This document shows, in pieces, positions 1 through 64,000 of a stretch of DNA of 64,000 nt; position 1 is the stretch's first letter, and every line of letters begins with the position of its first letter. The notes below the pieces were generated by a model, which had not been told where the DNA came from, did no database searches, and saw only the letters and a program-made list of their open reading frames with translations. Source of the DNA: Podarcis erhardii (taxonomy: Eukaryota); NCBI GenBank assembly GCA_964252035.1, contig OZ176203.1. One strand, given 5' to 3'. The translations under genes and the position numbers were made by a program.

Positions 1-151
1 GCTGCATCTTTGTAATTAAAAGATCACAATCTTTCAGTCAAAGACTTTCAGCAAAGGATTCCTCTGCTGAAGTTTCTCATGCAAACTTTTTCTTCAAAAG
101 AACATCTTGGCTTAATAAACTGCCTAATGATGGCAGGAGTAGCGGCCTTAC

Positions 152-345
152 CTGCCATCTGCATAATCTGCATCGGCTCCTCCCCACCAAACATCAGAGT
201 CATCTTCTTCAGCATCAGCTGAATCTATGTTGTCACTTTCGTCTGCTACCGGGCAGCAAACAAACTCCACACCCCGGAACTTGTCAATCCCACACGGTAA
301 CAGCATACCATAGTCATGCAGATTCATGCCCTTTTCGCTACAGGA
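152..345 (-). CDS. APP: APP exon 5 (end of copper-binding domain, start of acidic domain)
   Basis: Minus strand reads ttttgtttttag|TCC TGT AGC GAA AAG... = [64 protein letters not shown](S), then AG|gtaagg. 194 bp, matching the recalled length of vertebrate APP exon 5; phase 0 in, phase 2 out. Y168 and M170 (human numbering) conserved. Confidence 0.98.
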
Positions 346-2067
346 CTAAAAACAAAATGGGGGGGGGGGGAGGAGACAGAATATATGGTTACACGAGAAA
401 GAAGCTATTTAAAATATTTATTAGAGAATGGCTAACAAATTGATTCAACGTGTACACTTAGCGTTAATTCAACTCTTAGCACCAATTCAAACCTTAGAGC
501 AATAATCACACAGAAGCCCAGGAATTTGCTCTACATTGTGGTGGCTCCATGCAACGGTGGAAAGTAACTCTTACTTCACTGATGTTCAGTGAGAACCACA
601 AGGCGTAAATGAATACTAATATATAAAGGTTTTATCAAGAAGACATTCCCATGTTAAAGGATTACAGATAAACCACACAGAATATAACATACTTTGCATT
701 TGTATCTTCTAAGCAAGTAGATGGTGCATTGCAGATATAATCTTGAAGTCAAGAGCACTTGGAAGTCAACCTGAGACAGCACTCTCCAAAATATACGGAT
801 GTGCCTTCAGATATTCACAGAAAAAGAAAGCACCCCCTTGTGAAAGGAATTAAAAATGGGAAAAGTGGCCTTAAGATGTTTAAAAGTTCCCCTTCCATGA
901 TTTAAACCTGCAGTATTTCTCACTGACAGAATTAGATAAGAACTACAAACAGCAAATATACACAAATCAGGTGGGGTAGGAGTGGAATTCAAATTTGGAC
1001 CATCACTGAAAATCCCTGTTGTATTCTCACTTGTAGAATCAAGGACGGTGGGTTTGTCTGTTTGTTTAAAAAAAAGATGTTTGGTCCATTAAAAATGGAC
1101 TTTTTAGTTTAAGACAGTAGACTACACAGTCCACTTTTCCAGATGTTGAAAACAAGCAACAACAAGCATAGAAGAACAGCAGTTTTATTTACTTATCCTT
1201 AAGTTCTCTATGTTTTTAACATAAAAAAAAAATCCATGGTGCCTGTTCAGACATCAGATTACACAATTACCTATTGTATTTATTCTTCTTCTGCCACCTC
1301 ATTTTCCACCTGAATTAATTTGTTTGAAGAGAACCACTTTGAGGTCCTTGATGTCCAGGTAGGTTAAAATGTGTTCCTCCATAAGTTGATTGTATTCCTA
1401 TTCTTTTTGTGCCTGATGTTTTTCTTAAACAGAATGTTTTTAGTGAACAGAAACTGCTCTGGCTTATGTAGACTACAGCTGGACAACACTGAGAAGATGC
1501 AAGAACATTGAATATTGTAAATGGCATTGTTAGAATGATGTAGCCAATGCTAATCAAAGGGCATAACTGATATGATGGTTTCTCGAGGATCTTGTCCCTT
1601 CTGCAATTTGTTTGCAGCATGCAGTAGTTTCAAGAGCTCTCAGTAGGCTGCCTGTTATATCCTTCAAGGTGCCATTACTCTCAAGAATGGACTGTGGTCA
1701 TCAGTAATAATTTACTGCTGCAGCACCTTTAGAGTGAACCTGAACACAGGAGCCACAGAAATTCATTATGTTTTGTTGTTTGTCTTGTGTAAGTTGTTCC
1801 CAGAGTATTTTGCTGGCCTTTGCAATTTGTTTAGCAACTGTTCTAAGCTGGTAGCACTGAACTGTGATTTTATTTTCCGTAAGATTTTCCAAGTGTTTGT
1901 CAAAGCCACTAAAATCTGACATGGAATATAACTGAAAAATTAAAATATTTGGCTCCTAATTAAGGCTTCAGACAATAAAGATGAACACTCAGCTGTGCCC
2001 ACAGGCTTATAAAACAATAGATAGGAATATAACCACACATTCCCCTTTTCCCCACAATACCTTATTG

Positions 2068-2206
2068 CAGTGTTTCCCAACACCGGGTCTTCAGCTGTTT
2101 TTGAACTACAACTCCCATCATCCCTAGCTAGCAAGACCAGTGGTCAGGGATGATGGGAATTGTAGTCCGAAAAAAACAGCTGGAGACCCAAGGTTGGGAA
2201 ACACTG
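2068..2206. mobile_element. Palindromic hAT-type MITE
   Basis: Perfect 14-bp TIRs CAGTGTTTCCCAAC/GTTGGGAAACACTG, exact 8-bp TSD CCTTATTG (2060-2067, 2207-2214), internal fold-back (actacaactcccatcatccct ... agggatgatgggaattgtagt). Confidence 0.92.
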
Positions 2207-2265
2207 CCTTATTGCATTTATTTTTATTCATAAGAAGCTTCAAATAATCTTCAAGGTACTGATTA

Positions 2266-2412
<147 letters not shown>

Positions 2413-3477
2413 TCATTTTATTATCACCTTGAATGGATGCTTTTCAGAGCAGCAGCTTACAAGCAGACATCTTACAAACTGATACTGGGAAGAAAATGTT
2501 CCCTGTGGGCCAACTCACACCTTAATTAACAGCCAGATTTAAAAAATAAAAAATAAATCCTCACTGAATTAAGTAGATTTCAATTTGTGATATTATTGCA
2601 TAGTGCCTGTACTTTAAATACACAAATCTAATGGCATGGTATCTCTTTTGCTTCTGCAGTGCCAGTACTTACAAGCCTCACTTCTGAAACATCCCCAACT
2701 CGCTTATCTTTGTGCCCAAAGGGTAAGAAATTTGACTGTTCTAAAATGAAAACTGGTACTTTCAGGTTATCAAATTTGGTTCTTTTGACCTTGTATGACC
2801 AGAACACAGTGGAATATACAGCCCTAATGGATGGTGGATCCAATATCCCTACTTTAAGATTAGTTGGCTGAAGTCATCCCTTTCACTATACATTAAAAAT
2901 GATGAAAATACAATCTGATTAATACAGAAGTCAAAATGATGGGAAAACTCATATTGTCTAATGCCAAGTCAGATGTTCATTTCTTTATAAGATTTCTCAC
3001 CCGCCCGCCATCAAAAGGACCCAGAACAAGTTAGAATAATAAAATGCACAATTATAAAAATAAATCCATTATAAAAACATGTAAAACCATTTCAAATGGA
3101 ACTAAGCAATAAAAATTTAGCAAAATGGGTAAATTATAAAAACCCAGGATACGGGTTTGCCTATAACTGGTTTTATGAAAGGGTAGTCAATTCTAAGCAT
3201 CTTAATTTAGTACTTTTCTTGTCATGAAAAAGGCTTGCAGGAGCACTTTCAAACAAACATTGAGATGGACCAAAACAAATTGCTTCTACAATTGATGGGC
3301 TAAGTTCTGCTCATGAAAGGGGAGGGGTTATTCTGTGAGCAGAACTCTCTTTCCATCACCAGGAACACTGGAACACACAACACGGACCCTAACAGGAGAC
3401 TGATATGATTTAGCTCTCATCAGTATGTTTCTTGATGAACCATTTATAATAATGAACAAGAACCATTTATAATAATT

Positions 3478-3790
3478 AATAATAATTTATTATTTATACC
3501 CCGCCCATCTGGCTGAGTTTCCCCAGCCACTCTGGGCAGCTTCCAACCGAATATTAAAAATAATACAGCAGCAAAGATTAAAAACTTCCCTAAACAGGGC
3601 CGCCTTCTGTTGTCTTTTAAAAGTAAAATAGTTGCTTATTGCCTTGACATCTGCTGGGAGGGCATTCCACAGGGCAGGTGTCACTACCTCTGCCTAGTTC
3701 CCTGTAACCTCACTTCTCACAGCGAGGGAACCGCCAGAAGGCCCTTGGAACTGGACCTCAGTGTCTGGGCTGGACAATGGGGGTGGAGAC
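3478..3790 (-). mobile_element. L2 LINE 3' fragment
   Basis: Closely similar to the 3' end of the long L2 at 53657-55550 (ccccgcccatctggctgagtttccccagccactctggg...; translates ...ALWNALPADVKAISNYFTFKRQQKAALFREVFN). Confidence 0.9.
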
Positions 3791-5579
3791 ACATTTACTG
3801 TCTACTGCACAACAAGAAACACTTCAGTGCGAAAGTATGGCTCCCAGCTCCAGAGTGTCGTAAGAGTGAAGCCCTCTCTTGAGCACTGCACTTTTAAATG
3901 GCCAAAAGAGATCCACATACTTAACTATAACAATCCCAATATATCACCTGGGAAGAAATGTTTACTTTGCTTTGCGGTTGTAGAGATTAATTGATAAGCA
4001 GTATGATTTATTACCTGACAACTGCTGTCATTCTCTGGCAAGTTTGGCGTTTGTGAGCCATCTTAATTATCCAAGTGATAAATGGTGAAGAAACAGGCTT
4101 ATAGAAAGTTTACATGAAGAGGAAGAAAAAACACTATCTACACGAGCATTTGAGGTTAGGCAGTAAGAACATGACATAACTGTAATCCACACCTCTTTAT
4201 GCAGCGTTAAGTACACCTGTTATTCATATTGTGTAGGATGCCACATTCTGATTTCAACTATATTCATTTCCACCTAGTCACACTGGCCTCATTTGATGCA
4301 ATATTAACCTACCATTTAGAACTTTGTGAACTCAGTTTTTCCTCCTCTCTGGCATGGTCACAAGATAAAATAAAAATAAAAATTCTTCCATTATTATCTG
4401 TCCTTCGACTTTTGTACACTCCAGAGGAGGAGATTAAAAGCACCCACTTCCTGTTTAAATTAACCATTATTTGTTCTTATGAAATTAGTTTTAAACCTTT
4501 TGGGTTTGGTCCTGACTTGTTCCAAGGCATCATAGTTTAAACTAACCACTGTTTGGCCTGTCTGCAGTTCTTAGCATTGCATTTTTATATTCTTAGTCTC
4601 AATTCTGATTGCTTAAATATCTGCATCACAACTAACTTCTCCTTTAACTCATCTGGAGCGTATGATACAGCAAGTTAGCATCTGATCTCCCAAACTCCTG
4701 ATTTTGCATGCGGATGTGACACATGGGTGGCAGATAGTTTCATTTTTCATTTGTATCTAGCCAGCCTTGTGAAATTTTTACATTTTTAGCATTCTATTCT
4801 GCCTGAATAAAAGTTGTGTTTCACCCAAAAGTCTTTGTATTCCGTACCACAGCACCAACTGATTATGCAGGGCATTTTGATTATTTTACGATCATCAGTG
4901 TGCTTCTATGTACTTCAGGTTGTGTTTGGATTGGAGTCCTAGTTATTGACAGCTGAATAAGATCAAAATTCATTTGTTTTGAAGTGTTGACTTGTAATGA
5001 TAGGGAATTACATCAGAATCAACTTATTGATTTAGGTATAAAATAAGTGGTCTTGTAAAACCATTAACAAAAACGTTCTCTCTGCTAAGAGGCATTCCCA
5101 TTTTCTATAAGTAGTCCTATAACTGCTAGCAATCAATTACTTTGTCAGGCCACTGTTTCTCGACAAAGGCCTGATTAAGACATAAGGCTTAACTACGGTT
5201 TAACATTACAAGAAGCAGCCTTGGGTTTGTCAGCTCCTGCTTCTCTTATCTCTATCAGCTTGGCTGTGAGGAGTTCAGAAGCATTTCTCCCTAAAGCCGC
5301 TAGCATATTATGCTTTTCAGGGCTGACTATGCAATCTGTAACCTGACAAGCTTCTCTTGTGGGCACATGCTGACAGAAATGTATTTTACAATACTTTTCT
5401 GCCATTAGACAACAAATAAGCTAAAAGCAAATATATAATGTTTCAAGTAAACTAAAAGAGCTTCAGAGGTTTTGGTACATTTTCCAAACACTCAAGCGCA
5501 ATTATTTTGTGCCTTGGGAACTGTAGTACTTTTATGTTCATACCAATCCCACTTTGAGGTTACTGATGATCTGTATATT

Positions 5580-5891
5580 TGAAGGAGCATCTTCACCCTC
5601 ATCTTTCCAGCCCGGACACTGAGATACAGCACCGAGAGGCTTTTGGCAGCTCCCTCACTGTGAGAAGTGAAGCTACAGGGAACCAGGTAGGCGGTCTTCT
5701 CGGTAGTCGCGCCAGATGTCAAAGAGATAAGTAACTATACAACCTTTAGAAGACATCGGAAGGCAGCCCTGTACAGTGAAGTTTTTAATGTTTAATGTTT
5801 TATTACGTTTTTGTATATGCTGGAAGCTGCCCAGAGTGGCTGGAACAACCCAATTGGATGGGCGAGGTACAAATAATAAAATTGTTGTTGT
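5580..5891 (+). mobile_element. L2 LINE 3' fragment (diverged, internally deleted)
   Basis: Same 3' end as the 53.7-kb L2 (aggcagccctgtacagtgaagtttttaat...gctgcccagagtggctgg...gggcgaggtacaaataataaaattgttgtt). Confidence 0.85.
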
Positions 5892-5892
5892 T

Positions 5893-6150
5893 TCTGTTAT
5901 TGCATGGACAACTGTGGTCAAGCTATCCAGGAATGGCTATCGCTGTCCTTATCACCCCTGGTTGGTAAAAGGCACTCTGGGCCACCAAGAATACTTGTTC
6001 TTCCAATGACAAGAGATGGACTCAGAAGCACCTTTGGCTATGCGGAGAGAGTGTGACTCCCTGCCGCTCAGGCAAGCAGCTTACCAGCTACCTGGATACA
6101 ACCACTCACCCACACAGCCTTCGTCTTGCCAAGATTGAGGCTCAGTTTTT
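5893..6150 (-). mobile_element. Old L2-like RT fragment
   Basis: Minus strand gives degraded LSLNLGKTKAVWVS ... LSLEEQVFLVAQSAFYQ, resembling LRLNPDKTEVL ... LSMEAQVNSVSRAAVYQ of the intact L2 in this window. Confidence 0.6.
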
Positions 6151-6502
6151 CAGCCCTCATCGAGGACCTGCAATTCACTATTAAATTTCATACTGCTCTA
6201 CAAAAGTTTACAGGAAAGCACAATCTATAATAATTTTAATAAATAAAAATAAATGCATTGCCCAATTTATTAAACCAAATTCACTTCTTAATTATAAACC
6301 AGCACCTTAGGGTCATTCACACTGCCAAATTTAGGCAACTTGTGGCTCCCTATGGATTCTGGAGCTGGCTTTTGTTCTCTATGTAAGAGAATATTAAGGT
6401 TACCATAGTAAGCTACTTAAAACAATGGGATTGATATTAATTCTACATAGGTTATGAGCTCTATGGAAAGAACTGGGAAGCTGGCCAGAGAGTTAAGGTA
6501 TG

Positions 6503-6748
6503 CAGTCATACCTTGGGTTAAATATGCTTCAGGTTGAGCATTTTCAGGTTACGCTCCGCAGCAACCCGGAAGTAACGGAAGGTGTTACTTCCGGGTTTCG
6601 CCACTCACGCATGCGCAGATGCTCAAAATGACATCACGCGCATGCGCGGAAGTGGCGAATCGCGACCCGCGCAGACGCGAGTTGTGTTCACTTCAGGATG
6701 CGAACCGGGCTCCAGAACGGATCCCGTTCACATCCAGAGGTACCACTG
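6503..6748. mobile_element. Tc1/mariner (Tigger-like) MITE with CpG-rich interior
   Basis: Ends CAGTCATACCTTGGG ... CCAGAGGTACCACTG followed by TA (left flank TG). TIR type matches the MITEs at 37844, 42067, 56394 and 63515, but the interior differs. Confidence 0.75.
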
Positions 6749-7489
6749 TAACTCTGTGCTCTCCAGTTCACCACAGCTTGAACCAAAGAGTGGCCATTTT
6801 GAAGAGCGTTTGCTGGTTTTTATTGCATTTTTAAAAATAGGCTGGGACTCTTTCTGCTCTTTGCCCTGAAGCATGTAACTGAAAAGGAAGGATAAAGCAG
6901 CACTCCTTTCCTGAAGCAGAAGGAATTCCTCCACCTCCAAACATCTGGGTTTTTTTGTGGGAAGGATGTAACACTATTGGCATGGACTCGCCTGCAAGAC
7001 TTTCTTTCAAAGGATACATGTGGTTGAAAGTATGCTTTTTTAGAAGCATGCTATTTTAGAAGACGCTCAGAGACAATATTAATGATATTAAAGGACATGT
7101 AGCCAGTCAACTGTAGATAATGTTGTCAGGCCCCATATACACCACTGGATCCATTTTAATGCATAATTCAACAATATACATTTCTCTCAAATTAGCTAAA
7201 TTGACAAAAACATGAAACGTAATTAAGATACACAGGAAAATATTATAAGCAGCCACATGGATCACTTAGCAATTTAAAACAGAAACAACTGAATGCTGTT
7301 TGCATATTGCTGTATATAGTAATTAAAGCAGAAATCTAAATGTATCCTAATCATAAAATAGACTCTTAGCACTGTTTAAAATGGCTGTGTTTTCTAGGTT
7401 GATCTTGCTTATTTAGACTAATCTAAACATTGAAGTTTTAAATATAGAAGAATTCAGCAAATGCTGCTGCTTTTCTGTCTGGTTACATC

Positions 7490-7790
7490 TTATTTATTTA
7501 TATTTAACAAAATGTATAGACCACGTATTCAGCACAGAATAATAATTTCTAAGCAGCTTACATTAAATGGTATAAAATATTTATAAGAAAACACCGGTAA
7601 AATAAATAGACTTTATGGGGGAAAAGCTAACATAATAAAATTATCAAAATATATAAAACAAGCAGCATTTAAAAACCAGTATACACAATAGAAATTACAT
7701 GCCTAGGTAGGCTTGCATAAACAGAAACCTTTTTAGCAGGCATCAAAAACAGAGCGGAGGTGGCTGCCGAATATTAATGAAAACACATTA
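7490..7790 (-). mobile_element. Degraded L2-like 3' end
   Basis: tatttatttatattt tail followed by L2-like AT-rich 3' UTR and 'ctttttagcaggcatcaaaaacagagcggaggtggctgccg'. Recognised by resemblance only. Confidence 0.4.
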
Positions 7791-9072
7791 TTTTTCCAGA
7801 CACACTAAGTGTTATTCAAATCTTACTCATCATGCATATAAATATGGGGGATGCATTTGCTTAGGAAAAGCTTCTTTAACATGCTTCGTTGCATTTGCAG
7901 ATGCCCATCTAAAATTCCCCTGAAGTACTGTATCATTTTCTTGTTGCTTATTCAGGTTTTGAATAAAAACCTTTTCCCAGTATTTTATTCCTTCACGGCT
8001 GGCGTTTCAAGTCTAGGTGTTTACGTGCCCTGCAACTTTGGATTAATGGGTGCAGCAAGAGAACCACATCACCATGGCTACTGATAGTAAATCAATATGT
8101 AACAAACATCCTAAACATTTATTTTCTGGAGCACCAAAATTCATAAATGGATATTATTAAATCTCTCAGAAAGTGTGCAAGCATTAAGTGTTTCTTCCAT
8201 CAAGCAGCACAAGGGTCCTCTAAGCTTATGAAGACACTTAAATCTTTCCCCAAAAGTTGTTTTGGTTGGCTCAGGAGACAAGTACCAACACAGTTGGAAT
8301 CCTACAAGGCCAATGGGTAGAACAGCATCCCTAAAAAGACTAGGCACAGCCAGTAAAGAAACATCTTTGTCAGGTCACCTTACTGTTTCTTTTTCATCTG
8401 AAGAACTGAAAGCATGCTATGACTCAAGCACAGTTACACTATTTAACCTGCACTTCCAAAACCATAAGCTGTTGGCCCTTTGTTAACATTACATGATGGG
8501 AGGAGGCTTTTAAAAATAGGTTATGGTATAGCTGAAAAGCCTCTGTGATAGAGGAACTGGGTTACTCAGCACCTATCGTTCCAAACTTGTCCAATAAAAA
8601 ATGTTTCTCAAAGTAAACACAAGTGCATAAACTGATTTTAATATTGGATTTTTTATATTGCTGGAACCTAGCTTGGAACATTGTGGTTTGTTTATGGACA
8701 ACAAAGAGGGTGGGAGGGGAGACAACAAATGAACATTGGTTTGGAACAACTTGCAGTTTCTTTGCTCATCTGGAAGACAAATCCTGCTTGTCCAACAAGC
8801 AGGGCCGCCGACTTATAAAAAATATTGGGGGGGGGGGGCCATACCGGGGTCCTGCCCCGGGAAGTTTTCTAAGAGCCGCTCCCGGCCGTTGCTGCTGCTG
8901 CCGCCCGCCTCGTGGCCCCCTCGCCAGCTGAGGGAGGGAGAGACCGAGAAGGAGAGAGATGCGTGGTGGGCAAGGCAAGTGCCCGCCGCGCCTCGCCTCC
9001 CACCGCCCCTCGTGCCGGCCGCCCCCTCCCCTCCCTTCCCTGCGCGCACGCTCGCTCGCTCGCCCTCCTCAC

Positions 9073-9182
9073 CCCAGCTCTTGGCCGTTCACCCCAGGAA
9101 CTCGCCGCTGTTGGCGGTTGTAGATGAACCTCCGCCCCTCGGCCATAGACTGGCTGAAGGGCTTCTCCTCCTCCTTGGCCAT
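9073..9182 (-). pseudogene. ATP1B3: Captured, inactivated first coding exon of Na+/K+-ATPase beta-3 subunit
   Basis: ATG at 9182; removing one inserted base gives MAKEEEKPFSQSMAEGRRFIYN(P)NSGEFLG*TAKSW + G|gtgagg. Compare recalled human ATP1B3 [37 protein letters not shown], whose exon 1 also ends after 36 codons + 1 nt. Lesions: +1 insertion, TGA at the Arg codon, GGG at the Trp codon. Confidence 0.85.

Positions 9183-9207
<25 letters not shown>
9183..9207. repeat. (AG)n microsatellite followed by G11 run
   Basis: Direct reading; on the minus strand it lies immediately 5' of the captured ATP1B3 ATG. Confidence 0.95.
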
Positions 9208-9218
<11 letters not shown>

Positions 9219-10720
9219 CTGGAAAGAGAGAGGGAGCTCGGCGGTTCGCGGGCGGCGGTTTTTCCCCTGCCGAAACAACAGCGGCTCCTCAGAACCGCTA
9301 AGTAACTCTCCCTCAGGTGCCCGGCGGGAGAGCAGAAGAGAGGAAAAGGAAAGAGGGGCTGGGCCAGTCGCACGCACCGAGCAAAACTACTCGCGCCGCC
9401 TCTTTTACTACCGTAATAATTATTTGTTTTAACTCATTACTGAATGTATTTTAAAAGGTAACTATCGTCAAACAAGGAAAATAAAAAATACCAACATAAT
9501 TTTGTGATTTTACAAAGCATAATATAACTAATAATTTTCTTAAATTATTGGGGGGGGCAGAGCCCCCCCAAACGAATTTTTGAGGGGGCTTGGGCCCCCT
9601 CAGGCCCCATGGAGTCGGTGCCTATGCCAACAAGCCATGGTTAAAACAAATGGTTTGTGTAATGTCCAAATGAGGCCTATGCCAATTACACCCACAATGC
9701 TACTGAGCAATGCAAAAATGAACAGAAAGGTGTGTGGGGCTGGATAAGAGATTGGTCTGTTGTATATGCACCTGAAAGCCTATTGGTCACCACAGAGCCA
9801 TGTTTAAATAACAAAAGAAGTTTAAGGTGTTTTGTAGCACCTTATTATTATGTCAGGCTTTGGTGAAGTACAGTTTACCTGATTGGATCCTCAGTTTTTA
9901 AGTGTTTCTACATAGGTGTAGAAGGAATAAAAAGTTGCTGACTGTGAAAATTGTGAAGACATGCAAAATTGTTTGTAACAATTCAATTAGAGCTTAAAGT
10001 GTATGCAGAGTCAGTACAGCAACCATTCACAACAGTGGTAGCTGAAGACAAATGTGTTAAGATTATAGTGCTAAGCAAATGACACCTGTAGCAGGCCAGA
10101 AAGCCACTGTACTTGCCTATCTTAGTTGACACATCTGCATCTGGCTCACATACTGTAGCAAAACTGTTATAATGGGAACACAGAACAACACATACAACAT
10201 TTGCCTTGAGTAAGATGATTCTCTAGGGACACTGACAGAAACAATCTGAGATGCATATTGATGAAACTGAAGTATATAACAAAGCCTGAAAGTTCCTTCT
10301 ACGAATGTCAATTCAACTAATTGCTCCGTCCAAACCACCAGTAGAAAAACAAAGGATCACATTACCTTTTAAGAACTATCCTAATCGTATTAATCCCATA
10401 AACAAAGAGTAGTATTTTAGAGCATCTTTTCCTTTAGTATTCCCAAAAGGTACTGTGTTAAAATGGAAGTCAGTGAGCTATGAAATTAGCACCTTGCTTG
10501 TGTTTTTGTTGCCTTTTATTCTGCTGCCTTAAAAAGGAAGCTTAATTCTTATACCCAGACATCAATATTAAGTCAGCCTGAAATATACATGCATATTCCC
10601 AAAATGCGTGCATATTATACATAGAACATATCGTGCAATCTTAGGCAGAGCAGAAATTAACAGCTAAAGAACATGACTTATTTTTGAGGAATTGGAGTAT
10701 ATAATCACCTAGCTGTAGAC

Positions 10721-11008
10721 CAGTGGTTCTCAAACTATTTACTCTGGGCCACACCAATTTTTTTATTGATAATAAATACTTTGGAAATAACAACTAGGAT
10801 TGTCCTCAGTATCACTTGATGCTCTTGCTCTCATTCTGAAAAGATTCTTATCCATATTTTGCAAAGAAAAAAAAATGATACTATATTATGCTATATATTA
10901 CACTGAAATGTTTAAATGTTTCTTTGATTGTTCCAGAATCTTCCCACCACACTTGCCATCCTCTCCTGCCACACCAGTGTGGTGTGCCACACCCTTTGAG
11001 AACCACTG
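10721..11008. mobile_element. hAT-type MITE (older)
   Basis: TIRs CAGTGGTTCTCAAA / TTTGAGAACCACTG; 8-bp flanks CTGTAGAC vs CTGTAATC (6/8). Confidence 0.8.
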
Positions 11009-13990
11009 CTGTAATCACTGTGATCCATGCCCCTGATAACACAGGATTTCTCTCTTTTATACTGCTTTTATACTGCTAAAATAGATGCTTGAAGAGGTAC
11101 CTGCAACATGATACTGTTTAGTGGTATTTTTTTTTAAAAAAAAAAACCCAATAGAAACAGGTCTAAAATTACACAGCCCAGCTCCAGTTGATGAGAATCT
11201 TCACCTTACTAATCATCCAGACCATGTCACTAATCACATCTGCCCAACAACTGAAGAAGCAACCCTAGCATTTAGCAGCTGCTGCGGAATTGAACAGTTC
11301 ATACTACATTCCCAAGGGGAGGGCTGGCGGAAACTGCATTCCCACTGAGCCTAGGGAACCTTGAACAGGAAGATCAAGAAAGAGATAGGAATAAACAGCT
11401 GCTCAGCTTGCACTTAACATTCTTTGAAGCACTTGGAAATTCCTTCACCTAGTGCTTGGTGTTCCATAGTTTTGCATTGTTTTAAGCCGGTCTCTCACTA
11501 TGCTGGGGCTGATGGAAGTTGCAGTTTAAAACATCTGGGAGGCATAGAGGCTGGTGAAGGCTTTAAGAACTGTATTTTGTACACACATCGAGGCCTTTCC
11601 TGGAACCTGTTACACAAGAAGTTGTACCCTTCTGTAAATGTAAACCTTCCCAAACACGAACTGTACACAGTATTTGCTCAAAGTCAAACTAACAAGGACT
11701 GCAATCTTCCACATGAACCTGTCTGACTGCTTAGATTCTACTGGTGCCAATGGAAAGTTTTTTTTAAAGTCTTGTAGTTGCAAATTGAGGGGGATCACAA
11801 CTGAGAAGGGGTGAACCTCCCCTTTCTACAAACTGGGATCTGATGACAATCACTCCCCTCCCCAACTCACATGAAATTAAAAGAAAACATGAGATGTAGC
11901 TACATGCTATGCATTAAGAGTAACATGTAGTTTGTCTGCTCTCTGGACTTTGCACAGGTTGCCCCTTCTATCTGCTTTTGACTAACTTGCTTAAGCCAAT
12001 TTGCTTAATTAGTTTTTGGTTTAGCGTTGTGTCCAACTGCAACCACCAGGTATACTATATTGTTATCCTGTTGACTCACAACACAATGACCAACACACAA
12101 ATACTGCTTTACATTTTAAGGTTTGAATTTTTTGTGAGGAAGGAACTCTCCTGACATCAGTATTTTTGTGCAAAGGTAGTTGCTTACTCATAAAAAGGTT
12201 GATTTTGCCATTAATGTATATTCTGCAGTTAATGCAGAAACAAAACTGAACACTGAGATTTTGCAGCTCTGATACCACTTGCATAAATGATTCGTACATG
12301 ATTAACTGCATGTTACTTTGAAATAATTATCTTGTTCTCTACTTCTCTCTTGAAGCTCCAACCATGCCACCAATATTGAGATGAAATGGAAATTTAACAA
12401 ACCATCTACTCCATTTTCTCCAGTCCGATGTTACACCATTTCCTTTTTCCACACTAAACCAGTGATGGGCTACGTGGCCCTTCAGCTGCAGCTGAAATCT
12501 AGCAATCTGGATCTTGCAATTTTTTCCAGGTCTATCTTATTTACATAATTATTATCTTATCCCACTTTATAGATTCCCAGTAAGAAATGATAATATTGCA
12601 CGAGCTTAAAAAGAAATATTACTGGTCATACAGCTTGGTTTCGTGCAAACAACTGCGCAATTTAACAAATAGTTCTCTCACATGCTCTAGTTCCTATTGC
12701 ATCTCTAGTTTTCTGACTGGCTCTATAACCCAGATACAATGACTAACACCCCAACCAGCCATGACACTAGGAATATACCCTTTCTGTAGAAGCACACCTG
12801 TCACTGCTGCAAAAACATACCCTAGAACCTGTGCTGAGAATGTTACATGTGGATGAATGAAAAAGAAGTGTTATTATATGCTTGACCTTCAAACGTCAAC
12901 ATATCCATCTTGTAAAAATATTGCACGTTTTCACGTCAACCAAGTGCTGTAACCTTCCCTGGGGAGATGTTCTGAGCTAAGTGATTATATCAGCTGAAAG
13001 CTGGCAGGTGCCATCATTGTGCTGCTTTATGGAAATCTACTAAGAATTGCCAGATTCCAAAATGTGTCATTTCACATAATGCAGTCCTGCACAAAAACAT
13101 TCCATTAGTTCTCCGCTCTTTTTTCTCTCTCCAAGTGTTTCAACAACAAGAGCTGCTAAGCATAAAATATTAGCTTTTTCTATTGCTACTACAGCAAGGC
13201 ACAAAGAGCCATCTGAGAAATCTTTTGTCATAATGAAAATGGAACGGACGGTTTCAAATATTTGATCATAATCCTAACTTCTGACGAGGAAGAGCTAAAT
13301 TCCTGCAAATCGACATTAATGAACTGGTGCTTGGAGGCTGAATGTGTCAACTTTTGAAGGTCAAGAGCACAAACAGCCAGGCTTTCTATAAAACTGAAAA
13401 AGGGAAAGCAAGTAATACAGAAAATATGGTGTCCAAAATTTCACTGTGTTTAAATGCATAGTTTGCACTTGCATCTTTTTAAAACAGGAGCCACTAACTT
13501 GGGGGGGGGGGCGTGGTACGGGGTTAATGCCTTTGACACTATGATCCTGATTTTAAAAATTTGCCTCCTCCAATTGGATGGAAGGAGGTGTTAACTGGGG
13601 CCAACAACAGCTTCTCTTTTAGCACAAGGATACGATGGGACAATTTTCATTAGGTTGGAAAGTTCAGCCTTTTCTCCAGCCCTACCACAGTCCCAATTAT
13701 CACCACCTTGCTCCACATGGCTGCTGCTATTGTTCTTCTCAAGGTGCAACTATAAGCCATGCATTTAATGTAATGGGAGGGATTCAACGTCATGCTAAGT
13801 TAAAGCCCCTTAGCAGTGTGTCAGTTGCACAAGAGACATAGCTGTCAATTTACAGATTGAAAACAGCCTCAAAAAAGAAAAAAGAAAAAAAAAAGGGATC
13901 AGCAGCCAAAATAAGGGATTTTAGCTTTAGCTTATACAGAAATCCGCCACTCATGGAGCCATGCAGCTTCTGCTGCGACTGACTGTGTTT

Positions 13991-14030
13991 TGCAGGGGGT
14001 TGGACTAGATGATCCTAAGGGTCTACAATT
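13991..14030 (+). mobile_element. CR1 LINE 3'-end fragment inside the hAT element
   Basis: tgcagggggttggactagatgatcctaagggtc..tacaatt matches the CR1 3' terminus; the same motif occurs inverted at 45592-45660. Confidence 0.75.
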
Positions 14031-14210
14031 CCAACCAAAGACGAGTGGCAGACAACACTGATGAATGCCGTTGAGATGGCAAAGCTTACAGGCAGAATGG
14101 GGAAAGCTTATAATTTATTTGAAAAGCTATTGTAAAGAGTTACATACATTGGTAGGATTGACAGAAAACTTGTAGCAAATATTTGAACTATGGATGGACT
14201 AATGATTTAT
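14028..14210 (+). mobile_element. L1-clade ORF2 C-terminal fragment inside the hAT element
   Basis: Translates IPTKDEWQTTLMNAVEMAKLTGRM, then in another frame QAEWGKLIIYLKSYCKELHTLVGL, resembling recalled squamate L1 ORF2 C-termini; internal deletion likely. Confidence 0.6.
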
Positions 14211-14249
14211 AAAACTAGAGTTATGAAAGGGATGCAGAGGGGGAAATCA

Positions 14250-14700
14250 CTACATTAAGATGCTGCACTGGTTGGAGGGTATGCTAAGCAGCACGTCGGG
14301 GCTGCCGTCGTCCTGGCGCGAGGAGTTCCATCGGCCCTTCCCCACCCGAGAGAGAGGGAAGGAGACTCTCGCCCACGCTGCCTGCGAGCCCGGCATGAGG
14401 CGGTTGCAGTGCCATGGCAGCCGCTGAAGCGCCGCCTTTCTGCGTCCTTCCCCTTCCCCTCTTCTTCCTCCTCCCTCAGGCTGCCTCCTCAGCCGCTGCT
14501 GCTGCCACCTCCGGCTTCCCCTGGCAGCACAGCGGAAGTCTCGCAAGAGAGGGGCTGCCTGCCCGCCTGCCGCTACCCGTCTCCGCACGACGCGCCCCTG
14601 AGGGGGAAAAGGGAGAAACAGAGACGTGGCAGCTCATGCACGCGCTCTCTCTCGCTCTCTTGAGGCGGAGGACCCCGAGCCACTGCTTCCCTCCTGAGCC
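14250..14700. promoter_or_regulatory. CpG-island-like fragment, probably a captured promoter/5' UTR of unknown origin
   Basis: CpG-dense in an AT-rich, CpG-poor intron. GCGGAAGT (ETS) overlaps TCTCGCAAGA (one mismatch to the BANP/ZBTB33 TCTCGCGAGA motif) at about 14532-14547. Palindromic gccATGGc at 14411-14418 gives a Kozak ATG on both strands. Confidence 0.55.
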
Positions 14701-17700
14701 GTGGGAGCATGAAACCCAAGAAATTTAAGGGACATCATCAATCTGGGACAGCAGTGGGAAACGGTGCTGGGATAAGGGAGTTTCCCACCAAATAAGGGAT
14801 GGTTGACAGCTATGACAAGAGAAGGAACAGGAAGCCGGCGTGGTTTCTGTGACTGGTTGCACAACAGGTATGTTGCAGCCATGATACAACCTGTTGCACA
14901 GCCAGCTTCTGCTAGTACAACTGTTGCACTGGATTTCAGCCTGGAGACCCATTACTCTTACTCTAGTGCAACAGCTCTTGCATTAGCAGTCATAGAACCA
15001 AGAATCTGGGCCTAAGTAGTTTCATCTTAAGTTCCATTGAACCTAAGTGTACAGTTCAGAAGCACCTTTATATTAAAGCCCCACTGATATGAATGAGACA
15101 AAAAGAACACCTATTATAGGTGCTGCATTTGGAAACATGAGAAGAAGGCTGCCAATTTAGCTTTCTTCCTTTCTATCTGCAGCAAGAGTTTTGACAAAGC
15201 CATCTGCTGGTGTGCATGTTACATCATACCAGACAGTGAAAGGACCATACCAGATGCAGTTTGTCTGAAGAGACCATCTGGTCAGAAAATCTGAAAAACT
15301 TCAAAGGACAGAAACTTGTAGACCTCCATCTTGTCAATAGCTGAGGAAAAGTGATTATGAACCTTCTGGGTCATTCCTGTAGGCCCCCTGCCATGGGTTG
15401 GCTAATGCTGCCCACCACTCTGGCATGCCCCCACTGCCACCATCTCATTGCACCAGCGCTGTGTCCACTACCAATACTAGGTTATCTCATAACTTAAATG
15501 TAGTTCTGTTGACCATGCCGAGACTTAATGCATTCTTTATTTAAAAGCAAAATGGAGCTCTGTAAGGCTTGTCTCTCTCAATCACACAGCTAAGTGGAGA
15601 CAGAACCAATTTATGAGAGCACAATAAGCTAAATCCACAGTGACATTAAAATTCTGAGACACAATTAGTTAATCTTGTCTCATCGATCAGGCAGTAGATA
15701 GGAAAGCTACTATCCGGATGTATGGCTCTTCAGAGGGAAAGCTCATTTGAAAGGAGAGAGGCGACTCCAACTAAGGAGAAAAGCCAATAACTGCATCAAG
15801 AAACAAGCTAGCAATAGCCACATCTGAGTTGCATGGACAACCCTTAAATGGAATATCCTCAATGTGGATTTATTTATTTTTTGTTTACACCTGTGCTTTT
15901 TTAGGCCCAGAGCACATATTAAAGTTGCTGCCCATTTTTAGGTATTTGATCCCAGGTAAATTTACTTGGAAGGCTGGCAGTTCCATTTCAATCAATGGGA
16001 TCTTTACATGTAAATATTACAAGGTCCTTCAGCAAAGCTACAGAAATGCTTCCACATTTGGCATTACACTTCATTTGTCCCAATTAGGAAATTAACATTT
16101 CAAAACATTACAACACAGGCATGTTAATACTTAGTAGGTGATTTGAACTTCAAAGGTGAATAAGTGTTTTCCTAAGCTACTCATTAATGACCATCCTCAT
16201 ACTGATACTACATGTGAGGACTAGCCCCACCCATACCCCTGTGTAATAAAGGAGATGGCAGCAAAAACCATTCTGAAACTTGGATATTGAATGAAAAGAT
16301 TAATGGGGTAACCTTTAGAGAGTATCTAGCGTAGAGCTAGTTCTGTCTTTGAATCAGATGAAAGTGAAATACATTCATCATGTGAAATGACCTGACATTT
16401 TACAGTACTAGCAATTTTGACAACATTGCCGCTTGTATGAATGGCATATTTTAAAACCATAACTGATTTTATCTATAAATAAGGGAAGAAAGAGAAATAA
16501 TCTCTCACCTTTTAGCTGCAGCTAAAGCTAAATATTGGACACAAAAAACAAGATACCACAAGTACCTATTTCTTACTAAACGATTGGGATCCTACTAGTG
16601 CAGTTTCTAAATTCATTATTCAATTTAGAGATGTATCTACAAGAGATTTAGGCTCCAAGCTTACACCCATGTACCTGGGAGTAAATCAATATGGTCTGAC
16701 TGTGATGTCAGGTTCATGAGGAAGATACTATTCTTTGAAAGAAAATATTAAAGATTACAAGTGAGATCAAAGGTTATGCTAGTTGATGCAATGGGATTTT
16801 CCTTTCTGCCTGTAATTCCACCTTCCCTCCAAATCTGCTTGAGGGCTCCCCAACTTTCCATTGCAGAGGGTCTGGGGGAGAGAAGGGAGGGAAAGTCCCA
16901 TTGTTGAAGTGTCTGTCGCACAAACAGAACACAATTACTGCATGCCACCCAATATTATATCAGGAAAGTCTTGTTAGACAAGACTATTGTAACACTGTGT
17001 CGAATTCAACTTAACAGTTGCCCTACCACCCAGCACAATGGGACTTCCCCACCCCCCACTACCACCCTCCCAAATTGGCTTGGGGAGGGGAGAGAGGTTC
17101 AGGAGAACCCCCATAACAATGTGCAGGGGCAAGAGAGAGGATATTGAAGTGACAGAACTGACAGAACAATTGTAATAACATGACATGGAATTCTACCCAC
17201 TGCTTCCAGGTGTAAAGCAACGCAAAACTGGCATTTCTCTTCACTGATATAAATCAGGATCTCTTATAAATGCAAAATAGTCACAGAATTAGTGTACAGT
17301 TTTCACAGATTACAGGTTTCGATTTTTAATTGTTTAAAGAATTTCTGCTTTCCACACTCTAGCCCCATTAACTCGAAGCAAAACCTGTAATCTAATAAAC
17401 TCAATCGATATTGCTGGATCTTTTGCTCCGTGCAAGATGCCTGTCATACTGTATAAGCCATTTCACTAAGGAAAAGAGCTAAGGAATCAGTCAAGTGTTG
17501 AAGGGCTTCTCTGCAACAAATCCCAAAAGGGCAATGCTGAAGGCCAGCACAAAAATGGATCATGGTATCTGACATGAGAGCAGACATACGTCTGCTAGTC
17601 AAATAGTAATTCTCACCCCTGTGAAAAAGCCAAGCATCTAACTGCATAAACGGACTGAATGAACTTCAGCAGCTCTTGAACTAAAATGTAAATGTAGCTG

Positions 17701-18584
17701 AATAACTAATTTTGATGGTGGGTAATGTGCCTAAGAACCCTCGCAAGCATGCCCACTAACTAAACTTTCATTAAATTGCTCCATAAAGTCAAGCAAGCAC
17801 TTTGCTTTCAACAATATCATTAGATTCCTAAAGTTCATCTTCTTCTATAAAAGTTATCCACCATCTCACCATTCTGTACTGCTGCGTTACAGTCACAGCA
17901 TGGACCTAGCAGCCTATGACCTATAGACATACCATGGAAGCATCAAGTGGGGGTGTCTTCCTTTTCCAAAGAGACTTCCTAGCTGTGCGCCACAACCTGA
18001 ATTTCAGGGACTTGCTGTTGAGTCAAGAACCTGGACACAACCAGAAGCTGATCATTTAACCACACTAGAAAAGGAGCCTCTATAGCGATGGAAGAGGGGA
18101 AAGGTATCTTCCTTTCAATCTTCAGGCAAGCAGTTGGGAGGTAAATGATGCAATTGATGATTGATGAGCAAGACAAAAGAATGAAGCGAGCGGGGCATAA
18201 CCATTCTATAAGTAGAGAGTAGCCCCATTTGCACACATATGATTTTTATTCCTGATAACTTACTACTCTCAAAATCATCTAACCCACAAGACAACTGACT
18301 CCTCCAGGCATCAACTTACATCCACTACTTTCCATCTCACATTTTCTAGAAGCTGAAAAACAAAGCAACGTGAGAGATGAAATAATGTGAACTAAGACCA
18401 TGGCAAGCAAAAGTCTTACAATTTATTGCACATAAAACTGCAGCAATTAATCTCACAAGCAGCCTACCTGTCAAATTAGGCTGAAAATATTGCAACTTGT
18501 TCAAGGCAATTCATTGCACTCCATAGCTGAATGGGGCTTGGAATCTAGTTTCCCCATGTCCAAGCCCAGGGACATTATCTAATG

Positions 18585-18905
18585 CAGGGGTAGGCAACCT
18601 AAGGCCCATGGGCCAGATGCGGCCCAATCGCCTTCTCAATCTGGCCCACGGATGGTCCAGGAATTGGTGTGTTTTTACATGAGCAGAATGTGTCCTTTTA
18701 TTTAAAATGCACCTCCAGTTGATTTGTGGGACCTGCCTGGTGTTTTTACATGAGTAGAATGTGTGCTTTATTTAAAATGCATCTCTGGGTTATTTGTGGG
18801 ACATAGGAATTCATTCATATATTTTTTTCAAAATATAGTCCAGCCCACCACATAGTCTGAGGGATGGTGGACCAACCCACGGCTGAAAAAGGTTGCTGAC
18901 CCCTG
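18585..18905 (+). mobile_element. hAT-Charlie-type MITE
   Basis: TIRs CAGGGGTAGGCAACC / GGTTGCTGACCCCTG; exact 8-bp TSD ATCTAATG (18577-18584, 18906-18913). Same family as 31807 and 57641. Confidence 0.93.
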
Positions 18906-19031
18906 ATCTAATGCATCATGGCTATGAAAGTACTTCTTAGAACTCCATACAGAGAAATGTGCATCCCTCTTAATGGGAGTGAAACAAGATCTTAAGTGCT
19001 ATTTTCAAACTGTTTCCTTAAAAAAGTTTCT

Positions 19032-19065
19032 AAACAAAACAAAACAAAACAAAACAAAACAAAAC
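19032..19065. repeat. (AAAAC)n microsatellite
   Basis: Direct reading. Confidence 0.95.
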
Positions 19066-19894
19066 GAATATCTTGACAAAGTCTTTTCAAAATCTACATA
19101 ACCATTAACAGTTTCTTTTCACTCTCAATATAAACCTTTAGCCCTAAACACATTCTCTTTGAAGCAAATGCCAAGGGAGATCACTAGGGCTAACTTCCAA
19201 GAAGATTGTTCAATGCCTTAGGAGGTCAATGAATTTCCCATTTGTCACCATGCTACACCTTTCCCCAGTCAGAGCCTAAAGCTTTTGTTACATTAGAATC
19301 AATGTGGGACTGTTTCTCAGTTTCCTCGGTATAAACCTTAGAAATGGTGTGATGCCATGCTCATGGGCTTCCAGTTTATTAGGGAGAAGGTAAGCAGAGT
19401 CACTGCAGAAAGACAACGGAGATCCATCTGCACCACAGCATAAGCAACACGTGTGCTCGTTTCAACAGACAGCTCTGAAGGTAAACCTGAAAAGAAGCTG
19501 GAAATGCCGCACTGCATTGTGAGTTGTCACTCACAATATATTAAGTTACATAGTACTGACACAATCAGAAGATAAGAGGACAGGAACCCTAAGCTACATG
19601 AAGATGCTGAAGGTGTAAACTCCATCATTTCAAGATGACTAGGACAACGAGAAAGGCTGCTTCTCAGTGCATTTGCTCATTCTGGGGAGGTAACCTTTTC
19701 ACTGAACCTACATGGAGCCCAGTTCCACGAACCTCCCCATAGAATTTCAGAAAACAAACTAACTCCTGCCGTTTCTTCGACCAAAGAAAAAAGCAAAAGG
19801 AAAAAAGCAAACCTAGCATAGAGATTCACCCTAGAAAGAAAATAAAAAAAATTCCTTCCAGTAGCACCTTAAAGACCAACTGAGTTAGTTCTAG

Positions 19895-19932
19895 GTATGA
19901 GCTTTCGTGTGCATGCACACTTCTTCAGATAC
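19895..19932 (-). ncRNA. Minimal type I hammerhead ribozyme motif (left arm, sense to APP)
   Basis: Reverse complement of 22765-22802: GUAU-CUGAAGA-A-GUGUGCAUGCACAC-GAAA-GCUC^AUAC. Confidence 0.85.
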
Positions 19933-20112
19933 ACTGAAACAGAAGTCACCGGACCTTTCTATATAGTGAGAAGGTGGGGAGGGGTATTACTCAGAAGGGT
20001 GGTGGGAATGGGTGATTGGCAGATAGCTGCGATGAGCCTGTTGACGACTCTTAACGACTGCAATAGGTCTAACAGGAAAAAGCAAGGGGTGAGAAGGTGA
20101 AAAATGGCTTTG

Positions 20113-21441
20113 TCATGTATAATGAGATAAGAATCCAATGTCTTTATTCAAACCAGGTCTCTCCATAGTTTTAAGTTTGGTGATAAGTTGCAATTCAGCA
20201 GCTTCTCTTTCCAGTCTATTTCTGAAATTCCTTTGTAATAGAACAGCTACTTTGAGATCTTGTATAGAATGTCCTGGGAGATTGAAGTGTTCTCCTACTG
20301 GTTTTTCTGTCTTGTGGTTCCTGATGTCGGATTTATGTCCATTTATTCTTTGGCGTAAGGTCTGGCCTGTTTGTCCAATATAGAGAGCTGAAGGACACTG
20401 TTGGCATTTTATGGCATACACAATGTTAGACGATGAGCAATTAAATAGTCCCGAGATGGTATGTGTGATGTTGTTGGGGCCAGTAATGGTGTTGTCCGGG
20501 TGTATGTGGCAGCAAAGTTGGCATCTGGGTTTATTGCAGGCTCTGGTGCCAGTGTCCGTGTTAAGTCTGGTTATAGTATTATTGTGGGTTAGGAGTTGTT
20601 TAAGATTGGGGGGCTGTCTGGAGGCAATGAAAGGTCTTCCTCCCAGAGCTTGAGAAAGAGAACTGTCATTGTCCAGGAGAGGTTGTAGATCTCTGATGAT
20701 GCGTTGTACTGTTTTAACTTGGGAGCTGTATGTGATGACTAGAGGTGTTCTGTTATTTTCTTTTTTGGGTCTGTCTTGCAGCAAGTTCTCTCTGGGTATC
20801 AGTCTGGCTCTGTTGATCTGTTGTCTAACTTCATCTGCTGGGTATTTTAGTTCTAAAAAGGTTTGCTGTAGATCTCTTAGGTGAGAGTCTCTGTCTGTAG
20901 AATTGGAGCAGATGCGGCTGTAACGTAGTGCCTGGCTATATACAATGGACTGTTTGGTATGTTTGGGATGGTAGCTAGAGGCATGTAGATATGTTTGTCG
21001 GTCAGTTGGTTTACGGTATAAGGTGGTGTCTATGCGCCCATCCTGTATTTTTATAGTAGTGTCCAAAAAATGTATTTCTTGCATAGATTGATTCATTGTT
21101 AGGTTGATGGTGGGGTGAAAATCATTGAATTTCTGGTGGAAGGTGTCCAGGGTCTGTTGACCATGTGTCCAGATGATAAAAATATCATCAATGTATCGCA
21201 GGTACAAGAGAGGTTTGAGTGGGTAGGAGTTTAGGAAACGTTGTTCTAAATCCGCCATGAAGATGTTGGCATACTGTGGGGCCATGCGGGTGCCCATTGC
21301 TGTGCCGCTGATCTGAAGGAACAGGTCATCACCGAATTTGAAGTTGTTGTGGGTAAGGACAAATTGGCAGAGTTTGGTAGCAAAGTCCGCTGTGGTTTTA
21401 TCTGAAATGGTATTCCTTATAGCTTGTAAACCATCGTCATG
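20113..21441 (-). CDS. Penelope-like RT (partial) + Cys linker + C-terminal GIY-YIG endonuclease, 5'-truncated, stop-free
   Basis: Frame open from HDDGLQAIRN... through GTAMGTRMAPQYANIFM and YLRYIDDIF (RT), CNKPRCQLC...C (Neptune-type cysteine linker), and NIVYAIKC...YIGQTGQTLRQRINGH (GIY-YIG). Confidence 0.95.
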   Translation of the reverse strand, partial: HDDGLQAIRNTISDKTTADFATKLCQFVLTHNNFKFGDDLFLQISGTAMGTRMAPQYANIFMADLEQRFLNSYPLKPLLYLRYIDDIFIIWTHGQQTLDTFHQKFNDFHPTINLTMNQSMQEIHFLDTTIKIQDGRIDTTLYRKPTDRQTYLHASSYHPKHTKQSIVYSQALRYSRICSNSTDRDSHLRDLQQTFLELKYPADEVRQQINRARLIPRENLLQDRPKKENNRTPLVITYSSQVKTVQRIIRDLQPLLDNDSSLSQALGGRPFIASRQPPNLKQLLTHNNTITRLNTDTGTRACNKPRCQLCCHIHPDNTITGPNNITHTISGLFNCSSSNIVYAIKCQQCPSALYIGQTGQTLRQRINGHKSDIRNHKTEKPVGEHFNLPGHSIQDLKVAVLLQRNFRNRLEREAAELQLITKLKTMERPGLNKDIGFLSHYT

Positions 21442-22584
21442 GCGGATTTAGAACAACGTTTCCTAAACTCCTACCCACTCAAACCTCTCTTGTACCTGCG
21501 ATACATTGATGATATTTTTATCATCTGGACACATGGTCAACAGACCCTGGACACCTTCCACCAGAAATTCAATGATTTTCACCCCACCATCAACCTAACA
21601 ATGAATCAATCTATGCAAGAAATACATTTTTTGGACACTACTATAAAAATACAGGATGGGCGCATAGACACCACCTTATACCGTAAACCAACTGACCGAC
21701 AAACATATCTACATGCCTCTAGCTACCATCCCAAACATACCAAACAGTCCATTGTATATAGCCAGGCACTACGTTACAGCCGCATCTGCTCCAATTCTAC
21801 AGACAGAGACTCTCACCTAAGAGATCTACAGCAAACCTTTTTAGAACTAAAATACCCAGCAGATGAAGTTAGACAACAGATCAACAGAGCCAGACTGATA
21901 CCCAGAGAGAACTTGCTGCAAGACAGACCCAAAAAAGAAAATAACAGAACACCTCTAGTCATCACATACAGCTCCCAAGTTAAAACAGTACAACGCATCA
22001 TCAGAGATCTACAACCTCTCCTGGACAATGACAGTTCTCTTTCTCAAGCTCTGGGAGGAAGACCTTTCATTGCCTCCAGACAGCCCCCCAATCTTAAACA
22101 ACTCCTAACCCACAATAATACTATAACCAGACTTAACACGGACACTGGCACCAGAGCCTGCAATAAACCCAGATGCCAACTTTGCTGCCACATACACCCG
22201 GACAACACCATTACTGGCCCCAACAACATCACACATACCATCTCGGGACTATTTAATTGCTCATCGTCTAACATTGTGTATGCCATAAAATGCCAACAGT
22301 GTCCTTCAGCTCTCTATATTGGACAAACAGGCCAGACCTTACGCCAAAGAATAAATGGACATAAATCCGACATCAGGAACCACAAGACAGAAAAACCAGT
22401 AGGAGAACACTTCAATCTCCCAGGACATTCTATACAAGATCTCAAAGTAGCTGTTCTATTACAAAGGAATTTCAGAAATAGACTGGAAAGAGAAGCTGCT
22501 GAATTGCAACTTATCACCAAACTTAAAACTATGGAGAGACCTGGTTTGAATAAAGACATTGGATTCTTATCTCATTATACATGA
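21439..22584 (+). CDS. Second, inverted copy of the Penelope-like RT/GIY-YIG frame (more truncated)
   Basis: The 381-aa ORF is identical to the C-terminal 381 aa of the minus-strand copy in the ORF track. Confidence 0.95.
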   Translation: MADLEQRFLNSYPLKPLLYLRYIDDIFIIWTHGQQTLDTFHQKFNDFHPTINLTMNQSMQEIHFLDTTIKIQDGRIDTTLYRKPTDRQTYLHASSYHPKHTKQSIVYSQALRYSRICSNSTDRDSHLRDLQQTFLELKYPADEVRQQINRARLIPRENLLQDRPKKENNRTPLVITYSSQVKTVQRIIRDLQPLLDNDSSLSQALGGRPFIASRQPPNLKQLLTHNNTITRLNTDTGTRACNKPRCQLCCHIHPDNTITGPNNITHTISGLFNCSSSNIVYAIKCQQCPSALYIGQTGQTLRQRINGHKSDIRNHKTEKPVGEHFNLPGHSIQDLKVAVLLQRNFRNRLEREAAELQLITKLKTMERPGLNKDIGFLSHYT

Positions 22585-22764
22585 CAAAGCCATTTTTCAC
22601 CTTCTCACCCCTTGCTTTTTCCTGTTAGACCTATTGCAGTCGTTAAGAGTCGTCAACAGGCTCATCGCAGCTATCTGCCAATCACCCATTCCCACCACCC
22701 TTCTGAGTAATACCCCTCCCCACCTTCTCACTATATAGAAAGGTCCGGTGACTTCTGTTTCAGT

Positions 22765-22802
22765 GTATCTGAAGAAGTGTGCATGCACACGAAAGCTCAT
22801 AC
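22765..22802 (+). ncRNA. Minimal type I hammerhead ribozyme motif (right arm)
   Basis: GTAT (stem I) CTGAAGA (22769-22775) A GTGTGCATGCACAC (stem II hairpin) GAAA (22791-22794) GCTC^ATAC. Stem III is reduced to the palindrome AGCU; predicted cleavage after C22798. Minimal hammerheads in Penelope pseudo-LTRs are established. Confidence 0.85.
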
Positions 22803-24470
22803 CTAGAACTAACTCAGTTGGTCTTTAAGGTGCTACTGGAAGGAATTTTTTTTATTTTGTTTTGACCATGGCAGACCAACACGGCTACCTATCTGTAACT
22901 GGAACCCTAGAAAGAGATACTATATTTCCATACAATTGTCTTTAGTCACACAGTCACACAGTTCCTGTGTCAAGGAGTGTTACGATTTCTCACGGCATAC
23001 AAACCACAATATTGACTGGCTGGGAAAATAAAATCCTCCCACAAGCTCACATATCCATTCCTATAGATTGTGTTGGTGGAATGCATCCATTTGGGTGCTG
23101 CAGGACCATATTGACCAATGCCTGTGACATCACTGCCAGTAAGAAACAGTTCCCCACGATGATGTTTTGTTATTTCTGATAATACTGTGTAAGTTTTATA
23201 TTCCCCACTATGGAAAGGGCATATCCAGGTGGATTCTACATACATAGAAAAAACACGTGAAAATGCTTTTTTAATTTTTTTTTTGAAAAATACATTGAAT
23301 TTGGCATAGCTTACAGTTGCCATCTAGTGTCGCATTTGTACAACACATTCAAAACATTTTATTTGCAGCTGTATAGCTGAGTCCCCAGTCTGAATACACA
23401 CTAATCACAATCATATACTCAGATAAACACATGCCAGAAAGGTTAGCCCCTCTTGCAATAATATTCTACCATTTCTTCAATTTTAATTGCCACTTTGCAA
23501 CACAGGTACAAAACTATTATTGCCACACACATATCACACCATGACATTCCACTTTGGTTTAGTCAGTTCCACCAATCATGTTACAGTGCAAGGAAAGGTG
23601 ATCAAATTCAGTCGCCAATTTTGGTGATAAGGAGACAGTGGAAGTTTTGTGCTTGTGATTTTTTTTTAGAGTCAAGAATAGTATAGTTATCGCTTACAGT
23701 TTATTTATATGCATGATTTATTTTAAGCTGCTTTGAGGGGGAAATGGCAGAATGCTCTGAACAAATAAATCCTTAGCATAATGCATTCTGTGGAGGTAGG
23801 ATATAGAGCTAAAATGACCTGAAAGACTATTGAGAGTTAAGTCTGAAATGTGACTGAGGAATGCCTTTCCAAAAACAGGAATGCCACAAGGCAATTGGTC
23901 CATATGCAAAGGGATTTTTAGAAAAGGCAGACACCAGGAACACTTGAGAACTAACACGGTTAGGGTTTTCTTTTATAATCACAGCTAGGTTATAACCTCT
24001 GTAGACTAAAAATAAAAGGAAAGCTGGAATTAAGGCAAATATACAAACCTCAAAATGCATATATGACATACACGCAATCCAGCCAGAGTTTAACACCTTT
24101 AAGGCCCACTGATATCTATGTAAAAAGTTAAGCAAAAGTTTAAATGGTTCCTACCTGAAACTGAAACTAACTAGAAATGCTTGATTCTGCCTCAATCCTT
24201 CTCCAGATTAACTGCACAGGGAGGTAGTGAGAACATTGTGTCTCAGAGATTTTCTTGCTGGTTTGTTTAGGAGTAAATACCACTAGTCTACACACTATGC
24301 AATTTAATTATTATTTTTCCAAAATGCAACACTTAAAAGAAAAAGAAAATCCCTGGTGTTATTACATAAACTATAGCTTGCTCAGTGGAAAAGCGGGGAG
24401 TGTTTGTGGAGAAGGATTTATGCAGTTAAAGCTCATAGAAAATATTCACGAAGTATTTGAAAATACTCAC

Positions 24471-24600
24471 CTAAGCACCTATATGGAACTACAATGTGAG
24501 GGTGACTTCTGCATTGTTTCCATCCCCGCTTGCACCAGTTCTGGATTGTTACAGGTTGATTGGCTTCAACAACATTGGTAATCTGCAGCTCAGGGTAAAC
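24471..24600 (-). CDS. APP: APP exon 3 (growth-factor-like domain, heparin-binding loop)
   Basis: ttttgattaatag|GTT TAC CCT GAG... = [43 protein letters not shown] + G|gtgagt. 130 bp; phase 0 in, phase 1 out. Confidence 0.98.
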
Positions 24601-24646
24601 CTATTAATCAAAATGCAAAGAGCAAAGTTAATTGAAATAAGAGAAA

Positions 24647-24647
<1 letters not shown>

Positions 24648-24692
<45 letters not shown>
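24648..24692. repeat. (ATT)15 microsatellite
   Basis: Direct reading; about 46 nt from the exon 3 acceptor, on the intron 2 side. Confidence 0.95.
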
Positions 24693-25734
24693 TACAGGGA
24701 TGCATATTTATTTAGAATAGACTGCTGAAAAACATTTCCTAACTTAGTTCCTCAGTGCAAACACTGCCTAAAATTTTGGAATCTCTTTTTCTTGATTATT
24801 TTCAAAGGAAGATTAGATAAAAATTCATGCAGGAGTCACTGAATGCAGGAAATGAATGAATAAATGTGTATTTGGAGCTGGAGGTGGCATAGTTTTGTTT
24901 CGTTAACATATTTTTATTAAAAATTCCTTGGTTTATAAAAGCATATGCGCAGCGTCTCTTTTTTCAAGTTACATTTTCCACAGATCAGTTTCATTTGTTG
25001 AGACATTAGTGTTACATTAAGAAGAAAAGGGGGAAAGAGGTGGAGGGGGCATCATTACTGAGGTTTGTGAAAATTATTAACATTCTAGTACACACCAGCC
25101 TATCCACAGTGCATTTTGCAAGCAGGGAGTTGTGGAGCTATGTTTGCAGGGGCGATTTTCCGGTACTTGTTTCTAAACACAGGGGCAGTCATTTTATTGA
25201 ATTTACATACAATTTACATGCAACAAAGAAAATAATCATATACCTCCTCAATTAAATGTTAATTTGTGGCTAAATAAATTTTGTCCCCAGATTTAGATAC
25301 CTAATTCCTTGTACCATCTTGTTGTAATGACCATGTCCATACATTAATGATACTGATTTCTTGTAGTTTTCTGTAAGAATGATCCATTATGTTTACAGCT
25401 TGTGCGTTCATAAAAGTCCAATAAATATATTTCCAAAACCACAAAGGCAGTCAGTCGTGTTTCACATATCCAAGGAAAGCAACGTTATTCACAGCAGAAT
25501 CAATTCATCTTCCCTCCACAATCAAAATTATTAACCAAGGTAATACATCTCTTCCTTTCTTCATCCCATGTCTTGGTTTAATAACTACAAAAATAAGAAA
25601 CTCTCCAGTGGGACTAGCAAACAAGAAGGCAGAAGCCATGTGGATGCAGTAGGGTCACACAGGAGGAACCAACATGAGCATCAGAAGTCAGGCTGGGAGT
25701 CCAACCTTCATGCGCATATCCAAGATATTTATTC

Positions 25735-25798
25735 TGTGAACTGCCCTGAGACCTCCGGGTATAGGGCGGTATATAAATTCAATAAACAACAACAATCA
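25735..25798 (+). mobile_element. L2-type LINE 3' terminal stub
   Basis: tgtgaactgccctgagacctccgggtatagggcggtatataaattcaataaacaacaacaat: hairpin plus simple-repeat tail typical of squamate L2 ends. Confidence 0.65.
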
Positions 25799-26585
25799 CA
25801 GCGGACCACCATATCAAATCCCAAAGAACTGGGCTGTAGGAGTGGCTTATCAAGTGGTTGGTTACAAGCTCATCACAATTAATCACCACTCAATAAAGAG
25901 TAGTATGCCCTCACCTAGTGTGGTATAGGCACTGGATCGAAGGTGCACTTTGATAATAGAGATTACATACTGTCCATCTGTTTCAGTGGCCAAGGAATGG
26001 TTTTAAAGGGCTAGCAATCTATACAAAATACTTCAGGGGGAAAATGTTTCCCCTGATTTTGTGCACAAAATGAACAGGTTTTGTTAGAAGGAAGATTACC
26101 GGGAACAATAATTTTTTAAAAAGATTTTCTTACCAAAAATTTGAAGAATGTTTGGAAGATACAGCTAGTGAAAAATACAGCATGCCAGCTGTTGACAGAA
26201 GTGAATTATGGAGCCTGAATTTGCTTCTTTGTAGTGTTCCAAGCACAATTCAAGTGGCTGCTATTAATCTGTGAAGACCTAAATTGCTTGGACTCCACAC
26301 ACCTTCCGTGTACTTAATTTCTGAAATGGGAAATGCCCAATTCTAATTTTTCAGCATATGCTTTATTACAGTTCCTTCTCCTATTACTCATTTTCCATAC
26401 ACAACAATGTATCATCAATCACACAGACGCACCTACTTTAAGATGCAGTAAAATATACGCATTCTGCCATTTTTATTTGCACGCCTTGGGGAGGAGGGGG
26501 TTACCCAAGATCTCATAAAGAACCAGCGTTATGTGCTTAAATGTATTTTCCACTCTGTATACATATAGCTGACTTTGGCTATTAG

Positions 26586-26732
26586 AACAAAACAAATTCC
26601 TTCCAGTAGCACCTTAAAGACCAACTAAGTCAGTTCTTGGTAGAACTGACTTAGTTGGTCTTTAAGGTGCTACTGGAAGGAATTTGTTTTGTTTTGACTA
26701 TGGCAGACCAACACGGCTACCTATCTGTAACT
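26586..26732 (+). mobile_element. Miniature palindromic Penelope-derived insertion
   Basis: 52-bp perfect inverted arms 26586-26637 / 26642-26693 around a 4-nt loop, then the same unique extension as the large element (..ggcagaccaacacggctacctatctgtaact). TSD ACTTTGGCTATTAGAA (26572-26587, 26730-26745). Confidence 0.93.
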
Positions 26733-28890
26733 TTGGCTATTAGAATTAAATTTCCCTCCCCCCATGTCACCTTTTACCATTGACTGATGTAGAAAAACAA
26801 AACAAAGACAGGCTCCATGTTGCAGATTGAACAAAACAGATGAAGGGAATATATTCCATTTCCCTGTAAATCACAGGTCTACCTGCTGTATGCTGTTGGA
26901 GTAGCCTTCTCCCACCATCCACTGAATGAACATTTATGGGATGGAGAGCAGATTCTAATTCTAATCCAAACTTCTTGTGTAGCATGGAAATAGAAAATCT
27001 ATGGCACAGATTCACAGGGTAAATCATTCAATATATTATAACTAAGGCAGGGTTAAACTCCCCACAGAAGAAGAAGTAGTTGTTGTTTTTAATGTGTGCT
27101 TATGTGTGTGTGTGTTTGCCATACACTCCACAACTCTAAAATCTAGCTTGGGTAGCTAGTCAAGCAAGTCAATTATTCCACAGCAGCAGGATCATTTTTT
27201 GTATATTCCAGATACAACTCATCTCCCAGATGTTGAAGCAGATGTTGTGATTTCGAAAAAAATAAAATTCTCCCTGAGGTGCAATCTCTTAAGAGCAGCA
27301 TAGGGGCTGCATTTTCCTACAGCAGACAGTAAAGTGCTTGAAAGATTACTACTCCGTTAAGAAATCCCTGTAGACTACTGATGCACTGCTAGGTTCTAGC
27401 ATTCACCATTTAAACTAGCATGAATCAGAAGTCTGTATGATGTAATATTTCTGAAACACATGATGTCATGGCAGCACTTTAAAAAAAAATCCTGTTCACA
27501 AATAGTAAGGCCCATCATGAGAAGGTTTAGCTGCCAGTTTTAAAAGCTGTGTAATAATACTAAGGAAACAAGAGTGCATATTCCAGAAGATCTTAAACCT
27601 AGCTGAGAGAAGGCTGTGAGCACACAGACTCCCTCCATCTTGCATGAAAATTCCCCTGCTATCCTGAATTCCTAACCATGGTTATGCTGGCATCAGTATT
27701 AAAGACAACAGATGAGAGGCAGGTAGAAGCCACATGCATGAGGAGGAGGAAATGGGATATGACCCTGAGGCTCATTTCCTCCAACACAAATAATTCTAAA
27801 TTAATGAATTAAAATAGAACCTGAGTCAAGATGACCATAACTGGCAAAATCAGAGGTCAACACAACTGGAAGTAAACCTTACCTATGTCACCTACAGTAT
27901 ATATTATTTGCCTTGTGCTGGCAAGCAAGATTATTCCTGCATCTTACATGGGTCATTTGATGCAGCTACACCAGGGATGGGGAACAGGACCTCCTACCTG
28001 TCTATCCCCTAACATTGCAATGACACCCATGCTGAGGAACAGCCAGAAGCAATTTAATGCTCCCAACCGGTCCTTGGCAGACGAGTTACCACCTGCCCCA
28101 CACTCGATGTCACACAGGTGGGCATGGTTTGGGGAAAATGGCCTCATGGGTGAAATTAGGACCTAATTAGGAAGTAGGTTCTCCATCCCTGAGCTACATA
28201 TGACTATCTAGAAGGCTCTCTTCGCATGTATTGAAAAGTGGCAGTTCAATGAATAAAGGTCTCTTCCAGGCAGCCAGCCAGCCAGCTTTGAGGTTCTTAG
28301 GACAACAGCATCTCCTACAGAAAGCAACTGAACATTCTACTCCATCATGTCTATCTTGTGAGTTTGAAAAAGGCTTAATTTTCTGCCTGTACTACCTTCT
28401 TGTCTTATTACGTGACCAAAGTATTTTATCAAGGTCATTTTAAAAAACAATCTTTTCTTTATTAACTTAACATTTTTGGCCCACACAGTCTCCCATCACC
28501 TGATGCATACTGAGATCATGCTGTCCTGCCATCTCTGTAGGCACAACCATCTTATTTCACTCTATTAAAGCAAGTGAAGACAATGCTTCCTCATCTTCCA
28601 TCTTGACTTAAGCACAGAATGTCAAGTGGCAGACATTTAACATATATCCCTTATTTAGTGCTGAAAGTCCACCCCTCATCTAGCTTAAAATGGCTGTATG
28701 ATGGGTTCTTCACTATGTATTACAACAATGCCACCCACAAATATCCTTGGCAAACACAGAAGCTATCCAAGCAACAAAAGGGATCAGTGTGGTAAGCAAC
28801 ACTGTTTAACAGAAGTGGAATGACAGCGTCACAACAGAGATATTGTTCTCATGAGTCACCACATCACAGCCATAACATGTTGAATATAAA

Positions 28891-29911
28891 TAGGACTGGG
28901 CGATACTAGGTTTTCAACATTGCGGTATATCACCAGCCAAACAGTTTGGCGATATCCTGCGATGTTGAAAAGAGCGGCATTGGCCCCAGCCTGTGAGGCC
29001 CTGGGTGAGACTGCTTCAGCTCTCATCGCACAGGAGCTGAGGTGTTTTCACCCCAGTGCCTTGCAGGTGAGGGGTGCGAAGGCTCCCACCCTCTAGCTGA
29101 ACTAGCCCTCCACTCCCCAAGATGGAGGCAGCCCTGTGACGGAGCCTGACAGACTCTGTTTGCAAGGCTCCTTTCGCCAGCAAGGTATGAGGGTGGACAA
29201 GCGGCCTCCTTTTCTTGGGAGAAAGAGGCCGCTTGCTCTCCCTCGCATGCCCAAAGATGGAGGTGACATAACCTGACAGGTTCCGGAGTCAGGGCTCCCT
29301 TCGCCTTCGCTGGCACGGTCCTCTCAGCCAGGGAGCACAAAGACCACCCCCCGCCCCCGCAAGACTCTCCCCGCTGAGCCTCCTGCTCCCCAGCTGAGGG
29401 AGCCCAAATCCTTCTCCTGCTTGCATGCTGTCAGGAGGATTGGGGCTTCTCAGCTGGGGAGCACAAAGCCCTCCCCTCTGCTGAGGGAGCCCGGATCCAG
29501 ATCCTGCTCGGATGCAAGCGGGAGAAGGACTGAAGCTTCCTCAGCCAAGAGCGGTTACAATTGAACGGAGCCCCCACCCTGCCACTGGTTCATGCGAGCT
29601 GGTGGAGGGTTGGGGGCTCCATAAAACTGCTTGGCTGAGATGAGCCAAGCACTTTAATGACACAGCTTGATTCTCCCTCTGCATGAGGGGCAGACAGCAA
29701 TGGCGGTTTCACTCAGCAGTATATCGCTGGTGAAAATGCAGTGGCTCTGAGTCCCTCTGCCCCCAGCTGCAGATTGTTTTTCTCTTACTGCACTGGGGGG
29801 ACTCAGGAGCAGTGGCAGTTTCACTAGCAATATACTGCTGAATGAAATCACCATTGCGGTCTGCCCCTCATACCAGTCCTGGGTGATATATCAATACATC
29901 ACCCAGGCCTA
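28891..29911. mobile_element. Non-autonomous hAT-type element with GC-rich, hairpin-rich interior
   Basis: TIRs TAGGACTGGGCGAT / ATCACCCAGGCCTA; 8-bp flanks AATATAAA vs AATACGAG (5/8, degenerate). Confidence 0.7.
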
Positions 29912-31806
29912 AATACGAGTGGCGATCATAGCTTCATGGGTAATTTTTGAGGGGCCACATGTCAGCGGTGAGCAGGCCCAAAGCTACTCAACCTCACCTC
30001 CATTCACCCTCATACACATATACAACCACACACATTGGCATGGCCTTTAAAAAACTCTTGTGTTCTTTCAGAATGTTCTTAGTCCCTTATGCATTTTATT
30101 CCTAGTTTCCCCCACCTCAAACTCGGGCCTTTTCTCCTGGGAAAGAGTGATAAAAATGGTAGTGGAGATTCATAAATATAGAATTGCTACAAGCAAGCAG
30201 TTTTTGCAATAACAGCAGTCACCACTGCTTGAATTCTGAAAATTCAACATCTTCCCTCTCGTATTTCTAAGTCTCCGCCAATGAAGGCTTAGTTAAAAGA
30301 ACAGTAAATGGAAATAAAACAACCAAACACAAATTCGTAACATCTCAAGGTTTTCGTGGAGCAGACTTATGATTCCTACATATCTGTAATTTGGATTACC
30401 AGTTCTTTTTATTGTCCCAATAAATTGGCTGGTAAGCGCAGCTGCAAAGAGGCGGCTTTTTTCAGACACTTCCCAAATGTTAATAAAATTGCTCATGAAA
30501 ACATCATCCAGGGCACTTCTTCAAAGACCCTCAGATTGGAGAAACTTCAACCAGAGCTTGAAGGGAAAGTTCTCTACAGACAGAAAGGCTTGTAGTTAAA
30601 AAGGAGAAAACCACAAGCTCTATTCTGGTATTCAGATCTCCTCACATGTAAACACAAAGGAGAAGCAAGGCTGTGCGGCCAAACCCCACCCCCTCCAACA
30701 GTTTAGAGCCCTCCAGGAAGGTGACAGTGACTGTCTGAAGGAGAGAGCCTCCTCTTCTGGAGGCTTCTCACACAATTAAGAAGACTGCACAGTTAGGGTC
30801 CTGTACTTTTTAAGTCCTTCATCAAAGAAATGAGATGCATTTCATGGGCCTGAAGTTTCTTCATATGAGTTCTAGGGACAAGTTCATATATGCAAACTTC
30901 TGATCATATACACCAGAACATCAGCTTAAACTGGGCCCTGAGACTACACCCAGAGACAGCCTTCAGCAATTTCCAGGGCTGCACTTCAGCTAGCCTGCTT
31001 TATCATCTCTACACTGGTTCACACCAATATTTCTCCTTTCAGAAGTGTGCCTATTGCAATACTGTGAGGAAATGAGACTTTTGGCGGTCTGAGAACTCAA
31101 ATGAGCAGGAGTAAGACAGCAAATACCTTGTTCTGATTGTCTTTACCTTGCAGGTTTTCCTCAGAGTGCAACACAAAGATCACAAATTCTGCCTTGTTTA
31201 AGAGATGGCCACACACAGGCACTTCCAAGCCTGATCTCCCTCTCTATGAAAGGTTCCAGAGTCCCGGCTTTGTTTTGTCACTTCCTTCTTAATTTAGAGA
31301 TTCTATGAGCCCCCTTCATATGCAAATCACTTGAAAGGGGGATCACACAATTACTGGGAAAGCCTCTGTGATGCATCTGCATTGAAAATGCCAGCAGAAC
31401 ATTTCCCCTCCCAGTAATTGCATGAAGGGAGCTATAGTCACTTGGCACTCCCTAGTATTCCAGTAGGACAGCACAGAAGTGGGTCCAAATCTATTACAGC
31501 TTTATAGAAACCACTGGTGAATTGAAAGAAAGATAAGCACAGCAGAATTGCAAATTATAAGGATGTTGGCAGCTAATCTATCTAACCATAAGTGCTTCTC
31601 AGTGGAGGAATTTTAACAGGTACCCCAAATGCTCTCAGCAAATCCTTGCCCACATGGGGATTGCACAAACCCAGTGTTGACCCTCATCACTCAAACTAGC
31701 TTACGTGGATTTAACAGTAAGTATTGAAAGTGGAAAGGATTTTACTCTAGGTGGTGGTTGGAAGCCAATCTAAAAAGGGCTTATGTAATGAAGAAAGGCT
31801 CAACAG

Positions 31807-32062
31807 CAGGGGTCAGCAACCTTTTTCGACCATGGGCTGGTCCACTGTCCCTCAGACCATGTAGTGGGCCGGACTATATTTTTTTGGGGGGGGGGGGGAT
31901 GAACAAATTCCTATGCCCCACAAATAACCCAGAGATGCATTTTAAATAAAAGGACACATTCTTCTCATGTAAAAACACACTGATTCCTGGACCGTCCGTG
32001 GGCCGGACTGAGAAGACCATCTGGCCGCATCTGGCTGACGGGCCTTAGGTTGCCTACCCCTG
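31807..32062 (-). mobile_element. hAT-Charlie-type MITE (same family as 18585)
   Basis: TIRs CAGGGGTCAGCAACC / GGTTGCCTACCCCTG; 8-bp flanks CTCAACAG / CTCAAGAG (7/8). Confidence 0.9.
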
Positions 32063-32665
32063 CTCAAGAGTCAACCACATTGCCTATGGCCCAACTCAAG
32101 TGGGAGTGATACTCTGGGTAAAGTCAGAGATCTTCAAAACCTTTCCTCTTCACTGTACCAATCAAGAGATCTGAGTAGTATAACTTTATTAGGCACCTTA
32201 GCCCCTCACTCTGAGGCCTCATGTCTACATCCATCTGAATGGGAGTAACAAAATGGATTGTATAACATCAGCGTAAAGTAAATGGGATGAGTGTGAGTTC
32301 TCAGAAAAGCTAGCAGATAAGGGATGGTTGCTCACAGAGCCTGTACCCAACAAGTCAGTTGATAATGTTTTGATTTAAACCAGCAAACTTTATAAAGACG
32401 TGGAAGAATGATAAAAACTGGCATCCTTCACCTGCAGTCTGAAGGGGTATGGAGCATGCTGCCAACTCAGGGTTCTAATATTTCATTTTGTTGCAAGAAA
32501 GTGGGGTGTTCTTTTTTTCCTTTCCCCCCAAAGCACCTCAGCCACTGTGAAATTTGCTTGTTTTGCCTCACAAATGGAATGAATTGCTAAACTGCAAAAT
32601 AAGAGGAGAGTCTTCAAGTTTTGAAACTAAGATGGAGGTCATAAAAATAAGTAAATTAAGCTCTC

Positions 32666-32720
32666 TCTCTTTTTTTAATAATATTTATTCAACTTTTAAA
32701 GATTACAAAGAGAAAAAAAG
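32666..32720 (-). mobile_element. 55-bp L1-type 3' stub
   Basis: 18-bp TSD TAAGTAAATTAAGCTCTC (32648-32665, 32721-32738). The minus strand of the insert has AATAAA followed by a short A tract. Confidence 0.75.
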
Positions 32721-34513
32721 TAAGTAAATTAAGCTCTCAAGGTGCCAGTTTTCTATTTCTAATTTAAAGTGGTGGGAATCCTCAGTGCTCCTATGAATTT
32801 ACAAGCCACTTCAATCAATTGTTTATTATAGAGTCACAGACCAGTTTAAAAAGAACAAAGAACAATAACACAATAATTAAAACATACACATCTAAAATAA
32901 AACGTAATGCAAATAATAAAAACAAAAAATACATATTTCAATTAAAATGAGAGTTATAAGCGGCTTTTGCACACATCTATGAAAGGTCCAATTAACCTTG
33001 TCTGCAGCCTCAACCATCCTGAGTGAGAACCTCTCTGGTTTGAAAAGCATTTTCACTTTGCTAAGGTCTTTTTGGGCCACAAAAAAGGAAAGAAAGTGAA
33101 ACCTGGATGACTACTAGAAACATCTGTATGTTACAATGTAAGACAGCTTCAGCTGTTTAAATTCTTTGAATTTTGTTGCACAAAAGGTTTCATGAGATTA
33201 AAAAATGATCAAAACACAATATTTTTGGAGGCAGGGAGAGGAATTATTAGAAACAAATTTTCCATGTAAAAAATCCTAACAAAAATGCATTTTAACCTAC
33301 TATTTCCATTTTAAAAGGTTACATCAGATTGCCTCCTTCCCTCCTATGTAGACTGCTTCTCTCCCCTCCCCATGTCCTATTTCTCAGGCCTTCATGAGAA
33401 CACCACAACCGCTATCTGCTATGTACAGATTCTCTAACAATATCAGAGGGCCTTATTACATACCACTTCACTTGTACTTGCCCATCGTAATTTAATAAAG
33501 TCAACCTTCTATTATAAACAGCAAAATATTCTTACAAAAAAATGCTGATTGACATTTTCCCCTGACGGTCTTCCTGACGAACACATTTTTTTAAAAAAAC
33601 CATCCTTTTATGTCTTCTTCCATCAAAGCTTAGCAATTAGTTTATGTATCAATCCACACATTGTCTAAACGAAGAATTCCTGAACTAGCTTCAGTGCAGA
33701 AATGGCCTCTAGATACTGTTGGGTAATGTATTTTTTACTAGGTCCAATAGCAGAACTAGCCTACTTTGAACAAATGTTGCATAATGACAAGAGAAAGCAC
33801 AGAGTATAAAGAACCCTTCTGTTCTATTTTGTTTCAATGACTAGCCTCCTAATTTCTTCTGACAGGGCATAGAAATGAGGCTTTGTGCAAGTCTACAACA
33901 GAAAAGCAGTTTTGAGTTTCTCAACTTAATCAAATACCAGTAGCACAGATCTTGGGAAACAAAGGTTCCCATAAGGCATTTCAACCTCAGTGACATTAGG
34001 TCATCACGATCAGTTTGTAATAAAATAAAATCCCTGTTTACTTAGAGAACAGTCAATGGGATTGGGCTGGCCCAAGACATTTGGCTAAAAGACTCGAACT
34101 CTTGGCTTGGCAAATCCCAAAAGCTTTATTGATAAAATCAGCACTGTCTCATCAGCTCTAACTACAGGATACATAATTCAATGGTTCATAAGTAGACCTC
34201 TAGGAAACATGGCTAGCCATAAGTCCCAACCACGGTTCAAAATTAGAAGGGCGCAAGGCACACTTTGCGCCTAAAGATTCTTCTCAATTTGCAAGCACCT
34301 CCAAAAGTCTGGGCGCCATTTTTGGGGCCTGACTGACACTCAAGGATTACAGAAATGTGTGTGCTTTGAAGTTTAGATTAAGGATAGACAATATGTTAAG
34401 GAGTTTAACAATAAAGAGTAGAGTGTGTTGAAAACTGGTATGGTACCAATATTTTTTGTTAAACATGCATTAACAATTTCTGCTAAAAATGTGATATTAA
34501 CAATGTGTCACTT

Positions 34514-34766
34514 AAGAAGAGAAGAAGAGTTTGGATTTGATATCCCGCTTTATCATTACCCGAATGAGTCTCAAAGCGGCTAACAGTCTCCTTTCCCTTC
34601 CTCCCCCACAACAAACACTCAGTGAGGTGAGTGGGGCTGAGAGACTTCACAGAAGTATGACTAGCCCAAGTTCACCCAGCAGCTGCATGTGGAGGAGCGG
34701 AGACGCGGACCCGGTTCCCTAGATTACAAGACTACTGCTCTTAATCACCACACCACACTGGCTCTC
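34514..34766 (-). mobile_element. tRNA-derived SINE, Squam3-like, full length
   Basis: Minus strand GAGAGCCAGTGTGGTGTGGTGATTAAGAGC...GGGAACCGGGTCC (A/B boxes) ... GCCGCTTTGAGAC...AAAGCGGGATATCAAATCCAAACTCTTCTT tail. Confidence 0.88.
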
Positions 34767-35401
34767 TTATGTGAATTGCTTATCAAAATGATAGTATTAG
34801 TTCATGCTTATCAAAATAATAAATAAAAAGTGTTGCCACACACCCCCAGTGGCGACTAGACATTCTGTTTTGGCTCCCACAACCCATGTCCCACAAGCCA
34901 TTTGGCTCCTGGCTTTTCTATCCCAGTTTCTAACAATGACTCACAACATTTGACATGCTCCCGTCCCCCCGCTCTGCTTTTAAAGATTGGGGTGAAACCA
35001 AGCAGGTGTGCAGTTCTTGTCCCAAGTGGGAAGTCAGTGCTTGCAAGTGAGCACTCCTATGGAAAGGAGGACATGTCCTTGTGATGGGACCAAAACCCAA
35101 CCCTCTGACTCCTGCTCCAACAAAGACTCAGTCAACTCCCATCAACTGGACAGCTGCCTCTATGACCAAGAACTTCTTTCTCTGGAGGTGGAGAAGAGAC
35201 TGACTGAACGAACTCTGAGTAACAACAGGCACTCGCCATGTTACAACAGCTGCAACACAGTGCCGGGCTGGGTGCAAGGTGTTGTGGCACAGCAGCTTCC
35301 TGGCTCCCAAAAGCTCCTGCGCCATACCATGCTGGATAAGCATGCTGGGGGAGGAGATCTCCTACATGGTGGCTAGAGCATGGCAGGGGCATTCTTTCAG
35401 T

Positions 35402-35612
35402 AAAAGATAAAGCTAAAGGACTCCCGGACGGTTAAGTCCAGTCAAAGGCGACTGGGGTTGTGGCGCTCATCTTGCTTTCAGGTCGAGGGAGCTGGGGTTT
35501 GTCCGCAGACAGCTTTCCAGGTCATGTGGCCAGCATGACTAAACAGCCTCTAGCACAACGGAACAACGTGCTGAGTAACAGAGCACACGGAAACACTGCT
35601 TACCTTCCCGCC
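35402..35612 (-). mobile_element. Sauria SINE, 3' half
   Basis: Matches the 3' half of the copies at 49630 and 58193, with a degraded (ACCTTT)n tail at 35402-35420. Confidence 0.85.
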
Positions 35613-35710
35613 CTTCCAGTTGGGAGCTGTAGTTCAGCAACACCTGGCGAGTCAAAAATTCCCATTCCCCATTCCCAACCTAAACAAATCAAAGCAAAAT
35701 GTTTTTTACA

Positions 35711-35738
35711 CTCTCTCTCTCTCTCTCTCTCTCTCTCT
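35711..35738. repeat. (CT)n microsatellite
   Basis: Direct reading. Confidence 0.95.
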
Positions 35739-37267
35739 ACCTTTTCCCTTCACTGATACATCAGCACAAAGCAAGAATGTGAGCAAGTTTTAATGTTGCT
35801 TTTAAATTACATTTAGTAATTTAGTATAAACACAAGGAATCATAAACTGCTTTTGATCCCTGAATTTAAACAATCATGAAGAACAATTGTATATTTTGAA
35901 CTTTTAAAAAAAAATTCATCTGCTATTCTAAAACCTAGACTGTTTTCTACTCTATCACTAAAAGAAGAAAGGAGCAACAAAGACTTTAAATGGAAATGAA
36001 ATCAAGGTACCCAACAGATTCAAAACTTGCCATGCTTTTTGTGGGTTTTTTGCAAGCACAGTCTTGGAATCAGCTCTGCGAAATGTATAAAGTTTTACTG
36101 ATACAGGCATTTCCTAACTTGAGATTGCCTCAGCCACTTGATAGCATGATAACTTCCTTAGGCCTTTACGGAAACTCTCTCTCTCAGCTTCCCTCTCTTG
36201 CTAGTCTGGAACACAGCTGTTCAATTAATCAGTCTGTTTATTTGAGGATGCCAACCCTCAGAAAGCAGGAAAATTGGGATCTTTTCCTTCTAACTCCATA
36301 TGCAATTTTACTTTAAACTCCTCGTAAGCACCATCATATGTACTGCTTTCTATTAATATGTTAACCATATGAACATTTTCTCACTTTCTTGTTTTCATAA
36401 AAATAAATTGCTCATCTAATAATGGGGGGAAGGAAAATTATTTACAAGAAACAAATAACCTTCCATTTTTTTTCCTTCACTTTTACTTCCTAATACACTT
36501 TAGGCATTTACTAAGTCGTAACACCCTGTTTCCCAATCAGAATTTGATTAGCCCACGGCTGACTCTGCACATAATGTTAAACCGTAGTTTAATACTATGT
36601 GCACAGTTTTTAAGCACACGTGTTCCCCCTCTCCCCCAGAATATATCTGAGCTCAGACTAACGATGGCTAATGTTAACTATAGTTCTTCATGGTAGGAGT
36701 GGCTAACCTTTTCCTTATACAGGGACACACTGATCCATGGTCAACCTTCATGTCTAAGTGGGTGTGGCCATTATTTATTTATTTTTTAAAAGAAATAAGG
36801 AGAACATTTTAAAGGTTTGGGTGGAATTGCCACAAAACATCTTGTGGCATCACAACCTATTGGGCAAACAGGAAAGGCCAATAAATAAATAAAATTTGAA
36901 AAATAGTAATATGGTGGTAGTTTTGAAGGCCACAATCTCTGTGTGTGTAACAGGATGTGTATGAAAATAGTCAGTTGGGGGACGACGACACATTTTTTGA
37001 AAAGGAAAAAAATTGGGCCACACCTGGTTAAAAGAAGTAAGTCAGCATCAGAAACCATGGTATGAAGTTAGCCTGTTTCCCTAAACCACAGTTTGCAAAC
37101 AAATAACACTTAGCAAACAGATTGTATTAATTACTTAAACTAATTAATGGCATTGTAAATTGTAGATTTTATTTGAAATACCATACATAAATAAAAACAT
37201 TGTAATATCTAAAACGATTACACTGGGATGTTGATTTATCTCTTGCTGAGAAGAGGAAACCTATTTC

Positions 37268-37392
37268 AGGAATATGGAATCTGCAGCCTCCAGATATTAT
37301 TGGATTACAATTCCCATCATCCCTGCCCACTGGCCATACTGGCTGGGGCTCATGGAAGTTCAGCAACATATGTATGACTGCAGGTTCCCCAT
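37268..37392. mobile_element. Degraded palindromic hAT-type MITE
   Basis: Contains the 'ggattacaattcccatcatccct...ggctggggctcatggaagtt' core seen in the 2068 MITE; ends decayed. Confidence 0.5.
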
Positions 37393-37843
37393 CTATGTCC
37401 TATTCCTGGAGAGGGAGAAAGGTTAAAATGCATGCTGCACCTTCTATCAGTGAAAACAATTTCTTTAAAATAATAAAGATCACTAGGGTCTATAGGTGCA
37501 AGATGCTGACTACCACCTCAGCAGTGAAGACTCCCTTGAAATACCTAGAGGGGATGGATGAAATTCAATAGGGACCCATAACTGAGTCATGTGCCAGTGG
37601 TTCCTCACTTCTGCTGTAATGCCTGATACAACAGCTTAAAATGGACATGTTTACCAATATAATCCATGTATTCAAATATATATGCTTGTATATATAATTT
37701 CCATGCAGTTTCACATACTTACTTTCTCTCCTACTTTTTCTCTACATTTCTGCTACCTTTACATTTCCCCCAGATATTTATTGCAATCTATGCATTATAT
37801 CCTTTGTGTGAATAGACATATTCTGTGTAGTATTCAAGATGTA

Positions 37844-38054
37844 CAGTGGGGTTAAGTACTTAATTTGTTCCGGAGGTCTGTTCTTAACCTGAAACTGTTC
37901 TTAACATGAAGCACCACTTTAGCTAATGGGGCCTCCTGCTGTCGCTGCTGCACGATTTCTGTTCTCATCCTGAAGCAAAGTTCTTAACCCGAGGTACTAT
38001 TTCTGGGTTAGCGGAGTCTGTAACCTGAAGCATATGTAACCCGAGGAACCACTG
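37844..38054. mobile_element. Tigger-like Tc1/mariner MITE
   Basis: TA|CAGTGG(deletion)GGTTAAGTACTTAAT ... AACCCGAGGAACCACTG|TA; family shared with 42067, 56394 and 63515. Confidence 0.88.
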
Positions 38055-38305
38055 TATTTAGCCTAAAAACAAACAAACCTCAAAGCACATACTATTGATA
38101 TATCAAGTTAGAAGTTAGTGAAGTTAAAATATCCCTCTCCTAAATGACATGTTTGGTAGATCTTCATCTAAAGAGAGAACAGTCACTTGATAATTCAACA
38201 GCTGTTCCAAAATCACCATTTTATACAATGACCTACTTTATGTCAACGTTCCCCTCTGGGCCTTGTGTGAGCTGTCACAACTGCACAAGCCTGGGAGCTC
38301 TTTTT

Positions 38306-38341
<36 letters not shown>
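38306..38341. repeat. (ATC)12 microsatellite
   Basis: Direct reading. Confidence 0.95.
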
Positions 38342-39504
38342 TAATTAATTTATGCATTCCTGGTTTTACTACAGAAGTTGCCAAAGGCAATTCACTAATC
38401 TAAGAAGTTGGATTCAGTTTAAAGTATCACCTAGGCAACAGAAACAGCTGCGATTTCCCCTGCTTCTGAAACCTACTTTAGTGTCTAACATCAAAAAATA
38501 TGAAGCTTCAAGATGTAGCAACACTCAGACTTTGAAATGGTGATCTAAATAATTAAAAAATGCATCGATAAATTCAAAACCAAGGCTGTATTCTGCATTT
38601 GTCTTCGGATGCAAATAACTTAACATGAATTGCACAGAGTCATCCAGCCTGGCAAGAGAAAATCATAGGCAAAGTGGGCCAAAACAGCAGGGGAGCTGTC
38701 CAGCTAAAGAATGCAACAAAAGAGGATGGGCATAAAAAGATGTTGCACCAGCAGCCACTAGGCAGGAACTGAATGGTTTTACTTTCGGAGCTATTAACCC
38801 ACACCCTTCCAAGGGCATAACTTGGTCATGATCCAGAACTTCTATTAGCTCTTATCTCTTCCGTGTTGCCAAATGGACTGTCTCTCTATTAGTGGGGCAG
38901 GAGAGTTGAAAATTTATTTCACATCTGGCAACTAATGTGCCCCTTTGGTTTCAGATAGTACACAGGTAGATAAGTCAAAAAAGCCTGGTACACACATTTT
39001 TGCAGTCCTCTAGCGGCTATGCTGGCTCATTTATGAGAAGTAATGTAGTGTTAACTATGGAAGTGTATACTTGATTCTGACCAAACTAAGCCTCCTAGGA
39101 CTGGATTTGATCCTGGGCCCATAATTGTCTCTGGTTCTGGTGTAGGATGGTGAAGTGTCCAGAGTTGTGTAGAAGTTGGTGGATAATACATCCCCTAATT
39201 CTGCAACCTCCCACCAAAAGGGAAACTCTGCCTTCTAGAGTTGCAACCTCAGGCTATCCCTCAGGGTTTCACAACTGCCTCTGGTCCCAATCTCTGCTAA
39301 GGCCAGTGCTGGGGGTTAAACACATCTGGGTCACAATATTTGGGTTTAACCACACACATCTGTATGGGACCCAGCATGTGACCAGACCCTGATCCAGATA
39401 AGACATATTCACACGTGTCCTGTCCTTCCTTGAAGAGCTCAGGATGGTGTGAATGATTCCTTGTTTTGTTTTAATTCACACAATCTTATGAGAAAGATTG
39501 ATAA

Positions 39505-39570
39505 TAATTTTATTATTTATACCCTGGCCGTCTGGCTGGGTTTCCCCACCCACACTGGGTGGCTTAAAGT
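39505..39570 (-). mobile_element. L2 3' terminal stub
   Basis: ttattatttataccctggccgtctggctgggtttccccacccacactgggtggc matches the L2 3' hairpin region. Confidence 0.75.
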
Positions 39571-39599
39571 ACATATAAAAACAAAGTAAACATAGATTG

Positions 39600-39700
39600 A
39601 GAAATAGTAACTGGCCCAAGGTCACCCCGAGTTTCACTGCTGAGTGGCAATTTGAATTCATATCTTTCTAGCACTCCAGCCACTGCATTATACTGGTTCC
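39600..39700 (-). mobile_element. Old MIR/CORE-like SINE fragment
   Basis: agtaactggcccaaggtcacccc...ctgagtggcaatttgaa resembles the MIR/CORE-SINE core; recognised by resemblance only. Confidence 0.5.
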
Positions 39701-41000
39701 CAGGCCATGCCTGATCTTCTCCTAACTGTTCACCTCGCCTTGAGTTCTTGTTCTGTGCTGCCCAGTCAGCATTTCCTGCCACTTCTTTCCACAAAGCTTT
39801 TGGTCCTGATCCCAGTTTTTACTGGACTCAGATAACTGACTTGGCTGCAAGCTCAGTTACTTCTGATTTTGTCACCTTGACTAGGCTACTTACCCAGTTC
39901 CCAACTTACCGGTATATTTGCAACCAACTCTGACTTAGTATACAACTTTCTCTGGATCTCCTCCAGCAATCCATCCAAACCCAGTCCCGTTCATGTAGAG
40001 ACTCACTTTTACAGTTCCCTTGTACTGATCTGTCTAAGGCAAAGCAGGACATGCAAGACTGCTTCAACAACTCTTAGGATCCATTGCAAGAAACTGCAGG
40101 CTGTGCAGTCAGACAGAACGGCCTGAGGGCAAACAGTCACTGTGGACAGTCACTTAATCCATGAGCTGTCGTTTTACCACAACCTCTCAAAATCTCAAGT
40201 TGTGTTTTAATCCAAACTGTGAAGAGTCTGGAATCCCTGAAGCAATTAAGTGTTGCTGTCATATTCATTAACAGTTTGCTCGGAGTCCTGGTCTTGATGG
40301 GAAATATGTTGATGTTCATGGTTAACATCAACTTGACATTCTGTCTTAATTTCAGCTCTTAAACACTGCTCAAAGATTTCTAAACACATGTACCGCATTA
40401 AGAATGTGCATTTGGAATCACACATTCTGACAACTGACCTCTAAAGTATAAACCCATTTATAAGCTCATTTATCTTAGGCATGCCGGAGGTAGCTCTTTG
40501 GATTCTGACCCACATTTTGGAGAAGTAATGGTTTAGAGAGTAACTGGTTTAATCTCAATGAGCCAGGAGGAAGAAATAAGTTTTAAGATTATACAGTATT
40601 AAGGTTTTTTAATTTACAGGGCAGCAGCTGAAATGCTTTAAGCATCTATGCACCAATGCAACTTGATTACTAATATCAGAAAAGCGGTAATATAAGTCAC
40701 TACCCTTCTACATGTTTTGCTTCCTTAACAGAACAGGATGCCTCAGGGTGCACAAGCTATAACGATTACATATTCCAATCAACTTAACATCACAACGGAG
40801 TATTCCAGGGTTCAGACAGTGCTTTATTAACCCACAATGTGTGTCAGAAAGTTCTAAACTATGGTTTCACTGTATACAAATGAGTCTCAAGCTAAAAAGC
40901 TTCCAACTAGACAAAATTTTATATATATATATTATTCACTTTACTGGAGTGTGTTACTGCCTAGCTGCTTCTATATTCACCAACTTCTATATTCATCACA

Positions 41001-41203
41001 GATAGGTAGCCGTGTTGGTCTGCCATGGTCAAAACAAAAAATTCCTTCCAGTAGCACCTTAAAGACCAACTAGTTCCAAAAGGAAAAACAAAGGAGTTCC
41101 AAAAGGAAAAACAAAACATTTACCACTCTCAACTGGAGCTACTGAAAAAACAGAAAAATAGTTGGTCTTTAAGGTGCTACTGGAAGGAATTTTTTGTTTT
41201 GAT
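41001..41203 (-). mobile_element. Third Penelope-derived fold-back insertion with foreign filler
   Basis: Long arm 41001-41072, 86-nt loop, short inverted arm 41159-41202 (44-bp perfect inverted repeat with 41029-41072). 13-bp TSD TATATTCATCACA (40988-41000, 41204-41216). Confidence 0.92.
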
Positions 41204-41231
41204 TATATTCATCACAAGAAGTGACGTCCTG

Positions 41232-41325
41232 CTAAGGCTGAGAAAGACCTCTGTCTGAAATTCCAGTCAGTAGACAGTACAGAGCTAGCAATGGTCTGGC
41301 TCAGTATAAAGGCAAGTGTTCCTAG
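41232..41325 (+). mobile_element. Squam2-like SINE 3' fragment
   Basis: ccagtcagtagacagtacagagctagcaatggtctggctcagtataaaggcaag resembles the body of the SINE at 47336. Confidence 0.55.
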
Positions 41326-42066
41326 CAGCACAAATAAATACAGAATGCGTTCATATGAGCACAATACAATCAGTTTGGGGCATGACTTATTCTCAGCTGG
41401 GGTTGTTGATGAATAAGCACAGCAAGACCAATTGTATAGATCACACACCTAAGGAAGGGAAATTACTTTCTTTAGTAATGTAGGCATTCTAAGGATTTGT
41501 CAAGACCCTGATTCCACAGCCCTTAATTTGCTATAATCAATTCCAATTCTGTGGTTTCACTTTGCTTAGAAGTATGGCAAGTTTAAGGTGTGAGGTTGAA
41601 ATGCTCTTCCACTGGATTCTCCATGCATTTGTACTCTGCCTAGTGCTGGGAAACGCTGCTGTGCCTTGCATTGCTTGATTTTTTGACCTCACCTAATGCA
41701 TATGTACGTATGTGTAATACATTTTCTCCTTCTCACAATGCTCAGGGCATTTATATGCCTCTAATTGCTTTAAATGTGAAATGTGTTATGGCAAATGAAA
41801 GCTTAGGCCATCAGTGCTTTGTTAGTCTTCAAGCGCTCCAAAACACTCTGCTGCAATTGCTGCAACAGACTATGTGGCTACCCCCTGGTATATTTCACCC
41901 TACACCCCCCCCCCCGAACTTAATCAGAGGTACTTCTGAGCAAGTCTGTCCACTTTTATTGGGCGATGTCTAACTAAGCTATACTCTGAGCAGACCGATT
42001 TCAGTGGGTTTACTCTAAGTACAATATCTGCCACAAATTGTTTATAGCTGATGGACATCTACCATA

Positions 42067-42270
42067 CAGTGGTACCTCTGGTTACGTACTTAATTCGTTC
42101 CGGAGGTCTGTTCTTAACCTGAAACTGTTCTTAACCTGAAGCACCACTTTAGCTATTGGGGCCTCCTCCTCCTGCTGCTGCTGCTGCTGCTGTTGCTGCG
42201 CTGCCGCGCAATATCTGTCCTCATCCTGAAGCAAAGTTCTTAACCCGAGGTATTATTTCTGGGTTAGTGG
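42067..42270. mobile_element. Tigger-like MITE, right end truncated, with expanded (CTG)n
   Basis: TA|CAGTGGTACCTCTGGTTACGTACTTAATT...; body matches 56394; right TIR missing. Confidence 0.85.
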
Positions 42271-43344
42271 GAAACAAACCTGTCTACACAGGCCAGCAAT
42301 CATCTAATTAAAAAATTGTCTAACTGACCTAGAAAATTCAGGAATGAAAAAAAAAATCTATACCCAAGCGACTTACAAAAATACAGAATATAGAGCATAA
42401 TGTCTTCAATCTGTTCTGATCTGCACACAGAGAGATGGTAAAAAAAAAACCAGTACCAGCCAAGAATTTCATGTTTGGAGACAGAGGCCACAATCCTGTG
42501 CCCATTCTGCTAGGCGTACACTCTACTAAACTTAATGATGCTTACTTTTTAGTAAACACATCTAAGATTCCATTGTTACTTGGTCTATTAACAGCACAAT
42601 CCTAACCATACCTATTCAGAAGCAAATTCTATGGATTTCAATGGTGTTAACTCCTAGCAGGGTTAGAATTGCAGTTTTGGGTATGCGGAGCTGTACATAC
42701 TGAGGCCCCCAGAGCCATATGAGTCGATCTTCTCAAACAACATTTGTGTGGGCAAGGTATAGACACTCTGAAAACAATCACTACCTGCCTGTCTGGCCAA
42801 TCTTTCATTTATATTAGCAGCAGCCATCCGTGTCATAGAAAGGAGATGAGACTTGGTGAGAAAGTATTGTGACTGAGGTGAGGAGGGATGATTTTGTTTG
42901 TTAATACAAAGTTGGGGGCGGGAGATACATTTTATGCCTACAGTTACTCATCTGCTTTGACGCTATCACACTCCCTGCTAACAGGAAATTTGAAAACTTG
43001 CACAAATGTCCCCATCTCTGATCTGCAGCACAGACCTGCTAGCTGGATAATAATTGGCAGAATGAAAAGGACAAAACTGGGACAGGATATAACATTCCTC
43101 CCTCCCTCCCGCTACTTTCCAGAATACAAAGCATATATGATGTGCGTCAAGCAATGAACAAGACTACATAGGTTGCCTTAATGTTCCTGTTAGTTGATAT
43201 CAGTGTGGGGGTTTTTTTATGTTGTCATTTAGGCTCCAGGCTTCCTATTCTTCTCAGTAGAAGCACCCATCAGTTCCCATGTTCAATCAGCTGTCTCCAA
43301 TTACATACAAAATAAACAGCAAAGAATACACCATGTGCTGTGTT

Positions 43345-43973
43345 TCAGTAAATGGCGCTGTGGAATAAAAAACTGAGCCTCTTGGAAGGTCAGCGGTTTG
43401 AATCCCCACAATGGAGTGAGCTCCTCTTGCTCTGTCCCAGCTCCTGCCAACCTAGCAGTTCGAAAGCACGCCAGTGCAAGTACCATATATACTCGAGTAT
43501 AAGCCGACTTTTCCAGCACATTTTTTATGCTGAAAAAGCCCCCCTCGGCTTACACTCAAGTGAGGGTCCTTTTGGGCTGCTCCTTCCTCCTCCGCCTTTG
43601 CCGCTGTTCTTCCTCCACCACTGCCGCCACCAGCCTCTGATGTGGTGAACCGGCTTATACTCGAGTCAATAAGCTTCCCCAGTTTTCTGTGGTAAAATGA
43701 GGTGCCTCGGCTTATATTCGGGTCAGCTTATACTCGAGTATATACGCAGATAAATAGGCCGCGGGAAGGTAAACGGTGTTTCCGTGCGCTCTGGCTTCTA
43801 TCACAGTGTTCCTTTGTGCCAGAAGCGGTTTAGTCATGCTGGCCACATGACCTGGAAAGGTGTCTGTGGACAAACACCGGCTCCCTCGGCCTGAAAGCAA
43901 GATGAGCGCCGCACCCCATAATAGCCTTTGGCTGGACTTAACCATCCAGGGGTCCTTTACCTTTTACCTTTAC
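43345..43973 (+). mobile_element. Sauria SINE interrupted by a nested MITE
   Basis: The 5' half ends ...ccagtgcaag|ta and resumes gataaatagg... at 43749; (ACCTTT)n tail at 43955-43973. Confidence 0.88.
43483..43746. mobile_element. Tc1/mariner (Tc2-like) MITE nested in a Sauria SINE
   Basis: TIRs CCATATATACTCGAGTATAAGCCGAC / GTCAGCTTATACTCGAGTATATACG; inserted at the SINE TA (TA left, CA right); internal copies of the CGGCTTATACTCGAG motif. Confidence 0.85.
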
Positions 43974-44464
43974 TTCAAATGTAGTTTTACTTTTTAGGGG
44001 ACTATGCACAGGGGCAGAGCCCTCCCCTCAATCACTGCAGCTGGTCCAGAAGCTGCTTATGGTGCAGGATGGAGCATGTTATCGTGCACATCTGTCACAT
44101 CTCTTAAATGAGCTGCATGAGCTACCGGTGCACTTCCAGGCCAGGCTTAAAGTTCTTAAACAGATTTACAAAAGCCTTAAATCAAGGACGTGGGGCCTCA
44201 GACCCAGGGATGATTTTCACACCTTTGGACTACAGAAACATATGAGCAAGACACAAATTAAGACATAGTTGCCTGTTCTATCTGCAGCAGGCATAGGGAA
44301 TCTGTGGCTATCCAAATGATGTTGGGCTACAGTGCCAACCATTTTTATGTATAAAAATACTTATAAACCAAAATTTAATTTTAAAAAGTATGTAACATAT
44401 ATACAACAAAAACTATTTTCTTCTTCTTTAACTGTCTGCAAAGGTTGCTGAGAGTTGCTAGCAG

Positions 44465-44615
44465 ACCCTATTCCCCTCCCAAAGGTACAATTCCCAAAGT
44501 ATACTAACATCCAATCCCTCTCCACAGGGAACTTTGGGAATTGTAGTTGTGAACGGAACAGGGGGCCTCTAACAACTCTCAGCACCTTCATCTAACTACA
44601 GCTCTGAGAATTTGG
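44465..44615. repeat. Palindromic interspersed repeat, unclassified (MITE-like)
   Basis: tacaattcccaaag ... ctttgggaattgta inverted repeat followed by a conserved-looking 'aacaactctcagcacc' segment. Confidence 0.5.
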
Positions 44616-45591
44616 CCGGGGGGGGGGGGGGCGAGCCACGACTATTTGAAGAGGTTTCTTAGTGCATTAAAGGTCTAGTGTGAATGTGGCTCTCTGGGAT
44701 GTAAAAACTGGTATAGCTACTATCCATTTCTCACAACATTGTTCATAATTCATTGTTTGGCTGCTGTAGACAAATTGCCCACCACATTGCCATTCACTCC
44801 TGCTGAGAATTGCCTGTAGCTGAATTTAGGAGATGTACCTTTCTTACTTAAGCCTAAGTTAAGAATGCATGATTCCAGTTCCCCGTGGACAGAGGCAGCA
44901 AAGACCAGAAAAAGAAGCGGATTTCCTAGGGCTTTCTAATCATTACTGCCACAAACCTGCCTGACACATATACACACTATGCTTTTGCACTGTGCCAACT
45001 AAATGTAATGCTACTGCCATGAATTTAAAACCTTAGTTTTTTTGTGTTGTACTCATACGGCTATAAGGCCACAATGTGGTTAAAACTGAGAAGTCTTTGG
45101 GGATGATGCTTGTGGATTTCATTAAAGTCCCTCTTACCTATCATCTCATAACTTGAGCATGGTTTTTGCCTTTTTTTCCTTGTGCTCACTTCTGCCCATT
45201 CAAAGGAGAGAATCAGATGATTGGTTATGTTACCATAATTTGTACATAGGTTCTCAGCCTCATTGGTTTCTTACCGTTACTTTTAAGAAAGGTTCTGTTT
45301 AGAAGTCTGCAAACTTTTTACACAATTTCATAAACATAGAAAAGAAACAACAACACAGGGCATGAAGGAGGTTGGCTGTGCAGTACAAAAAAGAAGAGGC
45401 TTAAAACAATGACTTGGTGGAAAATCACTCATTTCCAAAATTCAATTACAAACCAAAATGGCTATTAATACTTGGAAATACTTGGAAATCACAGTCCTTC
45501 GTATGAAAACTAACTGTCAAAGTGACTAAATCCATCCTTTGTTGCTTCACTGCCACAACCAAAATATCAACCACCTGGGCTCTAACAGGAT

Positions 45592-45660
45592 ATAGAATCA
45601 CAGAATTGGAGAGTTGGAAGGGACCCTGAGGGAAATCTAGTCCAACCCCCTGCAATGCGG
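45592..45660 (-). mobile_element. CR1 LINE 3' terminal stub
   Basis: atagaatcacagaattggagagttggaagggaccctgagggaaatctagtccaaccccctgca: reverse complement of the CR1 3' end with its (ATTCTRTG) repeats. Confidence 0.85.
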
Positions 45661-46082
45661 GAACATATGGATGATAAACCATTATTTTTCTTGGCCTGCT
45701 TTGCAAGGCGAACATGCTGTAGAAAACCAACACAAAGCTCTTTGTAATGGAGAAAGCAACAAACTAGGACTTGACACTGTGTCCTGTTATGAGGAGCAAC
45801 CTATGAACTAGGGTCTTGATTAAACAAGCACACTCCTTATCCTGAGGAGAGCTGTGCAAACTATTAGCCTGAACAGACTGAATGCCTTTTGTTAGCTTCA
45901 GGCAGAACTCACTGGCCACAACTTGAAAGCTAGAGAAATGTTCATTAAATTGAACAAAAGGACAAGACAATCCAGAGGATTGGGAGGGGGGAGAGTAGAT
46001 GACAGAAGATTCCACTTTGAAGCTGAAAGATTTGCATTCTTGGTGGTTGTTAAAAACTATTTATGTTCAGGCAGAAACTTAC

Positions 46083-46250
46083 ATGCTGACAGTACTGCAA
46101 AATCCCTTCTTTTGTCGCAATGCAGCTCTTGGTTCCAGAAGGGTCAGATTCCCATTTTCCGTTCTGAACATTCATATGCATATTCAGCTTGCCACAGAAC
46201 ATGGCCACTTGGGGCTCCGCCAACAGGCCAGCATTTCCATCAGTAGGCAC
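46083..46250 (-). CDS. APP: APP exon 2 (growth-factor-like domain, N-terminal half)
   Basis: ttttctgttctag|GTG CCT ACT GAT GGA... = [56 protein letters not shown]|gtaagt. 168 bp; phase 0/0. VPTDGNAG is APP-specific rather than APLP1/2. Confidence 0.98.
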
Positions 46251-46298
46251 CTAGAACAGAAAATGCAGACAGTATTACTTCATTATTGAAACCACAAC

Positions 46299-46537
46299 AA
46301 GAGTTTGGATTTGGATTTGATATCCCGCCTTTCAAGGAGTCTCAAAGCGGCTAACATTCTCCTTTCCCTTCCTCCCCCACAACAAACACTCTGTGAGGTG
46401 AGTGGGGCTGAGAGACTTCAAAGAAGTGTGACTGGCCCAAGGTCACCCAGCAGCTGCATGTGGAGGAGCGGAGACGCGAACCCGGTTCCTCAGATTACGA
46501 GACTACCGCTCTTAACCACTACACCACACTGGCTCTC
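46299..46537 (-). mobile_element. tRNA-derived SINE, Squam3-like, full length
   Basis: Same family as 34514; GAGAGCCAGTGTGGTGTAGTGGTTAAGAGC head at 46537, (ATCCAA)n tail at about 46300-46320; possible short TSD CAACAA. Confidence 0.9.
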
Positions 46538-46560
46538 AACAACCTAAAGTAACAAACCTC

Positions 46561-46564
46561 TGTG

Positions 46565-46596
<32 letters not shown>

Positions 46597-46604
46597 TGTG
46601 CACA
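46561..46604. repeat. (TG)n(TGCG)n alternating purine-pyrimidine repeat
   Basis: Direct reading. Confidence 0.95.
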
Positions 46605-47335
46605 GACATGCACACTTAAGAGCACCTGCAAAAGTTCAAAAAGCGTAAAACAAATAATCACTTCTCACATTAGGGCTGGCAAAGCATGCATTTCAGATTT
46701 ACTCAGCTTGGGCTACAGCTGTTGTCAACAGGCCTTTTGTGACATGGCAACTAGAGAAAGCATAGATCTGGCTGTGCACCCACCCACGCATATGCATATG
46801 GCAGTCACCCAGAGATTTCAGGAGACAAACAACTGACTCTGGTGTCATAGGGAGAAACACAAAAAGAGCACCTGGGAAGGCGCCATCAGTATCTTAGCAG
46901 TTACAATACTATAGGGAAGGGCCTATAGCCAGTTGTTTCCTAGCCAAAAGACAGTATTACTCCTCTCCAAGAGCCATTTGTCATGCTGGCTGACACTGAG
47001 TAAAAACTTACCTGTGCCTTCACATAGCAATTGGAGATGCCCCCTCTTTTTTACCGGGAACTCCCAAATGCACAGATAGTTTTTTTCCAGATACAGCAGC
47101 TAATGTTTTGGCCTGCACTTTGAAACCAAAGTGTAGGTAGAATACGCTGAATATGCAAAAGCATCTTGGAAGCCTAGGAGCTTAGTGACCTTGAAATGTA
47201 CTGCTAGCAGAATTTGTGCTCATTATTCAGGGTTGGAAAGGAAAAACTCACAGGCTTTCAGCATCTGAACACATCTGAATGTTTTCTCAAATGCAATGCA
47301 ATACATGTTCTACAACCTTCATATATTTGGCATGA

Positions 47336-47532
47336 AGGGAAGAGCCATAGCTCAGTGGTAGAGCATTTGCTTTGGGAATCAAAGGTTTTTCCATCCCCAG
47401 CATCTCCAGGTTGGGGCTGAGGATGTCCTGTATCAGAAGCCCAGGAAAGTCACTTCCAGTCAGTGAAGATAATACTGAGCTAGATAGCGCAAACTCATCT
47501 GACTCGGCATAAAGTCACTGCTGCTGTTTCTA
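47336..47532 (+). mobile_element. tRNA-derived SINE, Squam2-like, diverged
   Basis: tRNA-like head gagccatagctcagtggtagagca; body ...ccagtcagtgaagataatactgagctagat...ctgactcggcataaag. A second head fragment follows at about 47535-47610. Confidence 0.7.
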
Positions 47533-49629
47533 TGAACATGCATGTAGAAGGTCTCAAGTTCAGTTCCTGGCATCTCCAATTAAAAATCTCAGGTAGCAGG
47601 AAAGGAGTTCTTTCTTATATTTTGGGTGCACCACTGACAGCAAAGAGTGAAAAAAAACAGAATACAGGCCCAGGTATACCACTGCACAACTTCAAGTACA
47701 GCTGTCTGCACAGCTATTGTCACATGTGAGCAGTTACAATCACAACAGCATTCCTCCTTCAGAAGTCAGGAAGGAATAAAAATGCTTCAAAGTCCATGAA
47801 AATCTGATGGGATCAGTTTGGGATGTGAACAGGAAACATGTGCTTCCAACTTTCCATAGTCGCAATTTTTTACACACTTGACTTATGCTGTGTCTGTGCA
47901 TGAGCAGAATTTACTTATGATTGTGCAATAGGCCTTGACCTCCTTCTCCTTCTCCCCTCTTCTTCCAGCAGTCCCCTACACACCTTCAAAATCACCCACC
48001 CCACATCCTCTGCAGAGACTCTGAAGGTGTGCAAGGAGAAGAGCAGCAAGGTCAATTTAGTTCACCCACTAGTTATAACTTTTAACACTCACTTTGCTAG
48101 GACAGGCTTACATATTATCTGATGGTACAGATCACTTTGTTTACATTTTCATCTCTAAAAAAACACATTCATTCCACCTAACCCCACGTTTCCATATATC
48201 TTACATTTTTTTGAATGAATCGGTTCAGGTGGCTCAGACAACATTCACTCAGATTATTAAAACTGGTCACATCTTCAAAGGCTCTTAGAATGCAGCATCT
48301 GCTTTCAGGTGCCTTAAAAGGAGCTGCCATCTGACACAAAGGCTTTTGGTAACTTAATATTAATCCTCTTCAAAAATCAAATTAGCCTCAAGATGCTTAG
48401 TGAGCAACAATAAAGCCATGTAACAGTAGATTCATTTGCTTGAAGTGACAGATACGTGAAACCACAATGATTCTGACTGCAACTGGCATAAATACAATGG
48501 AAACATGTGTTATACATCAGTGTGTCAAAGAATATCCATTTCCAGGAGAAAGCGAGGATGTCTCATGGAAGATGTTCCATGTAACTTTAGAGAAAACATC
48601 TGAATATGTTACAAGACTAAAAGAATAGTCACGTGAATGAGTTTAGCATATAAAGGCAAAAACATGCAGCATCCTGGGCAACTTAAGACAGTTTTCCCAG
48701 ACAAGGGCTGGATGGAACAACTGTCATATCATAGTCCAAAATCCACATACCCAAAACCGCATTAGGTTTTCAACAGCCTTGCCAATTTTTAATCAAGGGC
48801 TGGTGAAAAGATTGCACTCAGAAATATGCTACCATAAGGAAAGAATAAAATTTGGAGGTCTCTTATAAACCAAGAGAATGCCTACCAAATAAGCACACGT
48901 CACGGTAAACCACAAGCAACAGTGTACCCATAAACACACAGTGTACAATAAACACATACGCACCACAAACTCAGCTCTATTTATATCACACTTAGCACAA
49001 CTTGGATGTGACATGCATGTGATAAAACTGTTCTAGTTTATTTTGTCAGTTCATCAGAAGGGATGACATTTGGGAGTCCTTTGAAGGTAGTAACCAATGT
49101 ATTTTCTTCAACATCACACAGAAATGCTGAATGACAATGTGCTGCCTGATGCCCTAAATTCGTTAGAACAGAAATGTTACGCTGACATCTGCTACCAACA
49201 GCTGTAAATAAAGGAAATTCATTAGCTGCCTGTCCAATACACAAGAGCCGTATAAGAAAACATATCAACTGTGGAAGTTATACATCTATATTAATCATGA
49301 TTATGATCTAAACTTTTCTTACTGTTTAAAGTGTCCCTTAATTGCATCCACAACTCCATATGACAAGAAACATTAAACTGTCTTCAACAAATAAGTAATG
49401 TGGAATACTAAATATGCTGAAGGCTTAATTAGCAAACGCCTGTCAACTCCAGTGCTATGAAGAAGTCTCAGTGTGCTCATGACTTGTCTTAATAATTCAA
49501 TAAACCAGGGAGTGGAAAGAAAATATGATATTGCCATGATTATGGATGATGGACTATTTAATAACTAAGTCAATGACTAAATCTTTAGTGGCTAATAGCC
49601 CAATTTACTCAGAAGTAAATTGAGATTAA

Positions 49630-49996
49630 GGGATGCAGGTGGCGCTGTGGGTAAAACCTCAGTGCCTAGGACCTGCCGATCATATGGTCGGTGGTTCAAA
49701 TCCCTGCAGCGGGGTGAGCTCCCGTCTTCGGTCCCAGCTCCTGCCGACCTAGCAGCTCGAAAGCACAATTAAGTGAAAGTAGATAAATAGGTACCGCTTT
49801 ATAGCGGGAAGGTAAATGGCGTTTCTGTGTGCTGCGCTGGTGCCGGCTCGCCAGAGCAGCTTTGTCACGCTGGCCACGTGACCCGGAAGTGTCTCCGGAC
49901 AGCGCTGGCCCCCGGCCTCTTAAGTGAGATGGGCGCACAACCCTAGAGTCGGACACGACTGGCCCGTGCGGGCAGGGGTACCTTTACCTTTACCTT
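49630..49996 (+). mobile_element. Sauria SINE, full length
   Basis: tRNA head GGGATGCAGGTGGCGCTGTGG; BovB-like GAGTCGGACACGACTGG segment; (ACCTTT)n tail; 12-bp TSD TAAATTGAGATT (49616-49627, 49997-50008). Confidence 0.93.
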
Positions 49997-50590
49997 TAAA
50001 TTGAGATTTGCTGCTGGGGGAACATGCATAAAAGTGCAGCATAACTGTACAATGCTTTACATGTCTACTCAGTAGTAACTGCCACTGAATTCAATAGTAT
50101 TTATTCCAAGTGGTATACGACTGCCGTCTAAATAATCTAAGCACTGATTTTCTCATATGGATTCCACTTAGCTTCTCCCCCAGCACGAAGATTCCTGACT
50201 CAGCCTGACATCTGAACTGGACATCATGGGTTATTGCCCTCCAAACAAACCACAATGCAAAGCCAAGGTTTATTGTTGGCTTCCCAATCTTGGGTTAGCT
50301 TGGAGTGAAACTAACCACAAGGCACAGTTAGACAGAATGCTAAGCCAGGGATTGTTGCTCTCACTAGAGCAGAAAAGCTGGAGAGATCTCAACATTTGCA
50401 GGGAAGCATTAACAATGGTTTACCATGATGTGTGCAGTCAAAACTGTCTACCCAACCTCCTCCCTCTGCTCTTGTGCTGATTATCCCAAAAGAGTTACTG
50501 TATATAAATTAGATGAACATCGGAGCTAAAGAGAGCTGTTCTAATTTATGACTAAGAGTAAGATATGCATATAGATATGGATAGAGATAA

Positions 50591-50765
50591 GGGACGCGGG
50601 TGGCGCTGTGGTCTAAACCACTGAGCCTAGGGCTTGCCGCTCAGAAGGTCGGCGGTTCGAATCCCCGCAACGGGGTGAGCTCCCGTTGCTCGGCCCTGCT
50701 CCTGCCAACCTAGCAGTTCGAAAACACGTCAAAGTGCAAGTAGATAAATAGGTACCACTCTGGCG
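50591..50765 (+). mobile_element. Sauria SINE, 5' half
   Basis: GGGACGCGGGTGGCGCTGTGGTCTAAACC...GTAGATAAATAGGTACCACTCTGGCG, then unrelated sequence. Confidence 0.9.
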
Positions 50766-51491
50766 ATATTTCAGGAGCTTGTTCACTCATAGGACAGAGG
50801 ATGGCCCAGTGGAAAAACTCACCTTCACATATTGTTAGTCTCACCCTTACTGTGCAAGGTTGCCAAGTTAATCATTCCAACACAGGCTGTAGACATTCAC
50901 CTCTAATAAAAGTTTATACAGACTCAGATCTTATTTATTTAGCGGAGAATCAATTTGCACTCTGCCTGCTGCATACAATATGCAGCATTACCTTAAATGG
51001 GATTAATCATGGATCACTTAATATAGCCCTGTTAAATTTAACAGGACTACCACAGTGTTGAGCGGTCACCTGACCCTTGAGAATTAAAGAAGCGGAAAAG
51101 CGAAGAACCTTTGGGAAAAGTTAGTCAAGGTGAAACATTTTACTCCTGAAAACCCTAAAACACTTGATGTCCAAATGCTGACAGCAATGTAAAAGGGAAG
51201 GAATCCTTGAAAAGGTCAGCTGATTCTTGCAACAAGGATAGGAGGTGCTACTTCTGAGTTTTCCCCAAAGCACCAAAAGAGGCGCTAAAGAAGCTCCATT
51301 GGTTACCATTGTGGGTGATTTAGGTTATATTTAATATGTGGTTCTCAGATAACTAAACATTTCTGTGGGGTGTCCTCTCCTCTCTCCGACAGTTCAAATC
51401 TGTCACCCCAAAACACTCCAAGCTTGGAAACCTGTGTCTTACCTGAAAATCAGTTAAAAGGGTCACTAGACAAACACAGCATATAGCAGTC

Positions 51492-51628
51492 ACAGAAACA
51501 TAGAAAGCCCCCTTATACAAAGGCAGACCACCAGTTTACACACTGACTAGCAGCTACTCTCCAGGATTTCAGACCAGAGTTCTCTCCCAGCCCTACCTGG
51601 AGATGTTAGGGATTGACCCTGTGACCTT
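51492..51628 (-). mobile_element. Squam2-like SINE fragment
   Basis: Reverse complement resembles the 47336 SINE body (ccagccctacctggagatg...gggattgacc). Confidence 0.6.
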
Positions 51629-52379
51629 ATGAATCATCCTACTTACCACTTTGTTTGCACCTAGTTCATTCTGGATCCCAGTGTCCCCAAAATAAGAGTT
51701 CTGAAGCAAAGTTCCTCAGAAGAATATTTGTGACCTTCCACATGTTGCTGGATTACACCTTCCATAATCCCCCGCCACTCATCATGCTGTTTGGTGCTGA
51801 TGGAAGCTGGAGTCCAACAGCATCTGAAGGGTCACAGGTTCCCCCTTCCCTGCAGTAGGTACCTGAAGCTTTCTCATGCGGTCAACCTGTCTTCTGATAC
51901 TGAGCATGGCCACGCCCTCCACTTTCAAGCACCCACAGAGAGATGCAAATGGGTGATTACTTCCTCCCTGTGTGGCAACCCAGGCTATGCAGTATGTCTA
52001 TAAAAGAATCTATCAAGCATTGCCAAATGTTTAGGGGAAGTGGGTTTATTCAGGTATCTCCAAGTTTTAGAGCCTCTAGTTTAATTCAGAGCCAGGCGGT
52101 TGGGAGGAAGAAACAGCAGCAGTAACAACCAGGGGTGTGGGTTTTTTGGTTGTTGTTTTTTTAAAAAGTAGGGCATGGGCTTATGGTGGCAGTGGTGAAA
52201 CAGGAAGTTTGCAAATGGTAAACCATTTGGTTGAAAGCCACAGAATTATGTCATGCAACTTTAAATAAACACGGATGCAATTTTATGCATATTCTGGGGC
52301 TTGCTGAAGCCTCAGAATTGTTTGGTTCCATGCAAGTAATCCCTCAGCATGTGTCATCCATCACTTCTAAAGATAACTT

Positions 52380-52800
52380 TCTTTAACCAAGAAACTTTAC
52401 ACATCTCTGAATCATCAGAAGTACTACCACGTGGATTACAAGACTAAGTATCCCCACAAATTCCCACAATTGAAGACTGGCTAGGGAAAAAATATGGGAT
52501 GCTACATTGTTAATCCAGCTAACTTGTTTTTCTAGCAGCTGATCAAGAAAAACAGACAGATCCATTGAAAATGTGTGTTTATTAATTAGTAGAACGCATC
52601 TCAATATAAAAATCAAGCCTTAATGTGTGTTTTTCTTTGCTGCAATATTAGTTTAGGGTTTTATTAGTTATATCAAATACATCATACTTGCAGTTTTTAT
52701 TAGATCTTATATTCTGTTTGTAAATACTTCTAGCTTGTTATGTTTCCTATGAGTGTAAATTTCTCTTTTTATAATAAAAAGCTGTTTTAAAAAATGACTA
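52380..52800 (+). mobile_element. Degraded L1-clade 3' fragment
   Basis: QIPTIEDWLGK..WD motif (about 52457-52500) similar to the L1 piece at 14028, followed by a T-rich UTR and AATAAA near 52772. Boundaries approximate. Confidence 0.5.
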
Positions 52801-53656
52801 GATAGTGTGTATCTTGTTTAATTGCAAAGGGCTTATGCCCCGCTAACTCCACTCTCACCAACCTGTCAATCCCTCCATATTAAACCCCTCTCCCAAGCTT
52901 CCCACCCCCTATATCCTTTATCTCTGTCACATATTATTTCTTACATGTGAGGAAGCTGAGGAGCAGAAAAGAGGGGGACTTACTTTGCCTCTTCCTTGCA
53001 TTATCTACAGACCAGCTTACAATTTCCTGAACCACCAATACTTAACCTAAACTAAAAATGCCACTGTCCGTTCTTTTATTCTGCTTATCAGAGAGCCTTG
53101 AAGAGGTTTTCCTGCAAAGCCATTTGATAAAACCAAGCACACAACAGAATTAATTTGCATGTCTGTCCTATTATAAGAAACAGTCACACTCACACCTTGG
53201 AATAGCACTCACTTAGGGCAAATCCAATATGTATTAGTGTAGGATGTGGGACAAGGTTTAAAAACACATCTTAACAAACTTGAAAATATTATGTGAAAAA
53301 CAGTTGCTTTATGTTTCGACCCCCTAACTAGTAAGATTTGAAGATGTGCAATTGCTACAAATAAAAGGTATGCCCCATGCCCAGAGAGATGCAGTTCAGT
53401 TGTGTCAATGGATGAACCAAAGGATGCCAAGCAACCTGTCAACTTTAAAGGAGGACACAGGCAGGGTAAGGAGCAAAAGGTTGAATCAATTAAATAAGTG
53501 TCTGCTTACTTTCTTTGCTGCCTCGCCACGGAGCGCAACCCGAAAGCGCTCCACCTGAAGCGTATTTATCCCGACGTATGACTGTATCAGCACTAGCCCT
53601 AAAAAGATCCAACTGGCAAATCAAATTTCCTCCAACAAATTCACTGCAAGCTGTAA

Positions 53657-55550
53657 TAATAATAATAATAATAATAATTTATTATTTGTACCCCGCCCAT
53701 CTGGCTGGGTTTCCCCAGCCACTCTGGGCGGCTTCCATAAAAACCAGAAATACATTAAAATATCACAGATTAAAAACTTCCCTGAACAGGGCTGCCTTAA
53801 GATGTCTTCTGAATGTCAGGTAGTTATTTATCGCTTTGACATCTGATGGGAGGACGTTCCACAAGGCGGGTGCCACTACCGAGAAGGCCCTCTGCCTGGT
53901 TCCCTGTAGCTTTGCTTCTCGTAATGAGGGAACCGCCAGAAGGCCCTCGGCGCTGGACCTCAGCGTCCGGGCAGAACGATGGGGGTGGAGACGCTCCTTC
54001 AGGTATATTGGGCTGAGGCCGTTTAGGGCTTTAAAGGTCAACACCAGCACTTTGAATTGTGCTCGGAAACGTACTGGGAGCCAATGTAGGTCTTTCAAGA
54101 CCGGTGTTATGTGGTCTCGGCGGCTGCCCCCAGTCACCAGTCTAGCTGCCGCATTCTGGATTAGTTGTAGTTTCCAAGTCACCTTCAAAGGTAGCCCCAC
54201 GTAGAGCGCATTGCAGTAGTCCAAGCGGGAGATAACTAGAGCATGCACCACTCTGGCGAGACAGTCCGCGGGCAGGTAGGGTCTCAGCCTGCGTACCAGG
54301 TGGAGTTGGTAGACAGCTGCCCTGGATACAGAATTGACCTGCGCCTCCATGGACAGCTGTGAGTCCAAAATGACTCCCAGGCTGCGCACCTGGTCCTTCA
54401 GGGGCACAGTTACCCCATTCAGGATCAGGGAGTCCTCCACACCAGCCCGCCCCCTGTCCCCCAAAAACAGTACTTCTGTCTTGTCAGGATTCAACCTCAA
54501 TCCATTAGCCGCCATCCATCCTCCAACCGCCTCCAGGCACTCACACAGGACCTTCACCGCCTTCACTGGTTCTGATTTGAAAGAGAGGTAGAACTGGGTA
54601 TCATCTGCATATTGATGGACACCCAGTCCAAACCCCCTGATGATCTCTCCCAGCGGCTTCATATAGATGTTAAAAAGCATGGGGGAGAGGACGGAGCCCT
54701 GAGGCACCCCACAAGTGAGGGCCCAGGGGTCTGAACACTCATCCCCCACCACCACTTTCTGAACACGGCCCAGGAGGAAGGAGCGAAACCACTGTATAAC
54801 AGTGCCCCCAGCTCCCAGCCCCTCTAGACGGTCCAGAAGGATGTTATGGTCGATTGTATCAAAGGCCGCTGAGAGATCCAGCAGAACTAGGAAACAGCTC
54901 TCACCTTTGTCCCTAGCTCGCCGGAGATCATCAACCAGCGCGACCAAGGCAGTTTCAGTCCCATGATGAGGCCTGAATCCCGATTGGAAGGGATCCAAAT
55001 GGTCCGCATCCTCCAGGCGTGCCTGGAGTTGTTCAGCAACCACGCGCTCAATCACCTTGCCCAAGAATGGAAGATTTGAGACTGGGCGATAGTTGGCCAT
55101 ACTGGCCGGGTCTAAAGATGGTTTTTTAAGAAGCGGTTTGATGACCGCCTCTTTCAGCGGATCTGGGAATGCTCCCTCACAGAGAGAAGCATTCACCACC
55201 CCGCAGAGCCCATCGCCCAGCCCTTCCCGGCTTGCTTTTATTAGCCAGGATGGGCAAGGATCCAGGAGACAGGTGGTTGGTTTCACGCGTCCAAGCAGCC
55301 TGTCCACATCCTCGGGGGTAATGGATTGAAATCGATTCCATGCAACTTGACCAGACAGAGCTCTAGCACTCTCCCGCCCCAGCCCTGCTCCCACGGTGGT
55401 GTCTAGCTCCTTCCGAATATGAGTGATTTTATCTGCAAAAAACTTTGCAAAATCGTTGCAGGAGATCTTGGGGTCTTTACAAAGCCCCGGTGGTAAAGGT
55501 GGTTCCGTTAAATTACGAACCACCTGAAAAAGTCTCCTGCTACTATTTTC
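53657..55550 (-). mobile_element. L2-clade LINE, 5'-truncated, young
   Basis: (ATT)n 3' tail at 53654-53678, 3' hairpin, stop-free RT frame to about 55550; candidate TSD CTGTAA (53651-53656, 55551-55556). Confidence 0.95.
53763..55550 (-). CDS. L2 ORF2 reverse transcriptase, N-terminally truncated (no endonuclease domain)
   Basis: NYRPVSNLPFLGKVIERVV, QSGFRPHHGTETAL, LLDLSAAFDTIDH, GVPQGSVLSPMLFNIY, YADDTQFY, LNPDKTEVL: non-LTR RT motifs of the CR1/L2 group. The frame continues upstream of the track start to about ENSSRRLFQVVRNL. Confidence 0.93.
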   Translation of the reverse strand, partial: ENSSRRLFQVVRNLTEPPLPPGLCKDPKISCNDFAKFFADKITHIRKELDTTVGAGLGRESARALSGQVAWNRFQSITPEDVDRLLGRVKPTTCLLDPCPSWLIKASREGLGDGLCGVVNASLCEGAFPDPLKEAVIKPLLKKPSLDPASMANYRPVSNLPFLGKVIERVVAEQLQARLEDADHLDPFQSGFRPHHGTETALVALVDDLRRARDKGESCFLVLLDLSAAFDTIDHNILLDRLEGLGAGGTVIQWFRSFLLGRVQKVVVGDECSDPWALTCGVPQGSVLSPMLFNIYMKPLGEIIRGFGLGVHQYADDTQFYLSFKSEPVKAVKVLCECLEAVGGWMAANGLRLNPDKTEVLFLGDRGRAGVEDSLILNGVTVPLKDQVRSLGVILDSQLSMEAQVNSVSRAAVYQLHLVRRLRPYLPADCLARVVHALVISRLDYCNALYVGLPLKVTWKLQLIQNAAARLVTGGSRRDHITPVLKDLHWLPVRFRAQFKVLVLTFKALNGLSPIYLKERLHPHRSARTLRSSAEGLLAVPSLREAKLQGTRQRAFSVVAPALWNVLPSDVKAINNYLTFRRHLKAALFREVFNL

Positions 55551-56393
55551 CTGTAAATCCCAGGGATTTCAAAAGAACTTGCCACAACACAGTGAACTTC
55601 AAATTAGCAAACAAAGCACTCCAGATGCCCTTATGTCAATCGTTTCAACCCAAATACGCCCATTTAAAAATGCATTCCAAATCACACCATGCTGTTTCTA
55701 TCCACAAAATAATTGTCATCTGATGTACATCTTGACTACCTCAAACCAGCTGAAGCAAGGTGTAAAGCCCACAGGAACTGAATATGACCGTACCTCAGAA
55801 AGCTACAGAGTTAGCATATATAAAAGGAAACCACCAAAAAAAGCTTGCATGGCAACCCACCTACCCGAAAGAAATAAAAACCCAACCAAGAGGGACAATG
55901 ACTCTTTGAAGAAAGGCAAAATCATGCATTGGTGGGGTAGGCGAGGCAGATCATTTTCATCTTCACTGCACCAGGTGATCTTTTGTTTGTTCCCATTAAG
56001 AGAAAGTTATTGTCTGCTAAGAATTCTTTTCTTCAACAGAAAAGAGTCAAAATTATAGGGCTGCACCTGTATAGCTCAGCAAACAACCCTCTTCTACCTG
56101 AAAAAAGCTACTGTGGGGGTTACAAACTCCACAATTATACGTTGTCTCTCCCAGAGATCACAGCAACCTGCTTTTTTCTATCAAGCGCAATCCTTTATTT
56201 CTATTAACCAAGTGGCTGAGGCTCAAGGCAGGGGGCATTGTGAGTTTGGCAAGAATGCATGCAAGACTCAATTGTTCAATTGTGCAATGTTTATTAGGAA
56301 TAAAGAAGGCAAGGAAGAAAACAAAGGGACAAAGCAGAATATTGAAAATAAAAGGGGCTCTTTAGCTCAAGTCTTTGTATCCTGATCTTACTA

Positions 56394-56619
56394 CAGTGGT
56401 ACCTAGGGTTAAGTACTTAATTCATTCCGGAGGTCCGTTCTTAACCTGAAACTGTTCTTAACCTGAAGCACCACTTTAGCTAATGGGGCCTCCTGCTGCC
56501 ACCGCACAGTCGGAGCACAATTTCTTTTCTCATCCTGAAGCACAGTTCTTAATCCAAAGTAATATTTCTGGGTTAGCGGAGTCTGTAACCTGAAGCGTAT
56601 GTAACCCAAGGTACCACTG
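56394..56619. mobile_element. Tigger-like Tc1/mariner MITE
   Basis: TA|CAGTGGTACCTAGGGTTAAG ... GTAACCCAAGGTACCACTG|TA. Confidence 0.92.
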
Positions 56620-57640
56620 TACTTTAAAGCCAGTGTCTGGTCTCCTCATGAGTGGAATAGGTGGTCAGTCCCCATTCATGGGCTTTCAGTCACAGTTTAT
56701 TTGACTGGTAGCTGGAATCTTTCAGCCAATTATCTTCCAGGTCACGTTTGCCAGAGAGTCTGCAAACACTTTCAGGGAAGTGGGGAGAGGGGGAGATGGC
56801 TGTTGTTTTTGCAGATCTGGGAAGTGGCCATCTGCTGATAAGCATCACCAGCATTTTTCCATCTTTCTGTCAGGCAGCATTTAATATTTTCCTGCTAAAC
56901 AAGATTTAATGAATAACCTTGGGGTATGAGAAGGGACCTGTGCCTTATTCAGCAGCCCTGGTAGTGGGCAAGAAACCAGTTTTAGCCACACCCTAAAACA
57001 AACACTGGTTTCTCTCATGCTCAAAAATTCAATCCCACCAAAAAGAAAGGCAGTTGATTATGCAATTACAAGGTGCTTTCTCTTCCTGCTAAGTTGTGTG
57101 GCATTAGAACAATTCTCACCAAGGGTTACATATACAACAACAGTGTTGAGAAAAACAATAATCACAGTAGCAGTATGGTGGACTCCTCGTTTCACCTGAG
57201 ATCATAAAGCAGTATTTAATGTTTAAACAGCTACTATAAACATGCAGGCATAACACAGAGGTTATCTGCTGTAAGCACAAAAGCCTCACACTTAAAAGAA
57301 AACAAGAATATAATGGATTGAAGAAATCCTCTCACTAGTTAGAGATGTGACCATGTGCCTCAAGGCAGAAATCTCAAACCGGGTAGCTAGGAAGCAAAGT
57401 TATCTGAAGGGGATACACAAACGAGCACTTCAAAGCGCAGGCTAGTTTAAAGGAACAAAACAATTTAGAGCACAGTAGCTCAAAGGTCTTTTGATACATG
57501 GCAACTCAATTTAGCTGACAGATATACAAAGAAACCAATTCGCATGACAGGCCATTCAGTGGCAGATGGCTGGGGGCTATTTCCCTCATCTGACTGCTTG
57601 TAGCTAAAAGGGAAAAACAACACAGAGACACAATCCAAAT

Positions 57641-57962
57641 CATGGATAGGCAAACTAAGGCCCGGGGGCCGGATCTGGCCCAATCGCCTTCTTAATCCGG
57701 CCCGTGGATGGTCCGGGAATTAGCGTGTTTTTTACATGAGCAGAATGTGTCCTTTGATTTAAAATGCATCTCTGGGCGATTTGTGGGACTTGCCTGGTGT
57801 TTTTACATGAGTAGAATGTGTGCTTTTATTTAAAATGCATCTCTGGGTTATTTGTGGGGCACCGGAATTCGTTCATTCCCCCCCCCCCAAATACAGTCTG
57901 GCCCACTACATGGTCTGAGGGACAGTGGACCGGCCCCCTGCTGAAAAAGTCTGCTGACTCCA
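57641..57962 (+). mobile_element. hAT-Charlie-type MITE (same family as 18585)
   Basis: Body matches 18585; decayed TIRs; 8-bp TSD ATCCAAAT (57633-57640, 57963-57970). Confidence 0.88.
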
Positions 57963-58192
57963 ATCCAAATCTTGAAGCTCCTACAAGTCCTGGAATACCC
58001 AACAGGGGCCATCATGTTTCAGGCACCTGGGTTTACTCATTCTCTGCTGGGGAAACGAATAAGACAGCACAGGGAAATAAACCGCACCTTCTCAGAGCGC
58101 TTCTGTGAACCGCTAGCTGGTGATAAGCATCACTGGGACTTCCTTGCCTTTCTGCCAAACAGGATTTGATCGTGAACATTTGAGTATTAGAA

Positions 58193-58546
58193 GGACGTGG
58201 GTGGCGCTGTGGTCTAAACCACAGAGCCTAGGGCTTGCTGATCAGAAGGTCGGCGATTTGAATCCCTGCGACAGGGTGAGCTCCCGTTGCTTGGTCCCTG
58301 CTCCTGCCAACCTAGCAGTTCGAAAGCACGTCAAAGTGCAAGTAGATAAATAGGTACCGCTCCAGCGGGAAGGTGAACGGCGTTTCCGTGCACTGCTCTG
58401 GTTTGCCAGAAGTGGCTTAGTCATGCTGGCCACATCACCTGGAAGCTGTACGCCAGCTCCCTTGGCCAATAAAGTGAGATGAGCGCCGCAACCCCCGAGT
58501 CGTCTGCGAGTGGACCTTACAGCCAGGGTCCCTTTACCTTTACCTT
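58193..58546 (+). mobile_element. Sauria SINE, full length
   Basis: GGACGTGGGTGGCGCTGTGGTCTAAACC head through CCTTTACCTTTACCTT tail. Confidence 0.92.
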
Positions 58547-59496
58547 ATTCAGCAGCCATAATAGAGGGCAATTTTGTCACAGATGTATAGACAGACAGAC
58601 AGATTAAAAGTTTATAGGTAGATATATTTTTAAAATTGGGGGGGGGGGTGAAAGAATTGTTTGCAGTCGTATTTATGTGGTAGGCTGCCAGTTGATTCTG
58701 TGGGTGCAGCCTGGTTCATGCTAACCTTTTCTCATGCAGACAATACGCAATCATGCGCAGGCATGCACATACAATCAATTGTATGTATTATGCAGTGTCT
58801 GTCTATCTGGAGACAAGCAGTGTATCCACAAGAGCCGTGTCACTCACACTAGTCATTCAGAAGTCTATGGGAAGCCCACCTGATGGAAAGAGCTCTTGCT
58901 TGTTGCTGTTCCCAAACATCTGATATTCAGTGACATTACTGCCTATGAACATGGAGGCTCCATACAGCCATCATGGCTAATAGTTATTGAAGGATGCCTT
59001 TTCCCTGAATTTGTCCAGCTCCCCTTAAAAGCAATCTAACCAATGTCCACCATGACACCTTGTGACATTCAATTTCATAAATTAAATTACAAAAGGTTTG
59101 GACAATATTTGAGGCATCAGGAAGCCATTAACAAGCTTTGGAACAGAATGCTCTGTTCTTGTGCTTCCCTTTCCTGTCACACACTGGCTTCAGTGAAAGA
59201 TCCTGGCTTGTATCAAGTCAGAGTTCCCTGGTTCAGGCGTAACAGAGAACTCTGGTTTAATACAAGCTTTCTCTAATTTTTCCTGAAATTTGTGCCGATC
59301 AGTTTCATCTGATAACCCCAAGTTCCACTATTTTAAGAAGAGGGGGGAAATCCCTTTAATCACTTTCCCCTACAAAATGCTATCCCTCCCTCCCTCCCTC
59401 CCAATCCTAGCTACCTTCCCCCGATTCCAGAACTAGAAATACCCAAACATAGCTTGAAAAGAAGAAGCATTTGGTGTGTAGGAAAGAGAAAAACGT

Positions 59497-59585
59497 GTTT
59501 TCTTTTTTTCTTGTTTTGTTTATTTGTTTTCTATGTTTGGTTATTGAAAACTAATAAAAAGAATTTTTTTAAAAAAAAAAAAAAA
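59497..59585 (+). mobile_element. 89-bp L1-type 3' stub with poly(A)
   Basis: 16-bp TSD GGAAAGAGAAAAACGT (59481-59496, 59586-59601); T-rich UTR, AATAAA, then A15. Confidence 0.85.
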
Positions 59586-61292
59586 GGAAAGAGAAAAACG
59601 TATTTCCAAGAGTTGGAATTGTTAGCCTGAAAGAGAGCAAAGAATAGAAACGCAACCTTGGGAATTTGCACACAAAAAATAGCGAAGCTAAGATTTCTTC
59701 TCAGAAGACTTCTAGCTAACATGACACATGCTAACTTGAATGAAAAATAGAGAAAGCATGCCTTTTTCTACTGAAGAAGTGTAAGACAGGAATAAATTAC
59801 TAGGTGTCTAGCCTTCTTTGCATAAAATTACAGAGATGGTCCTTTGCCAGTAGTCGAGTGAATATTCCCAGAAACAAAATATTAAGCTTAAGAAGAGAAC
59901 TTTAGGAGAATGAGCTTGTCGAAGTGAAGATCAATAATCTTTTAGCAGTCGTGAAAGCAAAGGTTTAACTTTATTATAGAGTACAGCTTTCTTCCATTGG
60001 GGTTTAAATAAAAGAAATATATCATAAAGAGGTTAGATTAATTTCCCTTTATTTTTTAAAACAACGGAGCATGAACCAAGCAAAGTTTAGTCTTTTTAGG
60101 AATCACTGGTTTCAGTGGGAATGTTAAACATATGGGCATAAGTTTCCTACTGAAATTAAAACAATGTAAGAGTACTTAACTTTAGAGGATTTTGCTCAGT
60201 TACTTTTTCAACACCACCGAATTGTCAGCAATAATTAAAATCTAGCAATTCTGCATGTTAGCACTAAACTTTTATATTTCACCAGGCAATTAGGAATACA
60301 TCTTTCCACCATGGTTAACTGACGTCTGTTTTCTGTTTTTAAATATGGTTTTTCTTGTATGTTTTTGTTCTCTCACTGTAAAACACTTTGGTTTTTTATG
60401 ACCAGGGAGGAAGAAAAAAAGCACCTTTTTTCAATTCCCTTCATTTCTGACCACTGGACATGATAGATACGACCAATGGAAGTTGGAGTCCAGCAATGTT
60501 TGGAGGGTCACAGTTTTCTCATTCCTGTCCTTCAACATTCCTGCCCTAGGGCACTTATTTGTTAGACTTCTATTTCAGCCACTATTTCTCAAGTCAGAGA
60601 CATCATGCGAGGACAAGGCAATCTGATGCACATCTACTCAGAAGTTAGTCCTCTTAATGAGGCTTCTTCCCAGAAAAGTGAAAATGGGATTGCAGACTTA
60701 GGGAGGAAGTGGGCTTTGCCTGAGATAGTGCCATTAACCACACATTGGTTTTTCCCCCCAATTATATGCTGGAACAGCAAAGACAGACAGGTGGAAAGGA
60801 TTCACAGCAGAGATTAATGACAAGCTGTTTTTGAAGGAGAGTTATATGTTCATGAAAAGCTGCATAATACATACACCACAGCTCATTTGTGTGAAAGTGT
60901 TCAGCTGTGGCATTCTGGCAGCAAAATTATAAATAGAACCCTCCACAGTTCCCTGATATATACCCTTTTTTTTGTTTTCTTATTAGGACCTAATGAGATG
61001 CAGTCACATTGCGAAAGGGGTCATGAATTCCACTATCAGCCAGGAAGGAAATGTCTAGTCCATTTTGTCTCCAGCAGTTCATGTTTCATTATGTAGAATT
61101 CCAAAAAAACCCTAATGAAACCACACAGCAAGAGTGCAGCAGCCAGAGCATCACTCACTAATGATGAGCTGGTGGAGAGAAACTGTAAGCAGAGGGGCTC
61201 GTGCCATTTCTGAATCCATCCATCCATTTCATTCCAGGTTATCAGACATTCTTTTCCACATTCAAAAGCAATTTAAGTTTCCATCTCTATCA

Positions 61293-61590
61293 GGGTAAAA
61301 AAGGTAAAAGGTAAAGGGCCCAAGGATGGTTAAGTCCAGCAAAAGGCAACTATAGGGTGCGGCACTTCAGGCCAAGGGAGCCAGCGTTTGTCCACAGACA
61401 GATTTCCGGATCACGTGGCCAGCATGAGTAAACTACTTCTGGTGCAACGGGACACCGTGATGAATGCATGGAGCACATGGAAATGCTGTTTACCTTCCCA
61501 CCACAGCAGTACCTATTTATCTACTTGCCCTGGTGTGCTTCCGAACTGCTAGGCTGGCAGAAGCTGAGGCAGAGCAATGGGAGCTCACCA
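61293..61590 (-). mobile_element. Sauria SINE, 5'-truncated
   Basis: aaaggtaaaaggtaaagg tail and reverse-complement SINE body ending at gggagctcacc. Confidence 0.88.
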
Positions 61591-62536
61591 ACGCCGCACA
61601 GATTCAAACAATGGGGGAGAGAACGCTATCCCAGGTAAAATTCCAATGCTGAATTTTTCCATAGGAACAAAATATCAATTGCATGAGCTCTTTAGCAACA
61701 ATAAGTGTATGCCAACTGCTAACACACTATCAGGCGAGCTTGGCAGTTTCAACTTCATTGGTTTGCTTAGTAAACACAAATAAAATAAACATGCAAAATT
61801 AGATCACTCTGGGACATCAAAAAAATTGCCAATGCAAAACTGTCCAAAAACATTACTGATCTCTAAATCACTGAGGCTACATTTCAAGTGATTTTCTAAG
61901 CCAAGGATGTAGAACCTGTTAACAGATGGCCTCCTCCCCTCCCCTCCTATTCACATGCAAAAGGTTCCAGTCCTGACATCCTGTTTGAAATATAGCAACA
62001 CAGAGATTTGTGCCATCCAGCCTAGTCAGGAAGGCAAACCATGTTTTGTTCTTGTTTTACAATCCAGCTTTGGGGGGATCACTCAAACACAGTGTGCCAA
62101 TTTGGGCAGCATGGTGAACTGTGGCTTGGGCTCAACAAGAAGGGGAATTAGGTCCTGTGTGGGAAATAAGGAGGAAAGGGGAAAGTGGGAACACATGAGC
62201 ACAGCAATCACCACAATCCCCTAAAAGAGTGTTTGAAGGCTTGTCTGAATGTGAACACTGAGTGTATACCTGTTTGCACAGACACTGTACAATGTACAAA
62301 CTAGCTAGAGAATTCTGAACTCAAAGATATGCATCACCACAGGTGAGTATTCCCTCTTTTTAATTACTTTTTCATGCTGTAGCTAAGAACGTTTTTTCCC
62401 TGATCTTTCACTGTCTCAACCATGGGCACTGATATTATAATACACAACAGTAACTGCACGAAGCAAAGAGGCATTGTTAGTCTGGAATAAGGTGGAAACT
62501 AAGTGTGTATGCACTCTACGAAAATGAGAAAATGAA

Positions 62537-62647
62537 AACAACAACATTTGTATGCCACCCATCTGACTGGGTTTCCCCAGCCGCTCTGGGCGGCTCCCAA
62601 CAGAATATTAAAAACATGATAAAAGATCAAACATTAAAAACTTCCCT
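62537..62647 (-). mobile_element. L2 3' terminal fragment
   Basis: acccatctgactgggtttccccagccgctctgggcggctcccaacagaatattaaaaa...attaaaaacttccct matches the L2 3' end. Confidence 0.85.
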
Positions 62648-63299
62648 CTACATACTTCCATTTGTGAAAGCACAAAGCAACTAAAATTGATGACCAGTAA
62701 TTTCTTCATAAACTATATGAGAAGGTCGTTTATAGACCTGACAACTGTGTACAGTTTACCTTTATTTCTCTTGCTTGCCCAAGAGTGGTGATAGTAGCAC
62801 CTCAAAGCTGAAATCCTAAAGCACGAGTTCGGGAATTAAACCCACTGAACTCAGTGGGGTTTGCTGCAGAGTAGATGTGGTTGGAGGCTGTGTCTTTTCG
62901 TTCATTCTGCCTAACACTTGTTCTTAATTGGCAGTGACGTGTCATCTCATTAATAGAATGGGGGGGGGAGAGATGCAACTATATACACATTGTTACTATA
63001 CAGAGGTTTTGCATGTGTATTAATTTATCCCTTCTGAAGGGACCCTCAAGTGAACAGAAATAAGATGCAGGTCTCCAACCTCTGTATATCACCAGATGTC
63101 ATAAAAGGGTGGGAACCATATGTATACAACCTTTGGTCCCACGGCAGAAGAAAGGCGGAGTGTAGTAAATATAGTAAAATGAATTTCTCAACATGCATAC
63201 TGTGAGCCTGTCACATTCAGAATAATTAGAAATTTAATATGAGAAGGTATAATGCCCCTTATAAGATGGGTATTTAGTCAACACACCTTGCAGAAAATG

Positions 63300-63387
63300 G
63301 ATGTGATCCTATGCATACTTACTAGGAATAAGCCCCATTGATCACAGTGCAACTTACTTCTAAGTAAACATGCACAAGATTGTAGAT
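63300..63387. repeat. Old palindromic MITE-like repeat
   Basis: atcctatgcatacttact...aagccccattga...caacttacttctaagtaaacatgcacaagatt. Degraded relatives at about 42500-42680, 60625-60690 and 62810-62880. Confidence 0.55.
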
Positions 63388-63514
63388 CAGCCACTGTTGT
63401 CTGGCAAGAACCTCCAAGTAGACAAAATAGGAAGGAAGAGTCTTAAAGTAATGCACTAAATACTATTTTCATTTCAAATCCATGCAATACTCATGACTGG
63501 AGGATATTTTATTA

Positions 63515-63740
63515 CAGTGGTACCTTGGGTTAAGTACTTAATTCATTCCAGAGGTCCGTTCTTAACCTGAAACTGTTCTTAACCTGAAGTACCACTTTAG
63601 CTAATGGGGCCTCCTGCTGCTGCCGCAGCACTGGAGCCCGATTTCTGTTCTTATCCTGAAGCAAAGTTCTTAACCTGAAGCACTATTTATGGGTTAGCGG
63701 AGTGTGTAACCTGAAGCATATGTAACCCAAGGTACCACTG
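63515..63740. mobile_element. Tigger-like Tc1/mariner MITE
   Basis: TA|CAGTGGTACCTTGGGTTAAG ... GTAACCCAAGGTACCACTG|TA. Confidence 0.92.
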
Positions 63741-64000
63741 TACTAGATAGGGCACCCTTCTCCAACCCCTATCGATCTCAGCAACTGTGCCCCTTGGTCA
63801 GGAGAGATGGGACCTGTAGCCCAAAACATACCAGGTAAAACTGACAAAATAAAACCAAAATGGGGAAGATCATGACCCAGTTGTGCTGCTTATAAAAACT
63901 TCATTTTGATTGCCAAGACATGCACTGGGCAAATTACTCACTTAAATTGACTTAATACGTTTGTTCTTTTCATTCAAAAAGAAAACTGTCAAAACAGTCT

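What the first reader, a model, noticed from the sequence alone, without database searches (positions are those of the whole stretch)
8800..9626. Pack-hAT element that captured the first exon and intron start of ATP1B3 (Na+/K+-ATPase beta-3)
Seen: exact 8-bp TSD CCAACAAG and imperfect TIRs enclose a CpG-island-like cargo. On the minus strand it reads 5' UTR-like sequence, then ATG at 9182 giving MAKEEEKPFSQSMAEGRRFIYN(+1 nt)NSGEFLG*TAKSW-G, then donor G|GTGAGG at 9073/9072 and about 200 bp of GC-rich intron-like DNA. Known (recalled): ATP1B3 starts [37 protein letters not shown], with exon 1 ending after 36 codons + 1 nt, the length seen here once the inserted base is removed. Inference: the donor and intron show DNA-level capture (Pack-MULE/Pack-TIR style), not retrotransposition. 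The ORF track hides this because of the frameshift. A hAT family spreading an essential gene's CpG island in a lizard would be a gene-shuffling system I do not know to be described.
Basis: partly seen in the sequence, partly recalled or inferred. Interest (0 to 1): 0.85.

Follow-up and report, generated by a model that had tools for sequence, protein, structure and literature searches.

The report
Lizard hAT transposon carrying ATP1B3 start
An 827-base cut-and-paste (hAT-type) transposon in an intron of a lizard APP gene carries a stolen, now decaying copy of the 5' leader, first coding exon and probably the intron start of the sodium-pump gene ATP1B3; the hybrid has multiplied to roughly 20-45 copies in several related lizards, a known kind of event that is rarely seen at this copy number in vertebrates.

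Summary
Window 8800-9626 is an insertion with an exact 8-bp target-site duplication, CCAACAAG. Contigs from two related species join 8791 directly to 9627 and carry one copy of that 8-mer, so they have the empty site.

The ends belong to a non-autonomous hAT-like family present in thousands of copies. About 550 bp inside (about 8873-9422) is cargo. On the minus strand, 9397-9073 matches a spliced ATP1B3 mRNA contig from a relative, which then continues into ATP1B3 exon 2 (GLILLFYLVF). In the window a GTGAGG donor and 200 bp of CpG-rich DNA follow instead. That points to capture at the DNA level.

Cargo-backbone junction contigs have about 25-43 times single-copy depth in two species, one of which lacks this insertion. 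The hybrid was therefore formed once, amplified, and was still transposing recently.

This copy is dead. It has a private extra base, a private CGA>TGA stop, and 5 of 7 private substitutions are CpG transitions.

Pack-TIR/Pack-hAT capture in animals is already described (Tan et al. 2021), so this is a new, unusually amplified member, not a new system. The scan has noted a second ATP1B3 copy and other gene-start-carrying hATs elsewhere in this genome.

The parts
8792..8799 (.). Left copy of the 8-bp target-site duplication CCAACAAG
   Evidence: D16. The empty-site contigs X4 rec 17 and X9 rec 24 join 8791 to 9627, with 9 letters fitting both sides.
8800..8872 (.). Left end of the non-autonomous hAT-like backbone. 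The terminal inverted repeat CAGGGCCGCCGACT is at 8800-8813, followed by an A-run/G-run subterminal unit.
   Evidence: Summed depth at 8788-8848 is 364k against 87 in the flank in X1. Twelve to sixteen contigs per run in X1 and X4 (fewer in X9 and X15) lose homology exactly at 8800. The usual backbone continues differently after 8872 (ATTTTAGATGAAAATTAGTGA). All.
8873..9072 (-). Cargo, intron-like part: 200 bp of GC-rich (0.75), CpG-rich (o/e 0.84) DNA that starts with the donor GTGAGG.
   Evidence: X4 rec 20 and X9 rec 28 span the exon/intron boundary at 21-22 times single-copy depth. Homology to native ATP1B3 intron 1 is inferred, not tested.
9073..9182 (-). Cargo, coding part of ATP1B3 exon 1. 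It is 110 nt here and 109 nt (36 codons + 1 nt) in all other copies. It is broken by an extra base at 9115 and a TGA at 9091-9089.
   Evidence: In one search, base 9115 is left out in every other contig, and 9091 A>G, 9137 C>A and 9167 C>T are seen in all or nearly all others.
9183..9397 (-). Cargo, ATP1B3 5' untranslated leader, including a (CT)n/(C)n tract.
   Evidence: X15 rec 10 (a 1770-nt contig) starts at 9397 and runs colinearly to 9072.
9398..9422 (-). Cargo, about 25 bp upstream of the 5' end of the relative's mRNA contig. It is either promoter-proximal DNA or filler.
   Evidence: The Pack-specific junction contigs X1 rec 5 (9233-9434) and X4 rec 22 (9376-9452) cross it. Ordinary backbone contigs diverge before 9423.
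9423..9626 (.). Right end of the hAT-like backbone. It is AT-rich inside, and the terminal repeat ...AGTCGGTGCCTATG is at 9613-9626.
   Evidence: Summed depth is 200k-580k against 73-87 in X1. Fifteen contigs lose homology exactly at 9626, with unlike flanks.
9627..9634 (.). Right copy of the target-site duplication CCAACAAG

Best explanation
This is a Pack-type non-autonomous hAT transposon.

A short hAT-like element with thousands of copies lost its middle and acquired about 550 bp of the genomic 5' CpG island of ATP1B3. The cargo comprises about 25 bp upstream, the 215-nt leader, the 109-nt first coding exon with its splice donor, and about 200 bp that is most likely intron 1. The likely route is template switching during repair or replication; this step is inferred.

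The hybrid kept both termini, so a hAT transposase supplied in trans could move it. It was formed once, before the sampled lizard species split, and amplified to roughly 20-45 copies.

The copy in this window inserted, with an 8-bp duplication, into an APP intron in the same orientation as APP. This happened after its lineage separated from two relatives that still have the empty site.

At this locus the cargo is a methylated, decaying passenger with no coding capacity.
For: - Insertion shown: exact TSD, and empty-site contigs in two related organisms that skip 8792-9626 (835 bases) and keep one TSD copy (table 5).
- Boundaries shown: many contigs diverge exactly at 8800 and at 9626 into unlike flanks (table 7).
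- Cargo identity shown: ATP1B3 residues 1-37 at E=2.4e-9. A relative's 1770-nt contig matches 9397-9072 and then reads GLILLFYLVF, which is ATP1B3 residues 37-46. It is therefore a spliced mRNA that defines the exon end at the window's GTGAGG donor.
- Amplification: single contigs crossing the cargo-backbone junction or the exon-intron boundary have k-mer depth 3482 against about 80 (X1), 302-308 and 266 against 12.3 (X4), and 255 against 12 (X9) (table 8). X4 and X9 lack this insertion yet hold the hybrid, so other copies exist and this one is a later transposition.
- Recent capture: the family consensus differs from the relative's mRNA at only 2 of 326 positions (table 3).
- Decay: the frameshift, the stop and 5 of 7 private substitutions at CpG sites.
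- Host: the APP exon at 2266-2412 on the minus strand matches APP at E=2.3e-23.
Against: - The native ATP1B3 locus was never obtained, so homology of 8873-9072 to intron 1, and of 9398-9422 to the promoter, is inferred only.
- Copy numbers are ratios of contig k-mer depths, which the tool warns are not true copy numbers.
- Distinct TSDs of other cargo-bearing copies were not seen directly. The loose ends mostly reflect the whole backbone family.
- No transposase was found, so the hAT assignment rests on the 8-bp TSD and the CAG/CAT termini.
- The right terminus CATAG does not fit the hAT YARNG rule (as recalled) at its third base.
Confidence: 0.85

Rival explanations
1. In-situ gap filling. 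A plain hAT copy already sat at this APP site, and a double-strand break inside it was repaired with ATP1B3 sequence. This is the transposition-independent route that Tan et al. favour for single-copy animal Pack-TIRs.
For: It is the commonest origin of animal Pack-TIRs in the one survey read. The possible 2-nt overlap (AA, 8871-8872) between the backbone and a candidate parental contig would suit microhomology-mediated repair (loose ends at 8871 and 8872).
Against: The relatives have no transposon at all at this site (clean empty site). The identical cargo-backbone junctions occur at about 25 times depth in a species that lacks this insertion (X4 rec 22). Gap filling may explain how the hybrid first arose, but not this copy.
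Confidence: 0.04
2. RNA-mediated copy. The ATP1B3 piece is a retrocopy of a (pre-)mRNA that landed between two transposon fragments.
For: The cargo starts within about 25 bp of the 5' end of the relative's mRNA contig.
Against: The exon is followed by its donor GTGAGG and 200 bp of non-exon DNA instead of exon 2. There is no poly(A). The 8-bp TSD flanks the inverted-repeat ends, not the cargo.
Confidence: 0.03
3. The GC-rich middle is an original part of the transposon family, and the resemblance to ATP1B3 is either convergent or reflects the lizard gene taking its first exon from the transposon.
For: The cargo is multi-copy and sits in the same place in all cargo-bearing copies.
Against: The exon is conserved with human ATP1B3 residues 1-37, and its continuation with residues 38-46, so it predates the element. 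The backbone is about 100 times more abundant than the cargo, and ordinary copies continue with different sequence at 8872 and 9423.
Confidence: 0.02
4. Same origin, but the family is more than a passenger. The dispersed cassette (CpG-island leader + ATG exon + splice donor) acts at some sites as an alternative first exon or promoter. Here it would do so in sense orientation upstream of an APP exon.
For: The cargo lies on the same strand as APP, and the donor is intact in sequence. Tan et al. report that many Pack-TIRs are transcribed as chimeras.
Against: This copy shows CpG decay typical of methylated DNA and has lost its reading frame. No RNA evidence for this locus was obtained.
Confidence: 0.1

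Closest known systems
Animal Pack-TIRs, specifically Pack-hAT elements (Tan et al. 2021, Nat Commun 12:4280, PMC8277862), e.g. Pack-hAT-N8_XT carrying 291 bp of the CAPSL 5'UTR in Xenopus tropicalis
   Same: A non-autonomous hAT with intact ends carries a few hundred bp of a host gene's GC-rich 5' end. It is multi-copy through repeated transposition. There is no orthologous cargo-less element at the site in the outgroup.
   Different: Copy number here is about 20-45 by depth. The frog family shown in their main figure has three transposition events, another frog case is credited with five (supplementary figure 18), and the survey found only four multi-copy families in 100 genomes. The host is a squamate; the survey's single lizard (anoCar2) had none. 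The cargo includes a coding first exon with its splice donor.
Plant Pack-MULEs / Pack-TYPE transposons (rice; cited in PMC8277862 and PMC8903248)
   Same: Capture of genomic gene fragments (introns included) between TIRs, amplification with distinct TSDs, and a preference for GC-rich 5' gene ends (discussion passage).
   Different: A different superfamily (Mutator, with 9-11 bp TSDs from my own knowledge, against the 8-bp hAT-type TSD here), and a different kingdom.
Maize Ds-type non-autonomous hAT elements (PMC3260210)
   Same: Short terminal repeats plus subterminal motifs suffice for mobilisation in trans. The internal sequence is heterogeneous and may be unrelated to the autonomous element (abstract).
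   Different: Those internal sequences are mostly deletion derivatives or of unknown origin, not an identified host gene start.

Membership tests
hAT superfamily (non-autonomous member) | 8-bp target-site duplication | tested here: met
   CCAACAAG on both sides. A single copy is present in the empty sites of two relatives.
hAT superfamily (non-autonomous member) | Short terminal inverted repeats beginning YARNG (rule recalled from the literature) | tested here: inconclusive
   The left end CAGGG fits. The right end CATAG departs at position 3. The two 14-nt ends match at 10 of 14 positions. No majority variant was reported at the termini across the family.
hAT superfamily (non-autonomous member) | Mobilised by a transposase with BED/RNase-H-like/hAT dimerisation domains | not testable with these tools
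   There is no transposase in the element or the window. The long ORF at 53766-55523 is a reverse transcriptase. The source genome could not be searched.
Pack-TIR (as defined by Tan et al. 2021) | Transposon ends flank an internal sequence derived from a host gene | tested here: met
   The backbone ends are present in thousands of copies. The inside matches ATP1B3 protein residues 1-37 and a relative's spliced ATP1B3 mRNA contig over 326 nt.
Pack-TIR (as defined by Tan et al. 2021) | A parental copy exists that is not itself associated with the transposon | tested here: inconclusive
   The relative's mRNA continues into exon 2, so a normal ATP1B3 gene exists. Its genomic surroundings were not seen. 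Three protein searches made to reach a lizard ATP1B3 protein, and through it the locus, found nothing usable.
Multicopy (transposed) Pack-TIR | Several copies at different sites with different TSDs | tested here: inconclusive
   Junction-spanning contigs reach 21-43 times single-copy depth, including in species that lack this insertion. An unchecked scan note reports a second copy on another piece of the genome. Individual TSDs of other cargo copies were not seen.
Processed pseudogene / retrocopy | Spliced exons, a poly(A) tail, and a TSD flanking the copy itself | tested here: not met
   The donor and non-exon DNA follow exon 1, there is no exon 2 and no poly(A).

The most novel reading that the evidence does not exclude
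This lizard lineage may host an active hAT system that repeatedly picks up CpG-island gene starts and amplifies each to tens of copies. ATP1B3 is the case here. Unchecked scan notes list GNAL, CENPW, SPR and RAPGEFL1 elsewhere in the same genome, and a second CpG-rich hAT lies 4 kb away in this window. That would be a vertebrate counterpart of rice Pack-MULEs. Cassettes of promoter, first exon and donor would be seeded into introns and would sometimes create new first exons or chimeric transcripts.
Probability: 0.3. Interest if true: 0.75.

Novelty: new member of a known kind. Interest (0 to 1): 0.55.

Why it matters
Gene-fragment capture by DNA transposons is well known in plants. In animals it has so far looked rare, mostly single-copy and mostly independent of transposition.

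Here a captured gene start has ridden a hAT element to tens of copies in several lizard species and was still jumping after they diverged. This shows that the transposition-dependent, amplifying route operates in an amniote.

It also gives a concrete family with which to study three things: how capture happens, whether dispersed CpG-island/first-exon/donor cassettes alter host transcription, and how the genome silences them. This copy shows CpG decay.

For annotation, such copies can be mistaken for promoters, CpG islands or ATP1B3 paralogues.

Tried and rejected
**Attempts to reach a lizard ATP1B3 protein or the native locus (all failed)**
- The search for homologous proteins with the 91-aa intron-frame ORF and with the 102-aa leader+exon ORF, region 63-102, found nothing.
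- The search of protein representatives with the 37-aa window peptide returned only a spurious bacterial repeat protein.
- These blanks say nothing about absence, because of the query-length limits and the short informative stretch.

**Searches for other copies or prior work**
- No other copy of the family was found in the window, with patterns at up to 3 mismatches or with blastn at word size 9.
- The search of earlier findings by sequence was blank, which per the operators means nothing.
- No paper on squamate Pack-hATs was found.

**Readings rejected**
- Retrocopy, in-situ gap filling at this locus, cargo as an original part of the family, and assembly artefact. Independent runs of four organisms reproduce the parts.

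- One search used a typed query that joined the exon-1 reading (X at the breaks) to nine residues translated from a relative's contig.
- I report this as a slip. The tool result (residues 38-46 of chain 9kcg_B = LILLFYLVF) is cited with that caveat. Without it, the exon-2 identity rests on my recall of ATP1B3.

Full report
**1. What is in the sequence**

- Window 8800-9626 (827 bp) is flanked by CCAACAAG at 8792-8799 and at 9627-9634 (D16).
- The ends read CAGGGCCGCCGACT on the + strand and CATAGGCACCGACT for the reverse complement of the right end. They match at 10 of 14 positions.
- The inside is GC- and CpG-rich. Positions 8872-9422 have GC 0.66 and CpG o/e 0.79; the flanks have 0.38-0.39 and 0.10-0.11.
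- On the minus strand an ATG at 9182 opens MAKEEEKPFSQSMAEGRRFIYN. After one extra base the frame continues NSGEFLG, then a TGA at 9091-9089, then TAKSWG, and it ends at G|GTGAGG (9073|9072).
- Read through with X at the two breaks, this matches residues 1-37 of ATP1B3 (PDB 9kcg_B) at E=2.4e-9. H/K-ATPase beta chains reach E about 0.02 and beta-1 chains E about 1.3. Pfam Na_K-ATPase gives E=5.7e-5, just under its cut-off.

**2. It is a true insertion**

I laid Logan contigs of four public runs on 8300-10100 at 80% likeness or more (runs found).

- In organisms B (X4, 3286-nt contig) and F (X9, 2229-nt contig), one contig runs through both flanks and joins 8791 to 9627. It skips 835 bases, and 9 letters fit either side.
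- Both relatives therefore have the empty site with a single CCAACAAG. Their flanks differ from the window by about 2% and 3%.
- In organism A (X1, the best holder) a contig crosses the right junction (9601-10100), so the insertion is present there.
- Many contigs per run lose homology exactly at 8800 and at 9626 and continue into mutually unlike sequence (agreement about 0.4). This fixes the element's boundaries and shows many copies elsewhere.

**3. Backbone and cargo**

- Summed depth in X1 is 73-87 in the flanks, 364,000 over 8788-8848 and 200,000-580,000 over 9398-9641.
- The ends therefore belong to a family with copy numbers in the thousands. Depth is not an exact copy number.
- Ordinary family members continue after 8872 with ATTTTAGATGAAAATTAGTGA, and they have other sequence before 9423.
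- So about 8873-9422 is cargo that replaces the usual middle.
- No other member of the family lies in the window.

**4. The cargo is the genomic start of ATP1B3**

- A 1770-nt contig of organism H (X15, probably RNA) starts at 9397 and runs colinearly to 9072, with 6 mismatches and 12 gap letters.
- It then continues into unlike sequence. The reverse complement of that sequence reads, in frame after the split glycine codon, LILLFYLVF.
- One search shows that ATP1B3 residues 38-46 are exactly that.
- The contig is therefore a spliced ATP1B3 mRNA.
- In the window a consensus donor GTGAGG and 200 bp of CpG-rich DNA follow at that very point, where the mRNA has exon 2. Contigs of B and F span that boundary (9053-9171 and 9049-9171).
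- A processed RNA template is thus excluded. Capture of genomic DNA is the economical reading.
- I could not compare 8873-9072 with the native intron, because the native locus was out of reach. That step is inferred.

**5. One capture, then amplification**

- Single contigs that cross the cargo-backbone junction or the exon-intron boundary with 0-3 mismatches have these k-mer depths (table 8):

| Run (organism) | Contig span | Depth | Single-copy depth |
|---|---|---|---|
| X1 (A) | 9233-9434 | 3482 | about 80 |
| X4 (B) | 9376-9452 | 302 | 12.3 |
| X4 (B) | 9235-9405 | 308 | 12.3 |
| X4 (B) | 9053-9171 | 266 | 12.3 |
| X9 (F) | 9049-9171 | 255 | 12 |

- That is roughly 20-45 copies of the same hybrid in species that lack this particular insertion.
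- The hybrid was therefore formed before these species split, and the window copy is a later transposition of it.
- The family consensus differs from organism H's mRNA at only two positions (9131, 9263) in 326, so the capture is evolutionarily recent.
- An unchecked scan note reports a second ATP1B3-carrying hAT on another piece of this genome.

**6. State of this copy**

- Every other contig, mRNA included, lacks the base at 9115. That restores NPNSGEFLG.
- Every other contig has G at 9091 (CGA, Arg, where this copy has TGA). The other contigs, bar a minority copy in X1, have A at 9137 (Trp where this copy has Gly) and T at 9167 (Lys where this copy has Glu).
- Five of the seven private substitutions (9041, 9048, 9091, 9318, 9591) are CpG to TpG/CpA changes.
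- This copy has therefore been evolving like methylated, unconstrained DNA, not like a protected CpG island.

**7. Context**

- The minus strand at 2266-2412 encodes an APP exon that matches human APP at E=2.3e-23, residues 118-158 of a 770-residue chain.
- The element thus sits in the APP intron upstream of that exon, with the captured exon in the same orientation as APP.
- Whether its donor is ever spliced to APP exons could not be tested.
- About 4 kb away (13837-14814) lies a second hAT-like element. It has a perfect 12-bp TIR, CATAGCTGTCAA, an exact TSD, ACAAGAGA, and its own CpG-rich block.

**8. Mechanism**

- Shown: the hybrid structure, its mobility (TSD plus empty sites), its multi-copy state and the decay of this copy.
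- Inferred: acquisition by template switching during repair or replication. A possible 2-nt overlap, AA at 8871-8872, between the backbone and a candidate parental contig in X4 is suggestive only.
- Inferred: mobilisation in trans by a hAT transposase, which was not found.
- Inferred: the intronic origin of 8873-9072.

**9. Comparison with what is known**

- Tan et al. 2021 (PMC8277862) defined animal Pack-TIRs. They found 370 in 100 genomes, 208 on hAT backbones and mostly single-copy.
- They found four multi-copy families: three in the frog and one in the alligator. The family shown in their main figure has three transposition events, another frog case has five, and the multi-copy families tend to carry GC-rich cargo.
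- Their only lizard, anoCar2, had none. I found no paper on squamate Pack-hATs.
- This is therefore a new member of a known kind. It is notable for its copy number, its recent activity and its host group. It is not a new system.
- Unchecked scan notes describe similar elements carrying the starts of GNAL, CENPW, SPR and RAPGEFL1 in the same genome. I did not test them. They motivate the more novel reading that this lineage has a Pack-MULE-like capture system.

**10. Verdict**

- Observation: confirmed.
- Confidence in the Pack-hAT explanation: 0.85.
- Interest: 0.55.

Noticed in passing
window 13829-14822: A second non-autonomous hAT-like element lies in the same APP intron. It has a perfect 12-bp TIR CATAGCTGTCAA/TTGACAGCTATG, an exact 8-bp TSD ACAAGAGA, and a GC/CpG-rich block at about 14270-14690 with no recognisable coding start. 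Beyond CATAG, its termini differ from those of the ATP1B3 element.
   Followed up: partly
window 2266-2412 (minus strand): An APP exon encoding [38 protein letters not shown], matching human APP at E=2.3e-23. It fixes the host gene and its strand.
   Followed up: yes
window 53766-55523 (minus strand): A 586-aa open reading frame with a reverse-transcriptase domain (RVT_1, E=1.6e-37), presumably a LINE copy.
   Followed up: partly
window 8800-8872, from contigs of other copies (tables 5c and 7): In many other family members the left end carries a tandem second unit (…GGGGGCCCATACCGACTTATAAAAAATA…) after the G-run. The motif CCGACT therefore recurs subterminally and may be the transposase-binding repeat. 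The window copy has only one full unit.
   Followed up: no
window 8871-9019, contig X4 rec 19: A 429-nt contig of organism B matches the intron-like cargo without mismatches. It then runs on past the cargo breakpoint at 8871 into GC-rich unlike sequence. It may be the parental ATP1B3 intron, but its sequence could not be retrieved.
   Followed up: no
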